Shown: positions 1-64,000 of the stretch, one piece after another
Layout of the letters: each line of letters begins with the position of its first letter
Position numbering within the stretch: position 1 is the first letter of the stretch
DNA from: Deltaproteobacteria bacterium
Lineage (GTDB): Bacteria > Desulfobacterota > GWC2-55-46 > S146-80
NCBI GenBank assembly: GCA_015492305.1
Contig: WGFJ01000140.1
Span: forward strand, 287 to 64,286
Direction: 5' to 3'
DNA: 64,000 nt
Made by a program: the position numbers and the translations under genes
Notes under the pieces: generated by a model
Told to the model about the DNA's origin: nothing
What the model saw: only the letters and a program-made list of their open reading frames with translations
Database searches by the model: none

Positions 1-159
1 CACTACGTGGTTGTCTTCGGATACGATGATGAAAGAAGGGAGGTCATCGTCCACTCGGGAAGGGAGAGGGGTAAGAGGTTGAGCTACAGCGAGTTCCTCA
101 AGATGTGGAAGGCAACCGATTACTGGACGCTTATACTCATCCCTGAGGGGGAAGATTGA
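1..159 (+). CDS. 3' fragment of an upstream gene (possible papain-like/C39-like cysteine peptidase C-terminus)
   Basis: Frame-1 ORF runs in from the window edge and ends with TGA at 157-159 (…HYVVVFGYDDERREVIVHSG…EFLKMW…*). The HxVVxxGYD-like motif only weakly suggests a C39-like fold. Confidence 0.3.
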   Translation, partial: HYVVVFGYDDERREVIVHSGRERGKRLSYSEFLKMWKATDYWTLILIPEGED

Positions 160-1334
160 AGCTTTACGACTTCATAGTCATAGGCGGAGGACCAACAGGG
201 CTCTACACGGCATGGCAGCTTGCCAGAAGGGGCTTTGAAGGGCTCGTTGTGGAAGAGCATCCCATCATCGGGGTGCCAAGGTATTGCAGCGGTGTGGTAG
301 GAAGGGAGGCCTTTGAGAGGTTTTCACTGCCCAGGGAGTCCATCCAGAGGGAGATGGAATCGGTTGTCATCTGCTCACCTTCAGGCAGGAGGCTCAGGAT
401 AGCAAGGGAGGATACAGGGGCCTACATCATAGACAGGAGCCTCTTTGATCAGGGCCTCTACACAAGGGCATCAGAAGAAGGGGTGAAGGTGAGGATATCA
501 TCACGGTGCAAGGATATCCGCGTGGGGACCAGGGGGGTGGAGATAACCCTTGAAAGCTTCGGCAAGAGGATGGATCTGATGTCAAGGGTGGTTGTGATTG
601 CAACAGGCGTGAACTATGCCTTCCACAGAAAGCTCGGTTTCAGGCCTCCCGGCATGTTCCTTGATACCTGTCAGGTAGATGTTGAGGGGGTCGGATTCCA
701 GGAGGTGGAGGTCTACCTTGGCAGGATGGTGGCCCCAAACTCCTTTGCCTGGGTGGTCCCGGTTACCGGTGGGGTGGCACGGGTGGGGGTGAGCACCTAC
801 AGGGATTCGAACCTCTACCTCCGCAGGTTCCTCTCCTCTCCAGCCCTGAGGGAGAGGGTCCTCAAGGTGAAGGGAAGGATGAAGAGGAAGCCCATACCCA
901 TAAGCCCTGTTGAGAGGAGCTACAGGGACAGGGTCATCCTCCTTGGAGATGCCGCAGGGCAGGTAAAGGTCACCACAGGAGGGGGGGTATTCTACGGTCT
1001 CCTGTGTGCAGAGGCTGCTGTGGATGTCCTCTCAGAGGCATTGAGGACCGACAGGTTCAACGGGACCTTCAGGGCCTATGAGAGGCTCTGGAGGGAAAGG
1101 ATAGGCAGGGAGTTGAGGATAGGGGCCATCTTCAGGAAGATCTTCTCCTGTCTTGAGGATGAGGAGATAGAGAGGCTCATCGACTTCGTCTCAACCGCTG
1201 AAGGACACCACCTCGTATCAACGAAGGGAAGCTTTGACTGGCATGGGAGGCTCCTCCTCGAGTTCCTGAAGGTCCCCTTCCTGTGGAAGGGTGCATACAG
1301 GGCCCTGAAAGGATACCTCAAGGACCTCAGGTGA
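156..1334 (+). CDS. FAD-dependent geranylgeranyl reductase family oxidoreductase
   Basis: N-terminal Rossmann GxGxxG motif (DFIVIGGGPTGLYTAWQLARRG), about 390 aa. TTG start overlaps the upstream stop as TTGA, with GAGGGGGAAG as ribosome-binding site. Confidence 0.7.
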   Translation: MKLYDFIVIGGGPTGLYTAWQLARRGFEGLVVEEHPIIGVPRYCSGVVGREAFERFSLPRESIQREMESVVICSPSGRRLRIAREDTGAYIIDRSLFDQGLYTRASEEGVKVRISSRCKDIRVGTRGVEITLESFGKRMDLMSRVVVIATGVNYAFHRKLGFRPPGMFLDTCQVDVEGVGFQEVEVYLGRMVAPNSFAWVVPVTGGVARVGVSTYRDSNLYLRRFLSSPALRERVLKVKGRMKRKPIPISPVERSYRDRVILLGDAAGQVKVTTGGGVFYGLLCAEAAVDVLSEALRTDRFNGTFRAYERLWRERIGRELRIGAIFRKIFSCLEDEEIERLIDFVSTAEGHHLVSTKGSFDWHGRLLLEFLKVPFLWKGAYRALKGYLKDLR

Positions 1335-1335
1335 A

Positions 1336-1977
1336 TCACCGGACCCGCCACTCTGAAAAGACCATCCTCAGCCTGTAACCCTCACCAACGGCCTCAACCT
1401 CCTTGAGCCCTCCCCCCTCAAAGGTGTTCTTCTGGCTGTATATGAGGTTGCCCTTTGCATAGACCCTGAAACCAAGGGGCACCCATCCATCAGGGTCCAT
1501 GACCAGCCTGAGATGAAGGCCTCCTGCCCTCAAGGTGAGGTGGTAAAGGCCTCCTTTCCTTTCAACACTCCCATCCTCTACTGTCACAGGCGGGTAGCCC
1601 AGGATGGCCGATGAGAGGGCAATGGGCACGATGGCTATGCCTTCAACAACAACCCTCCCACCAGGAGGGACCCTCCTTTTGTAGGACCTGTTATCCCGGA
1701 TGGCGAGGAAGGTGAGCCGTCCTCTGGAATAGGAAATGGAATAGAGGGGCCTCAGGAAGGGATCCACCACATCGATCCTGAAGGAACCATCAGGCCCTGC
1801 AGATACAAAGGCCTGCCCCACCACCTCCCTCTCTTCTGCCTGGAGGAGAAAGGAGGCATAACCGGAGACCTCACCCCTTGTCAACCTTCCATAGATTTCC
1901 TGAAGATCCTGGGGTGGAAGCTTGGCAGTAGCGCATCCGGAAAGCAGAAGGAGGAAGAGCCAGAAGGCCCGTCTCAC
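1336..1977 (-). CDS. lipoprotein, LolB/DUF4292-like
   Basis: Signal peptide with lipobox LLSGC. A beta-rich 213-aa protein immediately downstream of, and overlapping, a TPR protein, as is typical for LolB-like lipoproteins. Confidence 0.5.
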   Translation of the reverse strand: MRRAFWLFLLLLSGCATAKLPPQDLQEIYGRLTRGEVSGYASFLLQAEEREVVGQAFVSAGPDGSFRIDVVDPFLRPLYSISYSRGRLTFLAIRDNRSYKRRVPPGGRVVVEGIAIVPIALSSAILGYPPVTVEDGSVERKGGLYHLTLRAGGLHLRLVMDPDGWVPLGFRVYAKGNLIYSQKNTFEGGGLKEVEAVGEGYRLRMVFSEWRVR

Positions 1978-3662
1978 CGGGTAAGTCCCAGTTCCTTTTT
2001 GACCGCCTCGATCTTCTTCAGGACCTCATCCCTCTTCTCGAGGTCGTAGGACCTCTCATAGAGTTCCAGGGCCTTCTCCTTCATGCTCTTCTTGTAGTAA
2101 GCATCTCCAAGGTGTTCGGTTATGATGGGATCGTCAGGGGTATAACGGACAGCCTTCTCAAGGAGTTCTATGGCCTTCTCGTAGTTGCCCTTCTTGAAGT
2201 AGACCCAGCCAAGGCTGTCGATGATGTAACCACTGTTTGGCTTTATCTCCAGGGCCTTCTTTATCAACCTCTCTGCCTCATCAAGGAGGATACCCTTCTC
2301 CGCATAGGTGTAGCCAAGGTAGTTGAGGGCCTCCGCAAAGTCAGGTTTGAGGCTTATGCTCTTTTTCATCGCCTCTATCATCTTCTCGTCTTCGTCAAGG
2401 TCGTCGTAGAGGACACCCAGGGTAAAGTAAAGGTAGGGGTCATCGGGGTGGAGGGAAAGGGCCCTCTTGATACTCTCTATACCCTCCCTGATCCTCCCCG
2501 CCTCCTTGTAGACATTGGCAAGGATCCTGTAGACATCCACATTCTTTGTCTTCTTCGCAACCCCCTCAAAGTAGCTTATGGCCTCGTCAAGCATCCCCAT
2601 CTCCTTATAGATCATGGCTATCTGCAAGAGGGCATCCCTGTAAACAGGTGATGATGGGGGGATGGGCTTCAATACCTCAAGGGCCTTCTCATACTCACCC
2701 TTCTGGCTGTAGGCCACTCCAAGATAGTACCTCACCTCATGGGCCTGGGGATCTGCTGCAAGGGCAAGGTTGAACTGGGTTATGGCCTCATCCACCTTCC
2801 CCTGTTCCATGTATATGAGGCCTATCTTCACCATGGCGTCGACCTTGTTGCTGCCGAAGCGCTCAAGCTCCCTGTACTCCTTTATGGCCTCCTCGTACCT
2901 CTTCTCCCTTATGAGGAGCTGACCCAGCCTGCGGCGGAGGTTTTCATTGCCAGGCCTCAGCTGGAGCGCCCTCTTGTAGGCCTCTATGGCCTTATCCCTC
3001 TTGTTCATAAACTCATAGACAAGGCCAAGGTCTATCAGGGCACCGTAGAAGTCGGGGTGATACTCAAGGGCCTTGAGCAGATACTCTTCGGCCTTCTTGT
3101 AGTCGCCCTTGTCCGCATAGGCCCTTCCAAGGTAGTAATGGGCCATGACAGAATCGGGCTTTCTCTCCTTGTATTTGAGGAGGATCTCAATGGCCTTGTC
3201 ATACTCCTTGAGATCGCTGTAGAGGGCAGAGAGGAGTATGTAGGCCTTCTCGTTATCCGGATCGAGCTGGAGGACCTTCTTATACTCCTCTATGGCATCC
3301 CTTGTCCTCTTCTGGGCCGTATAGAGATCGCCAAGGAGGAGGTGGGCCTTACTGTAATCCTCGTGTTCAAGTGCCTCCTTGAGTTCCTTGATGGCCTCCT
3401 CTATCAGCCCCTTCCTCAGGTAGAGGGAGGCAAGCTCTGTGTGGAGGAGGGCAGAGAAGGGATCGGCCTTGAGGGCCTTCTTATACTCGGCGATGGCCTT
3501 GTCTATCTTCCCTTCTTTCAGGTAGAGCTGGGCTATGGCGTAGTGCTCATAGGGGTTACCACTCCTTGAAAAGAAGGAGAAGGCCCTGGCTTGAGAAAGG
3601 GGAAAAAAGAAAAGGGATAGGGTTATGATTGCAATAAAAAAGGACTTCCTATATATTAACAT
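1974..3662 (-). CDS. tetratricopeptide (TPR) repeat protein with N-terminal signal/anchor
   Basis: About 15 tandem 34-aa repeats with the A/L/Y/G/P pattern (…AxxxYxxALxxDP…). Hydrophobic N-terminus. Confidence 0.85.
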   Translation of the reverse strand: MLIYRKSFFIAIITLSLFFFPLSQARAFSFFSRSGNPYEHYAIAQLYLKEGKIDKAIAEYKKALKADPFSALLHTELASLYLRKGLIEEAIKELKEALEHEDYSKAHLLLGDLYTAQKRTRDAIEEYKKVLQLDPDNEKAYILLSALYSDLKEYDKAIEILLKYKERKPDSVMAHYYLGRAYADKGDYKKAEEYLLKALEYHPDFYGALIDLGLVYEFMNKRDKAIEAYKRALQLRPGNENLRRRLGQLLIREKRYEEAIKEYRELERFGSNKVDAMVKIGLIYMEQGKVDEAITQFNLALAADPQAHEVRYYLGVAYSQKGEYEKALEVLKPIPPSSPVYRDALLQIAMIYKEMGMLDEAISYFEGVAKKTKNVDVYRILANVYKEAGRIREGIESIKRALSLHPDDPYLYFTLGVLYDDLDEDEKMIEAMKKSISLKPDFAEALNYLGYTYAEKGILLDEAERLIKKALEIKPNSGYIIDSLGWVYFKKGNYEKAIELLEKAVRYTPDDPIITEHLGDAYYKKSMKEKALELYERSYDLEKRDEVLKKIEAVKKELGLTR

Positions 3663-3715
3663 GGCCTTAAAAATTAAGATATCACAGCCCCTCTGCGGAG
3701 GTCAACCTCTAAGTT

Positions 3716-4900
3716 ATGGAAACCCTGACGGCATTGCTCCTCATAGCCATCATCTCCTATGTGAGTAACAGGATCACCCCTGTCCTTGTGAGGCTCCCCA
3801 TAGGGGCCCAGCATGTCCTGTTTACAGGCACAGAATACCTCTTTCTCGGACTCCTCCTCGGTCCTTATCTGATAGGCTTTTTGTCGAAGGAGGTCCTTGA
3901 CCAACTCAGACCCTTTGTCAGTCTTGCCCTGGGTTGGATCGGACTCCTCTACGGTCTCCAGTTCAACTGGCGGGACATAAGGACCTTTCCCCTCATCTAC
4001 ATGCCCATAGCCTTCCTCCAGGCCCTGATAACCATGGGTATAGTCTTCATTGTCTTCTACCCTGTACTCGGTTATCTCCTTGGAGGGAACAGGCTCCTCT
4101 ATCCCCTTCTCATTGCCCTTTCCGCATCGGCCTCCCTCACCTCACCCTCTGCAATTGCGGTCCTTCACAGGAGGGTGGAGATAAAGGAAAGGGACCTCGT
4201 CACCCTTGTCAGGTACATATCCGGCATAGATAGCCTGATAGGTATAACCATCTTCGGCCTCACCTTTGCCATCTTCCACATCACCTACGGCTACAACCAG
4301 GGACTCCTACCACTGGAGTGGTTCCTGCTCACCATCGGCCTATCCCTCTTCCTTGCCATGATCTTTAACCTCTGCCTGCTCCTCCCTTTAACGAGCAATG
4401 AGTTTCTCGCTGTAACAACGGGGATGGTGGTATTCTCCAGCGGTGTGGCCTCCTTCCTCTACCTCTCTCCCCTCTTTGTGAGCATGGTCATGGGCCTCAT
4501 CATCGCGAATACCTCTTCAAAGCGTGAGATCCTCTATGAGAACCTGGTGAGGGGAGAAAGGCCCTTCTACATCATCTTCGTGATCATAGTTGGAGGGCTA
4601 TGGACTGTCGAGCCCCTCTGGGGAGGCATAGGGGCCCTCATATACACCCTTGCCAGGGTGGCCGGGAAGTACCTTGGAGGGATATACGCTACCGCGATCT
4701 TCAAACCCCCCTTTCCCATACCCAGAGACCTTGGCCTTGCCCTGCTCTCCCAGGGAGGGGTTGCCATTGCCATAGCAGCAAGCCTCCAGCAGACATACCA
4801 GACCACCCTCACGCCCACAGTAATGACCATCATCCTCACAGGGGTCATCATAAACGAATTCCTCGGTCCCAGATACCTTATGAAGGTCCTGAGCAAATGA
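3716..4900 (+). CDS. cation:proton antiporter (Na+/H+ exchanger family)
   Basis: Polytopic membrane protein of about 12 TM segments with a CPA-family layout. Confidence 0.6.
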   Translation: METLTALLLIAIISYVSNRITPVLVRLPIGAQHVLFTGTEYLFLGLLLGPYLIGFLSKEVLDQLRPFVSLALGWIGLLYGLQFNWRDIRTFPLIYMPIAFLQALITMGIVFIVFYPVLGYLLGGNRLLYPLLIALSASASLTSPSAIAVLHRRVEIKERDLVTLVRYISGIDSLIGITIFGLTFAIFHITYGYNQGLLPLEWFLLTIGLSLFLAMIFNLCLLLPLTSNEFLAVTTGMVVFSSGVASFLYLSPLFVSMVMGLIIANTSSKREILYENLVRGERPFYIIFVIIVGGLWTVEPLWGGIGALIYTLARVAGKYLGGIYATAIFKPPFPIPRDLGLALLSQGGVAIAIAASLQQTYQTTLTPTVMTIILTGVIINEFLGPRYLMKVLSK

Positions 4901-6198
4901 AGATGGGAAGGGTCTTTATACTCATCATCCTCTTCCTCTCCATGTTCATGCTCCTCAGATTCTTCGAAAAGGGGCTTGTCAACGAGGAGGCCCTGCCCAC
5001 ACTGTCCCTTGGCTTCGTGCTGGTCTCTGCCTTCCTCTTCGGAAAGACGGTGAAGGACTACAGCCTTCCCATGGTCACCGGCTATCTGATCCTTGGTATC
5101 CTCTCAGGCCCATATGTGATGAACCTCATCTCCCATGAAACAACACAGGCCCTCAGGCTGATAGACGAGATCGCCCTGAGCCTCATAGCCCTCACAGCCG
5201 GGGGTGAATTGAGGATGAAGGAGATGAGGAACCTGTGGAAACCCCTCTTTTACATCTCCCTTGTCCTTACAGGGGTGGTTACAGCAGGGATCGCCATCTT
5301 TACCTTCCTCTTTCTCTACCTCAAGCCACTCCCCGGTGCCGAGGGTCTTCTGGTCAACCTGTTCATAGGGCTCATACTCGGGATATGGGCTGTGAACAGC
5401 TCTCCAGACATCACCATCGGGGTGATCACAGAATACAGGGCAAAGGGAAAGTTGACGGAAACCATCCTTGGTGTCACCATCCTGAAGGATATACTGGTCA
5501 TAGCCCTCTTCACCATACTCCTTTCCTTCGGTCAGAACCTCTTTACCCCTGAGAGGGGAAGCGAACCTGTCTTCCCCCTCCTGGCCAGAAAGATCCTGGG
5601 TTCCTTCCTTGCAGGGACAGGCTTTGGATGGCTGATGGCCATGTACCTCAAGAGGGTAGGTAAGGAGGTTACCCTCTTTCTCGTGGGCTCAGCCCTCTTT
5701 ATTACATCCTTTTCCCACTCCTATGGCCTGGAACCCATCCTTGTGGCCGTTGCTGCAGGCTTCTTTGTGGAGAACTTCTCAGAGGAGGGGGAATCCTTCA
5801 TAAAGGCCGTTGAAAGGGGATCCCTGCCCATCTATGCCATCTTCTTTGCCATAGCAGGGGCCTCCCTTGATATAGAGGGTTTCAGGAGGATGTGGCTTAT
5901 AGGGGCCGTGTTTGCGGCCCTCAGGGTCCTCACCATCTATGTGGGAAGCAGATTCGGGGCCTCACTAGCTGAAGCGGAAAAGGAGATAGGCCATTACACC
6001 TGGCTTGGCCTCATCTCCCAGGCAGGGGTGACCCTTGGACTTGCCATCATGGTGGAAAGGAGGTTTCCCCTGTGGGGGATGGGGTTCAAGGAGCTTGCCC
6101 TTGCCATCATCGTCTTCAACCTCCTTCTGGGTCCCTTCACCCTCCAGTATGCCCTTAAGAGGGCAGGGGAGATAGAAGGGGGTCAGCCCTCAAGATAG
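4897..6198 (+). CDS. cation:proton antiporter (Na+/H+ exchanger family), second tandem copy
   Basis: ATG at 4897 overlaps the previous stop (ATGA). Membrane protein of about 433 aa with a CPA-like layout. The ORF-track N-terminal extension from 4600 lies inside the previous gene and was discarded. Confidence 0.6.
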   Translation: MKMGRVFILIILFLSMFMLLRFFEKGLVNEEALPTLSLGFVLVSAFLFGKTVKDYSLPMVTGYLILGILSGPYVMNLISHETTQALRLIDEIALSLIALTAGGELRMKEMRNLWKPLFYISLVLTGVVTAGIAIFTFLFLYLKPLPGAEGLLVNLFIGLILGIWAVNSSPDITIGVITEYRAKGKLTETILGVTILKDILVIALFTILLSFGQNLFTPERGSEPVFPLLARKILGSFLAGTGFGWLMAMYLKRVGKEVTLFLVGSALFITSFSHSYGLEPILVAVAAGFFVENFSEEGESFIKAVERGSLPIYAIFFAIAGASLDIEGFRRMWLIGAVFAALRVLTIYVGSRFGASLAEAEKEIGHYTWLGLISQAGVTLGLAIMVERRFPLWGMGFKELALAIIVFNLLLGPFTLQYALKRAGEIEGGQPSR

Positions 6199-6911
6199 AG
6201 CCAGAACTCCCTGTTCCCCTTTGCCCCTCTCAGGGGGGACTCTACCACCCCCTTTACCCTTAGACCAAGGGACCTGGAAAAGGTCTTCAACCTCTCTATC
6301 ACCTTCCTGTGTTTCTCAGGGTCCCTGACCACTCCTCCCTTTCCCACCTCCCCCTTACCCACCTCGAACTGGGGTTTGATAAGGGCAAGGATTATCCCCC
6401 CTTTCTTCAGGAACTCCATGGCCTTCGGTATCACCTTCTCAAGGGATATGAAGGAGACATCTATGGTGATGAGGTCGACCTTCTCACCCACCTCCTCGTA
6501 ATCAAGGTACCGGATGTTCCTCCTCTCCAAGAGGATGACCCTTTCGTCCTGCCTCAGCTTCCAGTCAAGGAGACCATAGCCCACATCAACGGCATAGACC
6601 TTCCTGGCACCGAACTTGAGGAGACAATCCGTAAAACCTCCTGTGCTGGCACCGATATCCATGGCCTTCTTCCCCTTCACATCTATGGAGAAGGCCTTCA
6701 GGGCCCCTTCAAGCTTTACCCCTCCACGGCTCACATAGGGAAGGGGTTCCACGATCCTTATGTCGCTATCTTCAGGGACAAGCTTCCCTGCCTTATCCAC
6801 GGGGACACCATCAACAAGGACCCGTCCCTCAAGGATGAGGGCCCTTGCCTTCTCCCTCGTCTCTACAAGCCCCTTTTCAAGGATGAGTTTATCGAGACGC
6901 TCTTTTCCCAA
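6183..6911 (-). CDS. tlyA: TlyA family rRNA (cytidine-2'-O)-methyltransferase
   Basis: S4 RNA-binding N-terminus followed by an FtsJ-like methyltransferase domain ([14 protein letters not shown]…DVSFISL). Confidence 0.85.
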
Positions 6912-8784
6912 GCCCTGTTTCCTGGAGGAGGAGGGATCTTGCTGAGGCCTTTATCCCCTCTTCGTCTATCCCGCACTGCTTCCTTAACTCCTCCTGGCTG
7001 CCGTGCCTGATGAAGGCATCGGGGATACCAAGCCTCCTTACAGTCACACCCCTTACGGATCTCCTCTCGAGCATCTCAAGGACAGCACTCCCGAAGCCAC
7101 CCATGAGGGTATTCTCCTCAACGGTAAGGATCCTGTTTGTCCTGTTGAGGTAGGAAAGGATGAGTTCCTCATCTATGGGCTTTGCAAAGCGGGCATTTAT
7201 GACCGCCACCTTGAACCCTTCCTTTTCAAGCTCTTCGGCAGCCTTAAGAGAGGGGTGTACCGTGCTCCCTATGGCAATGATCAGAAGGTCGGTACCGTCC
7301 TTCAGGACCTCACCCCTGCCAAGCTCTATGGAGCCGGTCTCAAAGGACCTGCCAACCCCCTTTCCTCTGGGATAGCGTATGGCCACAGGTCCCTTCAGTT
7401 CAAGGGCCTTCTCAAGCATGGCTGGCAACTCCACCTCATCCCTCGGGGCCATGACCACCATATTCGGTATATGCCTCAGATAGGAGAGATCGAACAGGCC
7501 GTGGTGGGTAGGCCCGTCTGCCCCCACGATACCTGCCCTGTCGATGGCGAAGATCACATGGAGGTCCTGAAGGCAGACATCATGGATGATCTGGTCAAAG
7601 GCCCTCTGGAGGAAGGTGGAGTATATGGCCACCACAGGGACGAATCCAGAGATGGCAAGGCCTGCAGCAAAGGTTACGGCATGCTGTTCGGCTATCCCCA
7701 CATCGAAGAACCTATCGGGGAAGACCCTGCTGAAGGCATCGAGCCCGGTCCCCTCGGGCATGGCTGCTGTTATGGCAACAATCCTCTCATCCCTTCTGGC
7801 AAGTTCTATGAGGGTACGGCTGAAGACCTCTGTGTAGGTTGGGACCTTCCCCCTGGAAAGGGGCTTACCCGTTGCAACATCAAATGGTCCCACACCGTGG
7901 AACCTGGATGGATCCTCCTCGGCAGGCCTGTAACCCTTGCCCTTCTTTGTAAGGACATGGACAAGGAGGGGTCCCTTTGCATCCTTTATACCCTCCAGTG
8001 TCTCTATCAGCTGGCCCATGTTGTGCCCGTCTATAGGACCGATGTAGTTGAAGCCAAGGCCTTCGAAGAGCATCCCAGGGGTCAGGAGGGATATAATGGA
8101 GTCCTCGGCCTTCTTGGCGATGGAGACCATCCCATCCCCTATCCTGGGTATGAAGTGAAGGAAGGACTGGATCTCCCTCTTAAGCTTGTTTGCAAACCTG
8201 CCCGTCACCTTCCTGCTGAGGAAGGAGGCAAGGGCCCCGACATTCCTGGCTATGGACATCTCGTTATCGTTGAGGATGACGATGATATCCTTCTTGAGGT
8301 GACCTGCCTGGTTCAGGGCCTCAAAGGCCATGCCGGCCGTCATGGCCCCATCCCCTATAACGGCGATCACCTTGTAGTCCTTTCCCTCAAGATCCCTGGC
8401 TGAGACCATACCGAGTCCGGCAGAGATAGAGGTGCTGCTGTGGCCGGCAACAAAGGCATCGTAGGGGCTCTCAGAGGGGGTGGTAAAACCGCTTATCCCC
8501 CCTGACTGCCTCAGGGTATGGAAGACCTTCCTCCTGCCTGTGAGGATCTTGTGGGCATAGGCCTGATGCCCCACATCCCATATGATCCTGTCCCTGGGGG
8601 CATCAAAGACACGGTGGATGGCTATGGCAAGCTCAACGGCACCAAGGCTTGACGCAAGGTGGCCGCCTGTCTTTGAGACCGTATCGATGATGAGTTCCCT
8701 TATCTCTCCTGCAAGGCTTGAGAGTTCCTCCAGGGAGAGGGACTTCAGGTCCTGTGGTCCGTCTATCCTCTCAAGGATGCTCAT
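6889..8784 (-). CDS. dxs: 1-deoxy-D-xylulose-5-phosphate synthase
   Basis: DXS-typical N-terminus ([13 protein letters not shown]…[16 protein letters not shown]), transketolase-like TPP domains, 631 aa. Confidence 0.95.
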
Positions 8785-9665
8785 TTTGTCCTCTTCCCTA
8801 TGTATCTTGCAATGGCAGAGAGGGTTGAAGCCCGCTCACCCAGCACCGAAAGGGAGGATATGGCCCGATCGATGAGCTCCTCAACCCTCCTCTTCGATTC
8901 ATCAAGGCCCACAAGGGAAGGGTATGTGGCCTTCCCCTTCAGGGCATCCACCCCTGTCTCCTTGCCCATGACCTCCCTCTCACCCTCCACATCGAGTATA
9001 TCATCCACTATCTGAAAGGCAAGACCCACGGCCTCCCCGTAGTCTGTGAGGGCCTGCAACTCCCTTGCACCTGCCCCGGCCATCATGGCACCTGCCCTTA
9101 TGGAGGCAAGTATGAGGGCCCCTGTCTTGTGGATGTGGATGTATTCAAGGGTGGGGAAGTCAACGCTTTTCCCCTGCGACTCTATGTCAACGGCCTGCCC
9201 GCCAACCATACCCATGGAACCTGCAGCCCTGGCTATCTCCCTCACCACCCTCATGACCTTGGAGGGATCATGGTCCTCATCCATCGCAGCTATCACCTCA
9301 AAGGCCAGGGTAAGGAGGGCATCACCAGCCAGGATGGCCATGGCCTCCCCGTAGACCTTGTGGCAGGTGGGTTTCCCCCTCCTCCAGTCATCATCATCCA
9401 TTGCAGGGAGGTCGTCGTGTATGAGCGAATAGGTGTGGATGAGTTCTATGGCACATGCAAGGGGCATGACCTCTTCACCCCTTCTGCCGAGGGCTTCAGC
9501 GGTTGCGATGGTGAATATGGGCCTTATCCTCTTGCCACCTGCAAAGGTGCTGTACCGCATTGCCCTGTGAAGGGTCCTGGGGAAGTCCTCTTCCCCCGGG
9601 AGATACCTCTCAAGGGCCTCCTCCACCTCGACCCTTTTCTCCTCAAGGTACCTTTCAATATCCAA
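8781..9665 (-). CDS. ispA: (2E,6E)-farnesyl diphosphate synthase / polyprenyl synthetase
   Basis: Both Asp-rich motifs present ([17 protein letters not shown] and the second DDxxD). Classic ispA-dxs linkage. Confidence 0.9.
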
Positions 9666-9677
9666 AGAAACCTCCTT

Positions 9678-10718
9678 TCAGGGAGACCTGATAGAGGATA
9701 GGGGCACAAGCTCTATGCCCTCCTCCTCAAAGACAGGTAGCATCTCCCTTATGGCCTTTACCGTTGAAGGACGGGGATGCCCTATGGCGATGGCAACCCC
9801 CTTTCTCTTTGCCTTCTCCATGAGCCTCCTCAACTGCCCCTTGATGTAGTCCACATCCCTCTTGTTATCTATAAAGACATCCCTTTCCAGTGCCCTGATC
9901 CCCATCTTCCTTGCAAGGAGATAGCCCTTGGAATCAGGGGTTGTCTTGCTGTCAAGGTAGAGAAGCCCCCTGCCCTTCAGTTCCCCGAGGACAACCTTCA
10001 TGAGCCTCTGGTCTGCACTGAACCTGGATCCCATATGGTTGTTCACCCCTGTTAGATAGGGAAGGGCCTCAAGATCCCTTCTTACCATCTCCCTCACCTC
10101 TTCCTCAGACATATTGGTAAAAAGGGCCCCCTTACCCGGGTCCTCTCCGGGATCCCTTGCTTCCATGGGAAGGTGGAGGAGTACCTCCCTTCCCCTCTTC
10201 CTTGCTTCCTCTGCAATCCATCTCGAGTAGGGACGATAGGGGAGGATGGAAAGGGTCACTGGAAGCTCTATCACCTCCTCGGCTATCCTCGGGTTGTGCC
10301 CCAAGTCGTCTATGACAATGGCCACCCTGGCCCTGTAGGCCTTGGGAGGATAGAGGATGATCCTCCTCACCAGCCTGTCCCCCTCAAGGACCCTCAAGGC
10401 GGTATAACCCTTCCATGCCTCTGCAATCACAGTTGCCCTGTATCCTGCCCTGTTAAGGGCCCTCTCCATCCCCTTCCTCACCTCTTCAGGATGGAGCCCT
10501 TTCGGCAGGACAAAGGCCATGGCCTCACCCTTTTTCTCCTTCAGACCCATGGGAAGGAGGGCTCCCCTGATAAGGCCATCTATACTTCTTGCAGGGACCC
10601 TTCCCTTCCGGGGCTCCTCCCTCAAGAAGACCAGGGAAACCACCACAGCCACAACGATGAGAAAGGCCCCACCTATAAAGAGCAAGGGGGCCTTCTTCTT
10701 CCTTTTTCGCCTCGCCAT
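9678..10718 (-). CDS. divergent polysaccharide deacetylase family protein (YibQ-like)
   Basis: N-terminal membrane anchor followed by a YibQ/DUF610-like domain (AIVIDDLGHN…LPY…NHMGSRFS). Conserved position after ctpA. Confidence 0.65.
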   Translation of the reverse strand: MARRKRKKKAPLLFIGGAFLIVVAVVVSLVFLREEPRKGRVPARSIDGLIRGALLPMGLKEKKGEAMAFVLPKGLHPEEVRKGMERALNRAGYRATVIAEAWKGYTALRVLEGDRLVRRIILYPPKAYRARVAIVIDDLGHNPRIAEEVIELPVTLSILPYRPYSRWIAEEARKRGREVLLHLPMEARDPGEDPGKGALFTNMSEEEVREMVRRDLEALPYLTGVNNHMGSRFSADQRLMKVVLGELKGRGLLYLDSKTTPDSKGYLLARKMGIRALERDVFIDNKRDVDYIKGQLRRLMEKAKRKGVAIAIGHPRPSTVKAIREMLPVFEEEGIELVPLSSIRSP

Positions 10719-10719
10719 A

Positions 10720-12006
10720 TCAGAAGGCGAACTGCTCTTTGAAGATGTACCACCCCTTTAGATAGTCGAGGGCCGTCTTCAACTGGAAGTCCTCTATCTC
10801 CTCTTCTCCTTTGGCCTTTTTCTCTTCCTTCCCCTCACCCTTGGGCCCTTCGAGATGGCCCTCAAGGTCCTTTTCCCTGGGGTGCTTGACTTCCGGCTTC
10901 TTCTCCACCACCCTCTCCTCCACCACGATATCTGGAACTATGCCTCGGGCCTGGATGGAGACCCCTGAGGGTGTGTAGTATTTGGAGGTGGTTATCCTGA
11001 GGGCCGAACCATCTTCAAGGGGGATGATGGACTGGACAGAGCCCTTCCCGAAGGTGGTGGTCCCCATGATGACTGCCCTCTTGTGATCCTTAAGGGCCCC
11101 TGCCACTATCTCAGAGGCACTTGCACTGCCACCGTTTACAAGGACGATCATGGGATAGGTGGGCTCCGTTCCATCCATCTTTGCCTCAAAGCGCATCTCC
11201 TGCTCCTTTATCCTTCCCTTGGTGTACACGATAAGGCCTTTGGTAAGGAAGATATCGGATACAGAAACAGCCTGATCCAGAAGGCCACCGGGGTTGTTTC
11301 TAAGATCAAGGATGAGCCCTTTTAGCCCTCCTGATTCCTCCTCCAATCCTTTGAGGGCCTTCTTCAGTTCCTCATCGGTGCCCTGCTGGAAGTTTATGAT
11401 CCTCACATAACCAAAACCATCTTCAAGGAGCCTTGATTTAACACTCCTGATGTGGATGATGTCCCTTACGATCTCAAAGGGCCTCGGCTTCTCAAAGCCC
11501 TCCCTCATGATCCATATGGTCACCTTCGTTCCCTTCGGCCCCCTGAGAAGCTTGACGGCCTCGTTGAGGGTCATGCCCTTGGTGGGCTTGTCCTCGATTT
11601 TGACGATCTTGTCCCCTGCCTTTATCCCTGCCCTGTAGGCGGGTGTGTCCTCTATGGGGGACACAACCGTGAGGACACCATCCTTTATGGTTATCTCTAT
11701 GCCAAGCCCCCCAAAGGTCCCCCTTGTCTCCACCTGCATCTCCCTGTACTCCTCAGGGGTCATAAAGGAGGAATGGGGATCAAGGTTGGTTACCATCCCC
11801 TTTATGGCGTTGTAGATGAGCTCTGATGGGTCCACCTCTTCAACATAGCTATCCTCAACGATCGTCAGGGCCTCTGTGAATATCTTTATCTTTTCATAGG
11901 TCTTCCTGGAGACCGCATAGACACCAGGGCTTACCGTTGCCACTGTAACCCCGAAGATGATGAAAAAGAGTGTGATGAATGTTACCTTTTTGATACCCCT
12001 TTCCAT
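10720..12006 (-). CDS. ctpA: carboxyl-terminal processing protease (S41)
   Basis: PDZ domain plus S41 catalytic core (NPGGLLDQAV…GGSASASEIVAGALKD). Start moved to the internal ATG at 12006, which sits behind a strong GGAAGGAGGA ribosome-binding site and opens a signal peptide. Confidence 0.9.
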   Translation of the reverse strand: MERGIKKVTFITLFFIIFGVTVATVSPGVYAVSRKTYEKIKIFTEALTIVEDSYVEEVDPSELIYNAIKGMVTNLDPHSSFMTPEEYREMQVETRGTFGGLGIEITIKDGVLTVVSPIEDTPAYRAGIKAGDKIVKIEDKPTKGMTLNEAVKLLRGPKGTKVTIWIMREGFEKPRPFEIVRDIIHIRSVKSRLLEDGFGYVRIINFQQGTDEELKKALKGLEEESGGLKGLILDLRNNPGGLLDQAVSVSDIFLTKGLIVYTKGRIKEQEMRFEAKMDGTEPTYPMIVLVNGGSASASEIVAGALKDHKRAVIMGTTTFGKGSVQSIIPLEDGSALRITTSKYYTPSGVSIQARGIVPDIVVEERVVEKKPEVKHPREKDLEGHLEGPKGEGKEEKKAKGEEEIEDFQLKTALDYLKGWYIFKEQFAF

Positions 12007-12023
12007 GTAGATCCTCCTTCCTT

Positions 12024-13187
12024 TTATCTCATAGAGACCCACTCAAGGGGGTCCCTTGGCATACCGTGGTACCGTATCTCAAAGTAGAGGCGGGGTCCTT
12101 TCAGGGACCCTGTATCTCCCACAAGGGCCACTACCTCACCCTTTTCCACCTCCTCCCCGACCTTCTTGAGTATCTCCGAGAGGTGGGCAAAGACGGTGTA
12201 GTACCCGTCTCCATGGTCGATGATCATGGTGAGACCGTATCCACCGAACCAGTCGGCAAATATGACCTTCCCATGGTATACTGCCCTTACCTTCGCACCC
12301 ATGGGTGCCTTTATCTCTATCCCCTTGTTGAATATGGGGGCATTGAACCTTGGATCTCTCCTCTTCCCGTAGAAGGAGACAACCGTCCCCTTTACAGGCA
12401 TCTTGAGGGAGCCCTTCATGGATGGAAAGCCCCTTCCAGAAGACCCCCTTCCATACCTCCTCCTCAACTCCTCTATCCTTGATGTGAGTCTCAGGGAGGC
12501 ATCCTCCATCTCCTTGAGGGCTATAAGGCTGAGTTCTCTATTGCTCCTTATGGTCCTGAGGACCTTCCTCCTCCTGGCCTTCTGAGAGAGCAGTTCACGT
12601 CTTCTGTCCCTGAGTCTTTCCTTTAACGCAAGCAGCCCCTTTTCCCTCTTTCTGAGCCGCTCCACTTCAGAGGCCAGTTCCTCCTGTATGGTGTGGTATG
12701 TCTCCATGAGGTTGAGATCATACCTTGCAAGGGCCTCAAGGTATCGGTACCTGCGCTCAAGGGAGGGCAGGTCCTGAGAGGAGAAGAGGAAGTCCACCAT
12801 CCTTCCCCTCTGCATCTTGTAGGCCACAACCACCCTCTGCTTCAACCTCTCCCTGAGGGAGACCTTCTTTGCCCTCAACCCCTCTATCCTCTCCTTAAGG
12901 AGTCTTACCTCTCCTTTCAGGTCCTCTATCCTCTCCTCTACCTCCCTGAGGGCCCTCTCCTTCTCCTTGATCTCCCTGTCCATGGCGGCTATGGCCTCAA
13001 TGAGGGACCTCTCCTTCAACCCGAGGGCCCTGAGCCTCTCCTTTCTTGCCCTGATGGCATCCTGCAACTCCACCAGTTCCCTCTCTTTCCTGACAAGCTC
13101 CTTCTTGAGCCCCCCTGCCTCACCCCAGACCCTGAGGGGGACAAGGAGGGTAAGGAGGGTAAGGGGCAATATCCACCAACTCCTCAC
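12024..13187 (-). CDS. envC: murein hydrolase activator EnvC-like M23 peptidase with coiled-coil region
   Basis: Signal peptide, a long coiled-coil region, and a C-terminal LytM/M23 domain (IIDHGDGYYTVFAHLSE). Confidence 0.85.
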   Translation of the reverse strand: MRSWWILPLTLLTLLVPLRVWGEAGGLKKELVRKERELVELQDAIRARKERLRALGLKERSLIEAIAAMDREIKEKERALREVEERIEDLKGEVRLLKERIEGLRAKKVSLRERLKQRVVVAYKMQRGRMVDFLFSSQDLPSLERRYRYLEALARYDLNLMETYHTIQEELASEVERLRKREKGLLALKERLRDRRRELLSQKARRRKVLRTIRSNRELSLIALKEMEDASLRLTSRIEELRRRYGRGSSGRGFPSMKGSLKMPVKGTVVSFYGKRRDPRFNAPIFNKGIEIKAPMGAKVRAVYHGKVIFADWFGGYGLTMIIDHGDGYYTVFAHLSEILKKVGEEVEKGEVVALVGDTGSLKGPRLYFEIRYHGMPRDPLEWVSMR

Positions 13188-13188
13188 C

Positions 13189-14097
13189 TCAGGCTGCCTC
13201 CAGAAACCTCTTCACGGCAAAGGAACTGCCGGCGATCCCAAGGGCCCCACCAAGGAGGACCATGAAGAGGAGAAGCCCTGCCATGGGCACACGTGGAGAG
13301 GGGTTGCCACTCAGTATCATGAAGAAGGGACCGAGTTTCGGGAAGATCGCAGAATGCAACCCAAGGACTATGAGGGCACCTGTAAAGGCACCTATCGTGC
13401 CCTGAAGGAAGCCTTCTATAAGGAAGGGCATCTTTATGAACCTTTCCGTGGCACCAACGAGTTCCATGATCTCTATCTCATCCTTCCTCGAAAACATGGT
13501 CAGCCTGATGGTATTTGAGACGATAAGCACAATGGTGAGGAAGAGGAAGAGGCTCAGGGCAACAAGGGATACCCTGAAGAGCTTCAGGATGGTGGCAAGC
13601 CTCTTTAACCATTGCCCTCCAAAATCCACATCCTCAACCCCCTTGAGCCTCCCTATCTCCCTGGCTATCCTCTCCACACCCTCCACCTCCATGCCACTCC
13701 TCACTCTCACCTCAAGCGAAGATGGAAGGGGGTTCTCGTCAAGGTCCTCCACCACATCGGAAAGGCTTGAAAGCTCCCTTTTGAAGAGTCTGTAGGCCTC
13801 TTCCTTTGAAATATACCTTACTCCTTCAACTCCGTCAATAGCCCTGATCCGGTCCATGAGTGCCTTCAGGGTGGCCCTATCGATCCCTTCCTCCAGGTAT
13901 GCACTGATACCCATCCTCTCCTCCCACCTGTCAACCACCCCTTTTGTGTAGAGGAAGAGGAGGGAGAAGATCCCGAAGATGGCCATGGAGAAGGTGATGA
14001 TAACTACCGTGACTATGTTAAGGAACAGGTGCCTCTTTATGCCCTTCAGCGCCTTTGCGAGGAAGTAGTAAGGATAGTTAACCCCCCTCATCACCAT
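13189..14097 (-). CDS. ftsX: cell division permease-like protein FtsX
   Basis: Four-TM FtsX architecture immediately after ftsE. Confidence 0.85.
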   Translation of the reverse strand: MVMRGVNYPYYFLAKALKGIKRHLFLNIVTVVIITFSMAIFGIFSLLFLYTKGVVDRWEERMGISAYLEEGIDRATLKALMDRIRAIDGVEGVRYISKEEAYRLFKRELSSLSDVVEDLDENPLPSSLEVRVRSGMEVEGVERIAREIGRLKGVEDVDFGGQWLKRLATILKLFRVSLVALSLFLFLTIVLIVSNTIRLTMFSRKDEIEIMELVGATERFIKMPFLIEGFLQGTIGAFTGALIVLGLHSAIFPKLGPFFMILSGNPSPRVPMAGLLLFMVLLGGALGIAGSSFAVKRFLEAA

Positions 14098-14117
14098 CCC
14101 ATGAGACCCCTGAAGGA

Positions 14118-14798
14118 TCAGGTCCCCTCCGCCACCCTCTCTGTGGCCTCAACAACCCTGCCCCTGTCAAGGCCAATGACCCTGTTACCGTATCTTGAGA
14201 CCAGTTCGTAGTTATGGGTGGCCATCACTATGGTGGTGCCCCTGGTGTTGATCTCCTCAAATATCTCCATGATGCGGCATGCCATCTCGTTATCCAGGTT
14301 GCCTGTAGGTTCATCGGCAAGGAGTATCTTCGGTTCCTTTACAAGGGCCCTTGCTATGGCCACCCTCTGCTGCTCACCACCGGAAAGGACAGCGGCCTTC
14401 CTGGCCATCTTGCCGTGGAGCCCCACCATCCCGAGGACACGGAGGACCCTCTTCCTTATCTCCCTTGGCGGTGTGCCAAGGGCCTCCAGGGCAAAGGCGA
14501 CATTTTCATAGACCGTCCAGTGAGGTATGAGCTTGAAGTCCTGGAATACAAGACCTATGTTCCTCCTGAAGAAGGGCACCTCCTTCCTGGGAAGCTTGAT
14601 GAGGTTCCTCCCATCTATGATGATCTGACCGGAGGTGGGTCTCTCCTCACGGAAGAGGAGGCGTAAAAGGGTGGTCTTCCCGGCCCCGCTTGGCCCTGTG
14701 AGAAAGGCAAACTCACCCTTCTCTATGTGGAGACTGACCTCGTGAAGGGCTGTTACCCCTTCGGGATACCTCTTTGAGACCCTAAAAAGACGGATCAT
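14118..14798 (-). CDS. ftsE: cell division ATP-binding protein FtsE
   Basis: ABC ATPase with Walker A (GPSGAGKTT), signature motif (LSGGEQQR) and Walker B. Confidence 0.9.
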
Positions 14799-14806
14799 CT
14801 GGCACC

Positions 14807-15235
14807 TTATGGATGCTCCTCAACCCAGATCTCTCCCTTCTCGGTGAACTCCTTCTTCCATATAGGTGTGATCCTTTTGAGCTCGGATATGCACCACTCA
14901 CAGCACATGAAGGCATCGTTTCTGTGCTGGGAGGCAACAACTATCAGGACGATGTTCTCCCCTATGCCTATCTTTCCGACCCTGTGGACAATGGCAACCT
15001 CAAGGACGTTGAAGTTCTTAAGGGCCCTGTTCCTGATCTCGGCAAGCTTCTTCTCTGCCATGCCTTCATAGTGTTCAAACTCAAGGCCCTGAATCCTCTC
15101 CCCCCTCGATATGTCCCTTCCTGTTCCAAGGAATGTGACAACAGCCCCTATGGCCTTTGAGGTCTTCTTGACCCGTTCTATCTCCTCATCTATGGAGAAA
15201 TCCTCCCTCTGGACCCTTACCATCTCCATCATCAA
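14807..15235 (-). CDS. moaE: molybdopterin synthase catalytic subunit MoaE
   Basis: MoaE-like 142-aa protein overlapping moaD. Confidence 0.75.
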   Translation of the reverse strand: MMMEMVRVQREDFSIDEEIERVKKTSKAIGAVVTFLGTGRDISRGERIQGLEFEHYEGMAEKKLAEIRNRALKNFNVLEVAIVHRVGKIGIGENIVLIVVASQHRNDAFMCCEWCISELKRITPIWKKEFTEKGEIWVEEHP

Positions 15236-15480
15236 CCTCCTGAAAAGGGTGGAAGGAAGGCCACCTCATCTCCGTCCTTTATCACCGTTTCAGGGGTGGC
15301 AAACTCCTGGTTGACCGAGACAAGAAGCCTCCGCCCCCTCAGGTACTCCTCCATCTGGGGAAACATCTCCATCACCTTCTCCTCCAGATCCCTGAGGGTG
15401 ATGTTCCCGGAAACGGGTATCTCCACCACCTCTTTGCCCACCCGGTCTTTGAGAATGGCAAAGAATCTTACCCTTACCAT
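15232..15480 (-). CDS. moaD: molybdopterin synthase sulfur-carrier subunit MoaD (ThiS/MoaD fold)
   Basis: An 82-aa protein ending in Gly-Gly that is translationally coupled to moaE. Confidence 0.75.
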   Translation of the reverse strand: MVRVRFFAILKDRVGKEVVEIPVSGNITLRDLEEKVMEMFPQMEEYLRGRRLLVSVNQEFATPETVIKDGDEVAFLPPFSGG

Positions 15481-15606
15481 AGCATCTCTCCATCAGATTT
15501 TGTAAATATTACCAGAATATGGGAAAAAGACCAATGAAAATCGTTTCATCAAGGAGGGAGGTCCCTCCCAGATATGGCAGATCAGGAAGGAACCACGGGA
15601 GGGAAG

Positions 15607-16509
15607 CTATCTAATTTGTGGCACGATCCACTTTCCATCTATGCGACAGGCAAGACCGTAGTATCTCCCTTTTATATCCCCTGAGGTGACGGTCTGGCGG
15701 TACCTGCGGCAGTAGAGGCCACCCTTTGTCCTGAAGGTACCGAGAGACACCACCTCTCCAGACACGCCACTATCAGGATCGGCCCACCTCACTGGCACAC
15801 CACTTCTGTTGAACTCAAGGGCCCTCTGAAAGCTGTCATCCATAAGTCTCACTGCCTGTTGAGGGAGACTGTCACGGGGTGGAAGGACTGCAAGGAGTTC
15901 CACCCGTCTTTCAGGCTTCCTCTTCACATTCCTGATAAACACCACATAGTGTCCCACCTCCGGGACGTAGTACCAGGTTCGTATCTCCCGTAACCTGTAT
16001 CTCCTGTTAAACCTCTTGCACTCGATCTTCCATGCATTGAAGTCTCCTATAAGTACAGATATACGCTCCCCACCAATCACCCTACAGAACCAGTACCTGT
16101 AGTAAGGCCTTTCAGGTCCATCAAGCTCCCGCCACCGTCCTTTTTCAAGGAAGTTAAAGGACCTGCCAGGATACAGAGGCCAGAGAGAGTCTGATCCATC
16201 TTTGCCGAAGACACCTGGAAGGGGAGAGAAGGACCTCCTGCCCTCTCTTTTCCTTGTCTTCCAGGATGAAGCAGGCAGTATGAAATCCCTTGATCCCCTG
16301 TAGATCTTTCCACGGTGATTCACCCAGAAGACCTCTCCTCCCCTTACCTCTGTAACCCTTTCCCATCCTCCATTGGAGTATAGATAGGTAGTGCCTTTGA
16401 CATAAAGGGGAAGGTCCGGTCCCTGGAGATCAGGCCTTACACCCTGTATCCCCCCAATACAGCCTGGAAGTACAGCTATCAGCAGAAGGAGAATTACGAT
16501 ACGACCCAT
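15607..16509 (-). CDS. lipoprotein with C-terminal 17-kDa-surface-antigen-like domain
   Basis: Lipobox LPGC. C-terminus …GTFRTKGGLYCRRYRQTV…GRYYGLACRIDGKWIV carries the YCRxY / ACRxxDGxW motif pattern I recognise from 17-kDa surface-antigen (COG4520-type) domains. Confidence 0.6.
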   Translation of the reverse strand: MGRIVILLLLIAVLPGCIGGIQGVRPDLQGPDLPLYVKGTTYLYSNGGWERVTEVRGGEVFWVNHRGKIYRGSRDFILPASSWKTRKREGRRSFSPLPGVFGKDGSDSLWPLYPGRSFNFLEKGRWRELDGPERPYYRYWFCRVIGGERISVLIGDFNAWKIECKRFNRRYRLREIRTWYYVPEVGHYVVFIRNVKRKPERRVELLAVLPPRDSLPQQAVRLMDDSFQRALEFNRSGVPVRWADPDSGVSGEVVSLGTFRTKGGLYCRRYRQTVTSGDIKGRYYGLACRIDGKWIVPQIR

Positions 16510-16523
16510 CGATCAAACCCCTC

Positions 16524-17159
16524 CTACATGTTTTTGTCCACATCTCCAAAGAGTATCATCCTGGTCCTCCACCGCCCTTCAGGGGTCCTGTATGCAAGTC
16601 CATACACCTCCTGCCTACCCCTCCCATGGACCACCTCTATCCGATACTGTCGATAGTAACGTCCCTCCCTGTCCCGGTAGGTCTTTACAGGGGTAACAAC
16701 GACCCTGTAACCATTCCTCTGTGGTGTCCAGACCATGGACTTGCCACTTACATTAAACTCGAGGACCTCATTCACCACATCATCCAGTTCAGTCTGGAAG
16801 GGCAGAGAGAGCGCCGGTTGCCTCACCCTTTCCCTGTCCAGTAACAGGCCTGCCCCAAACCCAAGGATTACCATCACAATCCCTGCAGCGATCCTGATCA
16901 GTCCCGATCTGAGACCGTTCTTCCCACTTTCTACCCTGTGGGACCTTATCCCATCCACCACCTCTTCCGGCACCTCTTCTTCATTCAAAAGCCTCTTCAT
17001 GCTGGCCTTCAGCCTTGCATTCACACATACCGCCTCAAGAAAGCGGGCCCGCACCTCTCCATCCCTTCTCAGGGCCTCTTCAACCTCATCCATCTCCTGA
17101 GGCTCCAGCTCCCCATCGATATAGGCTGAAAGCCTGATCTCATCGACCCTCCTATTCAT
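16524..17159 (-). CDS. anti-sigma factor (single TM) with periplasmic 17-kDa-antigen-like domain
   Basis: N-terminal anti-sigma domain (LSAYIDGELEPQEMDEVEEAL), one TM segment, and a C-terminal domain (…YYRQYRIEVVHGRGRQEVYGLAYRTPEGRWRT) homologous to the C-terminus of the downstream lipoprotein. Overlaps the ECF sigma stop. Confidence 0.7.
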   Translation of the reverse strand: MNRRVDEIRLSAYIDGELEPQEMDEVEEALRRDGEVRARFLEAVCVNARLKASMKRLLNEEEVPEEVVDGIRSHRVESGKNGLRSGLIRIAAGIVMVILGFGAGLLLDRERVRQPALSLPFQTELDDVVNEVLEFNVSGKSMVWTPQRNGYRVVVTPVKTYRDREGRYYRQYRIEVVHGRGRQEVYGLAYRTPEGRWRTRMILFGDVDKNM

Positions 17160-17724
17160 CGTTGCACACCTCCTCAGCAGCCCTGTAACTCCTGGCCCTT
17201 AGGTTGCCGTAAAACAGATCGGCCAGCATCTTTCTGGCCCTCGCAACACGGCTTGCCACAGTTCCTGCTGGTATGCCAAGGATATCTGCAGTCTCTGCGT
17301 AGGAGTATCCCTCCACACATACCAGCATGATGACCACCCTGTGTTCCTCCGGAAGAAGTCCAAAGGCCTTCCTGATATCCAGGGATATATCTATCGGGAC
17401 CTCCCTCCTCTTCCTCTCCATGCCTGCTTCGTAGATGGCATTCCTGTTGTAAAGGTTCTGGGTCCTTGTCCTGCGGAGCCCATCGAGCCAGCAGGTATAG
17501 AGGATCCTGAAGACCCAGCCATCGAAGTTCGTGCCATCCTTGAACTGATCGAAACGGCTGAGGACCTTCTCACAGGCCATCTGAACCAGTTCATCTGCCC
17601 TTTCCCCATCCTTGGCGATACCCATGGCAAAGCGCCGCAGGCGCGGAAGGAGGTCAACAAGCCTGTCCTTGAGCATCTCCTTCCGCACTTTGCCATCCAT
17701 GGAGGGTCCCCCCTGTGACCTCAC
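17152..17724 (-). CDS. RNA polymerase ECF-type sigma-70 factor
   Basis: Sigma-70 region 2 and region 4 motifs (…FDGWVFRILYTCWLD…; LPEEHRVVIMLVCVEGYSYAETADILGIPAGTVASR). Confidence 0.9.
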   Translation of the reverse strand: MRSQGGPSMDGKVRKEMLKDRLVDLLPRLRRFAMGIAKDGERADELVQMACEKVLSRFDQFKDGTNFDGWVFRILYTCWLDGLRRTRTQNLYNRNAIYEAGMERKRREVPIDISLDIRKAFGLLPEEHRVVIMLVCVEGYSYAETADILGIPAGTVASRVARARKMLADLFYGNLRARSYRAAEEVCNDE

Positions 17725-18443
17725 CGGATCCCACCCGGGGCCTGACCGGAAGGTGAGGTGCCTGTAGTCCCTTCTGTTGAACCACCACCTGTTGAACCGG
17801 TTGCACCACCTCCAGTCTGATCAGAGGCGGTTCCGGATGAACCCCAGTTGCCGACAAGTCCAGCCTCCTCGGCAGCCGAGACTGGAGAGAGATCACCGAT
17901 ACCACCTATCCCAATACCTACAGAACCGGGACCACTACCCTGACCCATGGAGTGGCTCTCATCATCGTTGTGGCTACCTCTGGATGAGCTATGGTCATCC
18001 GAGTCGTGCCCCTCATCACTTGAATGATCGTCATCTTCACCCTCATTGTGGTCATCTCCAGAGTGATCATCGTCCTCACCATCGTGGCCTGAACTGTCAT
18101 CGCTGCCATCACCATCGTCATCGCCATCGCTACTGCCGTCGTCATCCCCAGAGCCGCCATCACCACTATCACCATCATCACCACTGCTGTCACCATCGCC
18201 GCTATCACCGTCACCGCCGCCATCACCGTCACCATCCCCACCATCGCCGCCTCCGTCTCCCCCACCATCTCCATCTCCACCATCATCCGCCATGGTTACA
18301 GACTTGGACCATCCCATCTTCTTTGCATCGAAGTGGTATGGAAAGGCAATGATTGCAAGGGCGTAAAAGAACACAAGGAAGGTAAAAACCATCCTCTGGA
18401 CCGGGCCCCTGCAGCTGGCAAAGAGTTCTCTCAACCATGTCAT
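17721..18443 (-). CDS. membrane-anchored low-complexity acidic protein (Asp/Gly/Ser/His-rich), possible metal-binding protein
   Basis: One N-terminal TM helix followed by about 200 aa of D/G/S repeats and an H-D-E-rich block (HDGEDDDHSGDDHNEGEDDDHSSDEGHDSDDH). Same strand as its neighbours and its stop overlaps the ECF sigma start. The alternative frames of the repeat tract give implausible H/R-rich or M/V/T-rich ORFs. Confidence 0.45.
   Translation of the reverse strand: MTWLRELFASCRGPVQRMVFTFLVFFYALAIIAFPYHFDAKKMGWSKSVTMADDGGDGDGGGDGGGDGGDGDGDGGGDGDSGDGDSSGDDGDSGDGGSGDDDGSSDGDDDGDGSDDSSGHDGEDDDHSGDDHNEGEDDDHSSDEGHDSDDHSSSRGSHNDDESHSMGQGSGPGSVGIGIGGIGDLSPVSAAEEAGLVGNWGSSGTASDQTGGGATGSTGGGSTEGTTGTSPSGQAPGGIR
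17990..18290. repeat. imperfect GAT/GGT/GGC-type triplet-repeat tract (coding microsatellite)
   Basis: About 300 bp of 3-nt periodic low-complexity DNA that gives rise to the D/G-rich protein and to the spurious overlapping ORFs on both strands. Confidence 0.7.
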
Positions 18444-18538
18444 GGCTCAAACCTCCTTCCTCAAAGTCTCCTCTCACCCTTTATAACGATCCAGAGGGGT
18501 ATTTTCTTCCACCCTTATCGGAGCCCCTTCACAATCCT

Positions 18539-19633
18539 TTAACCCTGCCGATGCCTGTACCACACATTGCAGGTCCCATCGAAGGATACCATGCAGGGCC
18601 CATAAGGGGTTTGGGGGGTGCACCTCCTGCCAAAGAGGGGGCAGGAGGGAGGATCTATCTTGCCTATCATGATGAGGTGGCAGGAACAGCCAGGGTTGAG
18701 ATCAAGGGAAGGCTCTCTCAAATCGATGGAGAAGCGCTTCCTTGCATCGATCCTGTCATATTCACCCTTCAAGATAAGCCCTGACCTTGGAAGCCTTCCT
18801 ATCCCCCTCCAGTAGGCATCCGAAACGGTGAAGACCTCCGCCATTGCCTCCTTTGCCTTCCTGTTGCCAGCCTCCTTTACAGCCCTCCTGTATGCGTTCT
18901 CACACAGGGCCTTACCATCCTTTATCTGCCTTCCTATCATGAGGATCGCCGTAAGCACATCAACAGGCTCAAAACCTGCCGACACAACAGGCATCCCGTA
19001 TGCCTCTGGGAAGATCCGGTACTCCTCAAGGCCCATCACGGTGGTCACATGACCGGGGATGATGAACCCGTCTATCCTTATATCACCCACACCAAGGAGG
19101 AACTCCATGGCAGGGGGGATGAGTCTGTGGGACACGAGGAAACTCAGGTTCCTGGGCACCCCCTGAAGGATCATGGCCGCCACCCCGCAGGCGGTGGTCT
19201 CGAAACCAACGGAAAAGAAGACCACCTCCTCTGTGGGATTCCTCTCCGCAAGCTGGAGGGCATCGAAGGGGCTGTAAACGATCCTCACATCCCCGCCCCT
19301 TGCCTTTGCATCCAGGAGGGAACCGGAAGGGGTTGGTATCCTCACCATGTCCCCAAAGGTGGCGAGGATCACCCCCTTTTCAAGGGAGAGCCTCATGGCC
19401 ATCTCTATGTCCTCCACAGGGCAGACACAGACAGGGCATCCAGGCCCTGCTATCACCCTGATGGTCGAGGGAAGGAGTTCTCTCAGGCCAAAACGGGCTA
19501 TACTGTTCTCATGGGTCCCGCAGACATGCATGATCCTTATGGACCTTGGCATGGAGAGGGACCTCAGGGCTTCAACAACCCTTTCCACAAGGGCGCTATC
19601 TCTGAAAGGCTCAACAACCCCCATGGTCTTCAA
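18539..19633 (-). CDS. hypD: [NiFe]-hydrogenase maturation factor HypD
   Basis: HypD hallmark motifs MHVCGTHE and GPGCPVCV, plus C-terminal Cys motifs. 364 aa. Confidence 0.9.
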   Translation of the reverse strand: MKTMGVVEPFRDSALVERVVEALRSLSMPRSIRIMHVCGTHENSIARFGLRELLPSTIRVIAGPGCPVCVCPVEDIEMAMRLSLEKGVILATFGDMVRIPTPSGSLLDAKARGGDVRIVYSPFDALQLAERNPTEEVVFFSVGFETTACGVAAMILQGVPRNLSFLVSHRLIPPAMEFLLGVGDIRIDGFIIPGHVTTVMGLEEYRIFPEAYGMPVVSAGFEPVDVLTAILMIGRQIKDGKALCENAYRRAVKEAGNRKAKEAMAEVFTVSDAYWRGIGRLPRSGLILKGEYDRIDARKRFSIDLREPSLDLNPGCSCHLIMIGKIDPPSCPLFGRRCTPQTPYGPCMVSFDGTCNVWYRHRQG

Positions 19634-21503
19634 GGATGGTGGGATCCGGTATCCGCACAGGTCTTATCCCCTCGAGGTCTCCCTCAAGCCCCTCAGGGAT
19701 GTCAAAGCTGCTCCTCACAAGGGAAGGCAGATCTGGAGGAAGGGAAGAGGTTGCCTTCCTGAAAAGCTCTGCATAGAGGGAAAGTTTCTTCCTCCTCCCG
19801 GAAGGGGTATCGTTGTGGCGCATCGTGAGCCTCGGGATCATGTAAAGGGCCTCTTCAAGGGTATGGGCCACATAGAGGAGGCTCGAGGGATGGGTGGTAA
19901 CCTCAAGGGTCTCATCGAGACGGGCATCCCTTATGAGGGACACCTCCTCACCCTCGAACCTTACACCGTATCCCCTTCCCCTTGGCCCGAGAAGCACCGG
20001 GATGCCAAGCCTCATGGCACCGAACAGTGTGGCAAGGGCCTTCTGGGTGAAGCCACCCCACAGGACCAGAAGGGCCCCGACCCTGTTCAATATGTAGTCG
20101 GCTATCCCCCTGTAGTTCCCCTCGATAGGGCGATGGGAGACCACAGAGGCTATCTTTATGCAGGCACCGATGAAGTGGGAGGCAGAAAGGCAGGAACCGA
20201 GGTTCACCAGATTGCCGGCATCGAAATCATCCCCATGGGCCTGGAAGAGAGGGCTACCCTTGCCTATCTCTATGGCCGAACACCCCCCTGTTGCCACCAC
20301 AAAACCCATGGAGAGGAGTTCCCTTGCAAGCCTCTGGATATCCGATGGGTCCTCTTCAGGACAGCCGAAGAGCCCAACAAGTCCCGGTATCTCGCCCATC
20401 ACTATGGAAGGGGCTATCCCCCTTATCTCCCCATCCCTCACAGGGCCTCTGCCTATCCTCAAGATCCCCCTTTCTCCTTCCATCTTCTTACTGTCGAAGC
20501 TGGAGGCAACTATGAGAGAGACCTCTGCCGCCTTTCCTTTATGGAAGATGACCCCCTTCCCCTCAAGGGATAGTCTTTCTGCTGCCTCTTCCGGTGACAG
20601 TGGAGTGAGGTCCTTGAGGCCAAGGACGGTCTCCTGGGCCGTTGCGATGACGGGTATACCCATCCTGCCAGCCGTCTCCACCACATCTGGCCTGATACAC
20701 TGGGTATCGAGGATCACAAGGTCCGCTATACCGGAGGCAACTATGGGTATCTGATCCGCCTGGTTCCCTATGATCCTGAGGCCGTGGTGGTGGCGGGAGA
20801 GATCATGGGCTGCACAGCAAAGCCCCCCGACATCGATCTTCCCCTCAAGGCCCCTCTCCTTCAAGAGCCTCAGGATCTCAACACCCACATGGGAGTTGTG
20901 GCCTATGACAAGGATAAGGGGCCTCCCTTTCCCTCCTATACCAGCAAGGGGGGAGTTGGATTCACCCCTTGGCATACCAAGGGCAGAGATCTGGATCACA
21001 TCACCCACCTCAAGGGCAAGGTTGTCAAGCATACCTGCATGGAGGGCCTTGCTCACAAAGTCAAGAAGCTCCCCTTCCCCACCGTAGTGGATCGATGAGA
21101 GCAGGTGTGCCAGCTCTTCCTCTATGTAGTCTATTATGGCCTCAACCTCACCTGCCCTCTCCGGTCTCGCACCTGTGATGAGGGTGCAGAGGGGGGTCCT
21201 GATGCCACTTTTCCCCATGTCTATAGAAAAGTCCCCGAACCTCTCGGTAAGGTCCCTGAAAACCCTCCTTGCAAGGGAGGTATGTCCTGAAAGACCGATA
21301 ACCACTTGGAGGAGAAGAGCCCTTCCCAGAAAGCCCTCCCTCTTGATACCGCACCTGCCCTTTCCCCCTTCTTTGAAGCTGCATGGACCAAGGGCACAGA
21401 GGGTACAGACCTTCGATGGAAGGGAGAGGTGGGGTTTGTATGTCCTGAGTAGCCTCAGATCCCAGCTTCTAAGGGTGGAGATGTCGGGAAGGCCAGAGAT
21501 CAT
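19611..21503 (-). CDS. Ni-CODH/HCP-superfamily protein, CooS-like (carbon-monoxide dehydrogenase catalytic-subunit family)
   Basis: N-terminal C-x2-C-x4-GPC-x9-CG motif (CTLCALGPC…GRCG) as in CooS B/D-cluster ligands. Later GHN…GLCCAAHDL…DTQCIRP…GGC…GSC blocks align with CooS C-cluster ligand positions. 630 aa. The 3' end overlaps hypD by 23 bp. Confidence 0.55.
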   Translation of the reverse strand: MISGLPDISTLRSWDLRLLRTYKPHLSLPSKVCTLCALGPCSFKEGGKGRCGIKREGFLGRALLLQVVIGLSGHTSLARRVFRDLTERFGDFSIDMGKSGIRTPLCTLITGARPERAGEVEAIIDYIEEELAHLLSSIHYGGEGELLDFVSKALHAGMLDNLALEVGDVIQISALGMPRGESNSPLAGIGGKGRPLILVIGHNSHVGVEILRLLKERGLEGKIDVGGLCCAAHDLSRHHHGLRIIGNQADQIPIVASGIADLVILDTQCIRPDVVETAGRMGIPVIATAQETVLGLKDLTPLSPEEAAERLSLEGKGVIFHKGKAAEVSLIVASSFDSKKMEGERGILRIGRGPVRDGEIRGIAPSIVMGEIPGLVGLFGCPEEDPSDIQRLARELLSMGFVVATGGCSAIEIGKGSPLFQAHGDDFDAGNLVNLGSCLSASHFIGACIKIASVVSHRPIEGNYRGIADYILNRVGALLVLWGGFTQKALATLFGAMRLGIPVLLGPRGRGYGVRFEGEEVSLIRDARLDETLEVTTHPSSLLYVAHTLEEALYMIPRLTMRHNDTPSGRRKKLSLYAELFRKATSSLPPDLPSLVRSSFDIPEGLEGDLEGIRPVRIPDPTILEDHGGC

Positions 21504-21614
21504 ACCGTTGAGGATACCACTCCAGAGGCAGGGGGGTCAAGGTGTAGTCCCCAATCCAACCCCTCGGTAGAAAAAGGTTTCATAGAGGTTGACTATTGTG
21601 ATATATTTTCCCGG

Positions 21615-22013
21615 ATGCGAAGGATAACCGAAAGATGGCTAAAGCAGGCAGAGGCAGACCTTTCTGCAGCAATGGATAGCCTTGAAGATGGGCATTATGA
21701 GTGGTGCTGTTTTCAAGCACAGCAATCAGCAGAAAAGGCCCTGAAGGCCTTTTTATACGAACATGGCTATACATCAGTAATCACCCATTCTTTAAAGGAA
21801 CTTATAAGGGAGTGCTCGAAGATAGAAGGAGGCCTTTCCTCTCTTTCTACAGAGGCAAGGAAACTTGATATGTTCTACATTCCCACAAGGTATCCTAACG
21901 GTCTGGGTGGAGACCTTGCTCCAGTTGAATTTTATGAAGAGGAAGATGCAAGGGAATGCCTAAGCTATGCAGAATCGATATTGAAAGAAGTGAAGAAGTA
22001 CTTGAAGAGTTGA
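21615..22013 (+). CDS. HEPN domain protein (putative toxin/RNase component)
   Basis: HEPN-like helical protein of 132 aa paired with a downstream nucleotidyltransferase. Lies in a local AT-rich islet. Confidence 0.6.
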   Translation: MRRITERWLKQAEADLSAAMDSLEDGHYEWCCFQAQQSAEKALKAFLYEHGYTSVITHSLKELIRECSKIEGGLSSLSTEARKLDMFYIPTRYPNGLGGDLAPVEFYEEEDARECLSYAESILKEVKKYLKS

Positions 22014-22291
22014 AAGGGTTCATCAATAAACTGAAGGAAACCCTCCCAGTGGATGAGGTCTATCTATACGGTTCTTTTGCAAAGGGCCAGGTCCATGAAG
22101 GCAGTGACATTGATCTCATAATAGTGGGTAACTTTCGAGAGAGATTCTTTGAGAGGATAGGAAGGATACTCGACATGACAGATCTGCCTGTAGAACCCCT
22201 TGTCTATACCCATGAAGAGTTTCAAAGGATGAAGGATGAAGGGAATCCCTTTATCAAAGAAGTGCTGAAAGAAGCGAAAAAACTTCTGTAG
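21956..22291 (+). CDS. nucleotidyltransferase (MNT) domain protein, partner of HEPN
   Basis: Pol-beta-like nucleotidyltransferase motif GSFAKG…SDIDL. An alternative TTG start at 22010 would give a 4-bp TTGA overlap with the HEPN stop. Confidence 0.65.
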   Translation: MPKLCRIDIERSEEVLEELKGFINKLKETLPVDEVYLYGSFAKGQVHEGSDIDLIIVGNFRERFFERIGRILDMTDLPVEPLVYTHEEFQRMKDEGNPFIKEVLKEAKKLL

Positions 22292-22356
22292 AGAGAACCC
22301 CCCATGCTTCAGGACAGATGGTGTGCGCTGATGGTGGATCGCAGGAAATGGATGCC

Positions 22357-22623
22357 TCAATCATCAAAGCCCGAACCAATCCTTCGCCCCGAGGTGCCGT
22401 AGGGGCTCTGCTCCTGGAAGAGGTCCTCTATCAGATCAAGGGTCTCCCTTGCAGCCTCCTCATCGATCTTACCAATGGCAAAGCCTGCATGGACAAGGAT
22501 GTAGTCCCCCTCCCTCACATCCTCAAGGAGGAGGAGGGATACCTCCCTCTCCACACCCCTGTATTCCACAATCCCTGATCCATCCCTTATCCTCTTCACC
22601 TTCATGGGGATGGCAAGGCACAT
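22357..22623 (-). CDS. hypC: hydrogenase maturation factor HypC/HupF
   Basis: Starts MCLAIP (the essential Cys2). 88 aa. Confidence 0.9.
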   Translation of the reverse strand: MCLAIPMKVKRIRDGSGIVEYRGVEREVSLLLLEDVREGDYILVHAGFAIGKIDEEAARETLDLIEDLFQEQSPYGTSGRRIGSGFDD

Positions 22624-22965
22624 TCAATCCACCTCCATGTAGAGGACCCTCATCTCGTCATCACCTGTAACCCTGAACCGCCTGCCCCTGCAGATGGGAC
22701 AGGAAAATACAAAGCCCTCCACCTCAAACCTGCCACCACAGTCGCTGCACAACCCCTTCACAGGTTCCTTATCCACCTCAAGGAAGGCCGCACTGGCCAC
22801 GGTCCCCTTCTTGAGGGCATCGAAGCAGAAGGTAAGGGAGGAAGGTTCCACACAGGAAAATCCCCCTATCCTCACACTTACCTTCTTCACCCTTGCCACA
22901 CCCTCCCTCCTTGCGTGGTCCTCAACTATCCTGAGGATGCTCCTTGCTATTGCAAGTTCATGCAC
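22624..22965 (-). CDS. hypA: hydrogenase nickel-insertion protein HypA
   Basis: N-terminal MHE motif and a zinc site CxxC…CxxC (CSDCGG…CPIC). 113 aa. Confidence 0.9.
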   Translation of the reverse strand: MHELAIARSILRIVEDHARREGVARVKKVSVRIGGFSCVEPSSLTFCFDALKKGTVASAAFLEVDKEPVKGLCSDCGGRFEVEGFVFSCPICRGRRFRVTGDDEMRVLYMEVD

Positions 22966-23414
22966 CTCCTGACCTCCCTGAGGACAACCTCTGCTGCCTT
23001 CGGAATGGAGGCCTCCACCTCAGGGGTAAGGCCTATCCCCTGACATACCCTGCCAGGTTCTATCCCCACGATCCTCCCCTCAGGCCTCCTCCCTTTCATC
23101 AGGGTAAAGAGGGAGAAGACCTCCCTCAGGTCCACCTCGTGGAGGGAAAGCTTCTGGGCCGTCCTTGATGGGACCTCACTTATGTCGAAGGTGTAGATGG
23201 AGCCAGGCCTTCCACCGCCCCTGAAGGCATCCACCACCACAATACCATCCGCACCTTCAAGGTAAGGGAAGAGCTTGAGGCCACCTGTTCCTCCATCGAT
23301 GGCCTCAACACCTTCTGGCAGGCCCCCCTTTTCCAGGAGGTACTCCACCACCCTGACACCCACAGCCTCATCACCCATGAGGAGATTGCCCACCCCTATC
23401 ACCCTTACCCTCAT
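22947..23414 (-). CDS. hyaD: hydrogenase maturation endopeptidase (HyaD/HybD family)
   Basis: Start moved to the internal ATG (MRVRVIGVGNLLMGDEAVGVRVVE…), which matches the protease N-terminus consensus and abuts the cytochrome b stop (overlap at 23414). The His-rich ORF extension upstream is judged non-coding. Confidence 0.8.
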   Translation of the reverse strand: MRVRVIGVGNLLMGDEAVGVRVVEYLLEKGGLPEGVEAIDGGTGGLKLFPYLEGADGIVVVDAFRGGGRPGSIYTFDISEVPSRTAQKLSLHEVDLREVFSLFTLMKGRRPEGRIVGIEPGRVCQGIGLTPEVEASIPKAAEVVLREVRRCMNLQ

Positions 23415-24061
23415 TACTGCGATCCCCTGACCTTCTTCAGCTTGTACCCTGTGAAGATGGATGTGAAGGTCCTGTCCCTGTCGGTAAGGTCCTTGAGTAT
23501 CCCCATGTATATGTGGACAGGGATGGTGATGATAAAGATCCACATCACCGCAAAGTGGATGAGTCTTGTTACAGGCATACCTCCCAGAAGCCTGTTCACC
23601 CATCCGAAGGCGGCCTGAGAATCAAAGAGGCCAAAAACACTGCCGCTGTAGAGGGCAAAGCCTGTGAAGATCTGGACGATTATGAGGAGTCCCCACACAA
23701 AGTAGGTGAGGGCCTGAAGGGGGTTGAACCTCTCGTAGTCCTTGTGGGTATCCTTGAGGAAGAGATAATAACCCAGGATATCGGGTATATCCCTTATGAG
23801 GCTCCACCTTGGCAGCAGGGCACCGATATCGTTGAAGTATATGTAGGCTATGAGGCTCAGGATGAGGATGTACATGGAGAGGAAGTGGAGGAACCTCATC
23901 CAGCTCATCAGGTAACCACCCTCACTCCCTGGGATGAAGGGTGCATAGATGTAGTACCCGGTGAAGATGAGGACGAAGATGGCGATGGCCCTCACCCAGT
24001 GGTTTATCCTGTATGCAAGGTTCCACTCATAGACAAGCTCGTATCTCTCCTTAGCCATCAC
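23414..24061 (-). CDS. hyaC: Ni/Fe-hydrogenase b-type cytochrome subunit
   Basis: Four-TM cytochrome b (…NHWVRAIAIFVLIFTGYYIY…) placed after the large subunit. Confidence 0.85.
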   Translation of the reverse strand: MMAKERYELVYEWNLAYRINHWVRAIAIFVLIFTGYYIYAPFIPGSEGGYLMSWMRFLHFLSMYILILSLIAYIYFNDIGALLPRWSLIRDIPDILGYYLFLKDTHKDYERFNPLQALTYFVWGLLIIVQIFTGFALYSGSVFGLFDSQAAFGWVNRLLGGMPVTRLIHFAVMWIFIITIPVHIYMGILKDLTDRDRTFTSIFTGYKLKKVRGSQ

Positions 24062-24068
24062 CCACCTC

Positions 24069-25661
24069 CTACGAGACCCTGAACCTGTAGACCTCGTTTG
24101 TTTCAGGGTCTATTATGTGGACGGTACAGGCGATACAGGGATCAAAGGAGTGAACAACCCTGAGGACCTCAAGGGGCCTCTTGGGGTCCACCACAGGTGT
24201 TCCAATGAGGGCCTCCTCAATGGGTCCCCTCACCCCGTTCCCATCCCTGGGGGAGACATTCCACGCCGTGGGGGTGATCACCTGATACCTTTCGACCCTG
24301 CCATTCTTCAGGGTGTACCAGTGGCCAAGGGCACCCCTCGGTGCCTCCCACAGACCCACCCCTTCACCTGAATCAGGTGGTTCGTGGGGGGTAAACATCT
24401 CCTTCCTTCCGGCCTTGAGATTCTCGATGAGTTCCATGGTCCACTCCACCATGGAATCGGCTATGAGCTTTGCCTCAAGGGCCCTTGCAGCTGCCCTTCC
24501 AAGGGTGGACATGAGGACATCGTATCTTCCGGAAAGGCCAAGTCTGTCAAGGGTATTATCTATGAGGGTCCTTGCCTTCTCCCTCCCGGACACATAGGCA
24601 ACGAGCATCCTCGCCAGGGCCCCTACCTCCATGGGCCTGTCTCCAAGCCTCGGTGCCTTCGCCCAGCTGTATTTGGCCTCGGTGTCGTAACCTGTAAAAT
24701 CGGGCTCTGTCACACCTTTGCTTGGGTGGAGGGCCGGCCCGTCCTTGTACCAGCTATGGGTCACATGTTCCCTCACATCCTCCTGGTTTACCTCATTGCG
24801 CTTGAGTTCCCAGTTGTATATGGCACCCATGGGGAGGGTCCTCTTTGTGGGATCGAAGCTCTTGTCCTCAAAGACTCCCCAGGCAAGGAAGTTTCCAACA
24901 CCCTTTCCGATGGTGGCATACTCCAGGTAGTAAGGCGCTATGGCTATTACATCCTCCACAAAGACCTCATCTATCCACTTCTGTATCTTCTTGAGCCTGA
25001 AGAGGAAGTTCTGGAGATCCTCAACACCAGGGGTGCATGTCACCCCTCCAGGTGGTGTCCCCTGGATCATGGGCATCTTCCCGCCGAAGAAGGCAGAAAG
25101 GTGAGAGGCCTCAGCCTGCATCTCAAGGGCCTCAAGGTAATGGGCCACAACAAGGAGGTTCAGATCAGGTGGGAGCTTGTATGCAGGATGGCCCCAGTAG
25201 GCGTTTGCAAAGGGACCGAGTTGTCCGCTCTCCACAAAGGCCTTGAGCCTTGCCTGGACATCCTTCAGGTACTTTTCGCGGGGCAGGGCATTTAGAGCAC
25301 TCACAACATCCACATAGTCAAGCCCGTTCAGGTGGTAGAACCAGAGGATATGGGAATGGAGGAACTGGGAACCTTCCACAAGGTTCCTTATGATCCTTCC
25401 ATTGTCAGGGGGCCTTATGCCGTAGGAATCCTCAATGCACATGGCTGATGTATGGGCATGGGAGGTGGGGCAGACCCCGCAGATCCGCTGGGTGAGGATC
25501 CACGCATCCCGCGGATCCCTTCCCTCAAGGATGATCTCAAACCCCCTGAAGAGGGTTCCAGAGGTCCATGCATCCTTCACCTTGCCATCTTCCACCTCAA
25601 CCTCTATGCCGAGATGGCCCTCTATCCTGGGGATGGGATCTATGACTACCCTCTTTGCCAT
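24069..25661 (-). CDS. hyaB: [NiFe] hydrogenase large subunit, group 1 (membrane-bound uptake type)
   Basis: N-terminal RIEGH, the L1 motif RICGVCPTSH, and C-terminal DPCIACTVH followed by a cleavable tail. Confidence 0.9.
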   Translation of the reverse strand: MAKRVVIDPIPRIEGHLGIEVEVEDGKVKDAWTSGTLFRGFEIILEGRDPRDAWILTQRICGVCPTSHAHTSAMCIEDSYGIRPPDNGRIIRNLVEGSQFLHSHILWFYHLNGLDYVDVVSALNALPREKYLKDVQARLKAFVESGQLGPFANAYWGHPAYKLPPDLNLLVVAHYLEALEMQAEASHLSAFFGGKMPMIQGTPPGGVTCTPGVEDLQNFLFRLKKIQKWIDEVFVEDVIAIAPYYLEYATIGKGVGNFLAWGVFEDKSFDPTKRTLPMGAIYNWELKRNEVNQEDVREHVTHSWYKDGPALHPSKGVTEPDFTGYDTEAKYSWAKAPRLGDRPMEVGALARMLVAYVSGREKARTLIDNTLDRLGLSGRYDVLMSTLGRAAARALEAKLIADSMVEWTMELIENLKAGRKEMFTPHEPPDSGEGVGLWEAPRGALGHWYTLKNGRVERYQVITPTAWNVSPRDGNGVRGPIEEALIGTPVVDPKRPLEVLRVVHSFDPCIACTVHIIDPETNEVYRFRVS

Positions 25662-26725
25662 TACTCCTCACCCCCTTCCTTCTTGCCCTTTGTCCTGCCC
25701 TTCAGGGCTGAAGCCACAAAGTGGATACCTATGCCAGCAGCCGTTGCAACACCAAGGGTGGCACCTATCTTGTCTGCCGTATTCTCCACACCCTTGAAGA
25801 TGGGGATGGCAACACCTGGCAGTGCAGCCCTGAAGGGGCTGAAGGCATCAGGCCATCCAGGCTCGGTACAGCCTGTGCACCCGTAGCCTGTCTGAACACA
25901 CCAGCTTATCTTGTCGTTCCACCTCACAAGGGGACAGTTTGAAAAGGTATTCGGTCCCTTGCAGCCCATCTTGTAAAGGCATTTCCTCTCCCAGGCCTCC
26001 TCTGAACCGAACTCCTCCACAAAGACACCCTGATCGAAGTGGGCCCTCCTCGGACAGTTGTCGTGTATCCTTGTACCGTAGATCATCTTTGGCCTTCCAT
26101 ACCTGTCCAGTTCAGGAAGCCTTCCGAAGAGGAGGTTGTGGACGATGGTGGCAATCACCCATTCAGGGTTGACAGGACATCCCGGAAGATTCACCACCTG
26201 CCTCCCGAGGTACTCCCCGACCCCCTTGATACCGGCAGGGTTCGGCCTTGCCCCTGGCACCCCTCCATAGGTGGCACATGCACCGATGGCTATTATGGCC
26301 TTCGCCTTTTCAGAGGCCTCCTTCAGGATATCCATCATATCCCTTCTCCCTATCATCCCGTATCCACGCTTCGTGGGGACCCCTCCCTCTACGATGAGGA
26401 AGTAACCCCCTTCTTCTATGGATCTCTTCAGGATCTCTTCTGACTGGGTGCCTGCTGCAGCCATGATGGTCTCATGGTAGTCGATGCTCAGGATGTCAAG
26501 GACGAGTTCGGCAGCAGATGGATAGGTGGCTTTGATCACCGATTCGGTGCATCCTGTATCGGATGCGAAGTGGAGCCACACAACGGAAGGTCTTCTGGAG
26601 GCCTTCTCTATGGCCGATGCAATCTTCGGGATGTAGAGGTCGGAAAGGCCGAGCATGGAGGCAAGGAGCCCGCAGAACCTGAGGAACTCCCTTCGGTCAA
26701 GCTCTTTCAAAAGATAGTGCTTCAT
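25661..26725 (-). CDS. hyaA: [NiFe] hydrogenase small subunit, group 1, Tat-exported
   Basis: Twin-arginine signal (RREFLRF), Fe-S cluster cysteines, and a C-terminal hydrophobic anchor. Start set at MKHYLL, which has an AAAGGAGGGGG ribosome-binding site. Confidence 0.9.
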   Translation of the reverse strand: MKHYLLKELDRREFLRFCGLLASMLGLSDLYIPKIASAIEKASRRPSVVWLHFASDTGCTESVIKATYPSAAELVLDILSIDYHETIMAAAGTQSEEILKRSIEEGGYFLIVEGGVPTKRGYGMIGRRDMMDILKEASEKAKAIIAIGACATYGGVPGARPNPAGIKGVGEYLGRQVVNLPGCPVNPEWVIATIVHNLLFGRLPELDRYGRPKMIYGTRIHDNCPRRAHFDQGVFVEEFGSEEAWERKCLYKMGCKGPNTFSNCPLVRWNDKISWCVQTGYGCTGCTEPGWPDAFSPFRAALPGVAIPIFKGVENTADKIGATLGVATAAGIGIHFVASALKGRTKGKKEGGEE

Positions 26726-26807
26726 ACACCCCCCTCCTTTCAGCAAACGGTCCTAATACACCTGCCTCAACAGTCTATCACCTCCTTCCTCAAAGGACTT
26801 TTTTAAA

Positions 26808-26813
26808 ATTATA
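26808..26813 (-). promoter_or_regulatory. putative -10 element (TATAAT on minus strand) upstream of hyaA
   Basis: Perfect TATAAT in the 89-bp AT-rich gap between the two hydrogenase operons. The -35 is weak (ATGCAA). Confidence 0.3.
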
Positions 26814-26835
26814 GCAGATCATTACAACCTTTGCA

Positions 26836-28116
26836 TTAATCCCTTCTTATTTCAACCTTCAGGAGATGGGTGGAACAGGATATGCAGGGATCGTAGTTCC
26901 TTATGGTCTGTTCACTCCTGAAGGTGAGTTCCTCCTCTGCCATGTGGAGGTTCATCTCCACAAACTTCCTCAGGTCCTCCTCCATGACCCCCTGGTTCTG
27001 GGAGGTGGGTGGAACTATCTTTGCATCCCTTATTATGCCCCTACCGTCTATGGTGTACCTGTGGTAGAGTATCCCCCTTGGAGCCTCGGTGCATCCGTAT
27101 CCAGTGCCTTCCCTGACCTCAAATTCAATCGATGCCTCCCCTGGCTCTTCATACCCCTCAACGATACCCACTGCCTCATCGAAGGCATGGAGTATCTCAA
27201 TGGTCCTCACCACTATGGAAAGGAAGGGATTCCTGCAGGGAGGGACAAGACCCACCTCCCTTGCAATCTCCCTTGCAATGGGCCTCAACCTCTCGAAGTT
27301 CAGGTTGAACCTTGCAAGGGGTCCAACAAGGTAATGGCCCCTTTCCTTCAATCTGGAGTGGAGGGCCGTTGAATGGGGGACCTGCTCCTCCACGAAGTGG
27401 TCGTCATAATCCCTCACATCTATGTCAAGGCCCTTGTTCGAGACAATCCTCCCCTCATTCATGGGGTATTCATCGGGATGGGAGAGGGCCACAAACTCGT
27501 AGTCCCTCTCAAGATCAGGGAAGGGCAGGGTCGAAGCCCATCTCACCATCTCCACCGCCAGATCCCTTCCCCTTTTGAGGTCCTCAAGTATCCCCCTGAG
27601 CTCCTCCTTCCCCGGCACCCTGTAGAATCCCCCCACCCTGAGGTTCACAGGGTGGATCTCCCTCCCACCCACAAGGGCCACAAGGGCATTGCCTATGCGC
27701 TTTAGATTCAGCCCTTTCTCCACCACATCCCTGTGGTCCCCTGCCATCTCCATGGCGCTCTGGTAACCAAGGAAGTCAGGGGCATGGAGGAGGAAGACAT
27801 GGAGGGCATGGCTCTCGATCCACTCCCCGCAGTAGATAAGCCTCCTCAGGGTCCTGAGACCGCCGCCCACCTTCACACCCAGAAGGTCCTCCATGGCATG
27901 GGATGAGCTCATCTGGTAGGCCACAGGGCATATGCCACATATCCTTGCCGTTATGTCAGGGGCCTCGTCGAAACGTCTGCCCCTCAGGAAGGCCTCAAAG
28001 AACCTTGGCGGTTCAAAGATGTTCAACCTCACCTCCTGCACCTTCCCGCCCTTCACCCTCACATAGATCCCTCCCTCACCTTCCACACGGGCAAGGTTAC
28101 CCACCTTTATCCTCAT
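26836..28116 (-). CDS. [NiFe] hydrogenase large subunit, group 3b (sulfhydrogenase alpha-like)
   Basis: RICGICP…H motif and C-terminal DPCISCSTH. Size of 426 aa matches the short cytoplasmic group-3 type. Confidence 0.85.
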
Positions 28117-28892
28117 GCCCCCTCCCCTTCAAAGGACCTTGCAAAGGGTGCAAGGGCCCCTTCTATGTTGAAGGTCCTGAGTCTCCTTACAAGTTCCTCC
28201 CTCTCCATGCCGTATCTTTCGATCCACCATCTGCCAAGGGATTCCATGTTCACCGTCTCCGAAGGGCCGTAACATCCGTAGCACCCCCTCCTGTAGGAAG
28301 GACAGATGGCACCGCAACCGCCATGGGTCACGGGTCCCATGCAGGGCACCCCCTCTGATACCATGACGCAGACATTGTCCTTCATCTTGCACTCAAGGCA
28401 CAGGCTGTGGGAGGGGATGCTGGGGGTGCGACCGTTAAGGAGGGAGATCAGGACATATAGGAGCTGGTGCTTGTTTATGGGGCAACCCCTCAACTCAAGG
28501 TCAACCTTCACATGATGGGATACAGGGGTTGAATCCTTAAGGGTATCGATGTACTCGGGCCTTGCATACACAAGGGATGTAAACTCCTCAACATCCCTCA
28601 GGTTCCTCAGGGCCTGTATCCCCCCTGCCGTTGCACAGGCCCCTATGGCTATGAGGTACCTTGAGGCCCTCCTTATCCTTTTTATCCTTTCCACATCATG
28701 GGGTGTTGTGATGGAACCCTCTACAAGGGAGATGTGGTATGGCCCCTTCTCAACCCTTCGTGAGGCCTCAAGGAAGTAGGCCACCTCCACCGCCTCTGAA
28801 AGGGGCAGGAGTTCCTCCTCGCAGTCAAGGAGGCTGAGCTGGCACCCGTCACAGGAGGCAAACTTCCACACAGCAAGCCTTATCTTCCTCAT
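28113..28892 (-). CDS. [NiFe] hydrogenase small subunit, group 3b (delta-like)
   Basis: N-terminal CDGCQ, proximal and distal Fe-S cysteines, 259 aa. Overlaps its neighbours by 4 bp. Confidence 0.8.
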
Positions 28893-29713
28893 ACCTCCTT
28901 CCTCCAGATGAGTTCCTTCACCGTGTCATACCTGAAGACAGGACCATCCTTACACACAAAGTAGGGTCCAAACTGACAGTGGCCGCAAAGCCCTATGGCG
29001 CACTTCATATTCCTCTCCATGGAGAGGAATATCTTCTCCTCCTTCAGTCCTGCCTCCATAAGGGCCCTCACGGTAAAGCGCATCATCACCTCGGGTCCAC
29101 ATACCATGGCTGTTGTGTGGTATGGATCGAAGCGGGCCCTCTCAATAAGGGCCGTTACCACACCAACATTGCCCTTCCATGTGGAGGATGCGGAATCCAC
29201 GGTCACATCCACATACATGTCGAACCTCCCCCTCCACCTGTGGAGTTCCCTCTTGTAGAGGAGGTCATCCGGTGTCCTTGCACCGTAGAGGAGGAGGAAT
29301 CTGCCAAAGTCCTTCCTCCTTGAGAGGACATCGTAGACCACAGGCCTTAAAGGGGCAAGCCCAACCCCCCCTGCCACAAGGAGGATATCGTCACCCCTGG
29401 CCTCATCCACAGGCCATGGGTTACCAAAGGGCCCCCTCACGCCTATGGGGTCCCCCTTTTTCAGTCTCCCTATAAGGCCCGTGACAGAACCCACCATCCT
29501 CACCGTATGGACCACCCTGTCCATCTTTCCAGGGTCTCCGCTTATGGAGATGGGCACCTCCCCTGCACCAGGGAGGTAGAGCATGTTGAACTGACCCGGC
29601 CTGAACCGGAAGGGCCTCCCGTAGCCTTCCAGGGTAAGGGTCACAACATCCCCTGTCTCCCTCCTTATCTGTCCTACAGAGAGGATGGCTGGAATGAGGG
29701 GGTGGCCCATCAC
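28889..29713 (-). CDS. sulfhydrogenase gamma-like FAD/NAD(P)-binding subunit with [2Fe-2S] site
   Basis: PyrK-like oxidoreductase fold with C-terminal [10 protein letters not shown]. Confidence 0.75.
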
Positions 29714-30180
29714 CTTCCCTTTGGAGATCCGTAGACATCAAGGAGCTGCAGCCTTGTTGCCTGGAGCCTCTTATACATGATGTAGCTGAAGCGTTTCAGG
29801 AACTCATAGCCGAGTTCGTGGTCCTCCTCGCACTTCTTCCTGAGACAGTTGCCGTCAAGGGCAAGGGCCCTTGTGAGCTCCAGTGCCCTTGCATCAAAGA
29901 TCCAGTGGTATGGAGGTATGAGCCAGGAAAAGCCAAGGATGTCACCGTCATGGAGGGTCTGGATGGTTATGGGTGGCCTTCCCGGCACCCCTATCTCGAT
30001 GGCCACCCTCCCATACCTGATGAGGTAGAAGTAGTCTGCCTCCTCCCCTTCACGGAATATGTACTCCCCTTCGTTGAACCTCACATTCCTTGCACAGGAA
30101 ACGATCCTCTTCAGGATATCCTCCCTAAGCCCCTTGGAGAAGGGATGTTCCCTTAAAAGGCGCTCAAGATCCTCCATCAT
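29710..30180 (-). CDS. cyclic nucleotide-binding domain protein
   Basis: cNMP-binding beta-barrel motif (FREGEEADYFYLIRYGRVAIEI). ATG start at 30180 overlaps the upstream stop as ATGA, and the stop overlaps the gamma-subunit start. Confidence 0.6.
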   Translation of the reverse strand: MMEDLERLLREHPFSKGLREDILKRIVSCARNVRFNEGEYIFREGEEADYFYLIRYGRVAIEIGVPGRPPITIQTLHDGDILGFSWLIPPYHWIFDARALELTRALALDGNCLRKKCEEDHELGYEFLKRFSYIMYKRLQATRLQLLDVYGSPKGR

Positions 30181-31271
30181 CCACCTCCCTTTCTCAATTC
30201 CTCCACCACCTCGGTAATGTCTATCCCCACAGGACACCATGTTATGCACCTGCCACACCCCACACACCCAGGGGTGCCGAACTGATCTATCCAGGTGGCA
30301 AGCTTATGGGTGATCCAGTGGCGGTACCTTGAAGCTATGGAAGAGCGGATACTCCCTCCATGGAGGTATGTGAAGTCAAGGGTGAAGCAGGAATCCCATC
30401 TCTGCCACCTCTCTGCCGATCCATCGAGGGCCATCCTGTCCTCAAGGGTGGTACAGAAGCAGGTGGGGCACACAAAGGTGCAGTTCCCGCAGGCAAGGCA
30501 CCTCTTTTCCACATCCCTCCAGTATGGATGATCATGGCTCCTGTAGAGGAGTTCCTTGAGTCCATCCCTCTCAAGGGCCCTTCCCATCCTCCCCTTTGCC
30601 CCTTCGATAAGCCCCTCAGCCTCCCTTATCTGCGCTGGAGAGGCCTCCATCGATGGTATCCTCTCCAGAAGGCCCTTTCCCCTCTGTGAGCCTGCCTGTA
30701 TGAGGAAGTAGTGCTCCTTGCCAGAGACCTCTGTGAGGATGAGGTCGGCACCATCTCCTACCTCTGGGCCTGTCCCCATGGACAGACAGAAACATGTACC
30801 CCCTGGATGGGTGCAGTTCACCGCTATTATGAGGCTTTTCTCCCTCCTCCTGAGGTAGTGGGGGTCCCTGTACTCACCTTCTAAAAGGACCCTGTCCCGG
30901 ATGGAGATCCCTGCTACATCGCAGGGTCTTACAAGGAAGGCAAACCCCGGATCATCCCCATCCTCCTCTTCAACCCCTCTTCCATCGGATGAGACCCTGA
31001 AGAGGAGCCTTTCAGGGGGATTGAGAAAGTATTTCGGTGAACCCGGACCAACCGCGTAACCGAAAAAGAGATCCCCTTCCTGTCTCAGACGATACCTACC
31101 TGCCCCCTGCTCATCCCTGTATCCCTCGGGCAGGTCCCCTATGGACCCTATCTCCCCGTAGTGTATTGCACCATCCCTTACAAGGGGACCCACGACCGTG
31201 TAACCCTCTTCCCTGAGGGCCCTTAAGAGCCCTTCAAGGCCTTCCTTTCCTATCACCCTTACGGTCATCAT
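30177..31271 (-). CDS. sulfhydrogenase beta-like 4Fe-4S subunit
   Basis: Ferredoxin-type cysteine clusters (CLACGNCTFVCPTCFC; GCVGCGRCITWCP). 364 aa. Confidence 0.75.
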   Translation of the reverse strand: MMTVRVIGKEGLEGLLRALREEGYTVVGPLVRDGAIHYGEIGSIGDLPEGYRDEQGAGRYRLRQEGDLFFGYAVGPGSPKYFLNPPERLLFRVSSDGRGVEEEDGDDPGFAFLVRPCDVAGISIRDRVLLEGEYRDPHYLRRREKSLIIAVNCTHPGGTCFCLSMGTGPEVGDGADLILTEVSGKEHYFLIQAGSQRGKGLLERIPSMEASPAQIREAEGLIEGAKGRMGRALERDGLKELLYRSHDHPYWRDVEKRCLACGNCTFVCPTCFCTTLEDRMALDGSAERWQRWDSCFTLDFTYLHGGSIRSSIASRYRHWITHKLATWIDQFGTPGCVGCGRCITWCPVGIDITEVVEELRKGGG

Positions 31272-31290
31272 GTCTTTAAGAGCAGGGCCT

Positions 31291-31677
31291 TCAAGGGGTC
31301 CTTCCCTTTGAGGAGACCCTGATTATGGTCTTCAGGTTCCCCCTGGGGTTGAAATCCCCTATGACCTCTATGAATCTCGGCTTCAGGACCTTCTGAAGGT
31401 CGTCGTATATCCTGTTTGTAGCCGCCTCATGGGAGATGTACCGGTCCCTGAAGGAGTTGAGGTAGAGCTTCAGGGACTTGAGCTCGACTATGTACCTGTC
31501 GGGGATGTAGTTGATCCTTATGGTGGCATAGTCTGGATAGCCAGACCTCGGACAGAGGCAGCTGAACTCTGGAAAGGAGAGCTCTATGAGATAGTCCCTG
31601 TCAGGACAGGGGTTCTCCCATACCTCAAGCCTCACCTCCTTTATGGCCTTCTCTCCATACCTGAGTCCGTCTGCCAT
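31291..31677 (-). CDS. queF: NADPH-dependent 7-cyano-7-deazaguanine reductase (preQ1 synthase)
   Basis: QueF motifs [19 protein letters not shown] and [13 protein letters not shown]. Start set at the internal MADGLRY, giving a type-I size of 129 aa. Confidence 0.8.
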
Positions 31678-31746
31678 ACCCAAATTATAGTGTAAAAGAC
31701 ACCCTAAAGGAAGTCCTTTCCAATAGTCCTTGAAAGGGGGGATGAT

Positions 31747-32289
31747 TTGAGGTATAACCCTCTCTCTAAAGCCATGATCACTAACAAAGGGAACATGCTC
31801 TTTCCAACCATCTTCATGGCCCTTGCGGCTGCTGTACTCCTGTACGCTGGTTACAGGAAAGGGGTCCATGTGAAGGGGCTTATGTGGGGGCTCACAATGA
31901 CCCTCAAGATCCTTCCCCTCGTCTTCCTCGCACTCCTTGTGGCAGGGATGGTTCAGCTCCTCATACCCAGGGAGTCCATCTCGGCATGGATCGGATCAGG
32001 GGCAGGGCTGAGGGGTATCATACTTGGTTCCATAGCCGGAAGCCTCTCCCCTGGAGGCCCCTATGTGAGCCTTCCCATAGCCCTTGCACTCCTCCACTCA
32101 GGTGCAAGTATAGGGACGGTGGTGTCCTTCCTTACAGCCTGGTCCCTTATGGCTGTCTCAAGGCTTCCCATGGAGATCGGTTTCCTCGGGTGGAAGGTCA
32201 CGGTGATACGGGTGATGAGCACATTCTTCTTCCCACCTGTTGCAGGCCTTATCGCCCAGACCCTCTTCGGTAGCAGGACAGGAGGATAG
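31747..32289 (+). CDS. small polytopic membrane protein, putative permease
   Basis: Four to five predicted TM segments. First gene of a plus-strand block and adjacent to the nrdD-like start. Confidence 0.35.
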
Positions 32290-32291
32290 AG

Positions 32292-34247
32292 ATGACCGAC
32301 CCCTCCGATCTCCCAAGGGAGAGGATAACGGACCTCACCCTCTTTGTAAGGACATCATCGGAGGAGATGAGTCCCTGGAACAGGGAGAGGATAGTGGATG
32401 CCCTCATGAGGGAAACCCCACTTGACTACGAGTCAGCCGTTGCCATAAGCAGGGAGATAGAAGACTTCATCTTCCGGTCCGGATTGAGGCACATAACCAC
32501 ACCCCTCATAAGGGAACTCGTGGACACCAAGCTGATCGAAAGGGGCTTTGAGGGTATCTACAGGAGGCACAGGAGGCTTGGAGTACCCGTCTACGATGTG
32601 GAGAACCTCCTCTTCCATTCAGGGAAGGAGAATGCCAACATACCCCACTCACCAGAGGCATCCAGCCACATACTTTCAGAACTGATAAAGAAGGAGTATG
32701 CCCTTGAAGCGGTCTTCTCCCCTGAGGTGAGGGATGCCCACATCAGGGGAGACATACACATCCATGGCCTTGGTTTCATAGACAGGCCTTACTCCACCTA
32801 TCAAAACCTCGAGGGCCTCAAGGAAGGAGGCCTTGACCTTTCCTTTCCCCCTGTTAAGGCAGGACCTGCCAGACATGCAGATGCACTCCTGTCCCAGATG
32901 ATAAGGCTCTCAAGCCTCCTTCAGGCCCACTATGCAGCCTCCATAGGGTGGTACGGTGTCAACCTGTCCTTTGCCCCCTATCTCAGGGGGATGGACTACA
33001 GAGGAATAAGGCAGATCGCCCAGAGGATGGTCTTTGAATTCTCCCAGCTTGGGGCAGGCAGGGGTGGACAGGCCATATTCTCAACGATCCACATAGACCT
33101 CAAGCCTTCCCGGGGTGCTACAGCCATAGGACCGGGTGGCAGTCGATGCGGCACCTACGGGGATTACAGGAAAGAGGCAAGGCTCTTTGCCATGGCCCTT
33201 ATGGAGGTCTACAGGGAGGGGGATGCCTCTGGCAAGCCCCTCTTCTTCCCCCAGCCCTGGTTCCACATATGGGAAGAAACCCTGGAGGATAGAGAACTCC
33301 TGTCGTTGCTCCTGGCTGTGTGTCAGGAAAAGGGTGTGCCCCACATCCTCTTTGAAAGAGGGGATGGAAGGACCCTTCTGGAAGGTCCCTTCCCCTCCAT
33401 CTCCATCCTCCAGAATGTGAGCATCAACCTCCCGAGGATCGGATACCGGATCAGAGGAGGGCAGGATCCGGATAGGGAGCTTGAAAGGGTGGTGGAGATT
33501 GCCATAAGGGCCCATGTCGAGAAGAGGGAGTTCCTCAGAAGGCTTGCAGAAAAGGAGAAGGGACCACTGAGCTTTGTGGTGGAAAAGGGCTTCTTCTCCC
33601 CGGACAGGGCAGTGGCCTTTGTGGGTATAATAGGCCTTCCCGAGTACCTTCATATCATCGGAAAGGAGGGGGATGGAGGGGAGGCGGCAGGGGTCCTCAA
33701 AAGGCTTGAGAGGCTGGTAACCCGGATGGGCAAGAGGCACATGCTTCAGGCCTGCCTCACCCAGACCCCTGGGGAGAGCACGGCCCACCGCTTTGCAAAG
33801 CTCGACCTCAAGTACCATGCCCCTCTGAGTGGAAGGAACATAAGGGGTGACATCGCAAAGGGAGAGATCTATTACAACACATCCCTCCTGCCCATCTCTT
33901 CCGAGGTGGAGCCCTTTGAGAGGGCAAGGTACGAGGGGGCCTTGCAGCCCCACATAAGGGGGGAGACCTTTACCAACATCTATCTCGAAGGAAGGCCCTT
34001 CAGGGAGGACTTCATAGAGAGGCTCTTCAGGAAAACAGGGGTAAGGTCCATCTCCCTGTCTCCGGACTTTACCTTGTGCATGGACTGTGGTATCTCCATA
34101 GAGGGGATCCGGGAAAGGTGCGGGTCCTGCGGTTCCAGCAGGGTCGACTACATCTCAAGGGTTACAACCTACTACTCCCTTCTCTCCAACTGGAACAGGG
34201 GGAAGGTGGGAGAATGGAAGGAGAGGTTCAGATGGAAGGGCTGGTAA
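32292..34247 (+). CDS. anaerobic ribonucleoside-triphosphate reductase (NrdD)-like protein with atypical radical-site motif
   Basis: Length of 651 aa, an ATP-cone-like N-terminus, and a C-terminal Zn ribbon (CMDCG…CGSCG). This is followed by SRVTTYYS where NrdD carries the RVCGY glycyl-radical motif. Confidence 0.5.
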   Translation: MTDPSDLPRERITDLTLFVRTSSEEMSPWNRERIVDALMRETPLDYESAVAISREIEDFIFRSGLRHITTPLIRELVDTKLIERGFEGIYRRHRRLGVPVYDVENLLFHSGKENANIPHSPEASSHILSELIKKEYALEAVFSPEVRDAHIRGDIHIHGLGFIDRPYSTYQNLEGLKEGGLDLSFPPVKAGPARHADALLSQMIRLSSLLQAHYAASIGWYGVNLSFAPYLRGMDYRGIRQIAQRMVFEFSQLGAGRGGQAIFSTIHIDLKPSRGATAIGPGGSRCGTYGDYRKEARLFAMALMEVYREGDASGKPLFFPQPWFHIWEETLEDRELLSLLLAVCQEKGVPHILFERGDGRTLLEGPFPSISILQNVSINLPRIGYRIRGGQDPDRELERVVEIAIRAHVEKREFLRRLAEKEKGPLSFVVEKGFFSPDRAVAFVGIIGLPEYLHIIGKEGDGGEAAGVLKRLERLVTRMGKRHMLQACLTQTPGESTAHRFAKLDLKYHAPLSGRNIRGDIAKGEIYYNTSLLPISSEVEPFERARYEGALQPHIRGETFTNIYLEGRPFREDFIERLFRKTGVRSISLSPDFTLCMDCGISIEGIRERCGSCGSSRVDYISRVTTYYSLLSNWNRGKVGEWKERFRWKGW

Positions 34248-34822
34248 CAAAGGTTTATAAAGAGAGCATAGCCGTCAAGGAGGCCTTTTTCAAGGAGGAG
34301 ACCCACAGGATCATCGAGGTGGCAAGCCTCATAGCCGAGACCTTCACCAGAGGAAACAAACTACTCCTCATTGGAAATGGCGGAAGCGCTGCAGATGCCC
34401 AGCACATAGCCGCTGAGTTTGTAAACCGTTTCAGGATCGAGAGACCTCCACTGCCTGCCCTTGCCCTCACAACGGACACATCCATCATAACGAGTATAGG
34501 GAACGATTACGAGTTCAGACAGATCTTCGCAAAGCAGGTGAAGGCCCTTGGAAAGGAGGGAGACATCCTCATGGCCATAAGCACAAGCGGCTCCTCACCC
34601 AACATACTGGAAGCCATAAAGGCGGCAAGGAAGATGGATATAAAAGTGATCGGCCTTACAGGCAGGGATGGAGGTGAGATGGCCGGGATGGTGGATATAC
34701 CCCTTGTGGTGAGGAGTGATAACACACCAAGGATACAGGAAGTCCACATCACCGTTGGACACATCCTCTGTGAACTCGTGGATTACATCCTCTTCAAAAA
34801 GCCCCTTGAGGAGGTGGAATGA
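34232..34822 (+). CDS. gmhA: SIS-domain phosphoheptose isomerase
   Basis: GmhA-like motifs (LLIGNGGSAADAQHIAAEF…ISTSGSSPN). Start set at the ATG that has a GGAAGGAGAGG ribosome-binding site; 34214 is an alternative. Confidence 0.8.
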   Translation: MEGLVTKVYKESIAVKEAFFKEETHRIIEVASLIAETFTRGNKLLLIGNGGSAADAQHIAAEFVNRFRIERPPLPALALTTDTSIITSIGNDYEFRQIFAKQVKALGKEGDILMAISTSGSSPNILEAIKAARKMDIKVIGLTGRDGGEMAGMVDIPLVVRSDNTPRIQEVHITVGHILCELVDYILFKKPLEEVE

Positions 34823-35757
34823 AGAGGTGGGAACCCCTCTCCTTTGAAGGGGTGAAGAGGAGATCCATAGGGGAGAGGGCAAGCAAGGTAAGGGAAGGGG
34901 ACCTCGCCACACCCCTGAAGAAGGGAGCCTCCTTAAGGGAGTTCCTGGAAGGGCTCCCTGACATCCTCGGAGCAAGGGACCTCATAGCCCTTGCAAAGGA
35001 GATAGGGGAATCGAGGAAGAAGGGAAGGCCAGTCATCCTCGGGATGGGTGCCCATGTCATAAAGACCGGTCTTTCCCCGGTGATCATAGACCTCATGGAG
35101 GAAGACATCATCACAGGTGTTGCCATGAATGGTGCCGGGATCGTCCATGACTTCGAGCTTGCCCTTGCCGGAAAGACATCGGAGGATGTGGACAGGGAGA
35201 TAGACGAGGGGATGTTCGGCATGACCGAAGAAACGGGAAAGATCCTGAACAGCGCCATAAAGAGAGGGGTTGAGAGGGGCTACGGCATAGGGGAGGCCGT
35301 GGGCAGGGAGATACTGGAGTCCTGCCCGAACAGGGAGATCAGCATCCTTGCGGCAGGGGTGAGGCTGAACAAGCCTGTAACCGTCCATGTGGCCCTTGGC
35401 ACCGACATCATCCACATCCACCCTGAGGTGGACGGGAAGGCCATAGGGGAGGGAGGGATGAGGGACTTCCGCATATTCTGTGGCCTTGTTAAAGACCTCG
35501 AAGGAGGGGCCTACATCAATGCGGGATCTGCTGTGATACTGCCAGAGGTCTTCCTGAAGGCCCTTACCCTTGTGAGGAACCTCGGCTACAGGGTGGAAAG
35601 GTTTGTCACGGCAAACATGGACTTCATCCAGCACTATAGACCCCTTACCAATGTGGTAAGGAGGCCCACAAAGAAGGGAGGAAAGGGTTTTTCACTAACA
35701 GGCCACCATGAGATAATGCTCCCCCTCCTTGCAGCCGCCGTAAAGGAGTATATGTGA
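34819..35757 (+). CDS. deoxyhypusine synthase family protein (DHS-like NAD-binding)
   Basis: The segment LGMGAHVIKTGLSPVIIDLMEEDIITGVAMNGAGIVHDFELAL aligns by eye with the DHS core (LGLAGAMVPAG…VTTGANLTHD). Confidence 0.55.
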   Translation: MKRWEPLSFEGVKRRSIGERASKVREGDLATPLKKGASLREFLEGLPDILGARDLIALAKEIGESRKKGRPVILGMGAHVIKTGLSPVIIDLMEEDIITGVAMNGAGIVHDFELALAGKTSEDVDREIDEGMFGMTEETGKILNSAIKRGVERGYGIGEAVGREILESCPNREISILAAGVRLNKPVTVHVALGTDIIHIHPEVDGKAIGEGGMRDFRIFCGLVKDLEGGAYINAGSAVILPEVFLKALTLVRNLGYRVERFVTANMDFIQHYRPLTNVVRRPTKKGGKGFSLTGHHEIMLPLLAAAVKEYM

Positions 35758-35761
35758 GGCC

Positions 35762-36979
35762 CTACGCCTCTATTGTCCTTCCCTTCCTCGGGATCACTAC
35801 TATCTTCGATGGATCAACGGTGTAGCGGAGACGATCCTTCTTCGGATCAAAGCCTATCTCCTCACCCTCCTCTATTACATTGTGCTTGTCCACAATCACC
35901 CTCTTCAACCTGCACCCCTTCTTGAGAACAACACCCTCCATGATGATACACTCCTCAACAGAAGCACCTTCCTCAACAACCACACCGCTCCTGAGGATCG
36001 AATCCCTGATAAGGCCCCCATGGATCACCGTTCCCTCTGCAATGGAGGAGTTCACCACCTCTCCACCGAAGATCCTCACAGAGGGACCACCTTCAACGCC
36101 GGAATGGATGGGCCAGTCCTGATTGTCCAGTTCGAACCTTGGCTCTTTGCCGAGCATGTCCATGTGGGCGTTGAAGTAGGAGGATATGGTCCCCACATCC
36201 CTCCAGTAGGCCCTCTCCTCGTAGGGTCTTATGCCTGGAACCACGTTGGTCGCAAAGTCATAGGCATAGACCCTACCGGTCCTCACAAGGTCCGGTATCA
36301 CATGGGCACCGAAGTCGTGTTGATCCTTCTTCTGGGCCTTTATAAGGGCCTCTACAAGGACATCCCTGTTGAAGATGTAATTCCCCATGGAGACATAGGC
36401 CATGGATGGGTTGCCGGGCATGGGAGTGGGACTTTCAGGCTTTTCCTGAAACCCAACAATCCTGTTCTCCTCATCTGCCACGATCACACCAAAGGCAGAT
36501 GCCTCTTCAAGGGGCACAGGCCTTGCGGCCACGGTAACAGAAGCCCCCCTGGAGAGGTGGAAATCCACCATCTGCCTCACATCCATCCTGTATATGTGAT
36601 CTGCGCCAAAGATGATGACGATCTCAGGGTTGTGGTCGTTTATGAGGTTTATGTTCTGAAAGACCGCATCCGCTGTCCCCTGAAACCACTCAGGTCCCAC
36701 CCTCATCTGGGGAGGGACTATGGCTATAAAGTGATCCCTCACAAGGGGGGAAAAGACCCAGTTCTGCCTCACGTGCTCGATAAGGGACTGGGATTTGTAC
36801 TGGACAAGGAGGTATATGGAGTAGATGTGGGAGTTTATGAGGTTGCTGAGCACGAAATCCACGATCCTGAACCTCCCACCGAAGGGGACAGCAGGCTTCG
36901 AGCGGTAGGCTGTAAGGGGATAGAGCCTCTCCCCCTTTCCCCCGGCAAGGACAAAGGCAAGTATCTTTGGATGGGCCAA
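35762..36979 (-). CDS. glgC: glucose-1-phosphate adenylyltransferase
   Basis: N-terminal LAGGKGERLYPLT…KPAVPFGG, with a left-handed beta-helix C-terminus. TTG start. Confidence 0.9.
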   Translation of the reverse strand: MAHPKILAFVLAGGKGERLYPLTAYRSKPAVPFGGRFRIVDFVLSNLINSHIYSIYLLVQYKSQSLIEHVRQNWVFSPLVRDHFIAIVPPQMRVGPEWFQGTADAVFQNINLINDHNPEIVIIFGADHIYRMDVRQMVDFHLSRGASVTVAARPVPLEEASAFGVIVADEENRIVGFQEKPESPTPMPGNPSMAYVSMGNYIFNRDVLVEALIKAQKKDQHDFGAHVIPDLVRTGRVYAYDFATNVVPGIRPYEERAYWRDVGTISSYFNAHMDMLGKEPRFELDNQDWPIHSGVEGGPSVRIFGGEVVNSSIAEGTVIHGGLIRDSILRSGVVVEEGASVEECIIMEGVVLKKGCRLKRVIVDKHNVIEEGEEIGFDPKKDRLRYTVDPSKIVVIPRKGRTIEA

Positions 36980-37082
36980 GGACCACCTCCTTCTGGAATC
37001 TCGCCAAGATTATAGCATCCCTTCTGCAGAAGGACAAGTGAGGGCAGGATCCGTTGATGATGAAATCAAAGGCAAAAGGTGG

Positions 37083-37088
37083 TATAGT
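37083..37088 (+). promoter_or_regulatory. putative extended -10 (TGgTATAGT) immediately upstream of ku
   Basis: TATAGT preceded by TG and ending 6 nt before the ku ATG at 37095, which implies a leaderless transcript. The -35 is poor. Confidence 0.25.
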
Positions 37089-37094
37089 TATGGT

Positions 37095-37862
37095 ATGAAG
37101 GCGATCTGGAAGGGAAGCATAACCCTTGCCCTGGTGAGCATCCCTGTCAAGGTCTACGGGGCCACCCACCACAGGGGCATAAGCTTCAGGCTCCTCCACA
37201 GGCCCTGCTCTACCCCCTTGAGATACGAGAAGTTCTGTCCCACCTGCAACAGGGAGGTTGGAAGGGAAGAGATAGTCCATGGCTACGAATACGAGAAGGG
37301 GAGGTTTGTGACCATCACCGATGAAGAGCTTGAAAAGGTGGCCATCAAGACCTCCAAGGCCATAGAGATCCTGAAGTTTGTGGATCCCAGGGAGGTGGAA
37401 CCCACCTTCTACGACAGGGCCTTCTACCTTGAACCCCAGGAAGGGGGTGAGAGGGCCTACACCCTCCTCAGGGAGATCATGAGGATGACCGACAAGGTAG
37501 GTCTTGCAAAGATAGCCATGAGGGAGAGGGAGCACATAGGGGTGATAAGGATCTGGGGGAAGACGCTCGTCCTCCACACCCTTTACTACGCGGACGAGGT
37601 CATGAGGCCAGAGGCCCTGCACATCCCAGAGGGAATCCGTCTCGAAGAGGAGGAACTTTCCCTTGCAAGGGAACTGGTCAAGCACTTCACAGGCCCCTTT
37701 GACATCGAGAGATACCACGATGAGTTCAGGGAATCCCTCATGGAACTCATAAGGGCAAAGATAGAAGGTAAGGAGATAAAGGTCCCCCCGAAGAGGGAGG
37801 TCGAGAAGGTTGTAAGCCTCATGGAGGCCCTGAAGAAGAGCCTGGAAAAGAAGGCGGTATAG
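37095..37862 (+). CDS. ku: Ku protein (non-homologous end joining)
   Basis: Canonical N-terminus MKAIWKGSITLALVSIPVKVY. The upstream ORF-track GTG extension was rejected. Confidence 0.9.
   Translation: MKAIWKGSITLALVSIPVKVYGATHHRGISFRLLHRPCSTPLRYEKFCPTCNREVGREEIVHGYEYEKGRFVTITDEELEKVAIKTSKAIEILKFVDPREVEPTFYDRAFYLEPQEGGERAYTLLREIMRMTDKVGLAKIAMREREHIGVIRIWGKTLVLHTLYYADEVMRPEALHIPEGIRLEEEELSLARELVKHFTGPFDIERYHDEFRESLMELIRAKIEGKEIKVPPKREVEKVVSLMEALKKSLEKKAV
37818..37858. repeat. 41-bp direct repeat, copy 1 (encodes the Ku C-terminus)
   Basis: CTCATGGAGGCCCTGAAGAAGAGCCTGGAAAAGAAGGCGGT is identical to 38438-38478. Confidence 0.95.
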
Positions 37863-37875
37863 CCTGCTGCAAACC

Positions 37876-38199
37876 TTGAGTGCCGATATCCTGGAATTTA
37901 TCCGGTCTTGCGTAAGAGATCACAGGGTGTATTGGACCTATCATGTCAATATGCGGTTGAGGGAACGCTTCATACCCCGTAAAGCCATCCTGGCTTCGGT
38001 GGATTCATATGAGATAATCGAAGAGTATCCGGATGATAAATACTTACCGAGCTATCTGATCTATGCAGAGTACGAAGGGGAGGTCTTCCATATCCACATC
38101 GCTACCGACATGGATAACAACAACATAAGGATAGTGACGGCCTATAAGCCCACCATAGATAAGTGGGAGAAGGATTTCAAAACAAGGAGGAAGAAATGA
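37876..38199 (+). CDS. DUF4258-like protein (putative toxin-antitoxin component)
   Basis: A 107-aa protein that I recognise as DUF4258-like. Lower-GC codon usage than its surroundings. Confidence 0.5.
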   Translation: MSADILEFIRSCVRDHRVYWTYHVNMRLRERFIPRKAILASVDSYEIIEEYPDDKYLPSYLIYAEYEGEVFHIHIATDMDNNNIRIVTAYKPTIDKWEKDFKTRRKK

Positions 38200-38417
38200 A
38201 TTGCCGTATCTGTGGGGGAAAGCTGGAGAGTGTTATCACCGATATGCCCTTCAAGGTCAGGAACAACTCCATCGTTATCATAAAAAAACTGCCCCTTCTA
38301 CAGTGCAAAAACTGCAATGAATACCTCATCGAGGATGCCGTGATGGAAAAGGTGGATGAGATCCTGGCCAGAGTCGACCAGACAGCAGAGCTTGAGGTCC
38401 TAAGCTATGCTGTATAA
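38196..38417 (+). CDS. YgiT-type zinc-finger protein (MqsA-like N-terminal domain), putative antitoxin
   Basis: Start set at MNCRICGG. Carries CxxC…CxxC (CRICGG…CKNCNE), as in YgiT/MqsA zinc-finger domains. Confidence 0.55.
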   Translation: MNCRICGGKLESVITDMPFKVRNNSIVIIKKLPLLQCKNCNEYLIEDAVMEKVDEILARVDQTAELEVLSYAV

Positions 38418-38437
38418 AGAACATATGGACCTTTGGT

Positions 38438-38478
38438 CTCATGGAGGCCCTGAAGAAGAGCCTGGAAAAGAAGGCGGT
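38438..38478. repeat. 41-bp direct repeat, copy 2 (encodes the LigD C-terminus on the minus strand)
   Basis: Identical to 37818-37858. The minus-strand translation …PPSFPGSSSGPP* forms the ligase C-terminus. Confidence 0.95.
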
Positions 38479-39410
38479 GTGAGGCACTCTTCAGGTCCCT
38501 TATCATCCCTTATGCCCTTGAAGGAAGGGGCCCTGAGTTTCCCATCCACAGTCCACTCCTGAAAGGAGACCCTTACCACCATCTCGGGCCTGCACCAGAA
38601 GACCCTCCTCTTCAACCTCGGTTCCACCTCAAAGGGGCAACTCCCTGTTGCAAGCCTCTTCAGCCTCTTGTTGATCACCTCCATATCCCTTGCATCGAAG
38701 CCTGTTCCCACCTGTCCGATGTGGACAAGCCTCCCTTTATGAAAGAGGCCAAGGACAAGGGAGCCAAAAAGACCCCTTCTCTCCCCCTCACCCTCAAGGT
38801 AACCGCACACAACGGCATCCACATCCATCACCCCCTTCACCTTGAGCCAGTAGCTCGACCTTACTCCGGGCAGATAGGGGCTATCCTTCCTCTTTGCCAT
38901 TATCCCCTCGAACCCAAGGGAAAGTGCCTCTCTGTAAAGGGCCTTTCCCCTTGGATAGACCTCCGAGAGGATCACATTCTCACCAAGGGGAAAAAGCCCT
39001 TCAAGTATCCTTCTCCTCTCCACAAGGGGCATCTTCATCAGGTCCTTTCCATCTATGGAGAGGAGATCGAAGACCACATATGTAGCAGGCAGGATACGGG
39101 AAAGGATCTCCACCCTGAAGGGATCCTCCACATGCTCCCTTTCCTGGAGCTTCCTGAAGTCTGGCCTCCCACCTTCAAGGACCACTATCTCACCATCAAG
39201 GATGGCTGAAGATGCCCTCAAGGATGCGGGAAGATCCCGGAACTCTGGATACCTCCTGGTTATGTCCAGGAGCCTCCTGTTCTGCAGCCTGACCCTCCCC
39301 TCCTCAACAAAGGCAATGCACCTTGTGCCGTCCCACTTCAGTTCATAGAGGTAGTCCTCTGAATCTATGGGAGGGGAAGACAGGGCAAGCATGGGGCGGA
39401 TCTGCTTCAT
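38439..39410 (-). CDS. ligD: ATP-dependent DNA ligase (LigD ligase-domain-only type)
   Basis: Adenylation motif I (ELKWDGTRC) and the downstream ligase motifs. 323 aa with no polymerase or phosphoesterase domains. Confidence 0.85.
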   Translation of the reverse strand: MKQIRPMLALSSPPIDSEDYLYELKWDGTRCIAFVEEGRVRLQNRRLLDITRRYPEFRDLPASLRASSAILDGEIVVLEGGRPDFRKLQEREHVEDPFRVEILSRILPATYVVFDLLSIDGKDLMKMPLVERRRILEGLFPLGENVILSEVYPRGKALYREALSLGFEGIMAKRKDSPYLPGVRSSYWLKVKGVMDVDAVVCGYLEGEGERRGLFGSLVLGLFHKGRLVHIGQVGTGFDARDMEVINKRLKRLATGSCPFEVEPRLKRRVFWCRPEMVVRVSFQEWTVDGKLRAPSFKGIRDDKGPEECLTPPSFPGSSSGPP

Positions 39411-39550
39411 ACCCCTTTAATACACCAATCCCTCCTCTTTGTATAGCCTTTCATGCGGGATCTACAAAAGGGTTTGAATCGGTCCCGCTAAGTGCTAAAA
39501 TAAAAGATCCTTTAGAGGGGTTAAGACAGGATTCTCTACAAGGAGTGGGT

Positions 39551-40654
39551 ATGAAGGTTTGCAACAAGGTGAAAGAGGCCTTCCAGGAGAAGGCCCTCTG
39601 GGATGACTGGAGATGGCAGTTCAGGAACAGGATAAGGGACCTTGAAGGCCTGAAGCGTTTCGTAAACCTCACACCTGAAGAGGAGGCAGGTATAAGGTGG
39701 GCCGAAGAGAGGTTCCCCATGGCCATAACCCCCTACCTCCTCTCCCTTATAGATCCCCTTGATCCCGAGTGCCCCGTAAGGAAGCAGGTGATCCCGAGGA
39801 TAGATGAGGCCTTTGTAGCCAGAGGGGACCTCTCTGACCCCTGCGGGGAGGAAAGCCATTCCCCTGTCCCTGGCCTTGTCCACAGGTATCCTGACAGGGT
39901 CCTTCTCCTTGTAACCGACACCTGCGCCTCCTACTGCAGGTACTGCACAAGGAGAAGGAGGGTAGGAGAAGAGGAAAGGGACAGCAGCATTGAGGAAGCC
40001 ATAGAGTACATCAGAAAGAACAGGTCCGTCAGGGACGTCCTCCTTTCCGGTGGAGACCCCCTGATACTGAGCACCGAAAGGCTTGAGGCCATCCTCAAGA
40101 GGATAAGGGAGATACCCCATGTGGAGATAATAAGGATAGGCACAAGGGTGCCTGTAAACCTCCCCCAGAGGATAGATCAGGACCTTACAGGGATGCTCAG
40201 AAGGTATCATCCCATCTTCATGAGCATCCACTTCAGCCATCCAAAGGAGATCACACCGGAGTGTGGAAGGGCCCTCTCGGCCCTTGCAGATGCAGGGATA
40301 CCCCTCGGGAGCCAGACGGTCCTCCTCAGGGGCATAAACGATGATCCCGAGACCATGAAGACCCTGATGCATGGACTCCTCAAGCACAGGGTACGCCCCT
40401 ACTACCTCTACCAGGCAGACCTCGTCCCAGGGACATCCCACTTCAGGACCCCTGTGAGAAAGGGGATAGAGATCATAGAGAGGCTGAGGGGATTCACAAC
40501 GGGCTATGCCGTTCCCACCTTTGTGATAGATGCCCCTGGAGGCGGGGGCAAGGTCCCTGTTGGGCCTGAATATGTGATAAAGATGGACAAGGGGAAGGTC
40601 CTCTTCAGGAACTACGAGGGCAAGACCTTTGAGTATATAGAGCCAGAGGAATGA
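39551..40654 (+). CDS. KamA-family radical SAM protein (lysine 2,3-aminomutase-like)
   Basis: CxxxCxxC in the KamA context (TDTCASYCRYCTRR) and KamA family blocks. Start set at the MKVCNKV ATG, giving 367 aa. Confidence 0.8.
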   Translation: MKVCNKVKEAFQEKALWDDWRWQFRNRIRDLEGLKRFVNLTPEEEAGIRWAEERFPMAITPYLLSLIDPLDPECPVRKQVIPRIDEAFVARGDLSDPCGEESHSPVPGLVHRYPDRVLLLVTDTCASYCRYCTRRRRVGEEERDSSIEEAIEYIRKNRSVRDVLLSGGDPLILSTERLEAILKRIREIPHVEIIRIGTRVPVNLPQRIDQDLTGMLRRYHPIFMSIHFSHPKEITPECGRALSALADAGIPLGSQTVLLRGINDDPETMKTLMHGLLKHRVRPYYLYQADLVPGTSHFRTPVRKGIEIIERLRGFTTGYAVPTFVIDAPGGGGKVPVGPEYVIKMDKGKVLFRNYEGKTFEYIEPEE

Positions 40655-42178
40655 CTACGTGAGGGCCCTGTCAAGGGTCCTGTACTGGATGGCCTCGGAG
40701 AGGTGGGGAGGTCTTATCTCGGATGAACCATCAAGGTCGGCAACGGTTCTGGCCACCTTGAGGATCCTGGTGTAGGCCCTTGCGGAGAGTCCAAGCCTCT
40801 CCACAGCAACCTCAAGGAGCCTTTTACACTCACTATCCAGCCTGCAGTACCTCCTTATGAGCCTCAGGGGCATCTGGGCATTTGAATGGATGCCTGTCCC
40901 CTTAAAGCGCTCCCTTTGCATAGACCTTGCCCTCTCAACCCTTTCCTTTATGCTTTCAGACCCTTCCCCTTCCCCCTCCGCGGATAGATCCCTGTAGCTC
41001 AAGGAAGGGACATCCAGGTGGATGTCTATCCTGTCCAGGATGGGACCGGATATCTTGGATCTGTAACGCTGTATCTGGAGGGGCGTACACCTGCACTGGT
41101 GCCGACTATCCCCCCAGAAACCGCAGGGACATGGGTTCATGGCCGCTATGAGCATGAAACGGGCCGGGTAGGTGATGGACTGGACAGCCCTTGAGATGGT
41201 CACCCTCCCGTCCTCAAGGGGCTGTCTCAGCACCTCCAACACATTCTTCCTGAACTCGGGGAACTCGTCAAGGAAGAGGACCCCGTTATGGGCAAGGGAT
41301 ATCTCCCCTGGCCTCGGGATGCTTCCCCCTCCCACAAGGGCGATATCCGATATGGTGTGATGGGGTGCCCTGAAGGGTCTCCTCATTATAAGACCCGTCC
41401 TGCCATCGAGGAGGCCGACCACGCTGTAGATCTTCGTAACCTCAAGGGCCTCTTCAAAGGTCATGTCCGGGAGGATGGTGGGGACCCTCCGTGCAAGCAT
41501 GGTCTTTCCAGCCCCTGGAGGCCCTATCATGATCACATTGTGGCCTCCTGCAGCAGCCACCTCAAGGGCCCTCTTTGCGTACTCCTGCCCCTTTACCTCG
41601 GAAAAATCCACATCCTCACCGTCTTCTATCCCCCTTTCCCCTTCCCCATGGAAGGGTTCGATGGTCCTTTCCCCTCTCAGGTGCTCCACCAGATGGGAGA
41701 GGGTCTTCACCCCTATGGCCTCCGTCCCCTCCACAAGGGATGCCTCCGGGCAGTTCCCTTCCGGAAGGAAGATGGTCCTCACCCCCTTCTTTCTGGCCAT
41801 GATGGCCATGGGAAGGACACCCTTGACGGTCTTCACCCTTCCATCAAGGGCAAGCTCCCCAAGGATGAGGGATGATGAGACCCTTTCCTGGGGTATGACC
41901 CCCTGGGCCGCAAGGATGGCTACCGCTGTGGGGAGATCGAAGAGGCTTCCTTCCTTCTTTATATCGGCAGGGGCAAGGTTTACAGTGACCCTTCCCGATG
42001 GGAAGGGATAACCGGAGTTCTTGATGGCCGCCTTTACCCTGTCCCTGCTCTCCTTTACAGCGCTGTCAGGGAGACCAACGGTGGAAAAGACCGGAAGCCC
42101 CTGAGATATATCCACCTCCACCTCAACAAGGCAGGCATCGATCCCTATGAGGGTGGCGCTTAAGGTCCTTGAAAGCAA
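40655..42178 (-). CDS. YifB/ComM family Mg-chelatase-like AAA+ ATPase
   Basis: N-terminal Lon-like substrate domain, Walker A ([13 protein letters not shown]), and the family C-terminal domain. 507 aa. Confidence 0.85.
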
Positions 42179-42188
42179 GGGCCTCTCC

Positions 42189-42806
42189 TCAACCTCCCTT
42201 TCTGCCTATCTGGAAGGGGAAATCGCCATATGGGTCAAAGTCATCTGCCTTGGGAGGGTTCTCCTCAAGCCACTTCTCGTAAAGTCTCCTGCGCCTTTCA
42301 GACTCCTCTTCCCATTTGGCCCATCTCTCCTCCATTGCCTCCCTTTCCCTCTTGAAGAGGGCAAGACGGTTCTCCCATCCACCGTCCTTCCTCAGCTCCT
42401 CTGCCACATAGGGGTAAAACCTCCTCACCCACTCAGGAAGGAGCATGAGCCTCACCTTCACAGGGAGGACCTTCACATAAAAGGGCAGCTCCATATCCTC
42501 AACGAGGAAGGCCTTTATGGCATATGGGAAGTCCACCCAGTACCAGAAGGCCCTCTTGCCCTTCCCCATTACGGTGGCATCATCAGGGAAGTGTCCTGGT
42601 AGCGCATTGTTTGTCATGAGAAGGTGGTCATGGACGAGATAGGCCTCCTCTATGACCGGTTTGTATTCGGCAATACCGCCAAAGGCCATCTCTGGCATGT
42701 CATGATCAAGGCGCAGGGTGTATCTCAGATGGCCCTTCACAAGGCCGGTAAAAAGGTATGCCAGAAGGCCTGCAATCACCAGGGTTCCAAGTATGTACCT
42801 CTTCAT
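42189..42806 (-). CDS. hypothetical membrane-anchored protein
   Basis: N-terminal TM helix, a W/Y/F-rich body and a charged coiled C-terminal tail. Sits 10 bp upstream of the YifB-like gene on the same strand. Confidence 0.4.
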
Positions 42807-42974
42807 CCAGACCCCCTACTTCAAAATTTGTAGTAAGCATGTAGTATGCCATAGATACCCAGGAAAGTCAATCCTTATAGAACCACAGGCCATGAACCTA
42901 TTTTTTACCATTGTTCTCAACCAGTCAAGCCTTTTGTCTTGTAAAAACCTCGCTCAGAAGAGAAAATATACCGG

Positions 42975-43709
42975 ATGAGGAGGTTCTTCAGTCAGGAGAT
43001 AGATGAGAAAAAAGGCACCATACTCCTCAATGGTGAAGAGTACCACCATCTGCGTGATGTCCTCAGGCTCTCTGAAGGGGAAAGGGTCATCGTCCTGGAT
43101 GGCAGGGGGAGGGAGTATCTTGCCTCTGTGGAGGAATTGAAAAAGGGTAAGGGGGTGCTCCGGATCCTGGATGTAAGGGTTGCAAGGGCTCCAGGGATCA
43201 GGGTATCCCTTGCCCAGGCCTTACCAAAGGCCTCCAAGATGGATCTCATAGTCCAGAAGACCACCGAACTCGGGGTCTGGGAGGTGTACCCCCTTTTCAC
43301 CGAAAGATCCATACCAAGGTTGAAGGGACAAAGGGCAGAGGAGAGGGTAAAAAGGTGGAGAAGGATAGCCATAGAGGCCATAAAGCAGTGCCGATCCCCC
43401 TTCCTGCCCTCGATCCATCCCATCCACTCCTTTGAGGAATTCCTCAAGCTCCCCTTTGATGGCCTGAAGCTCCTCTTCTGGGAAGGTGAGGAAAGGAGGA
43501 GGTTGAGGGACCTTGAAGATCCTATAAGGTCATCAGATGCCCTCCTTGTGGCCATAGGCCCTGAAGGAGGCTTCTCTGAAAAGGAGGTGGACATGGCCTC
43601 CCAGGCAGGCTTCATCACTGTGGGTCTTGGCGAGAGGGTCCTGAGGACAGAAACGGCCCCTATATCCATCATCTCTATCCTCCTTTACATAGGTGGAGAG
43701 ATGGGTTAG
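42975..43709 (+). CDS. rsmE: 16S rRNA (uracil1498-N3)-methyltransferase
   Basis: RsmE-like PUA plus SPOUT fold (…GPEGGFSEKEV…). 244 aa. Confidence 0.8.
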   Translation: MRRFFSQEIDEKKGTILLNGEEYHHLRDVLRLSEGERVIVLDGRGREYLASVEELKKGKGVLRILDVRVARAPGIRVSLAQALPKASKMDLIVQKTTELGVWEVYPLFTERSIPRLKGQRAEERVKRWRRIAIEAIKQCRSPFLPSIHPIHSFEEFLKLPFDGLKLLFWEGEERRRLRDLEDPIRSSDALLVAIGPEGGFSEKEVDMASQAGFITVGLGERVLRTETAPISIISILLYIGGEMG

Positions 43710-43768
43710 TTCTTTTGAAACTTCTTCACCATTCTGCTAAAATGAGAAAAACAGGAAAGGAGGGAGCC

Positions 43769-44437
43769 ATGGCTGAAAGATGGAAGGAGGAAAGGGAGAG
43801 GTATGAGAAGAAGGTAGAAGAAAAGCTGAAGGAATGGAGAGAAGGGCTGAAAGGGATCGAAGAGGGGATCAAAGGGCTTACCGGAAAGGCAAGGGAAACA
43901 TCTGAGAGCGCCCTCCAGGAACTGAAAGAGATGGTTGAGAATGCCCAGGAAAGGCTGAAGGGGTTGAGGGAGAAGGGTGAAGAGGCCTGGAAGGAAGGAA
44001 AGGAAAGCATGAACAAGCTCCTCAAAGGGATCGAGGATTCCTATGGGGAGCTAAAAGAGAGGGTGGAAAAGGGTGTTGGAACGGCGAGGGAAGAGATGGC
44101 CAGGCTCCAGGAAAAGGTGAGTGTATCCACCCTCTGGGAGAGGATAGAGAAAGGGCTTGATGAGGCATGGGAGGCCTCAAAGAAGACAGCCCAGTGGGTT
44201 ACAAAGGAGGTTGGCAAGGCCACGAAGAAGACGAAACTCGTCATAGAAAACCACAGGATACAGGGTCAGATAACGAAACTCCTCGCCCAGGTGGGAAATG
44301 AGGTATACACCACCATAGTCAAGGAAGGAAAGAGGAGCTTTGTCCCCAATTCGGAGGTGAAGGACCTCCTTGAAAGGGTAAAAGGACTTGAGGAGGAGAT
44401 GAACAAGAACCTCGAGGAGATGAAAAAGGAACCCTGA
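43769..44437 (+). CDS. coiled-coil protein (phasin/apolipoprotein-like amphipathic helices)
   Basis: Highly charged E/K/L-rich heptad-repeat protein. Start set at the ATG that has an AAAGGAGGGAG ribosome-binding site. Confidence 0.45.
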   Translation: MAERWKEERERYEKKVEEKLKEWREGLKGIEEGIKGLTGKARETSESALQELKEMVENAQERLKGLREKGEEAWKEGKESMNKLLKGIEDSYGELKERVEKGVGTAREEMARLQEKVSVSTLWERIEKGLDEAWEASKKTAQWVTKEVGKATKKTKLVIENHRIQGQITKLLAQVGNEVYTTIVKEGKRSFVPNSEVKDLLERVKGLEEEMNKNLEEMKKEP

Positions 44438-44457
44438 GGCCCTGGTCCCGATGGATT

Positions 44458-45057
44458 ATGGCAAATCTCATAACCCTCTTAAGGCTTCCCCTTCTGTTTG
44501 CGGTCATCCTCCTCATCTACATGGAGGGACCCTTGAGGTTTTTGGCGCCCCCCTTGATTGCCATCCTCTTTTTGATGGACTGGATGGACGGGCTCGTTGC
44601 AAGACAAAGGGCAGAGGTATCCGAACTTGGAAGCATACTTGACATAGCCATAGACAGGGTTGTGGAAAGCCTCCTGTGGGTGGTATTTGCGGATATAGAC
44701 ATGGTCCCTGTATGGGCCCCCCTCCTCGTCATAACAAGGGGATTCATCGGTGACACCATAAGGGGATATGCCCTCTCAAAGGGGCTAACCCCTTTTGAGA
44801 TGATGGAGTCCGGGATAGGTCACTTCCTCGTCTCCTCAAGGTTCATGAGGGGCCTTTACGGGATTGCAAAGGTAACCATCTTCGTCACCCTCTCTCTGGT
44901 CCTCGCCCTGAAGCCATATGTGGGAGAGATACCCAGGGGGGTGGAATCCTCCATGTACTGGGGTGTTGTCCTTGTTGTTGGGCTGTGTGTCCTGAGGGGG
45001 TTGCCAGTGGTTATTGAGGGAAGGAGGCTCTTCTCCTACGGGGGGAAGTCCCTGTGA
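44458..45057 (+). CDS. CDP-alcohol phosphatidyltransferase family protein
   Basis: Membrane protein carrying the D-G-x2-A-R motif (DWMDGLVAR…). Confidence 0.75.
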   Translation: MANLITLLRLPLLFAVILLIYMEGPLRFLAPPLIAILFLMDWMDGLVARQRAEVSELGSILDIAIDRVVESLLWVVFADIDMVPVWAPLLVITRGFIGDTIRGYALSKGLTPFEMMESGIGHFLVSSRFMRGLYGIAKVTIFVTLSLVLALKPYVGEIPRGVESSMYWGVVLVVGLCVLRGLPVVIEGRRLFSYGGKSL

Positions 45058-45740
45058 GAAGGGCTGCATTCTTCGATCTTGACGGCACCCTTTTGGAGGG
45101 ATCGAGTGAGAGGGTCTTTATAAGGTATCTGATCGAGAGGAAGGCAATGGGTCTCAAAGGGCTCTTTCGCCTCCTTCCCCCTCTTCGGAGGGATCTGGTA
45201 AGGGCTATGAAGGGAAACAAGCTCTACCTGAAGGATATGGATGCAGGGTATGTAGAGGCCCTCTCCCTGAGGTGTTTCAGAGAGAGGATATCCCCGCTCC
45301 TGTCACCCCCTGTGATTGAGAGGGTTGAATTCCACAGGAAGAGGGGCGATCTCCTTGTTCTCCTTACAGGTTCACTGGAGTTCCTTGCAGAACCTGTGGG
45401 GTCCCACCTGGGGATCCCTGTGGTCATTGCAACAAGGCTTGGAAGGGCAAATGGCTCACTCACAGGCACCATACAAGGGCTCCACCCCTATGGGGATAAC
45501 AAGCTAAAGCTGCTCCGAGAGTTATCTGAAAGGGAGGGAATCGATCTCAAAGGGTCATGGGCATACGGTAACAGCTTTTCCGATCGAAAGGTGCTAAAGG
45601 CCGTTGGAAACCCGGTTGCCGTCAACCCGGATCCCCTCCTGTGGTTCCTTGCAAGGATGAAAGGATGGGAGATAATCACAACCAGGGAGGTGTGCCATGG
45701 CGAGAAAGAAGGCCCTTCTTGTAATAGACATGCTCAATGA
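45054..45740 (+). CDS. HAD-IB family hydrolase (phosphoserine phosphatase-like)
   Basis: DLDGT motif at the N-terminus and a HAD-IB cap. Confidence 0.7.
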   Translation: MRRAAFFDLDGTLLEGSSERVFIRYLIERKAMGLKGLFRLLPPLRRDLVRAMKGNKLYLKDMDAGYVEALSLRCFRERISPLLSPPVIERVEFHRKRGDLLVLLTGSLEFLAEPVGSHLGIPVVIATRLGRANGSLTGTIQGLHPYGDNKLKLLRELSEREGIDLKGSWAYGNSFSDRKVLKAVGNPVAVNPDPLLWFLARMKGWEIITTREVCHGEKEGPSCNRHAQ

Positions 45741-46215
45741 CTTTGTGAGGGAAGGGGCCCCACTTGAGGTCCCTGAAACAAGGAAGATCATACCCAACAT
45801 AGCAAAGAGGATAGAAGAGGCAAGGAAGGAAGGGATACCTGTCATATACCTCTGCGACAACCACAGGGAGGATGACCCTGAGTTCAAGGTGTGGCCAAGA
45901 CACGCCGTTAAGGGGACAAAGGGGGCCGAAGTGGTGGAGGAACTCAGGCCCCAGCCAGGAGATATGGTTGTTCCAAAGGTCAGCTATTCCGGTTTCTTCC
46001 AGACCGACCTTGATGAAAGGCTGAAGTCCTTAGAGGTAGAGGAACTCATCCTCACCGGGTGTGTAACCAACATATGCGTCCTCTACACCGCTGTGGATGC
46101 CTATATGAGGGGTTACTACGTGGATGTTCCAGAAGACTCTGTGGCAGCCCTTAACCCTGAAGACCACCGCTTCGCCCTGAGGCAGATAAAGGAAGTGTTG
46201 AAACCAAGGCGCTGA
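45697..46215 (+). CDS. isochorismatase-family cysteine hydrolase (nicotinamidase-like)
   Basis: [11 protein letters not shown]-terminus with a catalytic Cys in the context [10 protein letters not shown]. Confidence 0.75.
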
Positions 46216-46219
46216 TTCT

Positions 46220-47344
46220 GTGAGGCAGGATATCAAACTCTTTAAGGTAATAGGAATACAGATCTCCATAGACTACTCGTGGTTCATCATCTTTGCACTT
46301 GTTGCCTGGAGCCTTGCCCAGGGATACTTCCCCTACTTCAGACCCGGCCTTACCGTGGGAAGCTACTGGTTCATGGGCTTCCTCTCCTCCCTCCTCCTCT
46401 TTGCCTCCGTTGTGGTCCATGAACTCTGCCATTCCTATGTGGCAAAGAGGATGGGGGTGGATATAAAGGAGATCACCCTCTTCATCTTCGGTGGTGTGGC
46501 CCAGCTATCCAGGGAACCGGACAGGGCCGAAGAGGAACTGAAGATAGCCATAGCCGGTCCTGCTGCAAGCATTGCCCTTGCCGTATTCTTCTTCCTCCTG
46601 ACAAAGGCGGTAGCGACCCTCCACCCCACTTCCATATTCATCGACATCTTCCGCTACACCTTCATCATCAACATAGTCCTTGCCGTCTTCAACCTCATAC
46701 CTGGCTTCCCCCTCGACGGTGGGAGGATACTCAGGGCCATATGGTGGTGGAAGACGGCAGACCTTGAGAGGGCCACCCAGGTGGCAAGCAATGCTGGAAA
46801 GGCGTTCTCCACCTTCCTCATATTCCTGGGGATACTCCAGATCCTCAGGCTGAACATAATAGGCGGTGTATGGGCCATACTCATAGGTATGTTCCTCCGC
46901 CAGGCAGCGGAAAGCAGCTATCAGCAACTGGTTGTAAAGAGGATACTGTGGGGTATAAAGGTGAGGGACATAATGACAAGGGACCCGGTAGCCGTGGATA
47001 GCACCATGCCCCTTGAGAGGGTGGTGGAGGAGTACTTCTTCCATCATCCCTACGTGAGCTATCCCGTCCTTGAAGGCGGGAAGGTGATCGGTCTCCTCAC
47101 CCTCCAGGACATAAGGAGGGTGCCAAAGGAGGAATGGGGAAGGCTCACAGCAGGTGAGGTTGTGGAGAGGCTCGATGAGGACCTCTTCCTGCACCCTGAT
47201 GACAGGGTATCGGAGGCCCTTGAGAAGATGATAAACCTGGGCAGGGGTAGGCTGGTCGTTGTTGAAGGAGAGAGGCTCACTGGCATCGTGACAAGGAGGG
47301 ATATAATGAAACTCCTCGAGGTGAGGAGGATCGTTGGAGGGTGA
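46220..47344 (+). CDS. site-2 protease (M50) family protein with tandem CBS domains
   Basis: HExxH in a TM helix (HELCHSY), an LDG motif, and a C-terminal CBS pair. Confidence 0.85.
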
Positions 47345-47723
47345 AAGGGACCTGAAACTGAGGCCCATAGGCTTCATCGTCTCTCCCTACAAGACCATGG
47401 AGGAGGCACCAAGGCAGGGCTTCCTCTCCCGGCAGCCATCAAGGATCGTCATCTACGAGGCATACAGGAAGGGCCTTGATGGCATCAAGGCAGGGATGGA
47501 GCTGGATGTCCTGTACTGGATGGACAGGGCGGAAAGGGAAAGGCTCTACAGCGAAGGAAAGGGACGGGGGGTCTTCCTCACCCGAAGCCCCCACAGACCA
47601 AACCCCATCGGGGTCTCCACCGTAAAGGTCCTTGAAGTGGGGGATGGGGAAGTGGTTGTGAGGGGTCTTGATGCCATCGATGGGACCCCTGTGCTGGACA
47701 TAAAACCTGCCATCAAGGGATAG
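47334..47723 (+). CDS. TrmO/TsaA-family tRNA methyltransferase (UPF0066)
   Basis: [10 protein letters not shown]…[11 protein letters not shown] family signature. 129 aa. Confidence 0.7.
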
Positions 47724-47724
47724 G

Positions 47725-49473
47725 ATGGAGAATTCAGAGATAGCAAGGATCCTCAACGAGATCGCCGATCTTCTGGAGATCAAGGGCGACAACCCCTTCA
47801 GGATACGCTCCTACAGGAATGCAGCCCTCACCATAGAGAACCTGCCCTTCCACCTGGAGACAATGGTAAGGGAGGATGAGTCAAGACTGGACGAAATACC
47901 CAGGATAGGTAAGGGGCTCCACGAAAAGATAGTGGAGATAGTGAATACAGGAAGGTGCAGGTACCATGAAGACCTCCTGAAGGAGATACCCCATTCCCTC
48001 CTCGATCTCCTCAGGATCTCCGGTCTCGGACCGAAGAAGGTCCAGACCCTGTGGAAGGAGCTTGGTGTCACCAGTATCGACGACCTCGAGAGGGTGCTTA
48101 AGGCCGGCCTCATAAAGAAACTCCCCGGCATGGGGGCAAAGACGGAGGAGAAGATCCTGAGGTCCCTTGAGGAATTCAAGAAAAGGATGGGAAGGTTCAA
48201 GCTTGCAACCGCCCTCACCTACGCCCAGGCCCTTGTCTCCTATCTGCGGGAACTGGACGGTATCTACCAGGTGGAGCCTGCAGGCAGTCTGAGGAGGAGG
48301 AAGGACACCATAGGTGACATCGATATCCTTGTTACCTGCAGAAAGGGAGTCCCTGTGATGGAGAGGTTCGTGAATTACAGGGAGGTCAGGGAGGTCCTCG
48401 CAAAGGGTGATACCAAATCCAGTGTCATCCTCAAGTGCGGGATCCAGACCGATCTAAGGGTCCTGAGCAAGGAATCGTTCGGGGCGGCCCTCCATTACTT
48501 CACCGGCTCAAAGAACCACAACATAGCCATAAGGGAGAGGGCCAGGAAGAGGGGACTCAAGATAAGCGAATACGGCATATTCAGGGAGGATACAGGTGAG
48601 AGGATAGGAGGGGAGAGGGAGGAGGATGTCTTCAGGTCTGTGGGACTGCCCTTCATAGCCCCTGAACTCAGAGAGAACAGGGGAGAGATAGAGGCAGCAG
48701 AAGAGGGAAGGCTCCCGAAGCTCATCGAGTTGAGGGATATCAAGGGGGACCTCCAGATCCATACAAGGGAGAGTGACGGGGCAAACACCATTGAGGAGAT
48801 GGCTGCCTCGGCCCTTGAGATGGGTTACCAATACATCGCCATAACGGAGCACTCAAAGGCCGTTAGCGTTGCAAAGGGGCTCGATGAGGGAAGGGTCCTT
48901 GAACATATGAAGAGGATTGAAGAGGTGGACAGGAGGTTCAAGGAGAAGGGTCTGAGGGTGCTCAAGGGGATAGAGGTGGACATACTCCCCTCCGGAGACC
49001 TCGATCTGGATGGTGAGGTCCTGAAGAGGCTCGATATCGTTGTCGGCGCCGTCCATTCGAAGTTCAACATGACAAAGGAGGAGATGACGGAAAGGGTGAT
49101 AAGGGCCATTGAGACGGGCCTTATCGACATCCTTGCCCATCCCACAGGAAGGCTCATAGGTGAGAGGGAGCCCTACCCCATCGACATGGAGAGGGTCATG
49201 GATGTGGCAAAGAGGTTCGGCGTCATCATGGAGCTCAATGCCTATCCCGATCGCCTTGACCTCAACGACATCCACTGCAAGCTTGCCAAGGACAAGGGGG
49301 TCATGGTGGCCATCTCCACAGACTCACACAACAGGATGCACCTGTGGAACATGAAGTACGGGATCTACACGGCAAGAAGGGGATGGCTCGAGAAGGAGGA
49401 TGTACTCAACACAAGGAGCTACACGGACCTCTTGAAGGTCATAGAGGAGAGGAGGGGGCTTCCCTCTCCATGA
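47725..49473 (+). CDS. polX: DNA polymerase X with C-terminal PHP 3'-5' exonuclease domain
   Basis: N-terminal HhH (IADLLEIKG…FRIRSYRNAA), Pol-beta nucleotidyltransferase GS…DIDIL, and C-terminal PHP His motifs. Confidence 0.9.
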   Translation: MENSEIARILNEIADLLEIKGDNPFRIRSYRNAALTIENLPFHLETMVREDESRLDEIPRIGKGLHEKIVEIVNTGRCRYHEDLLKEIPHSLLDLLRISGLGPKKVQTLWKELGVTSIDDLERVLKAGLIKKLPGMGAKTEEKILRSLEEFKKRMGRFKLATALTYAQALVSYLRELDGIYQVEPAGSLRRRKDTIGDIDILVTCRKGVPVMERFVNYREVREVLAKGDTKSSVILKCGIQTDLRVLSKESFGAALHYFTGSKNHNIAIRERARKRGLKISEYGIFREDTGERIGGEREEDVFRSVGLPFIAPELRENRGEIEAAEEGRLPKLIELRDIKGDLQIHTRESDGANTIEEMAASALEMGYQYIAITEHSKAVSVAKGLDEGRVLEHMKRIEEVDRRFKEKGLRVLKGIEVDILPSGDLDLDGEVLKRLDIVVGAVHSKFNMTKEEMTERVIRAIETGLIDILAHPTGRLIGEREPYPIDMERVMDVAKRFGVIMELNAYPDRLDLNDIHCKLAKDKGVMVAISTDSHNRMHLWNMKYGIYTARRGWLEKEDVLNTRSYTDLLKVIEERRGLPSP

Positions 49474-49479
49474 GCCCCC

Positions 49480-51084
49480 TTACTCCTCGTAGAAGCTCTT
49501 GAGGAGCTTTATCCTGCTCGGGTGGCGAAGCCTCTTTATGGCCTTGGCTTCTATCTGCCTTATCCTCTCCCTTGTAACACCAAGGACCTGTCCCACATCC
49601 TCGAGGGTGTGATCATGCTTTTCGCCTATCCCGAACCTCATCCTCAGCACCTTCTCCTCCCTCGGGCTCAATGTGGCAAGGACCTTGCGCGTGAGCTCTG
49701 CAAGATTCCTCTCCACCGCATAGTCTGCAGGTGATACGGCCTTCTCATCCTCTATGAAGTCTCCGAGGGAACTCTCCTCATCGTCACCTATGGGTGTCTC
49801 AAGGGACAGGGTCTGCTTTGTGAGCCTCAGGGTCTTCCTCACCTTGGATGCAGGTATGCCAAGCCTCTCACCGATCTCTTCAGGGGTTGGCTCCCTGCCG
49901 AGCTCCTTCAGGAGCTGCCTTGAGGTCTGAAGGAGCCTGTTTATGGTCTCTATCATGTGGACAGGGATCCTTATGGTCCTGCCATAATCTGCAATGGCCC
50001 TTGTTATGGCCTGACGGATCCACCAGGTCGCATAGGTGCTGAACTTGTAACCCTTTCTGTAATCGAACTTGTCCACCGCCTTCATAAGGCCTATGTTGCC
50101 TTCCTGAACCAGATCGGAGAACTTGAGGCCCAGGTTCACATACTTCTTGGCGATGCTGATGACCAGACGCAGGTTGGCTTCGATGAGCTTGTTCTTGGCC
50201 CTCTTGACCATCCACTTGTACACCTTCAGGTCCTTGGTAAGGGCCTTGAGTTCCTCCCATCCCATACCAAGGGTCCTTGTGGCAACCTCTATCCTGCGCC
50301 TTGCCCTCTCCTTCCTCCTCTCATCCTCGCCTCTGGCGATGATCTCCTGCTCCTTTTCAAGGAGATTGACAAGCCTTTCCAGCCTCTCAGCCATCCTCTC
50401 TATCCAGTTCTGACTTATGTTCAGATCGTAGAGGATCTTCTGTATCTGCCTGTTGAGGACGGTCAGCCTCCCCTTGAGGGATGCCCTCCTCCGTGGAGGG
50501 AGATCCCTGGCTGAAAGGGCCTCAAGGACCTGCCTCTTCTTTGCCGACAGGCCCTCCAGTTCCTCTATCTTCTTCAGGACCCCCTCCACATACTCCTCGT
50601 TGTAGGAGATCCCCTCCTCTATATCTTCGATGAAGTCTTTGAGGGAAACCTTTCCCTTCTTGAGCAATCTTCCAAACTTGAGGACCTCCCTTTCTGCAAA
50701 GATGGTGGAAAGGAGGAGCTTCCTCATCTCCCTCTTTCCTTCCTCCATCTGCTTTGCCAGCATGATCTCTGCCTCACGGCTGAGCAGCGGTATGGCCCCC
50801 ATCTCCCTCATGTATATCCTCACCGGGTCCTCTGTCCGCTCTATCTCAAAGAGTTCCTCCTTTTCCTCTTCCTCCTCAAGCTCATACTCCTCCTTTGCCT
50901 TGGAGGCATCATCGACCACATCTATCCCCATCTCCCCGAGGGTCTCAAGGAAGTTATCTATCTCGTCTACGGAAAAATCCTCATCAGGTATGGCATCATT
51001 TATCTCATCATAGGTGAGGAACCCTCTGCTCCTACCCTTGTTTATGAGCTGTCTCACATCCTCCTTTATATCCTTTGACATCAA
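49480..51084 (-). CDS. rpoD: RNA polymerase primary sigma factor
   Basis: Region 1.1 through region 4 present, including the RpoD box and …[28 protein letters not shown]…. Confidence 0.95.
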
Positions 51085-51213
51085 GACCTCCTTAATGTAA
51101 AGTATTCTACATCAAGATTACTACAAAAGCCCCTCACTGTCAAGTTGAGGGCCTTTTCCCTTGACATCGGGAAAGGGATTAGGTATTTTTGTAGTAAAAG
51201 GAAGGTAGAAACT

Positions 51214-51411
51214 ATGGCTAAAGCCCCTGCTGGGAAAAAGATCCTCAACACCCATATATCGGTTGAAGAGTACAACTTTTTAAAAGATATGGCAGCGAGA
51301 AACGCTATGACTATTACAATGTACCTCAGGGGTTTGATAAGGGCCGAAATGGACAAGTTGAGTAAAGAGTCTAACCTCAAAAGACTCCCCAAGGTTCAGG
51401 GCCTTAGATAA
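51214..51411 (+). CDS. putative small ribbon-helix-helix (CopG/Arc-like) protein
   Basis: A 65-aa ORF with a beta-strand (KKILNTHIS) followed by two helices. AAGGAAGG ribosome-binding site. Codon usage (AGA, TTA, ATT, ACT) differs from the rest of the genome. Confidence 0.3.
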   Translation: MAKAPAGKKILNTHISVEEYNFLKDMAARNAMTITMYLRGLIRAEMDKLSKESNLKRLPKVQGLR

Positions 51412-51468
51412 CCTTCCAAATTATATTAATATAATACATTCAGGACCAAAAGACAAGGAAAATTTTCC

Positions 51469-51497
51469 TTGACACTTTATCAAGGATGGTTTAAAAG
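51469..51497 (+). promoter_or_regulatory. putative sigma70-like promoter for rplM-rpsI (TTGACA-17-TAAAAG)
   Basis: Perfect -35 TTGACA with a 17-nt spacer and an imperfect -10, lying 40 bp upstream of rplM. Confidence 0.3.
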
Positions 51498-51536
51498 ATC
51501 CTTCTACTTTTCGAAAAAGACTGGAGGGTTTCCGTC

Positions 51537-51971
51537 ATGATGAAAACCACTTTCCCGACAAAGGAAGGGATAGAAAGGAAGTGGTTCCTTGTTGATGCAC
51601 AGGGTAAGACCCTTGGAAGGCTGGCATCACAGATAGCCAAGATCCTGAGGGGGAAGACAAAGCCAACCTACACGCCCCATCTTGACACCGGTGACTTTGT
51701 GGTTGTTGTCAACGCCGAGAAGGTGGCTGTAACAGGCAGAAAGCTCACGGACAAGGTCTACTACTGGCATTCCATGTACCCAGGGGGGCTTAAGTCAAGG
51801 ACCCTGAAGCAGCTACTGGAGGAAAAGCCTGAAGAGGTGATAATCCGTGCCGTAAAGGGGATGCTGCCCAAGACGCCCCTTGGACGGAAGATGCTGAAGA
51901 AGCTCAAGGTCTACAGAGGACCAGATCATCCCCATCAGGCCCAGAGGCCTCAGGAGATAGACCTGGTTTAG
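51537..51971 (+). CDS. rplM: 50S ribosomal protein L13
   Basis: L13 signature ([16 protein letters not shown]…). Confidence 0.95.
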
Positions 51972-51997
51972 ACCATAAATAAGAAAAGGGTGAGGAT

Positions 51998-52393
51998 ATG
52001 GAAGAGAAGAGATACTACGCAACGGGCAGGAGGAAGACATCGGTAGCACGGGTCTGGTTGATCCCCGGCGAAGGGGGCACCATCACGGTGAACGACAGGC
52101 CTGTGGAGGAGTACTTTGGCAGGCCAACCCTCATAAAGCTCATCCAGCAACCCCTGGAGCTTACAAATGCCCTCTCCCGCTACAGTGTCAAGGCAACGGT
52201 AAGTGGAGGCGGGATATCAAGCCAGGCCGGTGCCATAAGGCATGGTCTGGGCAGAGCCCTTGCAGAACTCTTCCCCGACTACAGACCGACCCTCAAGAAG
52301 CTTGGTCTCCTCACCAGGGACCCGAGGATGAAGGAGCGCAAGAAGTACGGCCAGCCCGGGGCAAGGAAGAAATTCCAGTGGACAAAGAGATAG
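51998..52393 (+). CDS. rpsI: 30S ribosomal protein S9
   Basis: S9 signature (GGGISSQAGAIRHG…RKKFQWTKR). Confidence 0.95.
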   Translation: MEEKRYYATGRRKTSVARVWLIPGEGGTITVNDRPVEEYFGRPTLIKLIQQPLELTNALSRYSVKATVSGGGISSQAGAIRHGLGRALAELFPDYRPTLKKLGLLTRDPRMKERKKYGQPGARKKFQWTKR

Positions 52394-52409
52394 GGTAGGA
52401 TCCCACCGG

Positions 52410-52444
52410 AAGGGGAAGGCAGAGGCCTTCCCCTTTTGTTTTTG
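52410..52444 (+). terminator. Rho-independent terminator after rpsI
   Basis: Perfect 11-bp GC-rich stem AAGGGGAAGGC / GCCTTCCCCTT with an AGAG loop, followed by TTGTTTTTGG. Confidence 0.8.
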
Positions 52445-52454
52445 GTTCGATCAG

Positions 52455-53477
52455 ATGATAGATGTCGGAGTGATAGGGGCAAGTGGCTACACAGGCCTGG
52501 AATTGTTGAGGCTCCTCTCCACCCATCCAGAGGTCCGCATAACCTTCGTAACTTCCCGTCAGTACAGGGGCTTGAAGGTCGAAGATGTATTCCCCCCTTT
52601 CAGGGGGCTTCTCTCTCTCACCTTCTCAGACCCTTCAGAGGTCCCTGACAGACCAGCTGACATCGTCTTCACAGCCCTGCCCCATCTGGAATCGATGAAG
52701 ATTGTGCCCCGCATCCTTGAGAGGGGGATCAGGGTCATAGACCTCAGTGCAGACTTCAGACTCAAGGATCCTGAACTCTACAGGGGGTTCTACGGTGACC
52801 ACGATGCCCCTCACCTCTTGAGGGAATCCATCTATGGTGTGCCTGAACTCCACAGGGAGGAGATCAGGAAGGGCAGGTTGATAGCAAACCCTGGATGCTA
52901 TGCCATCGCCTCCATACTCGGCCTTGCCCCCCTTGCAGGTAGAGGTCTCCTAAAGGGGATGGCTATCGTTGATGCCAAGTCAGGGGTCTCTGGAGCAGGT
53001 AGGGCCCCTACCCTTACAAACTCATTCGTAGAGGTCAATGAAGCCTTCAGCCCCTACAAAGTGGCCCGGCACAGACACACCCCTGAGATAGAGCAGGAGA
53101 TAGAGGCCATCAAGGGGTCGGCGGTAAGGATACTCTTCGTGCCCCACCTCCTCCCTGTGAACAGGGGCATCCTCGCAACCATCTACACGCCCTGGGATGG
53201 GGATGATGCATCCCTCCACAGCCTTTACAGCGATTTCTACCACGATGAACCCTTTGTCCACATCCTGCCACCGGACAGGCTACCCAACATAGCCTATGTG
53301 AGAGGTTCCAACAACTGCATGATCTCCACAAGGGTGGACAGGAGATCGGGCAATGCCATAATCCTTGTTGCCATCGACAACCTGGGGAAAGGAGCTGCAG
53401 GCAACGCCGTGCAGAACATGAACATCGCTGCAAACCTTCCTGAGGAAATGGGGCTCACCCCTCCCTTCTACCCTTGA
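52455..53477 (+). CDS. argC: N-acetyl-gamma-glutamyl-phosphate reductase
   Basis: N-terminal GASGYTGLEL and the catalytic Cys in PGCYA. Confidence 0.9.
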   Translation: MIDVGVIGASGYTGLELLRLLSTHPEVRITFVTSRQYRGLKVEDVFPPFRGLLSLTFSDPSEVPDRPADIVFTALPHLESMKIVPRILERGIRVIDLSADFRLKDPELYRGFYGDHDAPHLLRESIYGVPELHREEIRKGRLIANPGCYAIASILGLAPLAGRGLLKGMAIVDAKSGVSGAGRAPTLTNSFVEVNEAFSPYKVARHRHTPEIEQEIEAIKGSAVRILFVPHLLPVNRGILATIYTPWDGDDASLHSLYSDFYHDEPFVHILPPDRLPNIAYVRGSNNCMISTRVDRRSGNAIILVAIDNLGKGAAGNAVQNMNIAANLPEEMGLTPPFYP

Positions 53478-53519
53478 AATGACTTGACATACCTCCACCT
53501 TTCTATTATGAATTAGGCT

Positions 53520-55076
53520 ATGAGCCGCACGAAGGGGCCCGAAAGGGAGAGGTGGAGTTCCAGGGTTGGTCTCATCCTCGCCATGGCAGGCAACGCCATA
53601 GGCCTTGGCAACTTCCTCAGATTCCCTGTGCAGGCCGTTGAGAACGGTGGCGGTGCCTACATCATACCCTACTTCATATCCTTCATACTCCTTGGCATAC
53701 CCCTTATGTGGATAGAGTGGAGCATAGGCAGGTATGGTGGCTCCCTCAACCACGGTACCGCACCGGGTATGTTCGATGCCCTCTGGAAGAATCCGATAGC
53801 CAAATACATAGGTATCCTCGGCATATTCATTCCCCTTATAATCCTCACCTACTACACCTACATTGCCTCCTGGACCCTTGCCTTTTCCATCTTCTCCCTC
53901 CTCGGCCTCCTGCCAGAGGGAAGGATTGCGGATGGCATAACCCCAGCCCAGTATCTCAAGCCCTTTGAGGAGTATCTTGGTAGCTTCATAGGGGCCACAG
54001 GGAAGGGTATCTTCCTGACACCGGATCTGTGGGCTTACATATTCTTCCTCTTCACCGTTGCCTTCAGCCTCTACATACTCTCAAGGGGTGTGGCAGGCGG
54101 GATAGAGAGGCTTGCAGACTTTGCCATCCCCACCCTCTTTGTGATGGCCCTGATCCTCTTTGTAAGGGTCCTCACCCTTGAATCGCCCACAGGTGCGGAT
54201 GTCTCCCCTGTGGATGGGCTGGCATTCCTCTGGGAACCCAGGTTCGAGGGCCTGACAAGTCCAAAGGTCTGGCTTGCAGCGGCAGGGCAGATATTCTTCA
54301 CCTTAAGCCTTGGCCTCGGGGCCATACTCACCTATGCAAGCTACCTAAGGAGGGATGACGACATAGCCCTCAACGGACTCACCACGGCCTCCCTCAATGA
54401 GTTTGCAGAGATCGTCCTTGGCGGGACCATATCCATAGTATCTGCTGTCGTATTCTTCGGTGTAGCCGGTGCGAAGGATGCAGCAAGCGGGGCCTTCAAG
54501 CTCGGCTTCATAAGCATGCCGGCCATCCTCTCCCACATGCCCCTTGGCAACCTTTTCGGCTTCATGTGGTTCTTCCTCCTCTTCTTTGCTGCGATCACAT
54601 CCGTCATGGCCCTTTCCCAGCCGGTCATTGCCTTCTTTGAGGATGAGCTCTTCTGGAGCAGGAAGAAATCCGTTGCCGTCCTTGGCATCATCTTCTTCGT
54701 ATCAGCCCACCTCCCCATATTCCTGAAGGGGGCCCTTGATGAGATGGACTTCTGGGCAGGGACCTTCGGCCTTGTTGTCTTTGCCCTCTTCGAGGTGGTG
54801 ATATTCGTGTGGATCTTCGGTTCCGAGAGGGCATGGGAGGAGATAAACAGGAGCGCCCAGATAAGGATACCCCACATCTTCTACTTCATCATGAAGTACA
54901 TAACCCCCCTGTTCCTCATAGTGATCCTTGCAACCTGGAGCTACACGGAACTTCCCAAGGTCCTGGCAAAGAAGGATGGGACCATATGGATCACAAGGAT
55001 ATTCCTCATCCTCGTGCTCCTGGGCCTCTTTGCCCTTGTGAGGATGGCCTGGGAGAAGAGGGAGGCAAAGGGATGA
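53520..55076 (+). CDS. sodium-dependent transporter, NSS (SNF) family
   Basis: NSS signature at the N-terminus (MAGNAIGLGNFLRFP) and 12 TM segments. Confidence 0.9.
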   Translation: MSRTKGPERERWSSRVGLILAMAGNAIGLGNFLRFPVQAVENGGGAYIIPYFISFILLGIPLMWIEWSIGRYGGSLNHGTAPGMFDALWKNPIAKYIGILGIFIPLIILTYYTYIASWTLAFSIFSLLGLLPEGRIADGITPAQYLKPFEEYLGSFIGATGKGIFLTPDLWAYIFFLFTVAFSLYILSRGVAGGIERLADFAIPTLFVMALILFVRVLTLESPTGADVSPVDGLAFLWEPRFEGLTSPKVWLAAAGQIFFTLSLGLGAILTYASYLRRDDDIALNGLTTASLNEFAEIVLGGTISIVSAVVFFGVAGAKDAASGAFKLGFISMPAILSHMPLGNLFGFMWFFLLFFAAITSVMALSQPVIAFFEDELFWSRKKSVAVLGIIFFVSAHLPIFLKGALDEMDFWAGTFGLVVFALFEVVIFVWIFGSERAWEEINRSAQIRIPHIFYFIMKYITPLFLIVILATWSYTELPKVLAKKDGTIWITRIFLILVLLGLFALVRMAWEKREAKG

Positions 55077-55168
55077 GCCTTTCTGGCTGGATCATGCTCA
55101 TCCTGTCCTGGGGGGTAGTGACTGCCCTTGTGGCCTTCTGCTTTTACAAGGTCTTTACAGCAAGATAA
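55073..55168 (+). CDS. putative NSS-associated small membrane protein (31 aa)
   Basis: ATG overlaps the transporter stop as ATGA. Single TM (MSLSGWIMLILSWGVVTALVAFCFYKVFTAR). Confidence 0.4.
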   Translation: MSLSGWIMLILSWGVVTALVAFCFYKVFTAR

Positions 55169-55203
55169 GCCATTCTGAAAGTATCCCTAAAGGAGGAAAA
55201 GAC

Positions 55204-56586
55204 GTGCATAGAGATGTGGATTCCCTCTACCAGTCCCTCAAAGGCATCATGGAAGGGAGGGAAGGGAAGGTAGAGGTAGTGGACAGGGAGAGGTTCATAA
55301 AAGGCCTTGATGACCTGGTAAGGGAAGGGGTCTTCAACCCAGAAAGGGAGGTGAGGGGCCACGCAAGGTGGATCATACGGTCAGCGGCACTCTCGGATGG
55401 CATACATCCCTCCTCCATCATCGACCTCTACGATGCCATGGGAAGGGAAGAGGTTGGAGGCTTCACGGTCCCTGCCATAAACATAAGGGGATTGACCTAC
55501 GACATGGCAAGGGCCGTATTCAGGGCTGCCATGGAGGGGGAGGTTGGTGCCTTTATATTCGAGATCGCAAGGTCTGAGATGGGCTATACGGACCAATCCC
55601 CTTCCGAGTACTCGGCTGTGATCATGGCTGCTGCCCTGCGGGAGGGCTTCAGGGGCCCTGTCTTCATACAGGGTGATCACTTCCAGGTGAAGAGGGATCG
55701 CTTCAAGGGGGATAGAGAGGTAGAAATAGAGGAACTCAAGGCACTCATAAGGAGATCGATAGCATCCGGTTTCTACAACATCGACATAGATGCATCCACC
55801 CTGGTGGATCTGGAGAAGAAAGGTCTCGTGGAACAGCAGAGGGACAACTTTGAGATCACCGCCCTCTTCACCGACTACATACGATCAGTGGAACCCGAAG
55901 GGATAACCATAACCATCGGGGGGGAGATAGGGGAGGTGGGTGGCAAGAACTCCACACCTGAGGAACTGAGGGCCTTTATGGATGGATACCTATCAAGCCT
56001 CGGGAAGGGGGTAAAGGGACTCAGCAAGATAAGCGTTCAGACAGGTACAACCCATGGAGGCGTTGTCCTTCCGGATGGTTCCATAGCGAGGGTGAAGATC
56101 GACTTCGACACACTTGAAAGGCTCTCAAAGATCGCAAGGAAGGAGTATGGCCTTGCAGGCTGCGTCCAGCACGGGGCCTCGACCCTCCCTGATGAGGCCT
56201 TCCACCTCTTCCCTGAAAAGGGAACGGCAGAGATCCATCTTGCCACAGCCTTTCAGAACATGGTCTACGATGATCCATCCTTTCCGCATGACCTGAGGGA
56301 GGAGATCTACTCCTACCTCAAAGAGAAGCACAGAGGGGAATGGAAGGAGGGCGAGACGGAGGAACAGTTCATCTACAAGACGAGGAAGAAGGCCTTCGGC
56401 CCCTTCAAGAAGAGGTTCTGGGATCTTCCGGAAGCCTACCGGGAGGGCTTGAGGGAACGGTTGAAGGACCGGTTCCTCTTCCTCTTTGAGAAGTTGAAGG
56501 TCTTCGGAACAAAGGAGATAGTGGATAGATGGGTGAAACCGCTACCCACCAGGATCGACCTCCAGGGGGAGATAGAAAACTCGTGA
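55204..56586 (+). CDS. class II fructose-bisphosphate aldolase family protein (long form)
   Basis: Class II aldolase blocks (VPAINIRG…; IQGDHF; …HG…GG). GTG start with an AAAGGAGG ribosome-binding site. 460 aa. Confidence 0.75.
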   Translation: MHRDVDSLYQSLKGIMEGREGKVEVVDRERFIKGLDDLVREGVFNPEREVRGHARWIIRSAALSDGIHPSSIIDLYDAMGREEVGGFTVPAINIRGLTYDMARAVFRAAMEGEVGAFIFEIARSEMGYTDQSPSEYSAVIMAAALREGFRGPVFIQGDHFQVKRDRFKGDREVEIEELKALIRRSIASGFYNIDIDASTLVDLEKKGLVEQQRDNFEITALFTDYIRSVEPEGITITIGGEIGEVGGKNSTPEELRAFMDGYLSSLGKGVKGLSKISVQTGTTHGGVVLPDGSIARVKIDFDTLERLSKIARKEYGLAGCVQHGASTLPDEAFHLFPEKGTAEIHLATAFQNMVYDDPSFPHDLREEIYSYLKEKHRGEWKEGETEEQFIYKTRKKAFGPFKKRFWDLPEAYREGLRERLKDRFLFLFEKLKVFGTKEIVDRWVKPLPTRIDLQGEIENS

Positions 56587-56596
56587 GGAGGAAGTC

Positions 56597-57625
56597 ATGA
56601 AGATAGGTGTCCTTACAGGCGGTGGGGATTGCCCTGGTTTGAATGCAGCCATAAGGGCTGTTGTGAGGAGGGCCATCCAGTACGACTACGAGGTGATAGG
56701 CATTAGGGATGGATGGAAGGGCCTTGTTGATGTGGATCTGATCCCCCTTACCAGGGACTCTGTATCGGGCATCCATGTGAAGGGAGGCACCATCCTCGGC
56801 ACCTCCAGGACCAACCCATTCAAGGATGAGGACACAGCCAGCCGGGTGATAGAGAACATAAAGGGTTGTGGATTCGATGCCCTGGTGTGCATAGGTGGAA
56901 ACGATACCCTTGGTGTGGCAGACAAGCTCTACAAGAGGGGGATCAACACCGTTGGCGTCCCCAAGACGATAGACAACGACCTCTGCGGTACGGACTACAC
57001 CTTTGGTTTCGACACAGCCGTATCCATCGTCACCGAGGCCATAGACCGCCTTCACTCCACCACAGAGGCCCACCACAGGGTCATGGTGGTGGAGGTGATG
57101 GGAAGACACGCAGGGTGGATAGCCACATACGGAGGGCTTGCAGGAGGGGCCCACCTCATTCTGATACCAGAAAAGCCCTTCACCCTTGATGATGTCTGCA
57201 GGGTCATCGAGAGGAGGCGGGCAAGGGGAAAGTACTTCAGCATCATTGTGGTTGCAGAGGGGGCGAAACCAGAGGGTCTTGAGGGCTATATAACAAGGGA
57301 GAGCAAGAGGGATGAATTCGGGAATGTCATACTCGGTGGCATAGGGTGGTTCCTTGCAGAGGAGATAGAGAAGAGGACCGGCATGGAAACGAGGTATGTG
57401 GTCCTCGGCCACCTGCAGAGGGGTGGAACACCCACGGCCTTCGACAGGATACTTGCCACACGTCTGGGTGTGGCAGCGGTGGATCTCGTGAAGGATGGTG
57501 TATTCGGCAGGATGGTGGCCCTCCAGGGAAACCGTATCACCCATATCCCCCTTGAAGAGGGGGTGAAGGAGATAAAGCAGGTGGATATGGACCTATACAG
57601 GGTGGCAGAGGTCTTCTTCGGGTAG
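56597..57625 (+). CDS. pfk: 6-phosphofructokinase, probably pyrophosphate-dependent
   Basis: PFK N-terminus GVLTGGGDCPGLNAAIR. The nucleotide-specificity positions read GGND and PKTIDND, that is Asp at the E. coli Gly104 position and Lys at the Gly124 position, which is the PPi-PFK pattern. Confidence 0.85.
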   Translation: MKIGVLTGGGDCPGLNAAIRAVVRRAIQYDYEVIGIRDGWKGLVDVDLIPLTRDSVSGIHVKGGTILGTSRTNPFKDEDTASRVIENIKGCGFDALVCIGGNDTLGVADKLYKRGINTVGVPKTIDNDLCGTDYTFGFDTAVSIVTEAIDRLHSTTEAHHRVMVVEVMGRHAGWIATYGGLAGGAHLILIPEKPFTLDDVCRVIERRRARGKYFSIIVVAEGAKPEGLEGYITRESKRDEFGNVILGGIGWFLAEEIEKRTGMETRYVVLGHLQRGGTPTAFDRILATRLGVAAVDLVKDGVFGRMVALQGNRITHIPLEEGVKEIKQVDMDLYRVAEVFFG

Positions 57626-57994
57626 ATGGCAGACTCTGTGAGGGTAGACAAGTGGCTCTGGGCTGCAAGGTTCTTCAAGACAAGATCCCTTGCCCAGAAG
57701 GCCTGTAATGGTGGAAAGGTGGATGTAAACGGGGTAGCAGCAAAACCCCACAAACCCGTAAGGGTGGGAGACATCGTGGAGTTTACCCTGGGTGAGTGGA
57801 GGAGGAAGGTAAGGGTCCTGAAACTCTCGGAACAACGGGGGCCTGCCCCTGTTGCAAGAGAGCTATACGAGGATATGAGCCCTCCCCCTCCAAGGAGGGA
57901 AAGGGCCTTTGCTCCACCACCTCTCCGTGAAAGGGGTTCAGGAAGACCCACCAAGAAGGAAAGGAGACAGCTGAAGAAGTTAAGAGGAAGGTGA
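57626..57994 (+). CDS. hslR: ribosome-associated heat-shock protein Hsp15 (S4 domain)
   Basis: Family N-terminus [19 protein letters not shown]… followed by a basic C-terminal tail. Confidence 0.8.
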
Positions 57995-58897
57995 GGCAGC
58001 CTTCTTCCTTGCGTCTACACCGAATCTTTCGGCGAGCTCATCGGCAAGGGCCTGTATCCTCTCTATCTCCCTCTTCCCCTCCTCGCTCTTGAAGAGATGG
58101 GCAAACCTCTTCTGTAGCTTCAGGTACTCCACAACAGGCTTCCTCTTTGCAAGTCTCTTCACATTGGTTATCTTCCCGTTTTCCATCTCATAGAGGGGGA
58201 AGAGCCCGGTCTCCACAACGAGCTTTGCGATCTTTATGGTAAGGGCAGGGTCGCTCCCCCACCCCAGGGGACAGGGCACATAGAGGTGGATATACTTGGG
58301 CCCCCTGATGGAGAGGGCCTTCTTCACCTTCCTCTGAAGGTCCTGGGGATAGCCCACAGATGCTGTGGCCACATACGGGATGTGATGGGCCGCCGCTATG
58401 GCAGGCATGTCCTTCTTGTTGGTCCTGTTGCCCCATGATTGCTTACCGGCAGGGCTTGTTGTGGTATGGGCATCGAGCGGTGTAAGCCCGCTCCTCTGGA
58501 CACCTGTGTTCATGTAGGCCTCATTGTCGTAGCATATGTAGAGGACATTGTCCCCCCTCTCGAGCATACCGCTCAAGGCCTGAAGACCTATATCGGCCGT
58601 TCCACCATCCCCACCCTGGGCTATGATATTGATATCCTCTTTACCCATGGCCTTCAGGGCTGCAGCAACACCTGATGCCACGGCTGCTGCATTCTCAAAG
58701 AGGGAGTGTATCCATGGTATCTCCCATGATGACTGGGGATACCTTGAAGAGAAGACCTCAAGGCACCCTGTAGCACAGGTGGCTATCGTCTTTGGACCTG
58801 CTGCATTCAGCACAAGCCTTGCACCAAGGGCCTCCCCGCAGCCTGTACAGGCCGTGTGACCCGGTGCAAAGAGGTTCTGGTTGTAAAGGTTACGCAT
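57980..58897 (-). CDS. porB: pyruvate:ferredoxin oxidoreductase beta subunit (TPP-binding)
   Basis: TPP motif GDGG…N. Sits 3' of porA. Confidence 0.9.
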
Positions 58898-60068
58898 ATC
58901 TCCTTCCCTCCACTTCTTCTTTCAGATCCAGGAAGACAGGCTCCATCGTATCCACCTCATACAGGGAAAGGGCCTGTCTCACCGTTCCCTCGTTCACCTC
59001 CCTGCCGCCAAGGCCAGCCACAAACCCCTTGACCTTTGGGGCCTTTTCGAGGCCATAGAGGGCCTCCTTCACATCTGCCGCAAGTCCCCCTGTAGAGCCA
59101 AGGGATATATCCTTCTCGATCACGATCACCCCTTCCATACCTTTGAGGGCCTCCCTCACAGCCTCCTTGGGGAAGGGCCTGTAAGACCTTACCTTCAGGG
59201 CCCCTACCTTCCGTCCTTCCTTCCTGAGTCTGTCCACCGTATCCTTTATCACCCCCACAGCGGTACCCATGGATACGATGGCTATATCTGCATCGTCGAG
59301 TCTGTAAGGCTCTATCAGCCCTCCAGAGTACCTGCCGAAGACGGAGGAGAACTCCTCTGCCACCTCTTCGATGACCCCCTTTGCCCTCTCCATGGCCATC
59401 TGGATCTGGTACCTTGTCTCCATGTAGCCCTCCGGGCCCATGAGATAGCCAAAGGTAAGGGGGTTTTCGGGGGTGAGGTAGTGCTGGGGTTTATAGGGCG
59501 GGAGGAAACGATCCACCTCCTCCTGGGAGGGTATATCAACGGGCTCTATGGAATGGGTGATCAGGAACCCATCCATGCAGACCATAACAGGGAGCATGAT
59601 ATCCTCCCTCTCTGCTATCCTGTAGGCCTGTATGTGCATGTCACAGGCCTCCTGGTTGTCCTCGGCATACAGCTGGATCCATCCTGTATCCCTTGCAGCC
59701 ATGGAGTCCTGGTAGTCGTTCCAGATGTTTATGGGTGCGGAGACAGCCCTGTTCACCCCGCCAAGGACAACAGGGAGCCTGAGGCCTGCAATGTTGTAGA
59801 GGACCTCAACCATGAGGAGCATCCCCTGGGATGTGGTGGCTGTATATGTCCTTGCCCCTGTTGCACTTGCCCCGAGGACAACAGAGGCTGCGGAGTGTTC
59901 ACTCTCCACATTCACATACTCGGCCTTCAGTTCCCCATCGGCCACCATCTTTGCAAGGGCTTCCACTATGTGGGTCTGGGGTGTTATAGGATAGGCGGCT
60001 ACCACAAGGGGCCTGCACAGCTTCACCACCTCTGCAACGGCCTTCGAACCTTCAATGGCCTTTAGCAT
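58890..60068 (-). CDS. porA: pyruvate:ferredoxin oxidoreductase alpha subunit
   Basis: PorA-like N-terminus (…YPITPQT…SEHSAAS…). Confidence 0.9.
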
Positions 60069-60069
60069 C

Positions 60070-60333
60070 TCACACCTCCTCTCTCACCATCTCTATGTCA
60101 TTGACAGGGCATTCCTCAGCACATATACCACACCCCTTACAGTAATCCGGGTCTGCCTGATAGGTTGCCTCCTTCCCCTTACCCGATCCGGAGACACAAC
60201 CCTCGGGACAGAAGATGACACAGTTGTTGCACCCTATACATTTGTCGTGGAGGTATTTGGGCCAGAAGACCCTCCAGCTTCCTGTCTTGTTCTCCCTGCT
60301 TGTGCCAGGTATGGCAAAGACATTGAGCTCCAT
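60070..60333 (-). CDS. porD: pyruvate:ferredoxin oxidoreductase delta subunit (2x[4Fe-4S] ferredoxin)
   Basis: Two CxxCxxCxxxCP motifs in 87 aa. Confidence 0.9.
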   Translation of the reverse strand: MELNVFAIPGTSRENKTGSWRVFWPKYLHDKCIGCNNCVIFCPEGCVSGSGKGKEATYQADPDYCKGCGICAEECPVNDIEMVREEV

Positions 60334-60336
60334 GTT

Positions 60337-60876
60337 TCACCCCTTCATCCTTTTATATGCCTCCTCTGCTGCCTTTATGTTCTTTTCGGCAAGAGGAGGA
60401 GGAAACCTCTCCATGATGCCCTTCTTTATGCCATCAAGGCTCACAACACCGGTTGCACCTGCGAAGGCACCCAGAAGGGTCGTATTCGGTATGGGCCTTC
60501 CAAGGATCTCGAGGGCTATGGTGGTGGCCGGGATGGTAAGGACCTTGAAGCCATTGCCTATGTGGAGTTCCTGAGGGGCCTTTTCTGTATTCACTATGAC
60601 CATCCCCCCCTCTTTGAGGCCCTTAAGGACATCCACACCCTGGAAGAGGGTGGGGTCCTGGATGATGAGGTAGTCAGGGGTGTAGACCTGCGTCTTCGAT
60701 CTCACCTTGCCATCACTTATCTTCACATAGGCCTCAACAGGGGCCCCCATCCTCTCTGAACCAAAACTGGGAAAGGCTTGGGAGTATTTTCCATCGCAGA
60801 AGGCAGCCACTGCAAGGAGCTCTGCAGCGGTAACAACCCCCTGCCCCCCCCTTCCATGGATCCTTATCTCCTTCAT
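60337..60876 (-). CDS. porG: pyruvate:ferredoxin oxidoreductase gamma subunit
   Basis: Start set at MKEIRIHGRGGQGVV, the typical gamma-subunit N-terminus, with a GGAGGAG ribosome-binding site. Confidence 0.85.
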   Translation of the reverse strand: MKEIRIHGRGGQGVVTAAELLAVAAFCDGKYSQAFPSFGSERMGAPVEAYVKISDGKVRSKTQVYTPDYLIIQDPTLFQGVDVLKGLKEGGMVIVNTEKAPQELHIGNGFKVLTIPATTIALEILGRPIPNTTLLGAFAGATGVVSLDGIKKGIMERFPPPLAEKNIKAAEEAYKRMKG

Positions 60877-60912
60877 CCGCTCCTCCTGATAAGGGATAGA
60901 GGACTCTAAAAT

Positions 60913-60940
60913 ATCATAAAGGGCAGGGTTTGAAAAGTCA
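60913..60940 (-). promoter_or_regulatory. putative sigma70-like promoter for porGDAB (TTGACT-17-TATGAT)
   Basis: On the minus strand, -35 lies at 60940..60935 and -10 at 60918..60913. The TSS would then sit about 30 nt upstream of the porG ATG. Confidence 0.45.
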
Positions 60941-60943
60941 AAA

Positions 60944-61717
60944 TTGAAGCCATCCAGTCCCTCTGGCGGGTTGACCATCAGGGGTCCTTATGCTACAATC
61001 CCCGTCGTGTTCACCTTCCGGATCGCATCAACAGACAGGGAGAAGGAAGAGATATACAGGCTCAGGTACCAGGTGTATTGCCTTGAGTGCGGATACGAAT
61101 CGCCCGAGGACTACCCTGATGGCCTGGAGACCGACGAATATGATAGATACTCTGTCCATTTCCTTGCCGTTGATGGTGATCAGAATGTCGTTGGCACTGT
61201 AAGGCTCATCCTCCATTCGGAACTCGGCTTCCCCATAGAGAAGCACTGCAGGTTCCATGTGGATGTTTCAAAGATCCCCCACAACACCCTTGCAGAGATA
61301 TCGCGTCTTGCCATCAGCAAGATGTACAGAAGAAGGGCCTACGACAGACTCTACGGGGAGAGTGAACTCCACATGAAGAAACCCAACCTCTATGAGAGGA
61401 GGCACCGCCACGAAATCCTGCTTGGCCTTTTGAAGGTCATGTACAGGGAGAGCAAGTGGCTCGGCCTTACCCACTGGTATGCCGTAATGGAGGATAGTCT
61501 CTTTGAGCTGCTCAAGCGCTACGGCTTCCTCTTCAATCGCATAGGGGAGAAGGTGGATTACCACGGCATAAGGGCCCCCTATGTGGCAAGGATAGGGAAC
61601 ATAGAGAGCCTCATAGCAAGGACAAGACCAGAGCTCTTCCAGTTCTTCACCGACTGGAAGAGGCTTATCACCATCAACTCGGAGGATATACCCCCCTTGA
61701 GGAATACCTTCAAATAA
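60944..61717 (+). CDS. GNAT-like N-acyl amino acid synthase / PEP-CTERM-exosortase-system-associated acyltransferase family
   Basis: Family-typical N-terminus (FRIASTDREKEEIYRLRYQVYCLECGY…DEYD…FLAV). True start uncertain: the TTG at 60944 or the GTG at 61007, which lies just downstream of the predicted promoter. Confidence 0.55.
   Translation: MKPSSPSGGLTIRGPYATIPVVFTFRIASTDREKEEIYRLRYQVYCLECGYESPEDYPDGLETDEYDRYSVHFLAVDGDQNVVGTVRLILHSELGFPIEKHCRFHVDVSKIPHNTLAEISRLAISKMYRRRAYDRLYGESELHMKKPNLYERRHRHEILLGLLKVMYRESKWLGLTHWYAVMEDSLFELLKRYGFLFNRIGEKVDYHGIRAPYVARIGNIESLIARTRPELFQFFTDWKRLITINSEDIPPLRNTFK
60971..60999 (+). promoter_or_regulatory. putative divergent sigma70-like promoter (TTGACC-17-TACAAT) for the acyltransferase gene
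   Basis: Near-consensus hexamers with an exact 17-nt spacer. Lies inside the ORF-track N-terminal extension of the next gene. Confidence 0.4.
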
Positions 61718-61810
61718 AGGATGGATCCCTTCCCTTTAACCCTTGAAGAAACCTATTCTTTATGGTATCTTCCTTCCATTCAGGAAAATTTCCCATGGTA
61801 AGGACCCATC

Positions 61811-62449
61811 ATGGCTTCGGTTAAGAAACCTGTAAAGGTCGTTGTGGCCCTGAGTAATGACCTCTTAAACGAAGGGATATGCAGACTGCTCTCCGATGCC
61901 GATGACATCGAAACACAGGTGCTCAAATACGGTTCCTCCCCTTCACACCTCTTTGAGAAATCTCCCCCTGATCTCATCCTTGTCGACTTCATCACCCTCT
62001 TCAACACCTTCTACGAGGTGAGGGACATAAACTGGAAGGGTAGCTTTATCCTTATAGATACTGCCTGCGGGGAGGAGAACATAGTCTCTGCCCTCCTCAG
62101 GTTCAGGCTTGCAGGTATACTAAAGGGAGATACCACCCCGGAGATGCTCAAGAAGTGCATAAGGGTCGTATCTAAGGGGGAGGTATGGATGGACAACAAG
62201 ACCATAGGTGATATACTAAAGGGGCTTTCAACAGGTGGTCCAAAGCCTTATGTCACCCAGAAGCTCTCCCACAGGGAGCGGGAGATAGTGTCCCTTGTAA
62301 GCCAGGGCTACAGGAACAAGGAGATAAGCGCAAAGCTCGGGATAAGCGAACAGACAGTGAAGTCCCATCTCTACAAGATATTTCAGAAGCTGAACATCCA
62401 GAACAGGGCCCAGTTGATCGTCTACGCCATGAAGCACAACCTCCTTTAG
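61811..62449 (+). CDS. LuxR-family transcriptional regulator with N-terminal receiver-like domain (EpsA-like)
   Basis: C-terminal GerE/LuxR helix-turn-helix (LSHREREIVSLVSQGYRNKEISAKLGISEQTVKSHL). The receiver-like N-terminus lacks a clear phosphorylation signature. Confidence 0.75.
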   Translation: MASVKKPVKVVVALSNDLLNEGICRLLSDADDIETQVLKYGSSPSHLFEKSPPDLILVDFITLFNTFYEVRDINWKGSFILIDTACGEENIVSALLRFRLAGILKGDTTPEMLKKCIRVVSKGEVWMDNKTIGDILKGLSTGGPKPYVTQKLSHREREIVSLVSQGYRNKEISAKLGISEQTVKSHLYKIFQKLNIQNRAQLIVYAMKHNLL

Positions 62450-62536
62450 ACCCTGCCACTCATGGATTAGCCCCCTCTATCTAACACTAAAGTTTTAACA
62501 CTTTTTACAAAAATATCCTCCCCTTTAGTTTAACTC

Positions 62537-62551
62537 TTTACAGTCTGTAAA
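62537..62551. promoter_or_regulatory. 15-bp perfect palindrome TTTACAGtCTGTAAA upstream of the TPR lipoprotein gene
   Basis: A perfect inverted repeat in the AT-rich 200-bp leader, suggesting an operator for a dimeric regulator. The LuxR-type regulator encoded immediately upstream is a candidate. Confidence 0.35.
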
Positions 62552-62652
62552 TTTAACCCCCTCGATTAGCAAAATTCTATCCCCTTGGTGATTGATAGGT
62601 CCCTGCCTTTTCCCTATAGTTTTATCTAAAAATCGAAAAAGGCGGTGAAGAG

Positions 62653-64000
62653 ATGTCCAGGCTGGTAGTGGTATCACTGCTCCTCCTTTCCATCCTTGGC
62701 TGCGGTAAGGATACATCCGTAGAGGCTGAAAAGCACTTCAAGAGGGCCACAGAATATCAGCAAGAAGGCAATCTGAGGGGTGCATTCATAGAGCTAAAGA
62801 ACGCCGTGGATCTCGCACCTGATCGGGTGGACTACAGGAAGGAGCTTGCCCTTGTCTACTACAAGCTCGGACGGTATGAATCGGCCCTCAAGGAGTTTGA
62901 GGCCGTCCTCAAGGAAGACCCTGCCTCAAAGGATTCCCTCCTTTACATCAGCAGGATATACCTTGAGAAAGGCCAGTTCGACAAGGCCCTTGAATCTGCC
63001 CAGAGGCTCCTCGATGCAGGGGGGCCATCAAGAGAGGCCCTCTATGTAATGGCCTCTGCACGGATGGGCAAAGGGGACCTCCAGAAGGCAAAGAAGATGT
63101 ACTTGAAGATCCTTGAGATGGAGCCCAGTGACAGTAAGGCCCTCTTGGGGCTTGCCAGGGTCTACACAGAAGAGGGGAACTACGAGGAGGCGGAAAGGCA
63201 GATCAAGAGGGCAAAGGAAGGTGGAGAGTCCATCGATATCCTCTACGCCGAGGCAGAGCTTGAGGCCAGGCGCTCAAGGTACAAGGAGGCTGCAGAGATA
63301 CTCAAGAGGATCCTGGAGATGGACCCCGATCAGCCAAGGGCCTATATACTGCTCACCACAGCCTATCTTGGCCTTAAGGACTTTGAGAAGGCCAAGGAGG
63401 AGGCTGAGGAACTCATCAAGAGATATCCCAAAAGGCCAGAAGGTTATTACTTCAAAGGCCTCTCCCTCCTTTCAGGAACCAACAGGGTAAAGGAGGCCAT
63501 CGAGTACCTTCAGAAGGCAACCACCATCTATCCTGGATACCTTCTTGCCCATTACTTCCTTGCCCTTGCCCACTACAAGGATCGCAACTACGAACAGGCC
63601 ATAAGCGAACTCCAGATGGTCCTCAACATAGATCCCAACTTCCACAGGGCCCGCTTACCCCTTGCCATCCTCTACCTCACAAAGGGGTATCTCGACGATG
63701 CCCTCAGGGAGGCGGGAAGGGCCGTTGAAAAGGACCCCAAGAATCCCCTTGCCCACAATATCCTTGGAACAGCCTACATCATGAAGGGGGAACACGACAG
63801 GGGGCTTGAAGAGTTCAAAAAGGCCCTTGACCTGGACCCGGACTTCACCGACACCTACGCAAGGCTTGGTGGTTACTACCTCACAACGGGTAACATCGAG
63901 GAGGCCATAAAGGAGTACAGGGCAGCCCTGAAGATAGATCCAAGACTCCTCAACATAAGGATCTTCCTCGGAATGGCCCACATGAGGAAGGGAGAGTACG
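62653..64000 (+). CDS. TPR-repeat lipoprotein (PrsT-like, PEP-CTERM system type), 5' part; continues beyond the window
   Basis: Lipoprotein signal (LLLSILGCGKD) followed by uninterrupted TPR repeats to the window edge, with no stop codon. Confidence 0.7.
   Translation, partial: MSRLVVVSLLLLSILGCGKDTSVEAEKHFKRATEYQQEGNLRGAFIELKNAVDLAPDRVDYRKELALVYYKLGRYESALKEFEAVLKEDPASKDSLLYISRIYLEKGQFDKALESAQRLLDAGGPSREALYVMASARMGKGDLQKAKKMYLKILEMEPSDSKALLGLARVYTEEGNYEEAERQIKRAKEGGESIDILYAEAELEARRSRYKEAAEILKRILEMDPDQPRAYILLTTAYLGLKDFEKAKEEAEELIKRYPKRPEGYYFKGLSLLSGTNRVKEAIEYLQKATTIYPGYLLAHYFLALAHYKDRNYEQAISELQMVLNIDPNFHRARLPLAILYLTKGYLDDALREAGRAVEKDPKNPLAHNILGTAYIMKGEHDRGLEEFKKALDLDPDFTDTYARLGGYYLTTGNIEEAIKEYRAALKIDPRLLNIRIFLGMAHMRKGEY

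Follow-up and report, generated by a model that had tools for sequence, protein, structure and literature searches.

Control of the level of the primary sigma factor is poorly understood beyond a few model species. In Escherichia coli the rpsU-dnaG-rpoD operon has an internal sigma-32 promoter as well as a LexA site; the sigA operon of Bacillus subtilis has multiple promoters. The supply of the primary sigma factor is controlled in these species through global regulators and alternative sigma factors. To our knowledge no dedicated adjacent repressor gene takes part in the control of rpoD or sigA in either of them, nor did we find one in the literature. The availability of the sigma-70 holoenzyme is likewise regulated by 6S RNA (SsrS), an RNA that mimics an open promoter and that binds and sequesters the holoenzyme. 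Phages, too, often encode sigma-70 modulators.

Ribbon-helix-helix (RHH) domains bind DNA in nearly all solved cases. The fold packs a beta-strand and two helices into about 45 residues; it is characteristically an obligate dimer, with the strands of both subunits paired in an antiparallel ribbon that reads DNA, and recognises repeated sub-sites in a sequence-specific manner. The classical RHH autorepressors Arc and Mnt of phage P22 and CopG of plasmid pMV158 are about 45-65 aa long, have a strand-helix-helix topology and use compact operators of 13-21 bp. Relaxosome accessory proteins are represented by the NikA and MbpA families (PF21983 and NF041418). In Myxococcus xanthus the RHH protein CdbA is an essential nucleoid protein and a c-di-GMP receptor, encoded together with the PilZ protein CdbB (PMC7156744). 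The paper on cdbA mentions neither rpoD nor sigA, and none of its seven occurrences of "sigma" concerns a link of this kind (PMC7156744). Full-text searching of the literature found no relevant link between RHH proteins and rpoD.

Here we describe a small gene that lies beside rpoD in a stretch of 64,000 nucleotides from a deltaproteobacterial contig (the window). By analogy it resembles a classical RHH autorepressor in fold and layout. Its 65-aa product is similar to Arc, Mnt and CopG in size and topology, the Arc and CopG chains have an rmsd of 1.3-1.7 A to its model, and repeated boxes overlap the gene's own promoter. Unlike these repressors, the protein shows no significant sequence similarity to them, its gene is chromosomal and conserved beside rpoD, and the boxes are not joined in one compact operator but split between divergent promoters, 69-85 bp apart. 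The NikA and MbpA families gave the best, sub-threshold sequence matches, over the strand and the first helix, but the small gene lacks their relaxase or oriT context. CdbA was the top structural match (15% identity, TM 0.44). It is likewise a small RHH protein in an essential context, and a PilZ gene neighbours the small gene in three lineages. CdbA was not matched in PDB sequence searches with the small protein, and judged by homology and a PilZ operon the protein does not appear to be of the CdbA type. Finally, 6S RNA lies directly downstream of one family member; being an RNA, it differs from the small protein in kind.

The gap between rpoD and rplM

The gene rpoD was located at positions 49480-51084 of the window, on the minus strand. 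Its product has 534 aa when counted from a TTG codon; an ATG at 51081, standing behind GGAGG, is the likelier start. The Pfam regions Sigma70 r1_1, r1_2, r2, r3 and r4 were all recognised in it, which makes it a full primary sigma factor (regions 1.1 to 4). On the plus strand, rplM occupies 51537-51971. The 452-bp gap between the two genes (51085-51536) has a GC content of 39.4%, against 54.1% for the window, and is the most AT-rich stretch of that length. No relevant match was found when the gap, with permissive E-values, and the whole window were compared with Rfam; 6S RNA is absent from the window, and a tRNA scan of it found none.

The small gene lies within the gap at 51214-51411 (plus strand, 65 aa), as judged from the ORF list, its homologues, an AlphaFold2 model and Foldseek. 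It is divergent from rpoD, and the two are separated by a 129-bp intergenic region. A putative ribosome-binding site, AAGGAAGG (51198-51205, plus strand), was read from the sequence, with GGAAGG 8 nt before the ATG. Both the ORF and this site had been proposed in an initial annotation of the region, and both are present. The flanks in the window are PolX and rplM. The pairing of the region with rplM in that annotation turned out to be accidental, since rplM is found on that side in the window's lineage only.

Conservation of the small gene

A word-indexed search of 5.8 billion proteins returned only the small protein itself and one protein with 74% identity. An exhaustive HMMER scan of 1.84 billion representatives detected 55 relatives at E<=0.001, including 15 at E<=1e-10. 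These relatives were annotated as "hypothetical protein" throughout, and none carried a Pfam domain. They share a sharply conserved core, PxGK(R/K)(V/I)LNTHIS-EE(H/Y)-FLK--A----MT(V/I)TM-LR-LIR-EM, which is present in full in the window protein. N12, T13 and H14 in the strand, as well as T33 and T35 at the N-terminus of the second helix, are invariant or nearly so, and these are residues expected to read DNA. The conserved RHH positions correspond to the DNA contacts of Arc and CopG. The 55 representative proteins (at E<=0.001) constitute a small family that is unnamed and previously undescribed.

The closest relatives of the window, for both the small gene and its intergenic region, were two loci labelled L006 and L009. 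In pairwise comparisons among the three, non-synonymous difference was 0.10-0.16 per site, and synonymous difference was 0.79-0.98 per site, that is, saturated. Since non-synonymous differences are low while synonymous sites are saturated, the small protein is under strong purifying selection. In the initial annotation it had been accepted that the region might be simply promoter DNA, should the ORF lack both conservation in relatives and signals of transcription or translation. By the purifying selection and the conserved core of its 55 relatives, the 65-aa ORF is evidently a genuine protein-coding gene.

Predicted fold

An AlphaFold2 monomer model was obtained from a 41-sequence alignment, with a pLDDT of 87.4 and a four-residue turn joining two helices. 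An earlier model from a 2-sequence alignment, which consisted of one long helix, was discarded in favour of the 41-sequence run. Residues 1-16 of the model comprise an extended N-terminal arm and the beta-strand (KKILNTHIS), followed by helix A (17-29), the loop NAMT (30-33) and helix B (34-56); the tail is variable. The strand is modelled as extended coil, as is expected of a monomer. In Foldseek comparisons with the PDB the top matches were almost all RHH proteins (CdbA, Arc, ORF56, NikA, StnY, KacA, CopA, TacA, CopG, AtaR, PutA and ParD), with probabilities of 0.75-0.93 and, for many of them, an rmsd of 1-2 A across 41-47 residues. Phage Arc-type RHH proteins were on top in the viral library.

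None of the curated families compared (Pfam NikA-like, RHH_4, RHH_7, ParG and ParD) reached its gathering threshold. The NikA-like family (PF21983) scored 14.5 bits against a cut-off of 27 and was weakly matched by 30 of the 41 family members; RHH_4 was matched below threshold by 9 of the 41. Weak matches below threshold were also obtained for RHH_7, ParG and ParD, and the E-values of all Pfam families other than NikA-like were about 0.003 or worse. Among the NCBIfam models, MbpA (NF041418) was sub-threshold at 15.3 versus 90 bits, and RelB (NF046040) reached 16.4 versus 50 bits, in a paralogous relative only. Sequence and profile searches of the PDB gave marginal RHH matches only, with AvtR and ORF56 weak. 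The model nevertheless supports an RHH fold of the Arc/MetJ/CopG superfamily for the small protein, predicted as a strand and two helices with a short turn. The RHH-like character suggested by the initial annotation therefore agrees with the modelled secondary structure and with the Foldseek matches; the profile matches in its favour are all sub-threshold.

Genomic context of the family

Sigma-70 genes in the fetched genome and metagenome loci were recognised through precomputed Pfam hits and by tblastn with the window's RpoD as query. Scans of genomes and of metagenomes with strict search patterns contributed 3 and 6 loci, respectively. Readable context was available for 18 lineages. The small gene was found beside a sigma-70/rpoD gene in 12 of them, was linked to 6S RNA in one and lay in a phage-like setting in the remaining five. 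In the window, L006 and L009 the small gene and rpoD are in divergent orientation. A tandem arrangement, with the small gene on the same strand directly upstream of the sigma-70 gene, was found in L010 (an Acidobacteriota MAG), L011, L014, L015, L016, L018 (with a 26-nt overlap of the two ORFs), L027/28 and L031. In L029/30 the sigma-70 gene follows 1.9 kb downstream. The contigs of L008, L012, L013, L017 and L032 were too short to judge.

Apart from the sigma-70 gene, the neighbours of the small gene differ between lineages. Those in L006 are a PF1765-like gene, DivIVA and a BNR protein. A PilZ gene adjoins the small gene or lies upstream of it in L011, L027 and L031, and none is near the window's gene. 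A single chromosomal lineage, L034, lacks the adjacency to rpoD. There the small gene is preceded by the divergent topA-dprA and followed, in this order, by a strong terminator, 6S/SsrS RNA (62.8 bits, with a gathering score of 46.4; E = 2.7e-12) and the 5' end of 16S rRNA. The exception leads back to the same functional node, sigma-70, whose holoenzyme is what 6S RNA sequesters. Across many uncultured bacteria that are unrelated to one another, the chromosomal members of the family are genomically tied to the housekeeping sigma factor gene or, in this one lineage, to 6S RNA.

The phage-type members (L019, L020, L023, L025 and L033) are located in phage-like arrays of small same-strand genes. 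Their gene content comprises phage replication-initiator families, a CI-like S24 repressor, a MazG-like gene, a dNMP kinase and a DNA methylase. When a rough neighbour-joining tree was built from the core of 44 residues, the rpoD-linked members stood apart from four of the five phage-type members; the fifth, L023, was placed beside L018 and L029.

The divergent promoters and their boxes

The initial annotation had drawn attention to an 11-bp perfect inverted repeat upstream of the small gene, and it is present as described. Its arms, TTACTACAAAA (51118-51128) and TTTTGTAGTAA (51187-51197), match exactly as reverse complements across an interval of 58 nt. Under looser matching they reach 24 nt at 75% (51105-51128 and 51187-51210). 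When the 129-bp intergenic stretch was shuffled 2000 times, only 2 of the shuffled sequences had a perfect inverted repeat of at least 11 bp.

A putative rpoD promoter was read at 51115-51143 on the minus strand. It consists of the -35 hexamer TTGACA (51143-51138), a 17-nt spacer and the -10 hexamer TAATCT (51120-51115). The -35 hexamer is kept in L006 and L009, and the L009 site (TTGACA-17-TAAAAT) scores 11/12; the window's own -10 falls below the threshold of the promoter scan. The left arm, a candidate operator (the left box, 51118-51128, TTTTGTAGTAA on the minus strand), overlaps the spacer and the first bases of this -10 and is kept in L006, with one mismatch, and in L009. The small-gene promoter lies at 51161-51189 on the plus strand, with a -35 of TTGACA (51161-66), a spacer of 17 nt and a -10 of TATTTT (51184-89). 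It scores 10/12, and the same architecture is found in L006, L009 and L034. The right arm (the right box, 51187-51197, TTTTGTAGTAA on the plus strand) covers the end of this -10 together with the position at which small-gene transcription is expected to start. It belongs to a 15-mer, GGTATTTTTGTAGTA (51182-51196), which recurs without change in L006, L009 and L034 and has no further copy in the 34 loci. The -35 hexamers of these two back-to-back sigma-70-type promoters are 17 bp apart. A further promoter-like site on the plus strand, at 51075-51103, was rejected on account of its overlap with the start codon of rpoD and its lack of conservation in L006.

Alignment of the spacer between the window, L006 and L009 revealed only four conserved blocks, namely the left box, the minus-strand TTGACA (51143-51138), the plus-strand TTGACA (51161-66) and GGTATTTTTGTAGTAAAAG. 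In these three lineages the arms are 69, 85 and 72 bp apart, and their helical phase is not conserved. Since this distance varies, the inverted repeat is best read as two separate promoter boxes and not as one folded element.

Across the 34 loci, TTTGTRGTAA was found only at the promoter of the small gene, also in the distant tandem loci L010 and L018. Versions of the box with one or two mismatches are present at the small-gene promoters of these two loci. The box of L010 is TAATTT-TGTGGTAA, and that of L018, TTCTACAAAATTTGTGGTAAAAT, is a near-palindrome over a TTGTTA-17-TAAAAT promoter. A degenerate copy was found in L016. The box thus accompanies the small gene in seven lineages whichever gene is its neighbour (divergent rpoD, tandem rpoD, or dprA and 6S RNA), and this co-occurrence irrespective of the neighbour is the best argument that the box would be the small protein's own operator. 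The position of the box relative to the -10 differs between the window's two promoters. Since the box overlaps the -10 regions, its conservation could in part be promoter constraint.

Further copies of the box and a clade that lacks it

Allowing up to one mismatch, the 11-mer occurs four times in the window, where 0.29 copies are expected. A third intergenic copy, ATTTGTAGTAAGCATGTAGTATG (42826-42848, plus strand), contains two TGTAGTA units 11 bp apart, and its segment 42826-42836 has one mismatch to the 11-mer. It lies in a divergent intergenic region, flanked on the minus strand by a 205-aa gene without known function and a ComM-like operon and on the plus strand by rsmE. The recurrence of the motif at 42827-42836 had already been pointed out in the initial annotation and corresponds to this third copy, which may be a further target. 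The 11-mer copy at 2090 is inside a TPR gene. Hits of TTGTAGTA at 2092 and 62857 were rejected as regulatory sites, being coding sequence for Tyr-Tyr-Lys (YYK) in TPR genes.

The largest rpoD-linked clade (L011-L015, L027 and L031), which has an N-terminal extension and is here called Acidobacteriota-type for its high GC content and its resemblance to L010, shares the beta-strand residues but has no box. In place of the box it has a palindrome of the TATAATTATA type just upstream of the small-gene -35. A terminator follows the small gene in this clade, and a GGAACC-N17/18-TCTGA motif, resembling those of ECF/sigma-E factors, stands in front of rpoD. We looked for an operator common to all clades and did not find one. 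Since the box is lacking in this clade, one of two things would follow: the operator is not shared by the whole family, or another factor binds the box. The terminator after the small gene and the separate, different promoter of rpoD mean that regulation of rpoD is not obvious in the Acidobacteriota-type clade.

The inner hairpin and palindrome

The initial annotation had also described a hairpin and a small palindrome between the arms, and both were recovered. The GC-rich hairpin (51125-51157) is formed by AAAAGCCCCTCA and TGAGGGCCTTTT (51125-51136 and 51146-51157) and carries the rpoD -35 in its loop. The CCCTT/AAGGG palindrome (51152-51177) is formed by CCTTTTCCC and GGGAAAGGG (51152-60 and 51169-77) and flanks the small-gene -35. 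When the segment 51100-51215 was folded as single-stranded DNA, a z of -4.7 was obtained. A structural role for the two elements is not supported, as both are specific to the window's lineage and absent from L006 and L009. The GC hairpin was also rejected as a terminator or attenuator because it is not conserved and sits between the promoters. It is probably without function.

Is the small gene foreign?

The unusual codons noted in the initial annotation were confirmed. Among pieces of 65 codons from the genes of the window, only 0.2% have a score as low as that of the small gene; the ORF has 43% GC, and its GC3 is 0.54, against a gene mean of 0.66. A recent foreign origin is, however, not supported, as GC3 follows the host and the divergence of the small protein matches that of RpoD. 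In the window, L006 and L009, GC3 is 0.54, 0.48 and 0.38 for the small gene and 0.71, 0.57 and 0.42 for rpoD. Divergence is parallel, with identities of 74% and 71% for the small protein and of 74% and 72% for RpoD. The composition more likely reflects weak translational selection, the amino-acid make-up of the protein and its position in an AT-rich promoter island.

The suggestion that the ORF is the remnant of a plasmid or of a toxin-antitoxin system is not supported. No match was found by tblastn against INPHARED phages and PLSDB plasmids or in IMG/VR scans. No toxin partner was identified in any locus, the neighbours being rpoD, rplM, a BNR protein, 6S RNA and others, and the RelB and ParD scores were sub-threshold. 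With neither an adjacent toxin nor a match to an antitoxin model, the protein falls outside the type II RHH antitoxin class. The window's gene sits among chromosomal housekeeping genes, and no replication, partition, integrase or other mobile-element gene is adjacent to it. Given the divergence in parallel with RpoD, the host-like trend of GC3 and the lack of mobile genes or matches, we conclude that the small gene is a long-standing resident. What is left of the "foreign" idea lies in the distant family members of the phage-like arrays. The family as a whole may have a remote phage origin.

Proposed function and alternative explanations

We favour, with moderate confidence, the view that the RHH protein binds the boxes and controls both its own promoter and that of rpoD, and would thus be a dedicated regulator of the housekeeping sigma factor. 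Dimers of the protein, or dimers of dimers, would use the conserved N-terminal arm and beta-ribbon (GKK-ILNTHIS) to bind the boxes. Once bound, they would limit the access of RNA polymerase at both promoters, so that the protein would regulate its own synthesis and tune the transcription of rpoD. Since both promoters need sigma-70, the result would be a negative feedback loop on sigma-70 supply. In L018 a shared promoter would drive both genes. Among the options of the initial annotation, a regulator acting at the rpoD promoter fits best with the linkage in 12 lineages and with a box in each of the divergent promoters; we infer its action there, as we do the binding of the boxes by the protein, the sign of the regulation and the effect on rpoD.

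The main rival to this proposal, though an unlikely one, is that the protein contacts sigma-70 or the RNA polymerase holoenzyme, as a small modulator of anti-sigma-like type, and not DNA, the box being a promoter feature or the site of another factor. It stays the main rival because the Acidobacteriota-type clade has no box, despite identical strand residues, and has a separate rpoD promoter. The adjacency to rpoD persists where the genes are separate transcription units, in one lineage the partner of the small gene is 6S RNA, likewise a molecule that acts on the holoenzyme, and phage-borne relatives exist. A contact with protein is harder to reconcile with the fold matches, all of them to DNA-binding RHH proteins, with the conservation of the very positions that contact DNA in Arc and CopG, and with a conserved box that goes with the gene in seven lineages, whatever its neighbour. 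Alternatively, the protein could be a general RHH regulator with many targets, or a nucleoid protein like CdbA, that regulates itself through the box and for which the position beside rpoD is functionally neutral. The third copy of the box at 42826, near unrelated genes, would suit such a role, as would the rank of CdbA as the top structural match and the upstream PilZ gene of L011, L027 and L031, an arrangement reminiscent of cdbA and cdbB (PMC7156744). We nonetheless think it improbable, because adjacency in 12 lineages, in two orientations and with all other flanks changed, is hard to keep without selection, because a second box lies inside the rpoD promoter at the divergent loci, and because there is no sequence similarity to CdbA.

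Far less probable is a mobile-element remnant without host function, be it an orphan antitoxin, a phage repressor or a protein for the copy control or partition of a plasmid. The atypical codon usage and low GC, the weak RelB, MbpA, NikA and ParG/ParD matches and the distant relatives in phage-like arrays would all fit it. Against these stand the strong purifying selection, the synteny with rpoD across lineages at a rate of divergence equal to that of RpoD, a GC3 that follows the host, and the lack both of an adjacent toxin, replication, partition or integrase gene and of any INPHARED, PLSDB or IMG/VR match, so that we consider this explanation largely refuted already. Hardly any weight can be given to a structured RNA or DNA element (a leader, attenuator or cruciform) formed by the repeat and the inner hairpins, with an incidental ORF. 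The predicted single-strand fold is strong (z = -4.7), and the GC hairpin, with runs of A and T on its flanks, is shaped like a terminator. Both -35 hexamers, however, lie between the arms, which therefore cannot share one transcript and must be in different transcripts or in untranscribed DNA. As the inner hairpins are absent in L006 and L009, the arm distance varies, the arms are not co-transcribed and no Rfam family was matched, a structural RNA or cruciform role is unlikely; the purifying selection on the ORF also speaks against it.

Going beyond the window, we put forward more tentatively that an RHH protein encoded beside rpoD, or beside 6S RNA, may be an unrecognised dedicated feedback regulator that sets sigma-70 supply through boxes in both promoters. 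It may operate in at least the Acidobacteriota and several unclassified uncultured lineages, and phage relatives may exploit the same node so as to manipulate the transcription of their hosts. We know of no dedicated repressor encoded beside rpoD. The family adds to the catalogue an unnamed group of RHH proteins with chromosomal and phage branches. The conserved gene order with rpoD or 6S RNA, together with the promoter box, makes the small protein a concrete and testable candidate regulator of the primary sigma factor in mostly uncultured lineages, including Acidobacteriota.

Small gene and its neighbours in other loci

In the Acidobacteriota-type loci, which carry N-terminally extended relatives of the small ribbon-helix-helix (RHH) gene and mostly place them in tandem with rpoD, the small gene was closed by an intrinsic terminator of its own in L011, L014, L015 and L027. 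The same four loci shared a conserved GGAACC-N17/18-TCTGA/TCTAC motif ahead of rpoD, resembling a sigma-E/ECF promoter, and a conserved CTGAAATAAA in the rpoD leader. These features were located in the regions 4162-4489 in L011, 354-720 in L014, 4168-4520 in L015 and 4192-4595 in L027. The arrangement in L018, a further locus with a relative of the small gene, suggests co-transcription with the sigma-70 gene, and possibly coupled translation, since the two ORFs overlap by 26 nt (4185-4210).

An AT-rich element, TTAAATATAATTA, was conserved 5′ of the small gene in L011-L015, L027 and L031, directly upstream of the −35 hexamer TTGACA. The copies of L012, L014 and L027 included TATAATTATA, which is perfectly palindromic, and TCTTATTGACATAAGA was found around the −35 in L012 and L027. 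The small gene was closely preceded by a PilZ-domain gene in L011 (2813-3301), L027 (2871-3667) and L031 (2444-2947). This pairing, seen in several tandem loci, is reminiscent of the CdbA (RHH) and CdbB (PilZ) pair of Myxococcus.

The gene order in L034, which also carries a relative, was small RHH gene, 6S RNA, rrn. In the region 3205-3517, a strong terminator was followed directly by 6S/SsrS RNA (3257-3436, Rfam 62.8 bits), and the 5′ end of the 16S rRNA came after it, from 3490 onward.

Neighbouring features in the window

Neither tRNA genes nor Rfam families at gathering score were found in the whole 64-kb window (1-64000). PolX, a PHP-domain-containing DNA polymerase of family X (window 47725-49473), is convergent with rpoD and lies only 6 bp from its stop. 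On the matching side of rpoD, L006, one of the closest loci, has a PF1765-like gene and DivIVA instead.

The region of the third box copy, CTACTTCAAAATTTGTAGTAAGCATGTAGTATGCC (window 42816-42850), contains two TGTAGTA units spaced 11 bp apart, with a CTAC...GTAG palindrome upstream. It is divergent from rsmE, and 10-20 nt separate it from the point where an unknown 205-aa gene begins; that gene precedes a ComM-like Mg-chelatase gene. Further TTGTAGTA matches (window 2090-2100 and 62857-62864) fall within TPR-repeat genes, where they encode Tyr-Tyr-Lys, and were rejected as regulatory sites, being a coding coincidence.

The 18 bp of CAAGGAAAATTTTCCTTG (window 51454-71), on the 3′ side of the small gene, form a perfect palindrome that adjoins a promoter-like site for rplM-rpsI (TTGACA, 51469-74, and TAAAAG, 51492-97, with a spacing of 17), and a second palindrome, AAGGATGGTTTAAAAGATCCTT (51482-51503), spans the −10 of that site. 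These palindromes may constitute a weak terminator of the small gene, an operator of the ribosomal-protein operon, or both.

What the first reader, a model, noticed from the sequence alone, without database searches (positions are those of the whole stretch)
60944..64000. Start of a PEP-CTERM/exosortase-type locus: acyltransferase, EpsA-like LuxR regulator and PrsT-like TPR lipoprotein
The gene triad is an acyl-homoserine-lactone-synthase-like GNAT (FRIASTDREKEEIYRLRYQVYCLECGY), a LuxR-helix-turn-helix regulator with a degenerate receiver domain, and a large TPR lipoprotein. This matches the conserved regulatory head of PEP-CTERM/exosortase exopolysaccharide systems, so the exosortase and its PEP-CTERM targets probably lie just beyond the window. 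A perfect palindrome TTTACAGtCTGTAAA in the lipoprotein leader is a candidate operator, possibly for the LuxR-type regulator.
Basis: partly seen in the sequence, partly recalled or inferred. Interest (0 to 1): 0.5.

Follow-up and report, generated by a model that had tools for sequence, protein, structure and literature searches.

The report
Start of an exopolysaccharide gene cluster
The last 3 kb of the window is the start of a known kind of slime (exopolysaccharide) gene cluster: a lipid-signal-type acyltransferase, a biofilm-type regulator and a large lipoprotein. It is mostly ordinary, but the regulator belongs to an unnamed family, and no exosortase gene lies in the window or in the roughly 22 kb beyond it.

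Summary
The three genes are real. The acyltransferase (60971-61717) passes TIGR03694, the PEP-CTERM/exosortase-associated N-acyl amino acid synthase family (221 vs 112 bits). The TPR lipoprotein (62653->64000) is PrsT: the fragment scores 288.5 (cut-off 312), and the full 924-aa protein on a 99.4%-identical contig scores 619. The regulator (61811-62449) is not EpsA (56 vs 170 bits, HTH only). It is a NarL/VpsT/CsgD-like LuxR-family protein with a receiver-fold domain that has lost the acidic pair (DD to SN) and the conserved Lys.

About 22 kb downstream on that sibling contig holds 15 more tightly packed same-strand genes after prsT. They are XrtA-type EPS genes: EpsB_2, exporter, chain-length determinant, tyrosine kinase, outer-membrane protein, ATPase, GT4 transferases, flippase and polymerase. 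There is no exosortase and no PEP-CTERM protein there or in the window.

The regulator-prsT pair recurs in all four closest orthologous loci, which lack the acyltransferase. One acyltransferase homologue sits upstream of a sigma-54 two-component pair and PrsT instead.

The palindrome (62537-62551) lies upstream of a conserved sigma-70 prsT promoter, not in a leader. It is not significant by chance (P about 0.07) and is not conserved in relatives.

Verdict: a new member or minor variant of a known system, of low to moderate interest.

The parts
60337..60876 (-). Left boundary: pyruvate:ferredoxin oxidoreductase gamma subunit (PF01558), the last gene of a divergent porGDAB-type operon. It is not part of the locus.
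   Evidence: Gene call and Pfam in L001, which is 99.4% identical to the window. A promoter-like site on the - strand lies at 60941-60913.
60971..61717 (+). [quoted passage not shown] The start is uncertain: TTG 60944, TTG 60971 (as called elsewhere) or GTG 61004, which matches where the homologues and the HMM begin.
   Evidence: TIGR03694 220.9 bits vs cut-off 111.95. Pfam Acetyltransf_5, FeeM and Autoind_synth. AHL synthase RpaI at E=8e-5 in the PDB. [quoted passage not shown]
61811..62449 (+). LuxR/GerE-family transcription regulator with an atypical (pseudo-)receiver domain, like VpsT, CsgD and NarL. It is probably co-transcribed with the acyltransferase: the gap is 93 bp and the scan found no + strand promoter-like or terminator-like site in it.
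   Evidence: GerE 74.7 bits. NarL model 78 vs 250, CsgD 71 vs 250, EpsA 56 vs 170. PDB profile hits VraR, NarL and VpsT. AF2 pLDDT 86, and Foldseek finds LiaR, NarL, RcsB and VpsT. Family signature FSN / D59 / DTxCG / GE[VI]W[IVLM]D[KN]. Promoter and terminator scan.
62537..62551 (.). Perfect 7-1-7 palindrome TTTACAGtCTGTAAA, centred about 83 bp upstream of the predicted prsT transcription start. It is a candidate activator or operator site, unproven.
   Evidence: Unique in the window and in L012. Chance probability in this intergenic region about 0.075. Absent from the orthologous regions in L013, L014, L020 and L022. No meaningful RNA hairpin: -1.8 kcal/mol, z = 0.
62592..62620 (+). Predicted sigma-70 promoter of prsT and probably of the whole operon of at least 16 genes and about 20 kb: -35 TTGATA, 17-bp spacer, -10 TATAGT. 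The GATTG context is shared with relatives.
   Evidence: Found independently by the consensus scan. The same arrangement, GATTG(-35)-17 bp-TATAAT, occurs upstream of prsT in L014, L020 and L022. No sigma-54 -24/-12 match lies in any of the three intergenic regions.
62653..64000 (+). [quoted passage not shown] These are the first 449 of 924 codons; the gene is cut by the window end.
   Evidence: TIGR02917 scores 288.5 bits on model positions 7-446 of 899, cut-off 312.2. The full-length protein in L001 scores 619.1 bits. The lipobox ILGC is read from the sequence.

Best explanation
The segment 60971-64000 is the 5' end of an XrtA/PEP-CTERM-type exopolysaccharide (EPS, floc or biofilm matrix) locus in an uncultured bacterium. 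It has three parts. (a) A TIGR03694 GNAT most likely makes long-chain N-acyl amino acids from acyl-ACP; the activity is inferred from the family. (b) A LuxR-family regulator is probably co-transcribed with it. Its receiver-like domain can probably no longer be phosphorylated in the usual Mg2+-dependent way (DD to SN, Lys lost). It is therefore most likely controlled, like VpsT or CsgD, by its abundance, by a ligand or by dimerisation. (c) prsT is the first gene of an operon of at least 16 genes and about 20 kb for sugar priming, polymerisation, chain-length control, tyrosine kinase and export. I propose that the regulator binds the 203-bp region upstream of prsT and activates the sigma-70 promoter at 62592-62620, switching on the whole EPS operon. 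The 15-bp palindrome at about -83 is one possible binding site. Shown here: the gene identities, the operon layout downstream, the conserved regulator-prsT adjacency, the conserved promoter and the degenerate receiver. Inferred: the enzyme product, the regulator's target and mode of control, and the role of the palindrome.
For: Family scores above curated cut-offs: TIGR03694 221/112, and on the 99.4%-identical contig PrsT 619/312, EpsB_2 478/393, exporter 240/180, chain-length determinant 356/279 and outer-membrane protein TIGR03016 121/91. The 16 genes from prsT onward are on one strand, with gaps of at most 46 nt or overlaps. A 50-55% identical regulator sits directly upstream of a PrsT scoring 520-579 bits in L013 and L020. 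In L014 and L022 the same arrangement holds, with a large TPR gene followed by the same export genes. In L021 the orthologue sits next to a PrsR-like sigma-54 activator and a PEP-CTERM protein. The prsT promoter architecture is shared by the window, L014, L020 and L022. The regulator has a receiver fold plus HTH, with S15/N16 replacing the acidic pair in nearly all of 35 relatives. [quoted passage not shown] Disruption of the PEP-CTERM-system NAS abolishes the polysaccharide band in Methylomonas LW13 (PMC11072679). NAS genes are linked to PEP-CTERM/exosortase loci (Craig et al. 2011, as cited in PMC4897644 and PMC7293339).
Against: No exosortase and no PEP-CTERM substrate was found in the 64-kb window or in the ~22 kb beyond it. 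Membership of a complete exosortase system is therefore unproven for this genome. TIGR03018 (221/231), TIGR03015 (293/324), the stp1/stp2-like glycosyltransferases and PEP_O_lig_1 (92/188) all fall below their cut-offs. More distant members of the regulator family (44-52% identical) sit in a different, purely regulatory neighbourhood without PrsT. Adjacency is the only evidence that the regulator controls prsT. The phospho-acceptor Asp (D59) and T84 are conserved, so phosphorylation is not excluded.
Confidence: 0.6

Rival explanations
1. The acyltransferase and the LuxR-type protein form a LuxI/LuxR-like signal-receptor pair. The N-acyl amino acid would be a diffusible signal sensed by the regulator's pseudo-receiver domain, making EPS production dependent on cell density.
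For: The two genes are adjacent and probably co-transcribed. The enzyme resembles AHL synthases (Pfam Autoind_synth 29.7 bits; RpaI E=8e-5). The regulator's receiver has lost its phosphorylation machinery but keeps invariant W126, D128 and C86, which could line a ligand site.
Against: The adjacency is seen only in this species. None of the five closest regulator orthologue loci has the enzyme nearby. Neither of the two closest enzyme homologues examined has this regulator, and one is paired with a sigma-54 two-component system instead. The regulator has no autoinducer-binding domain. The NCBIfam AHL synthase models score 19-21 against cut-offs of 250-292.
Confidence: 0.07
2. The palindrome TTTACAGtCTGTAAA is the operator or activator site of the adjacent LuxR-type regulator.
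For: GerE/NarL-type HTH proteins bind DNA as dimers at inverted repeats (established knowledge). The site is perfect and unique in 86 kb. It lies where class I activators bind, about -83. Relatives each carry their own AT-rich palindromes upstream of prsT: TACTAAAGTAGTA in L014, L020 and L022, and AAAGTATTAATACTTT in L013. The window protein differs from 30 of 35 relatives at two recognition-helix positions, S185 and K189. That could go with a changed site.
Against: Such a palindrome arises by chance in 7.5% of randomized versions of the intergenic region. The sequence is not conserved in any orthologous intergenic region. The spacing of the TAC/GTA cores differs from the relatives' palindrome (read). 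Variation within the species is too low to test (one SNP in the region).
Confidence: 0.25
3. The regulator is an ordinary phosphorylation-dependent NarL-family response regulator, served by a histidine kinase encoded elsewhere.
For: It aligns over its full length to NarL and VraR. The phospho-acceptor Asp (D59) is invariant and T84 nearly so. More distant family members sit among histidine kinases.
Against: The Mg2+-binding acidic pair is replaced by Ser-Asn: N16 in 35 of 35 and S15 in 32 of 35. The conserved Lys position is variable. The Pfam Response_reg model does not hit the window protein or any listed family member. No kinase gene is adjacent in the six closest loci.
Confidence: 0.15
4. 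The regulator is an EpsA orthologue of the XrtB (Methylobacillus-type) system.
For: EpsA has a C-terminal LuxR HTH and sits next to EPS/exosortase operons, and TIGR03020 gives a hit.
Against: The hit scores 56.1 bits against a cut-off of 170 and covers only the 58-residue HTH (model 188-245 of 247). All neighbouring markers are XrtA-type (TIGR02917, 03013, 03027, 03007), while the XrtB-type models EpsE, EpsF, EpsG and EpsL score far below their cut-offs.
Confidence: 0.03

Closest known systems
XrtA/PEP-CTERM exopolysaccharide loci (Haft et al. 2006, PMC1569441; floc-formation loci of Zoogloea and Aquincola, PMC9850573)
   Same: PrsT, the EpsB_2 priming transferase, the exporter, the chain-length determinant, the TIGR03016 outer-membrane protein, an ATPase, GT4 transferases, and Wzx- and Wzy-like genes, all in one long same-strand cluster.
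   Different: No XrtA, EpsI, PEP-CTERM protein or PrsK/PrsR in the 86 kb seen. The ATPase and tyrosine kinase score just under their cut-offs. prsT has a sigma-70-type promoter, with no sigma-54 box in the three intergenic regions. A LuxR-type regulator precedes prsT.
[quoted passage not shown]
   Same: The score is well above the family cut-off, Pfam FeeM hits, and the gene lies at the edge of a PEP-CTERM-type EPS locus.
   Different: The protein is about 10-20 residues longer at each end than most homologues, which cover 88% of it. The product and acyl/amino-acid specificity are unknown. Here it is followed by a LuxR-type gene, which was not seen for the two closest homologues examined.
VpsT (Vibrio cholerae) and CsgD (E. 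coli/Salmonella): LuxR-family biofilm-matrix master regulators with atypical receiver domains
   Same: The architecture is the same: a degenerate receiver plus a GerE HTH. VpsT is a strong profile hit (E=1.6e-24) and a structural hit, and the CsgD model scores 71 bits. The gene sits at the head of an EPS operon. The family's invariant Trp126 aligns with the Trp of VpsT's c-di-GMP-binding WLTR motif.
   Different: The motif here is W-M-D-N, and W-[IVLM]-D-[KN] in the family. The Thr/Ser and the Arg are missing, and R134 is needed for c-di-GMP binding in VpsT (PMC3359988). All named NCBIfam models score below their cut-offs. The protein is only 20-27% identical to solved structures.
EpsA (TIGR03020), the XrtB/PEP-CTERM-associated LuxR-family regulator
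   Same: A LuxR HTH at the C-terminus and a position next to an exosortase-type EPS operon.
   Different: The N-terminal domain is unrelated (no match outside the HTH), the score is a third of the cut-off, and the locus is XrtA-type, not XrtB-type.

Membership tests
TIGR03694 PEP-CTERM/exosortase system-associated acyltransferase (NAS) | HMM score above the curated cut-off over the full model | tested here: met
   220.9 bits vs 111.95, model positions 7-236 of 241.
TIGR03694 PEP-CTERM/exosortase system-associated acyltransferase (NAS) | Encoded in a genome, and usually a neighbourhood, with a PEP-CTERM/exosortase system | tested here: inconclusive
   It lies next to PrsT and XrtA-type EPS genes. 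No exosortase or PEP-CTERM gene was seen in 86 kb.
TIGR03694 PEP-CTERM/exosortase system-associated acyltransferase (NAS) | Makes long-chain N-acyl amino acids | not testable with these tools
   This needs heterologous expression and LC-MS.
[quoted passage not shown] | HMM score above the cut-off of 312.2 over the ~900-residue model | tested here: met
   The window fragment scores 288.5 bits on model 7-446 and is cut by the window end. The full gene on the 99.4%-identical contig L001 scores 619.1 bits on model 7-898.
[quoted passage not shown] | Lipoprotein signal peptide | tested here: met
   MSRLVVVSLLLLSILG|C, read directly from the sequence. No dedicated predictor was run.
TIGR03020 EpsA (XrtB-associated regulator) | HMM score above the cut-off of 170, including the N-terminal domain | tested here: not met
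   56.1 bits, covering only the HTH (protein 149-206, model 188-245 of 247).
Canonical NarL/FixJ response regulator | Receiver fold followed by a GerE HTH | tested here: met
   Profile hits to VraR and NarL over the full length. AF2 model with pLDDT 86 and alternating strand-helix topology. Foldseek finds LiaR, NarL and RcsB at E of about 1e-13 to 1e-11.
Canonical NarL/FixJ response regulator | Complete phosphorylation site: acidic pair, phospho-acceptor Asp, Thr/Ser and Lys | tested here: not met
   The acidic pair is S15-N16. D59 and T84 are present. The Lys position is G106 in the window protein and variable in the family. Pfam Response_reg gives no hit.
VpsT-type c-di-GMP-binding regulators | The W[F/L/M][T/S]R motif at the start of helix 6 (motif recalled from Krasteva et al. 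2010; the role of R134 is confirmed in PMC3359988) | tested here: not met
   The window has W126-M-D-N, and the 35 family members have W-[IVLM]-D-[KN] apart from one W-V-E-R and one with Phe at the second position. Only the Trp and the hydrophobic residue match.
Complete XrtA/PEP-CTERM protein-sorting system | Exosortase XrtA (with EpsI) and PEP-CTERM substrate proteins | tested here: inconclusive
   None was found in window 1-64000: a C-terminal motif screen and an NCBIfam scan of all eight multi-TM ORFs were negative. None was found in the 16 genes downstream. The rest of the genome could not be reached. The sibling contig ends about 1.9 kb after the examined stretch, and another contig carrying the locus probably ends nearby (estimated from contig lengths). 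Relatives L013, L021 and L024 do have PEP-CTERM genes near the orthologous loci.
Complete XrtA/PEP-CTERM protein-sorting system | XrtA-type EPS markers above their cut-offs | tested here: met
   TIGR03013 478/393, TIGR03027 240/180, TIGR03007 356/279 and TIGR03016 121/91 pass. TIGR03018 221/231 and TIGR03015 293/324 are just under.
LuxI/LuxR acyl-homoserine-lactone quorum sensing | An AHL synthase family member plus a LuxR with an autoinducer-binding domain (PF03472) | tested here: not met
   NCBIfam AHL synthase models score 19-21 bits against cut-offs of 250-292. Pfam Autoind_synth passes only marginally at 29.7 vs 24, beneath the stronger FeeM and Acetyltransf_5 hits. The regulator has no autoinducer-binding domain.

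The most novel reading that the evidence does not exclude
The enzyme and the pseudo-receiver LuxR protein could form a new acyl-amino-acid signalling pair, analogous to LuxI/LuxR but with different chemistry and a receiver-fold sensor. In this lineage it would replace the sigma-54 PrsK/PrsR-type control and switch on the prsT-led EPS operon through the palindrome. A weaker version: the FSN/DTxCG/GEVWxD[KN] family is an undescribed ligand-sensing, VpsT-like master regulator of XrtA-type EPS loci.
Probability: 0.07. Interest if true: 0.65.

Novelty: new member of a known kind. Interest (0 to 1): 0.27.

Why it matters
The locus adds one more example of the already documented link between N-acyl amino acid synthases and PEP-CTERM/XrtA-type exopolysaccharide clusters. 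The useful new point is small. A well-populated but unnamed family of LuxR-type regulators exists, with more than 1000 hits at E<=1e-10 in the profile search. They have a VpsT/CsgD-like pseudo-receiver with the signature FSN, D59, DTxCG and GE[VI]W[IVLM]D[KN]. Their closest clade sits immediately upstream of prsT, or next to PEP-CTERM and PrsR-like genes. That makes a testable candidate for how XrtA-type EPS operons are controlled in lineages where no PrsK/PrsR genes flank the locus. It also suggests a curated family model could be built. It does not change what is known about exosortase systems.

Tried and rejected
1. Walking downstream to find XrtA. Two hops on the 99.4%-identical contig covered about 22 kb beyond the window without finding an exosortase. 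That contig ends about 1.9 kb further on, and another contig carrying the locus probably ends nearby, so further walking was not possible.

2. A genome-contig scan with the locus ATPase did not find this species. It returned only five distant loci (Acidobacteria, Desulfobacter), none of which has the acyltransferase or the regulator.

3. A metagenome-contig scan with the regulator alignment gave only two weak hits.

4. A screen of the window for PEP-CTERM tails and an NCBIfam scan of its multi-TM ORFs found no exosortase or substrate.

5. Phylogenetic footprinting of the prsT upstream region. The relatives share TACTAAAGTAGTA and AGTATTAC repeats. The window shares only the 8-mer ACTAAAGT, which is not significant: 27% of randomized window regions share some 8-mer with at least three relatives. 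I therefore dropped the idea of a conserved operator.

6. The palindrome as an RNA hairpin or terminator was rejected (-1.8 kcal/mol, z = 0, no T-run).

7. A sigma-54 promoter upstream of prsT, the regulator gene or the acyltransferase gene was not found.

8. Rfam and tRNA scans of the window found nothing.

9. The Craig et al. 2011 paper could not be read, so it is cited only through other papers.


Full report
OBSERVATION. The acyltransferase ORF runs 60944-61717 at its longest. Gene callers on other assemblies start it at TTG 60971, giving 248 aa. The LuxR-type ORF is 61811-62449 (212 aa). The TPR ORF starts at ATG 62653 and runs off the window end after 449 codons. Its N-terminus, MSRLVVVSLLLLSILGCGKD, is a lipoprotein-type signal. 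Upstream, on the other strand, lies a four-gene pyruvate:ferredoxin oxidoreductase cluster (the - strand genes at 57980-60876) that has nothing to do with the locus. The palindrome TTTACAGtCTGTAAA is at 62537-62551.

GENE IDENTITIES. The acyltransferase scores 220.9 bits on TIGR03694, 'PEP-CTERM/exosortase system-associated acyltransferase' (cut-off 111.95). It also hits Pfam Acetyltransf_5, FeeM (N-acyl amino acid synthase) and, weakly, Autoind_synth. Its only PDB sequence relatives are AHL synthases, at marginal E-values.

The TPR fragment scores 288.5 bits on TIGR02917 (PrsT), matching model positions 7-446 of 899 in one collinear stretch. That is under the 312.2 cut-off only because the gene is cut. 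On contig JALTQY010000027.1 (GCA_026998235.1), which is 99.4% identical to the window over 12.2 kb, the full 924-aa protein scores 619.1 bits.

The regulator is not EpsA. TIGR03020 gives 56.1 bits against a cut-off of 170 and covers only the HTH. Its best models are NarL (78 bits, full length) and CsgD (71 bits), both far under their cut-offs.

WHAT LIES BEYOND THE WINDOW. The window's own source contig appears to end about 350 bp after the window (64,347 bp). I therefore read the sibling contig. After prsT come, on the same strand and with gaps of at most 46 nt or overlaps:
- the TIGR03013 EpsB_2 priming glycosyltransferase (478/393)
- the TIGR03027 exporter (240/180)
- the TIGR03007 chain-length determinant (356/279)
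- a tyrosine autokinase (TIGR03018, 221/231)
- the TIGR03016 outer-membrane protein (121/91)
- the XrtA-associated ATPase (TIGR03015, 293/324)
- six complete glycosyltransferases and one more cut by the end of the stretch read, best hits stp1/stp2-like or generic GT4 models, all under their cut-offs
- a Wzx-type flippase
- a Wzy/PEP_O_lig_1-like polymerase.

This is a typical XrtA-type EPS operon of at least 16 genes. No exosortase and no PEP-CTERM protein occurs in these ~22 kb. None occurs in the other 61 kb of the window either, by a C-terminal motif screen and an NCBIfam scan of all eight multi-TM ORFs. The prediction that the exosortase and its targets 'lie just beyond the window' is not borne out. 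Whether they exist elsewhere in the genome could not be tested.

THE REGULATOR. A profile of 35 family members matches VraR, NarL and VpsT in the PDB at E of 1e-28 to 1e-24. An AlphaFold2 model (pLDDT 86) has a receiver-like strand-helix domain, a flexible linker and a four-helix HTH. Foldseek retrieves LiaR, NarL, VraR, RcsB and VpsT. In the alignments the acidic pair of the receiver is replaced by Ser15-Asn16 (N16 invariant, S15 in 32 of 35). The phospho-acceptor Asp59 and Thr84 are kept, and the conserved Lys position is variable. Pfam's Response_reg model detects neither the window protein nor any listed relative. 'Degenerate receiver' is thus correct, and the closest functional analogues are the biofilm regulators VpsT and CsgD.

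The family's invariant Trp126 aligns with the Trp of VpsT's WLTR c-di-GMP motif. The rest of the motif differs: WMDN here, and W-[IVLM]-D-[KN] in the family. The Arg, whose mutation abolishes c-di-GMP binding in VpsT (PMC3359988), is missing. VpsT-like c-di-GMP binding is therefore not supported.

The family is large: 1013 proteins at E<=1e-10 among the 8000 scored candidates, and more than 100 full-length members at 40-55% identity. Sources name them only generically.

COMPARATIVE CONTEXT. The closest orthologues (50-55% identical) were examined in five loci.
- In L013, L014, L020 and L022 the regulator is followed, after a 280-330-bp intergenic region, by prsT and then the exporter, chain-length and kinase genes. 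PrsT scores 520 bits in L013 and 579 bits in L020.
- In L021 it is followed by a receiver-less PrsR-like sigma-54 activator (TIGR02915 450/503, model 111-444) and a 73-aa PEP-CTERM protein.
- None of these five loci has the acyltransferase.

More distant members (44-52% identical) sit in a different conserved neighbourhood: histidine kinase, sigma-54 regulator, PilZ-type receiver protein (a plain receiver protein in L017), sigma-70-family sigma factor, then this regulator and more kinases.

Conversely, the closest acyltransferase homologue (63%) sits alone beside thrS-infC. A 59% homologue sits between a PEP-CTERM protein gene and a histidine kinase plus sigma-54 regulator pair that precedes PrsT (575 bits) and a Bac_transf-family sugar transferase at the position of EpsB_2.

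So the regulator-prsT pair is conserved in this clade. The layout 'acyltransferase - regulator module - PrsT - sugar transferase' recurs with interchangeable regulator modules. The exact triad of the window was found only in this species.

THE INTERGENIC REGION AND THE PALINDROME. A sigma-70-type promoter (TTGATA, 17 bp, TATAGT; 62592-62620) is found by the consensus scan. It has the same architecture and GATTG context as the prsT-upstream regions of L014, L020 and L022. No sigma-54 -24/-12 element lies in any of the three intergenic regions. This agrees with the rpoN-independent prsT transcription reported in Aquincola (PMC9850573).

The palindrome is centred about 83 bp upstream of the predicted start, a plausible activator position, and not in the transcribed leader. 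Three results weaken it:
- Perfect palindromes with 7-nt arms are common. The window has 38 against about 23 expected, and the chance of one in this region is 0.075.
- The orthologous regions carry different palindromes and repeats (TACTAAAGTAGTA, AGTATTAC, AAAGTATTAATACTTT) and not this one.
- The only shared 8-mer, ACTAAAGT, is not significant (P about 0.27).

It forms no meaningful RNA hairpin. The window protein differs from most relatives at two recognition-helix positions (S185, K189). That could accompany a changed site, but this is inference. I rate the operator idea at about 0.25.

MECHANISM. I consider the following most likely. The acyltransferase and regulator are co-transcribed: the gap is 93 bp, and the scan found no + strand promoter-like or terminator-like site in it. 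The regulator acts without canonical phosphorylation and binds upstream of the sigma-70 prsT promoter. There it controls the whole operon of at least 20 kb. The acyltransferase makes long-chain N-acyl amino acids whose role in EPS or floc formation is still unknown, but it is genetically supported in Methylomonas (PMC11072679). PrsT is needed for floc formation in Aquincola (PMC9850573). Gene identities, operon layout, adjacency and promoter conservation are shown. Enzyme product, regulator target and mode of control are inferred.

NOVELTY AND VERDICT. The locus is a new member of a known kind of system, and the link between NAS genes and PEP-CTERM loci is already published. The modestly new element is the unnamed pseudo-receiver LuxR family at the head of prsT operons. 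Interest is low to moderate (0.27). The most novel reading not excluded is an acyl-amino-acid/LuxR-type signalling pair. It has little support because the adjacency is confined to one species (probability about 0.07).

Noticed in passing
window 60971-61006: A strong promoter-like site (TTGACC, 17 bp, TG-extended TACAAT; 10 of 12 matches) overlaps the annotated TTG start of the acyltransferase gene. Its homologues and the TIGR03694 model begin at the position of GTG 61004, 5 nt after the -10 box. The true start may therefore be GTG 61004 (237 aa), perhaps on a leaderless or very short-leader mRNA.
   Followed up: partly
L021 7002-8289 (ENA ERZ26661914 NODE_590): Next to an orthologue of the regulator lies a PrsR-like sigma-54 activator that lacks its receiver domain (TIGR02915 model 111-444, 450 bits vs cut-off 502.6). 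It is followed by a 73-aa PEP-CTERM protein and a PilZ protein. This hints that the pseudo-receiver LuxR protein and a receiver-less PrsR may work together.
   Followed up: no
L017, L018, L019 (regulator homologues at 6001-6640 in each): More distant members of the regulator family (44-52% identical) share another conserved neighbourhood: sensor kinase, sigma-54 response regulator, receiver protein (PilZ-linked in L018 and L019), a sigma-70-family sigma factor of 326-375 aa, the regulator, then more PAS/GAF kinases. This looks like a biofilm or c-di-GMP-related regulatory island.
   Followed up: no
window 61811-62449 (residues C86, W126, D128): The regulator family has an invariant Cys in a DTxCG motif next to the receiver active-site Thr. 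It also has an invariant Trp and a near-invariant Asp (34 of 35) in GE[VI]W[IVLM]D[KN] at the position of VpsT's c-di-GMP motif. These could mark a redox or ligand site of unknown nature.
   Followed up: partly
L014 2320-2639, L020 6640-6967, L022 2611-2924: The prsT-upstream regions of three relatives share a TACTAAAGTAGTA palindrome followed by one to three further copies of AGTATTAC/AGTATTAT, about 100-170 bp upstream of a conserved TTGTnn-17-TATAAT promoter. This is a good candidate regulator-binding array for that clade, and it is absent from the window.
   Followed up: partly
window 3716-4900 (+): A 394-aa ORF with about nine predicted transmembrane segments has no NCBIfam match at E<=1e-5. 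Its 3' end overlaps, in another frame, the longest ORF of the following CPA2-type antiporter-like gene (4600-6198).
   Followed up: no
about 22-23 kb beyond the window end (L012 ends at record position 34,282 of the 36,156-bp contig): The NCBI contig carrying the locus ends about 1.9 kb after the stretch read. An 82,982-bp contig carrying the same locus probably ends in the same area (estimated from contig lengths), inside the glycosyltransferase part of the EPS operon. This suggests a repeat or strain-variable segment there. The window's own source contig seems to end about 350 bp after the window, inside prsT.
   Followed up: no
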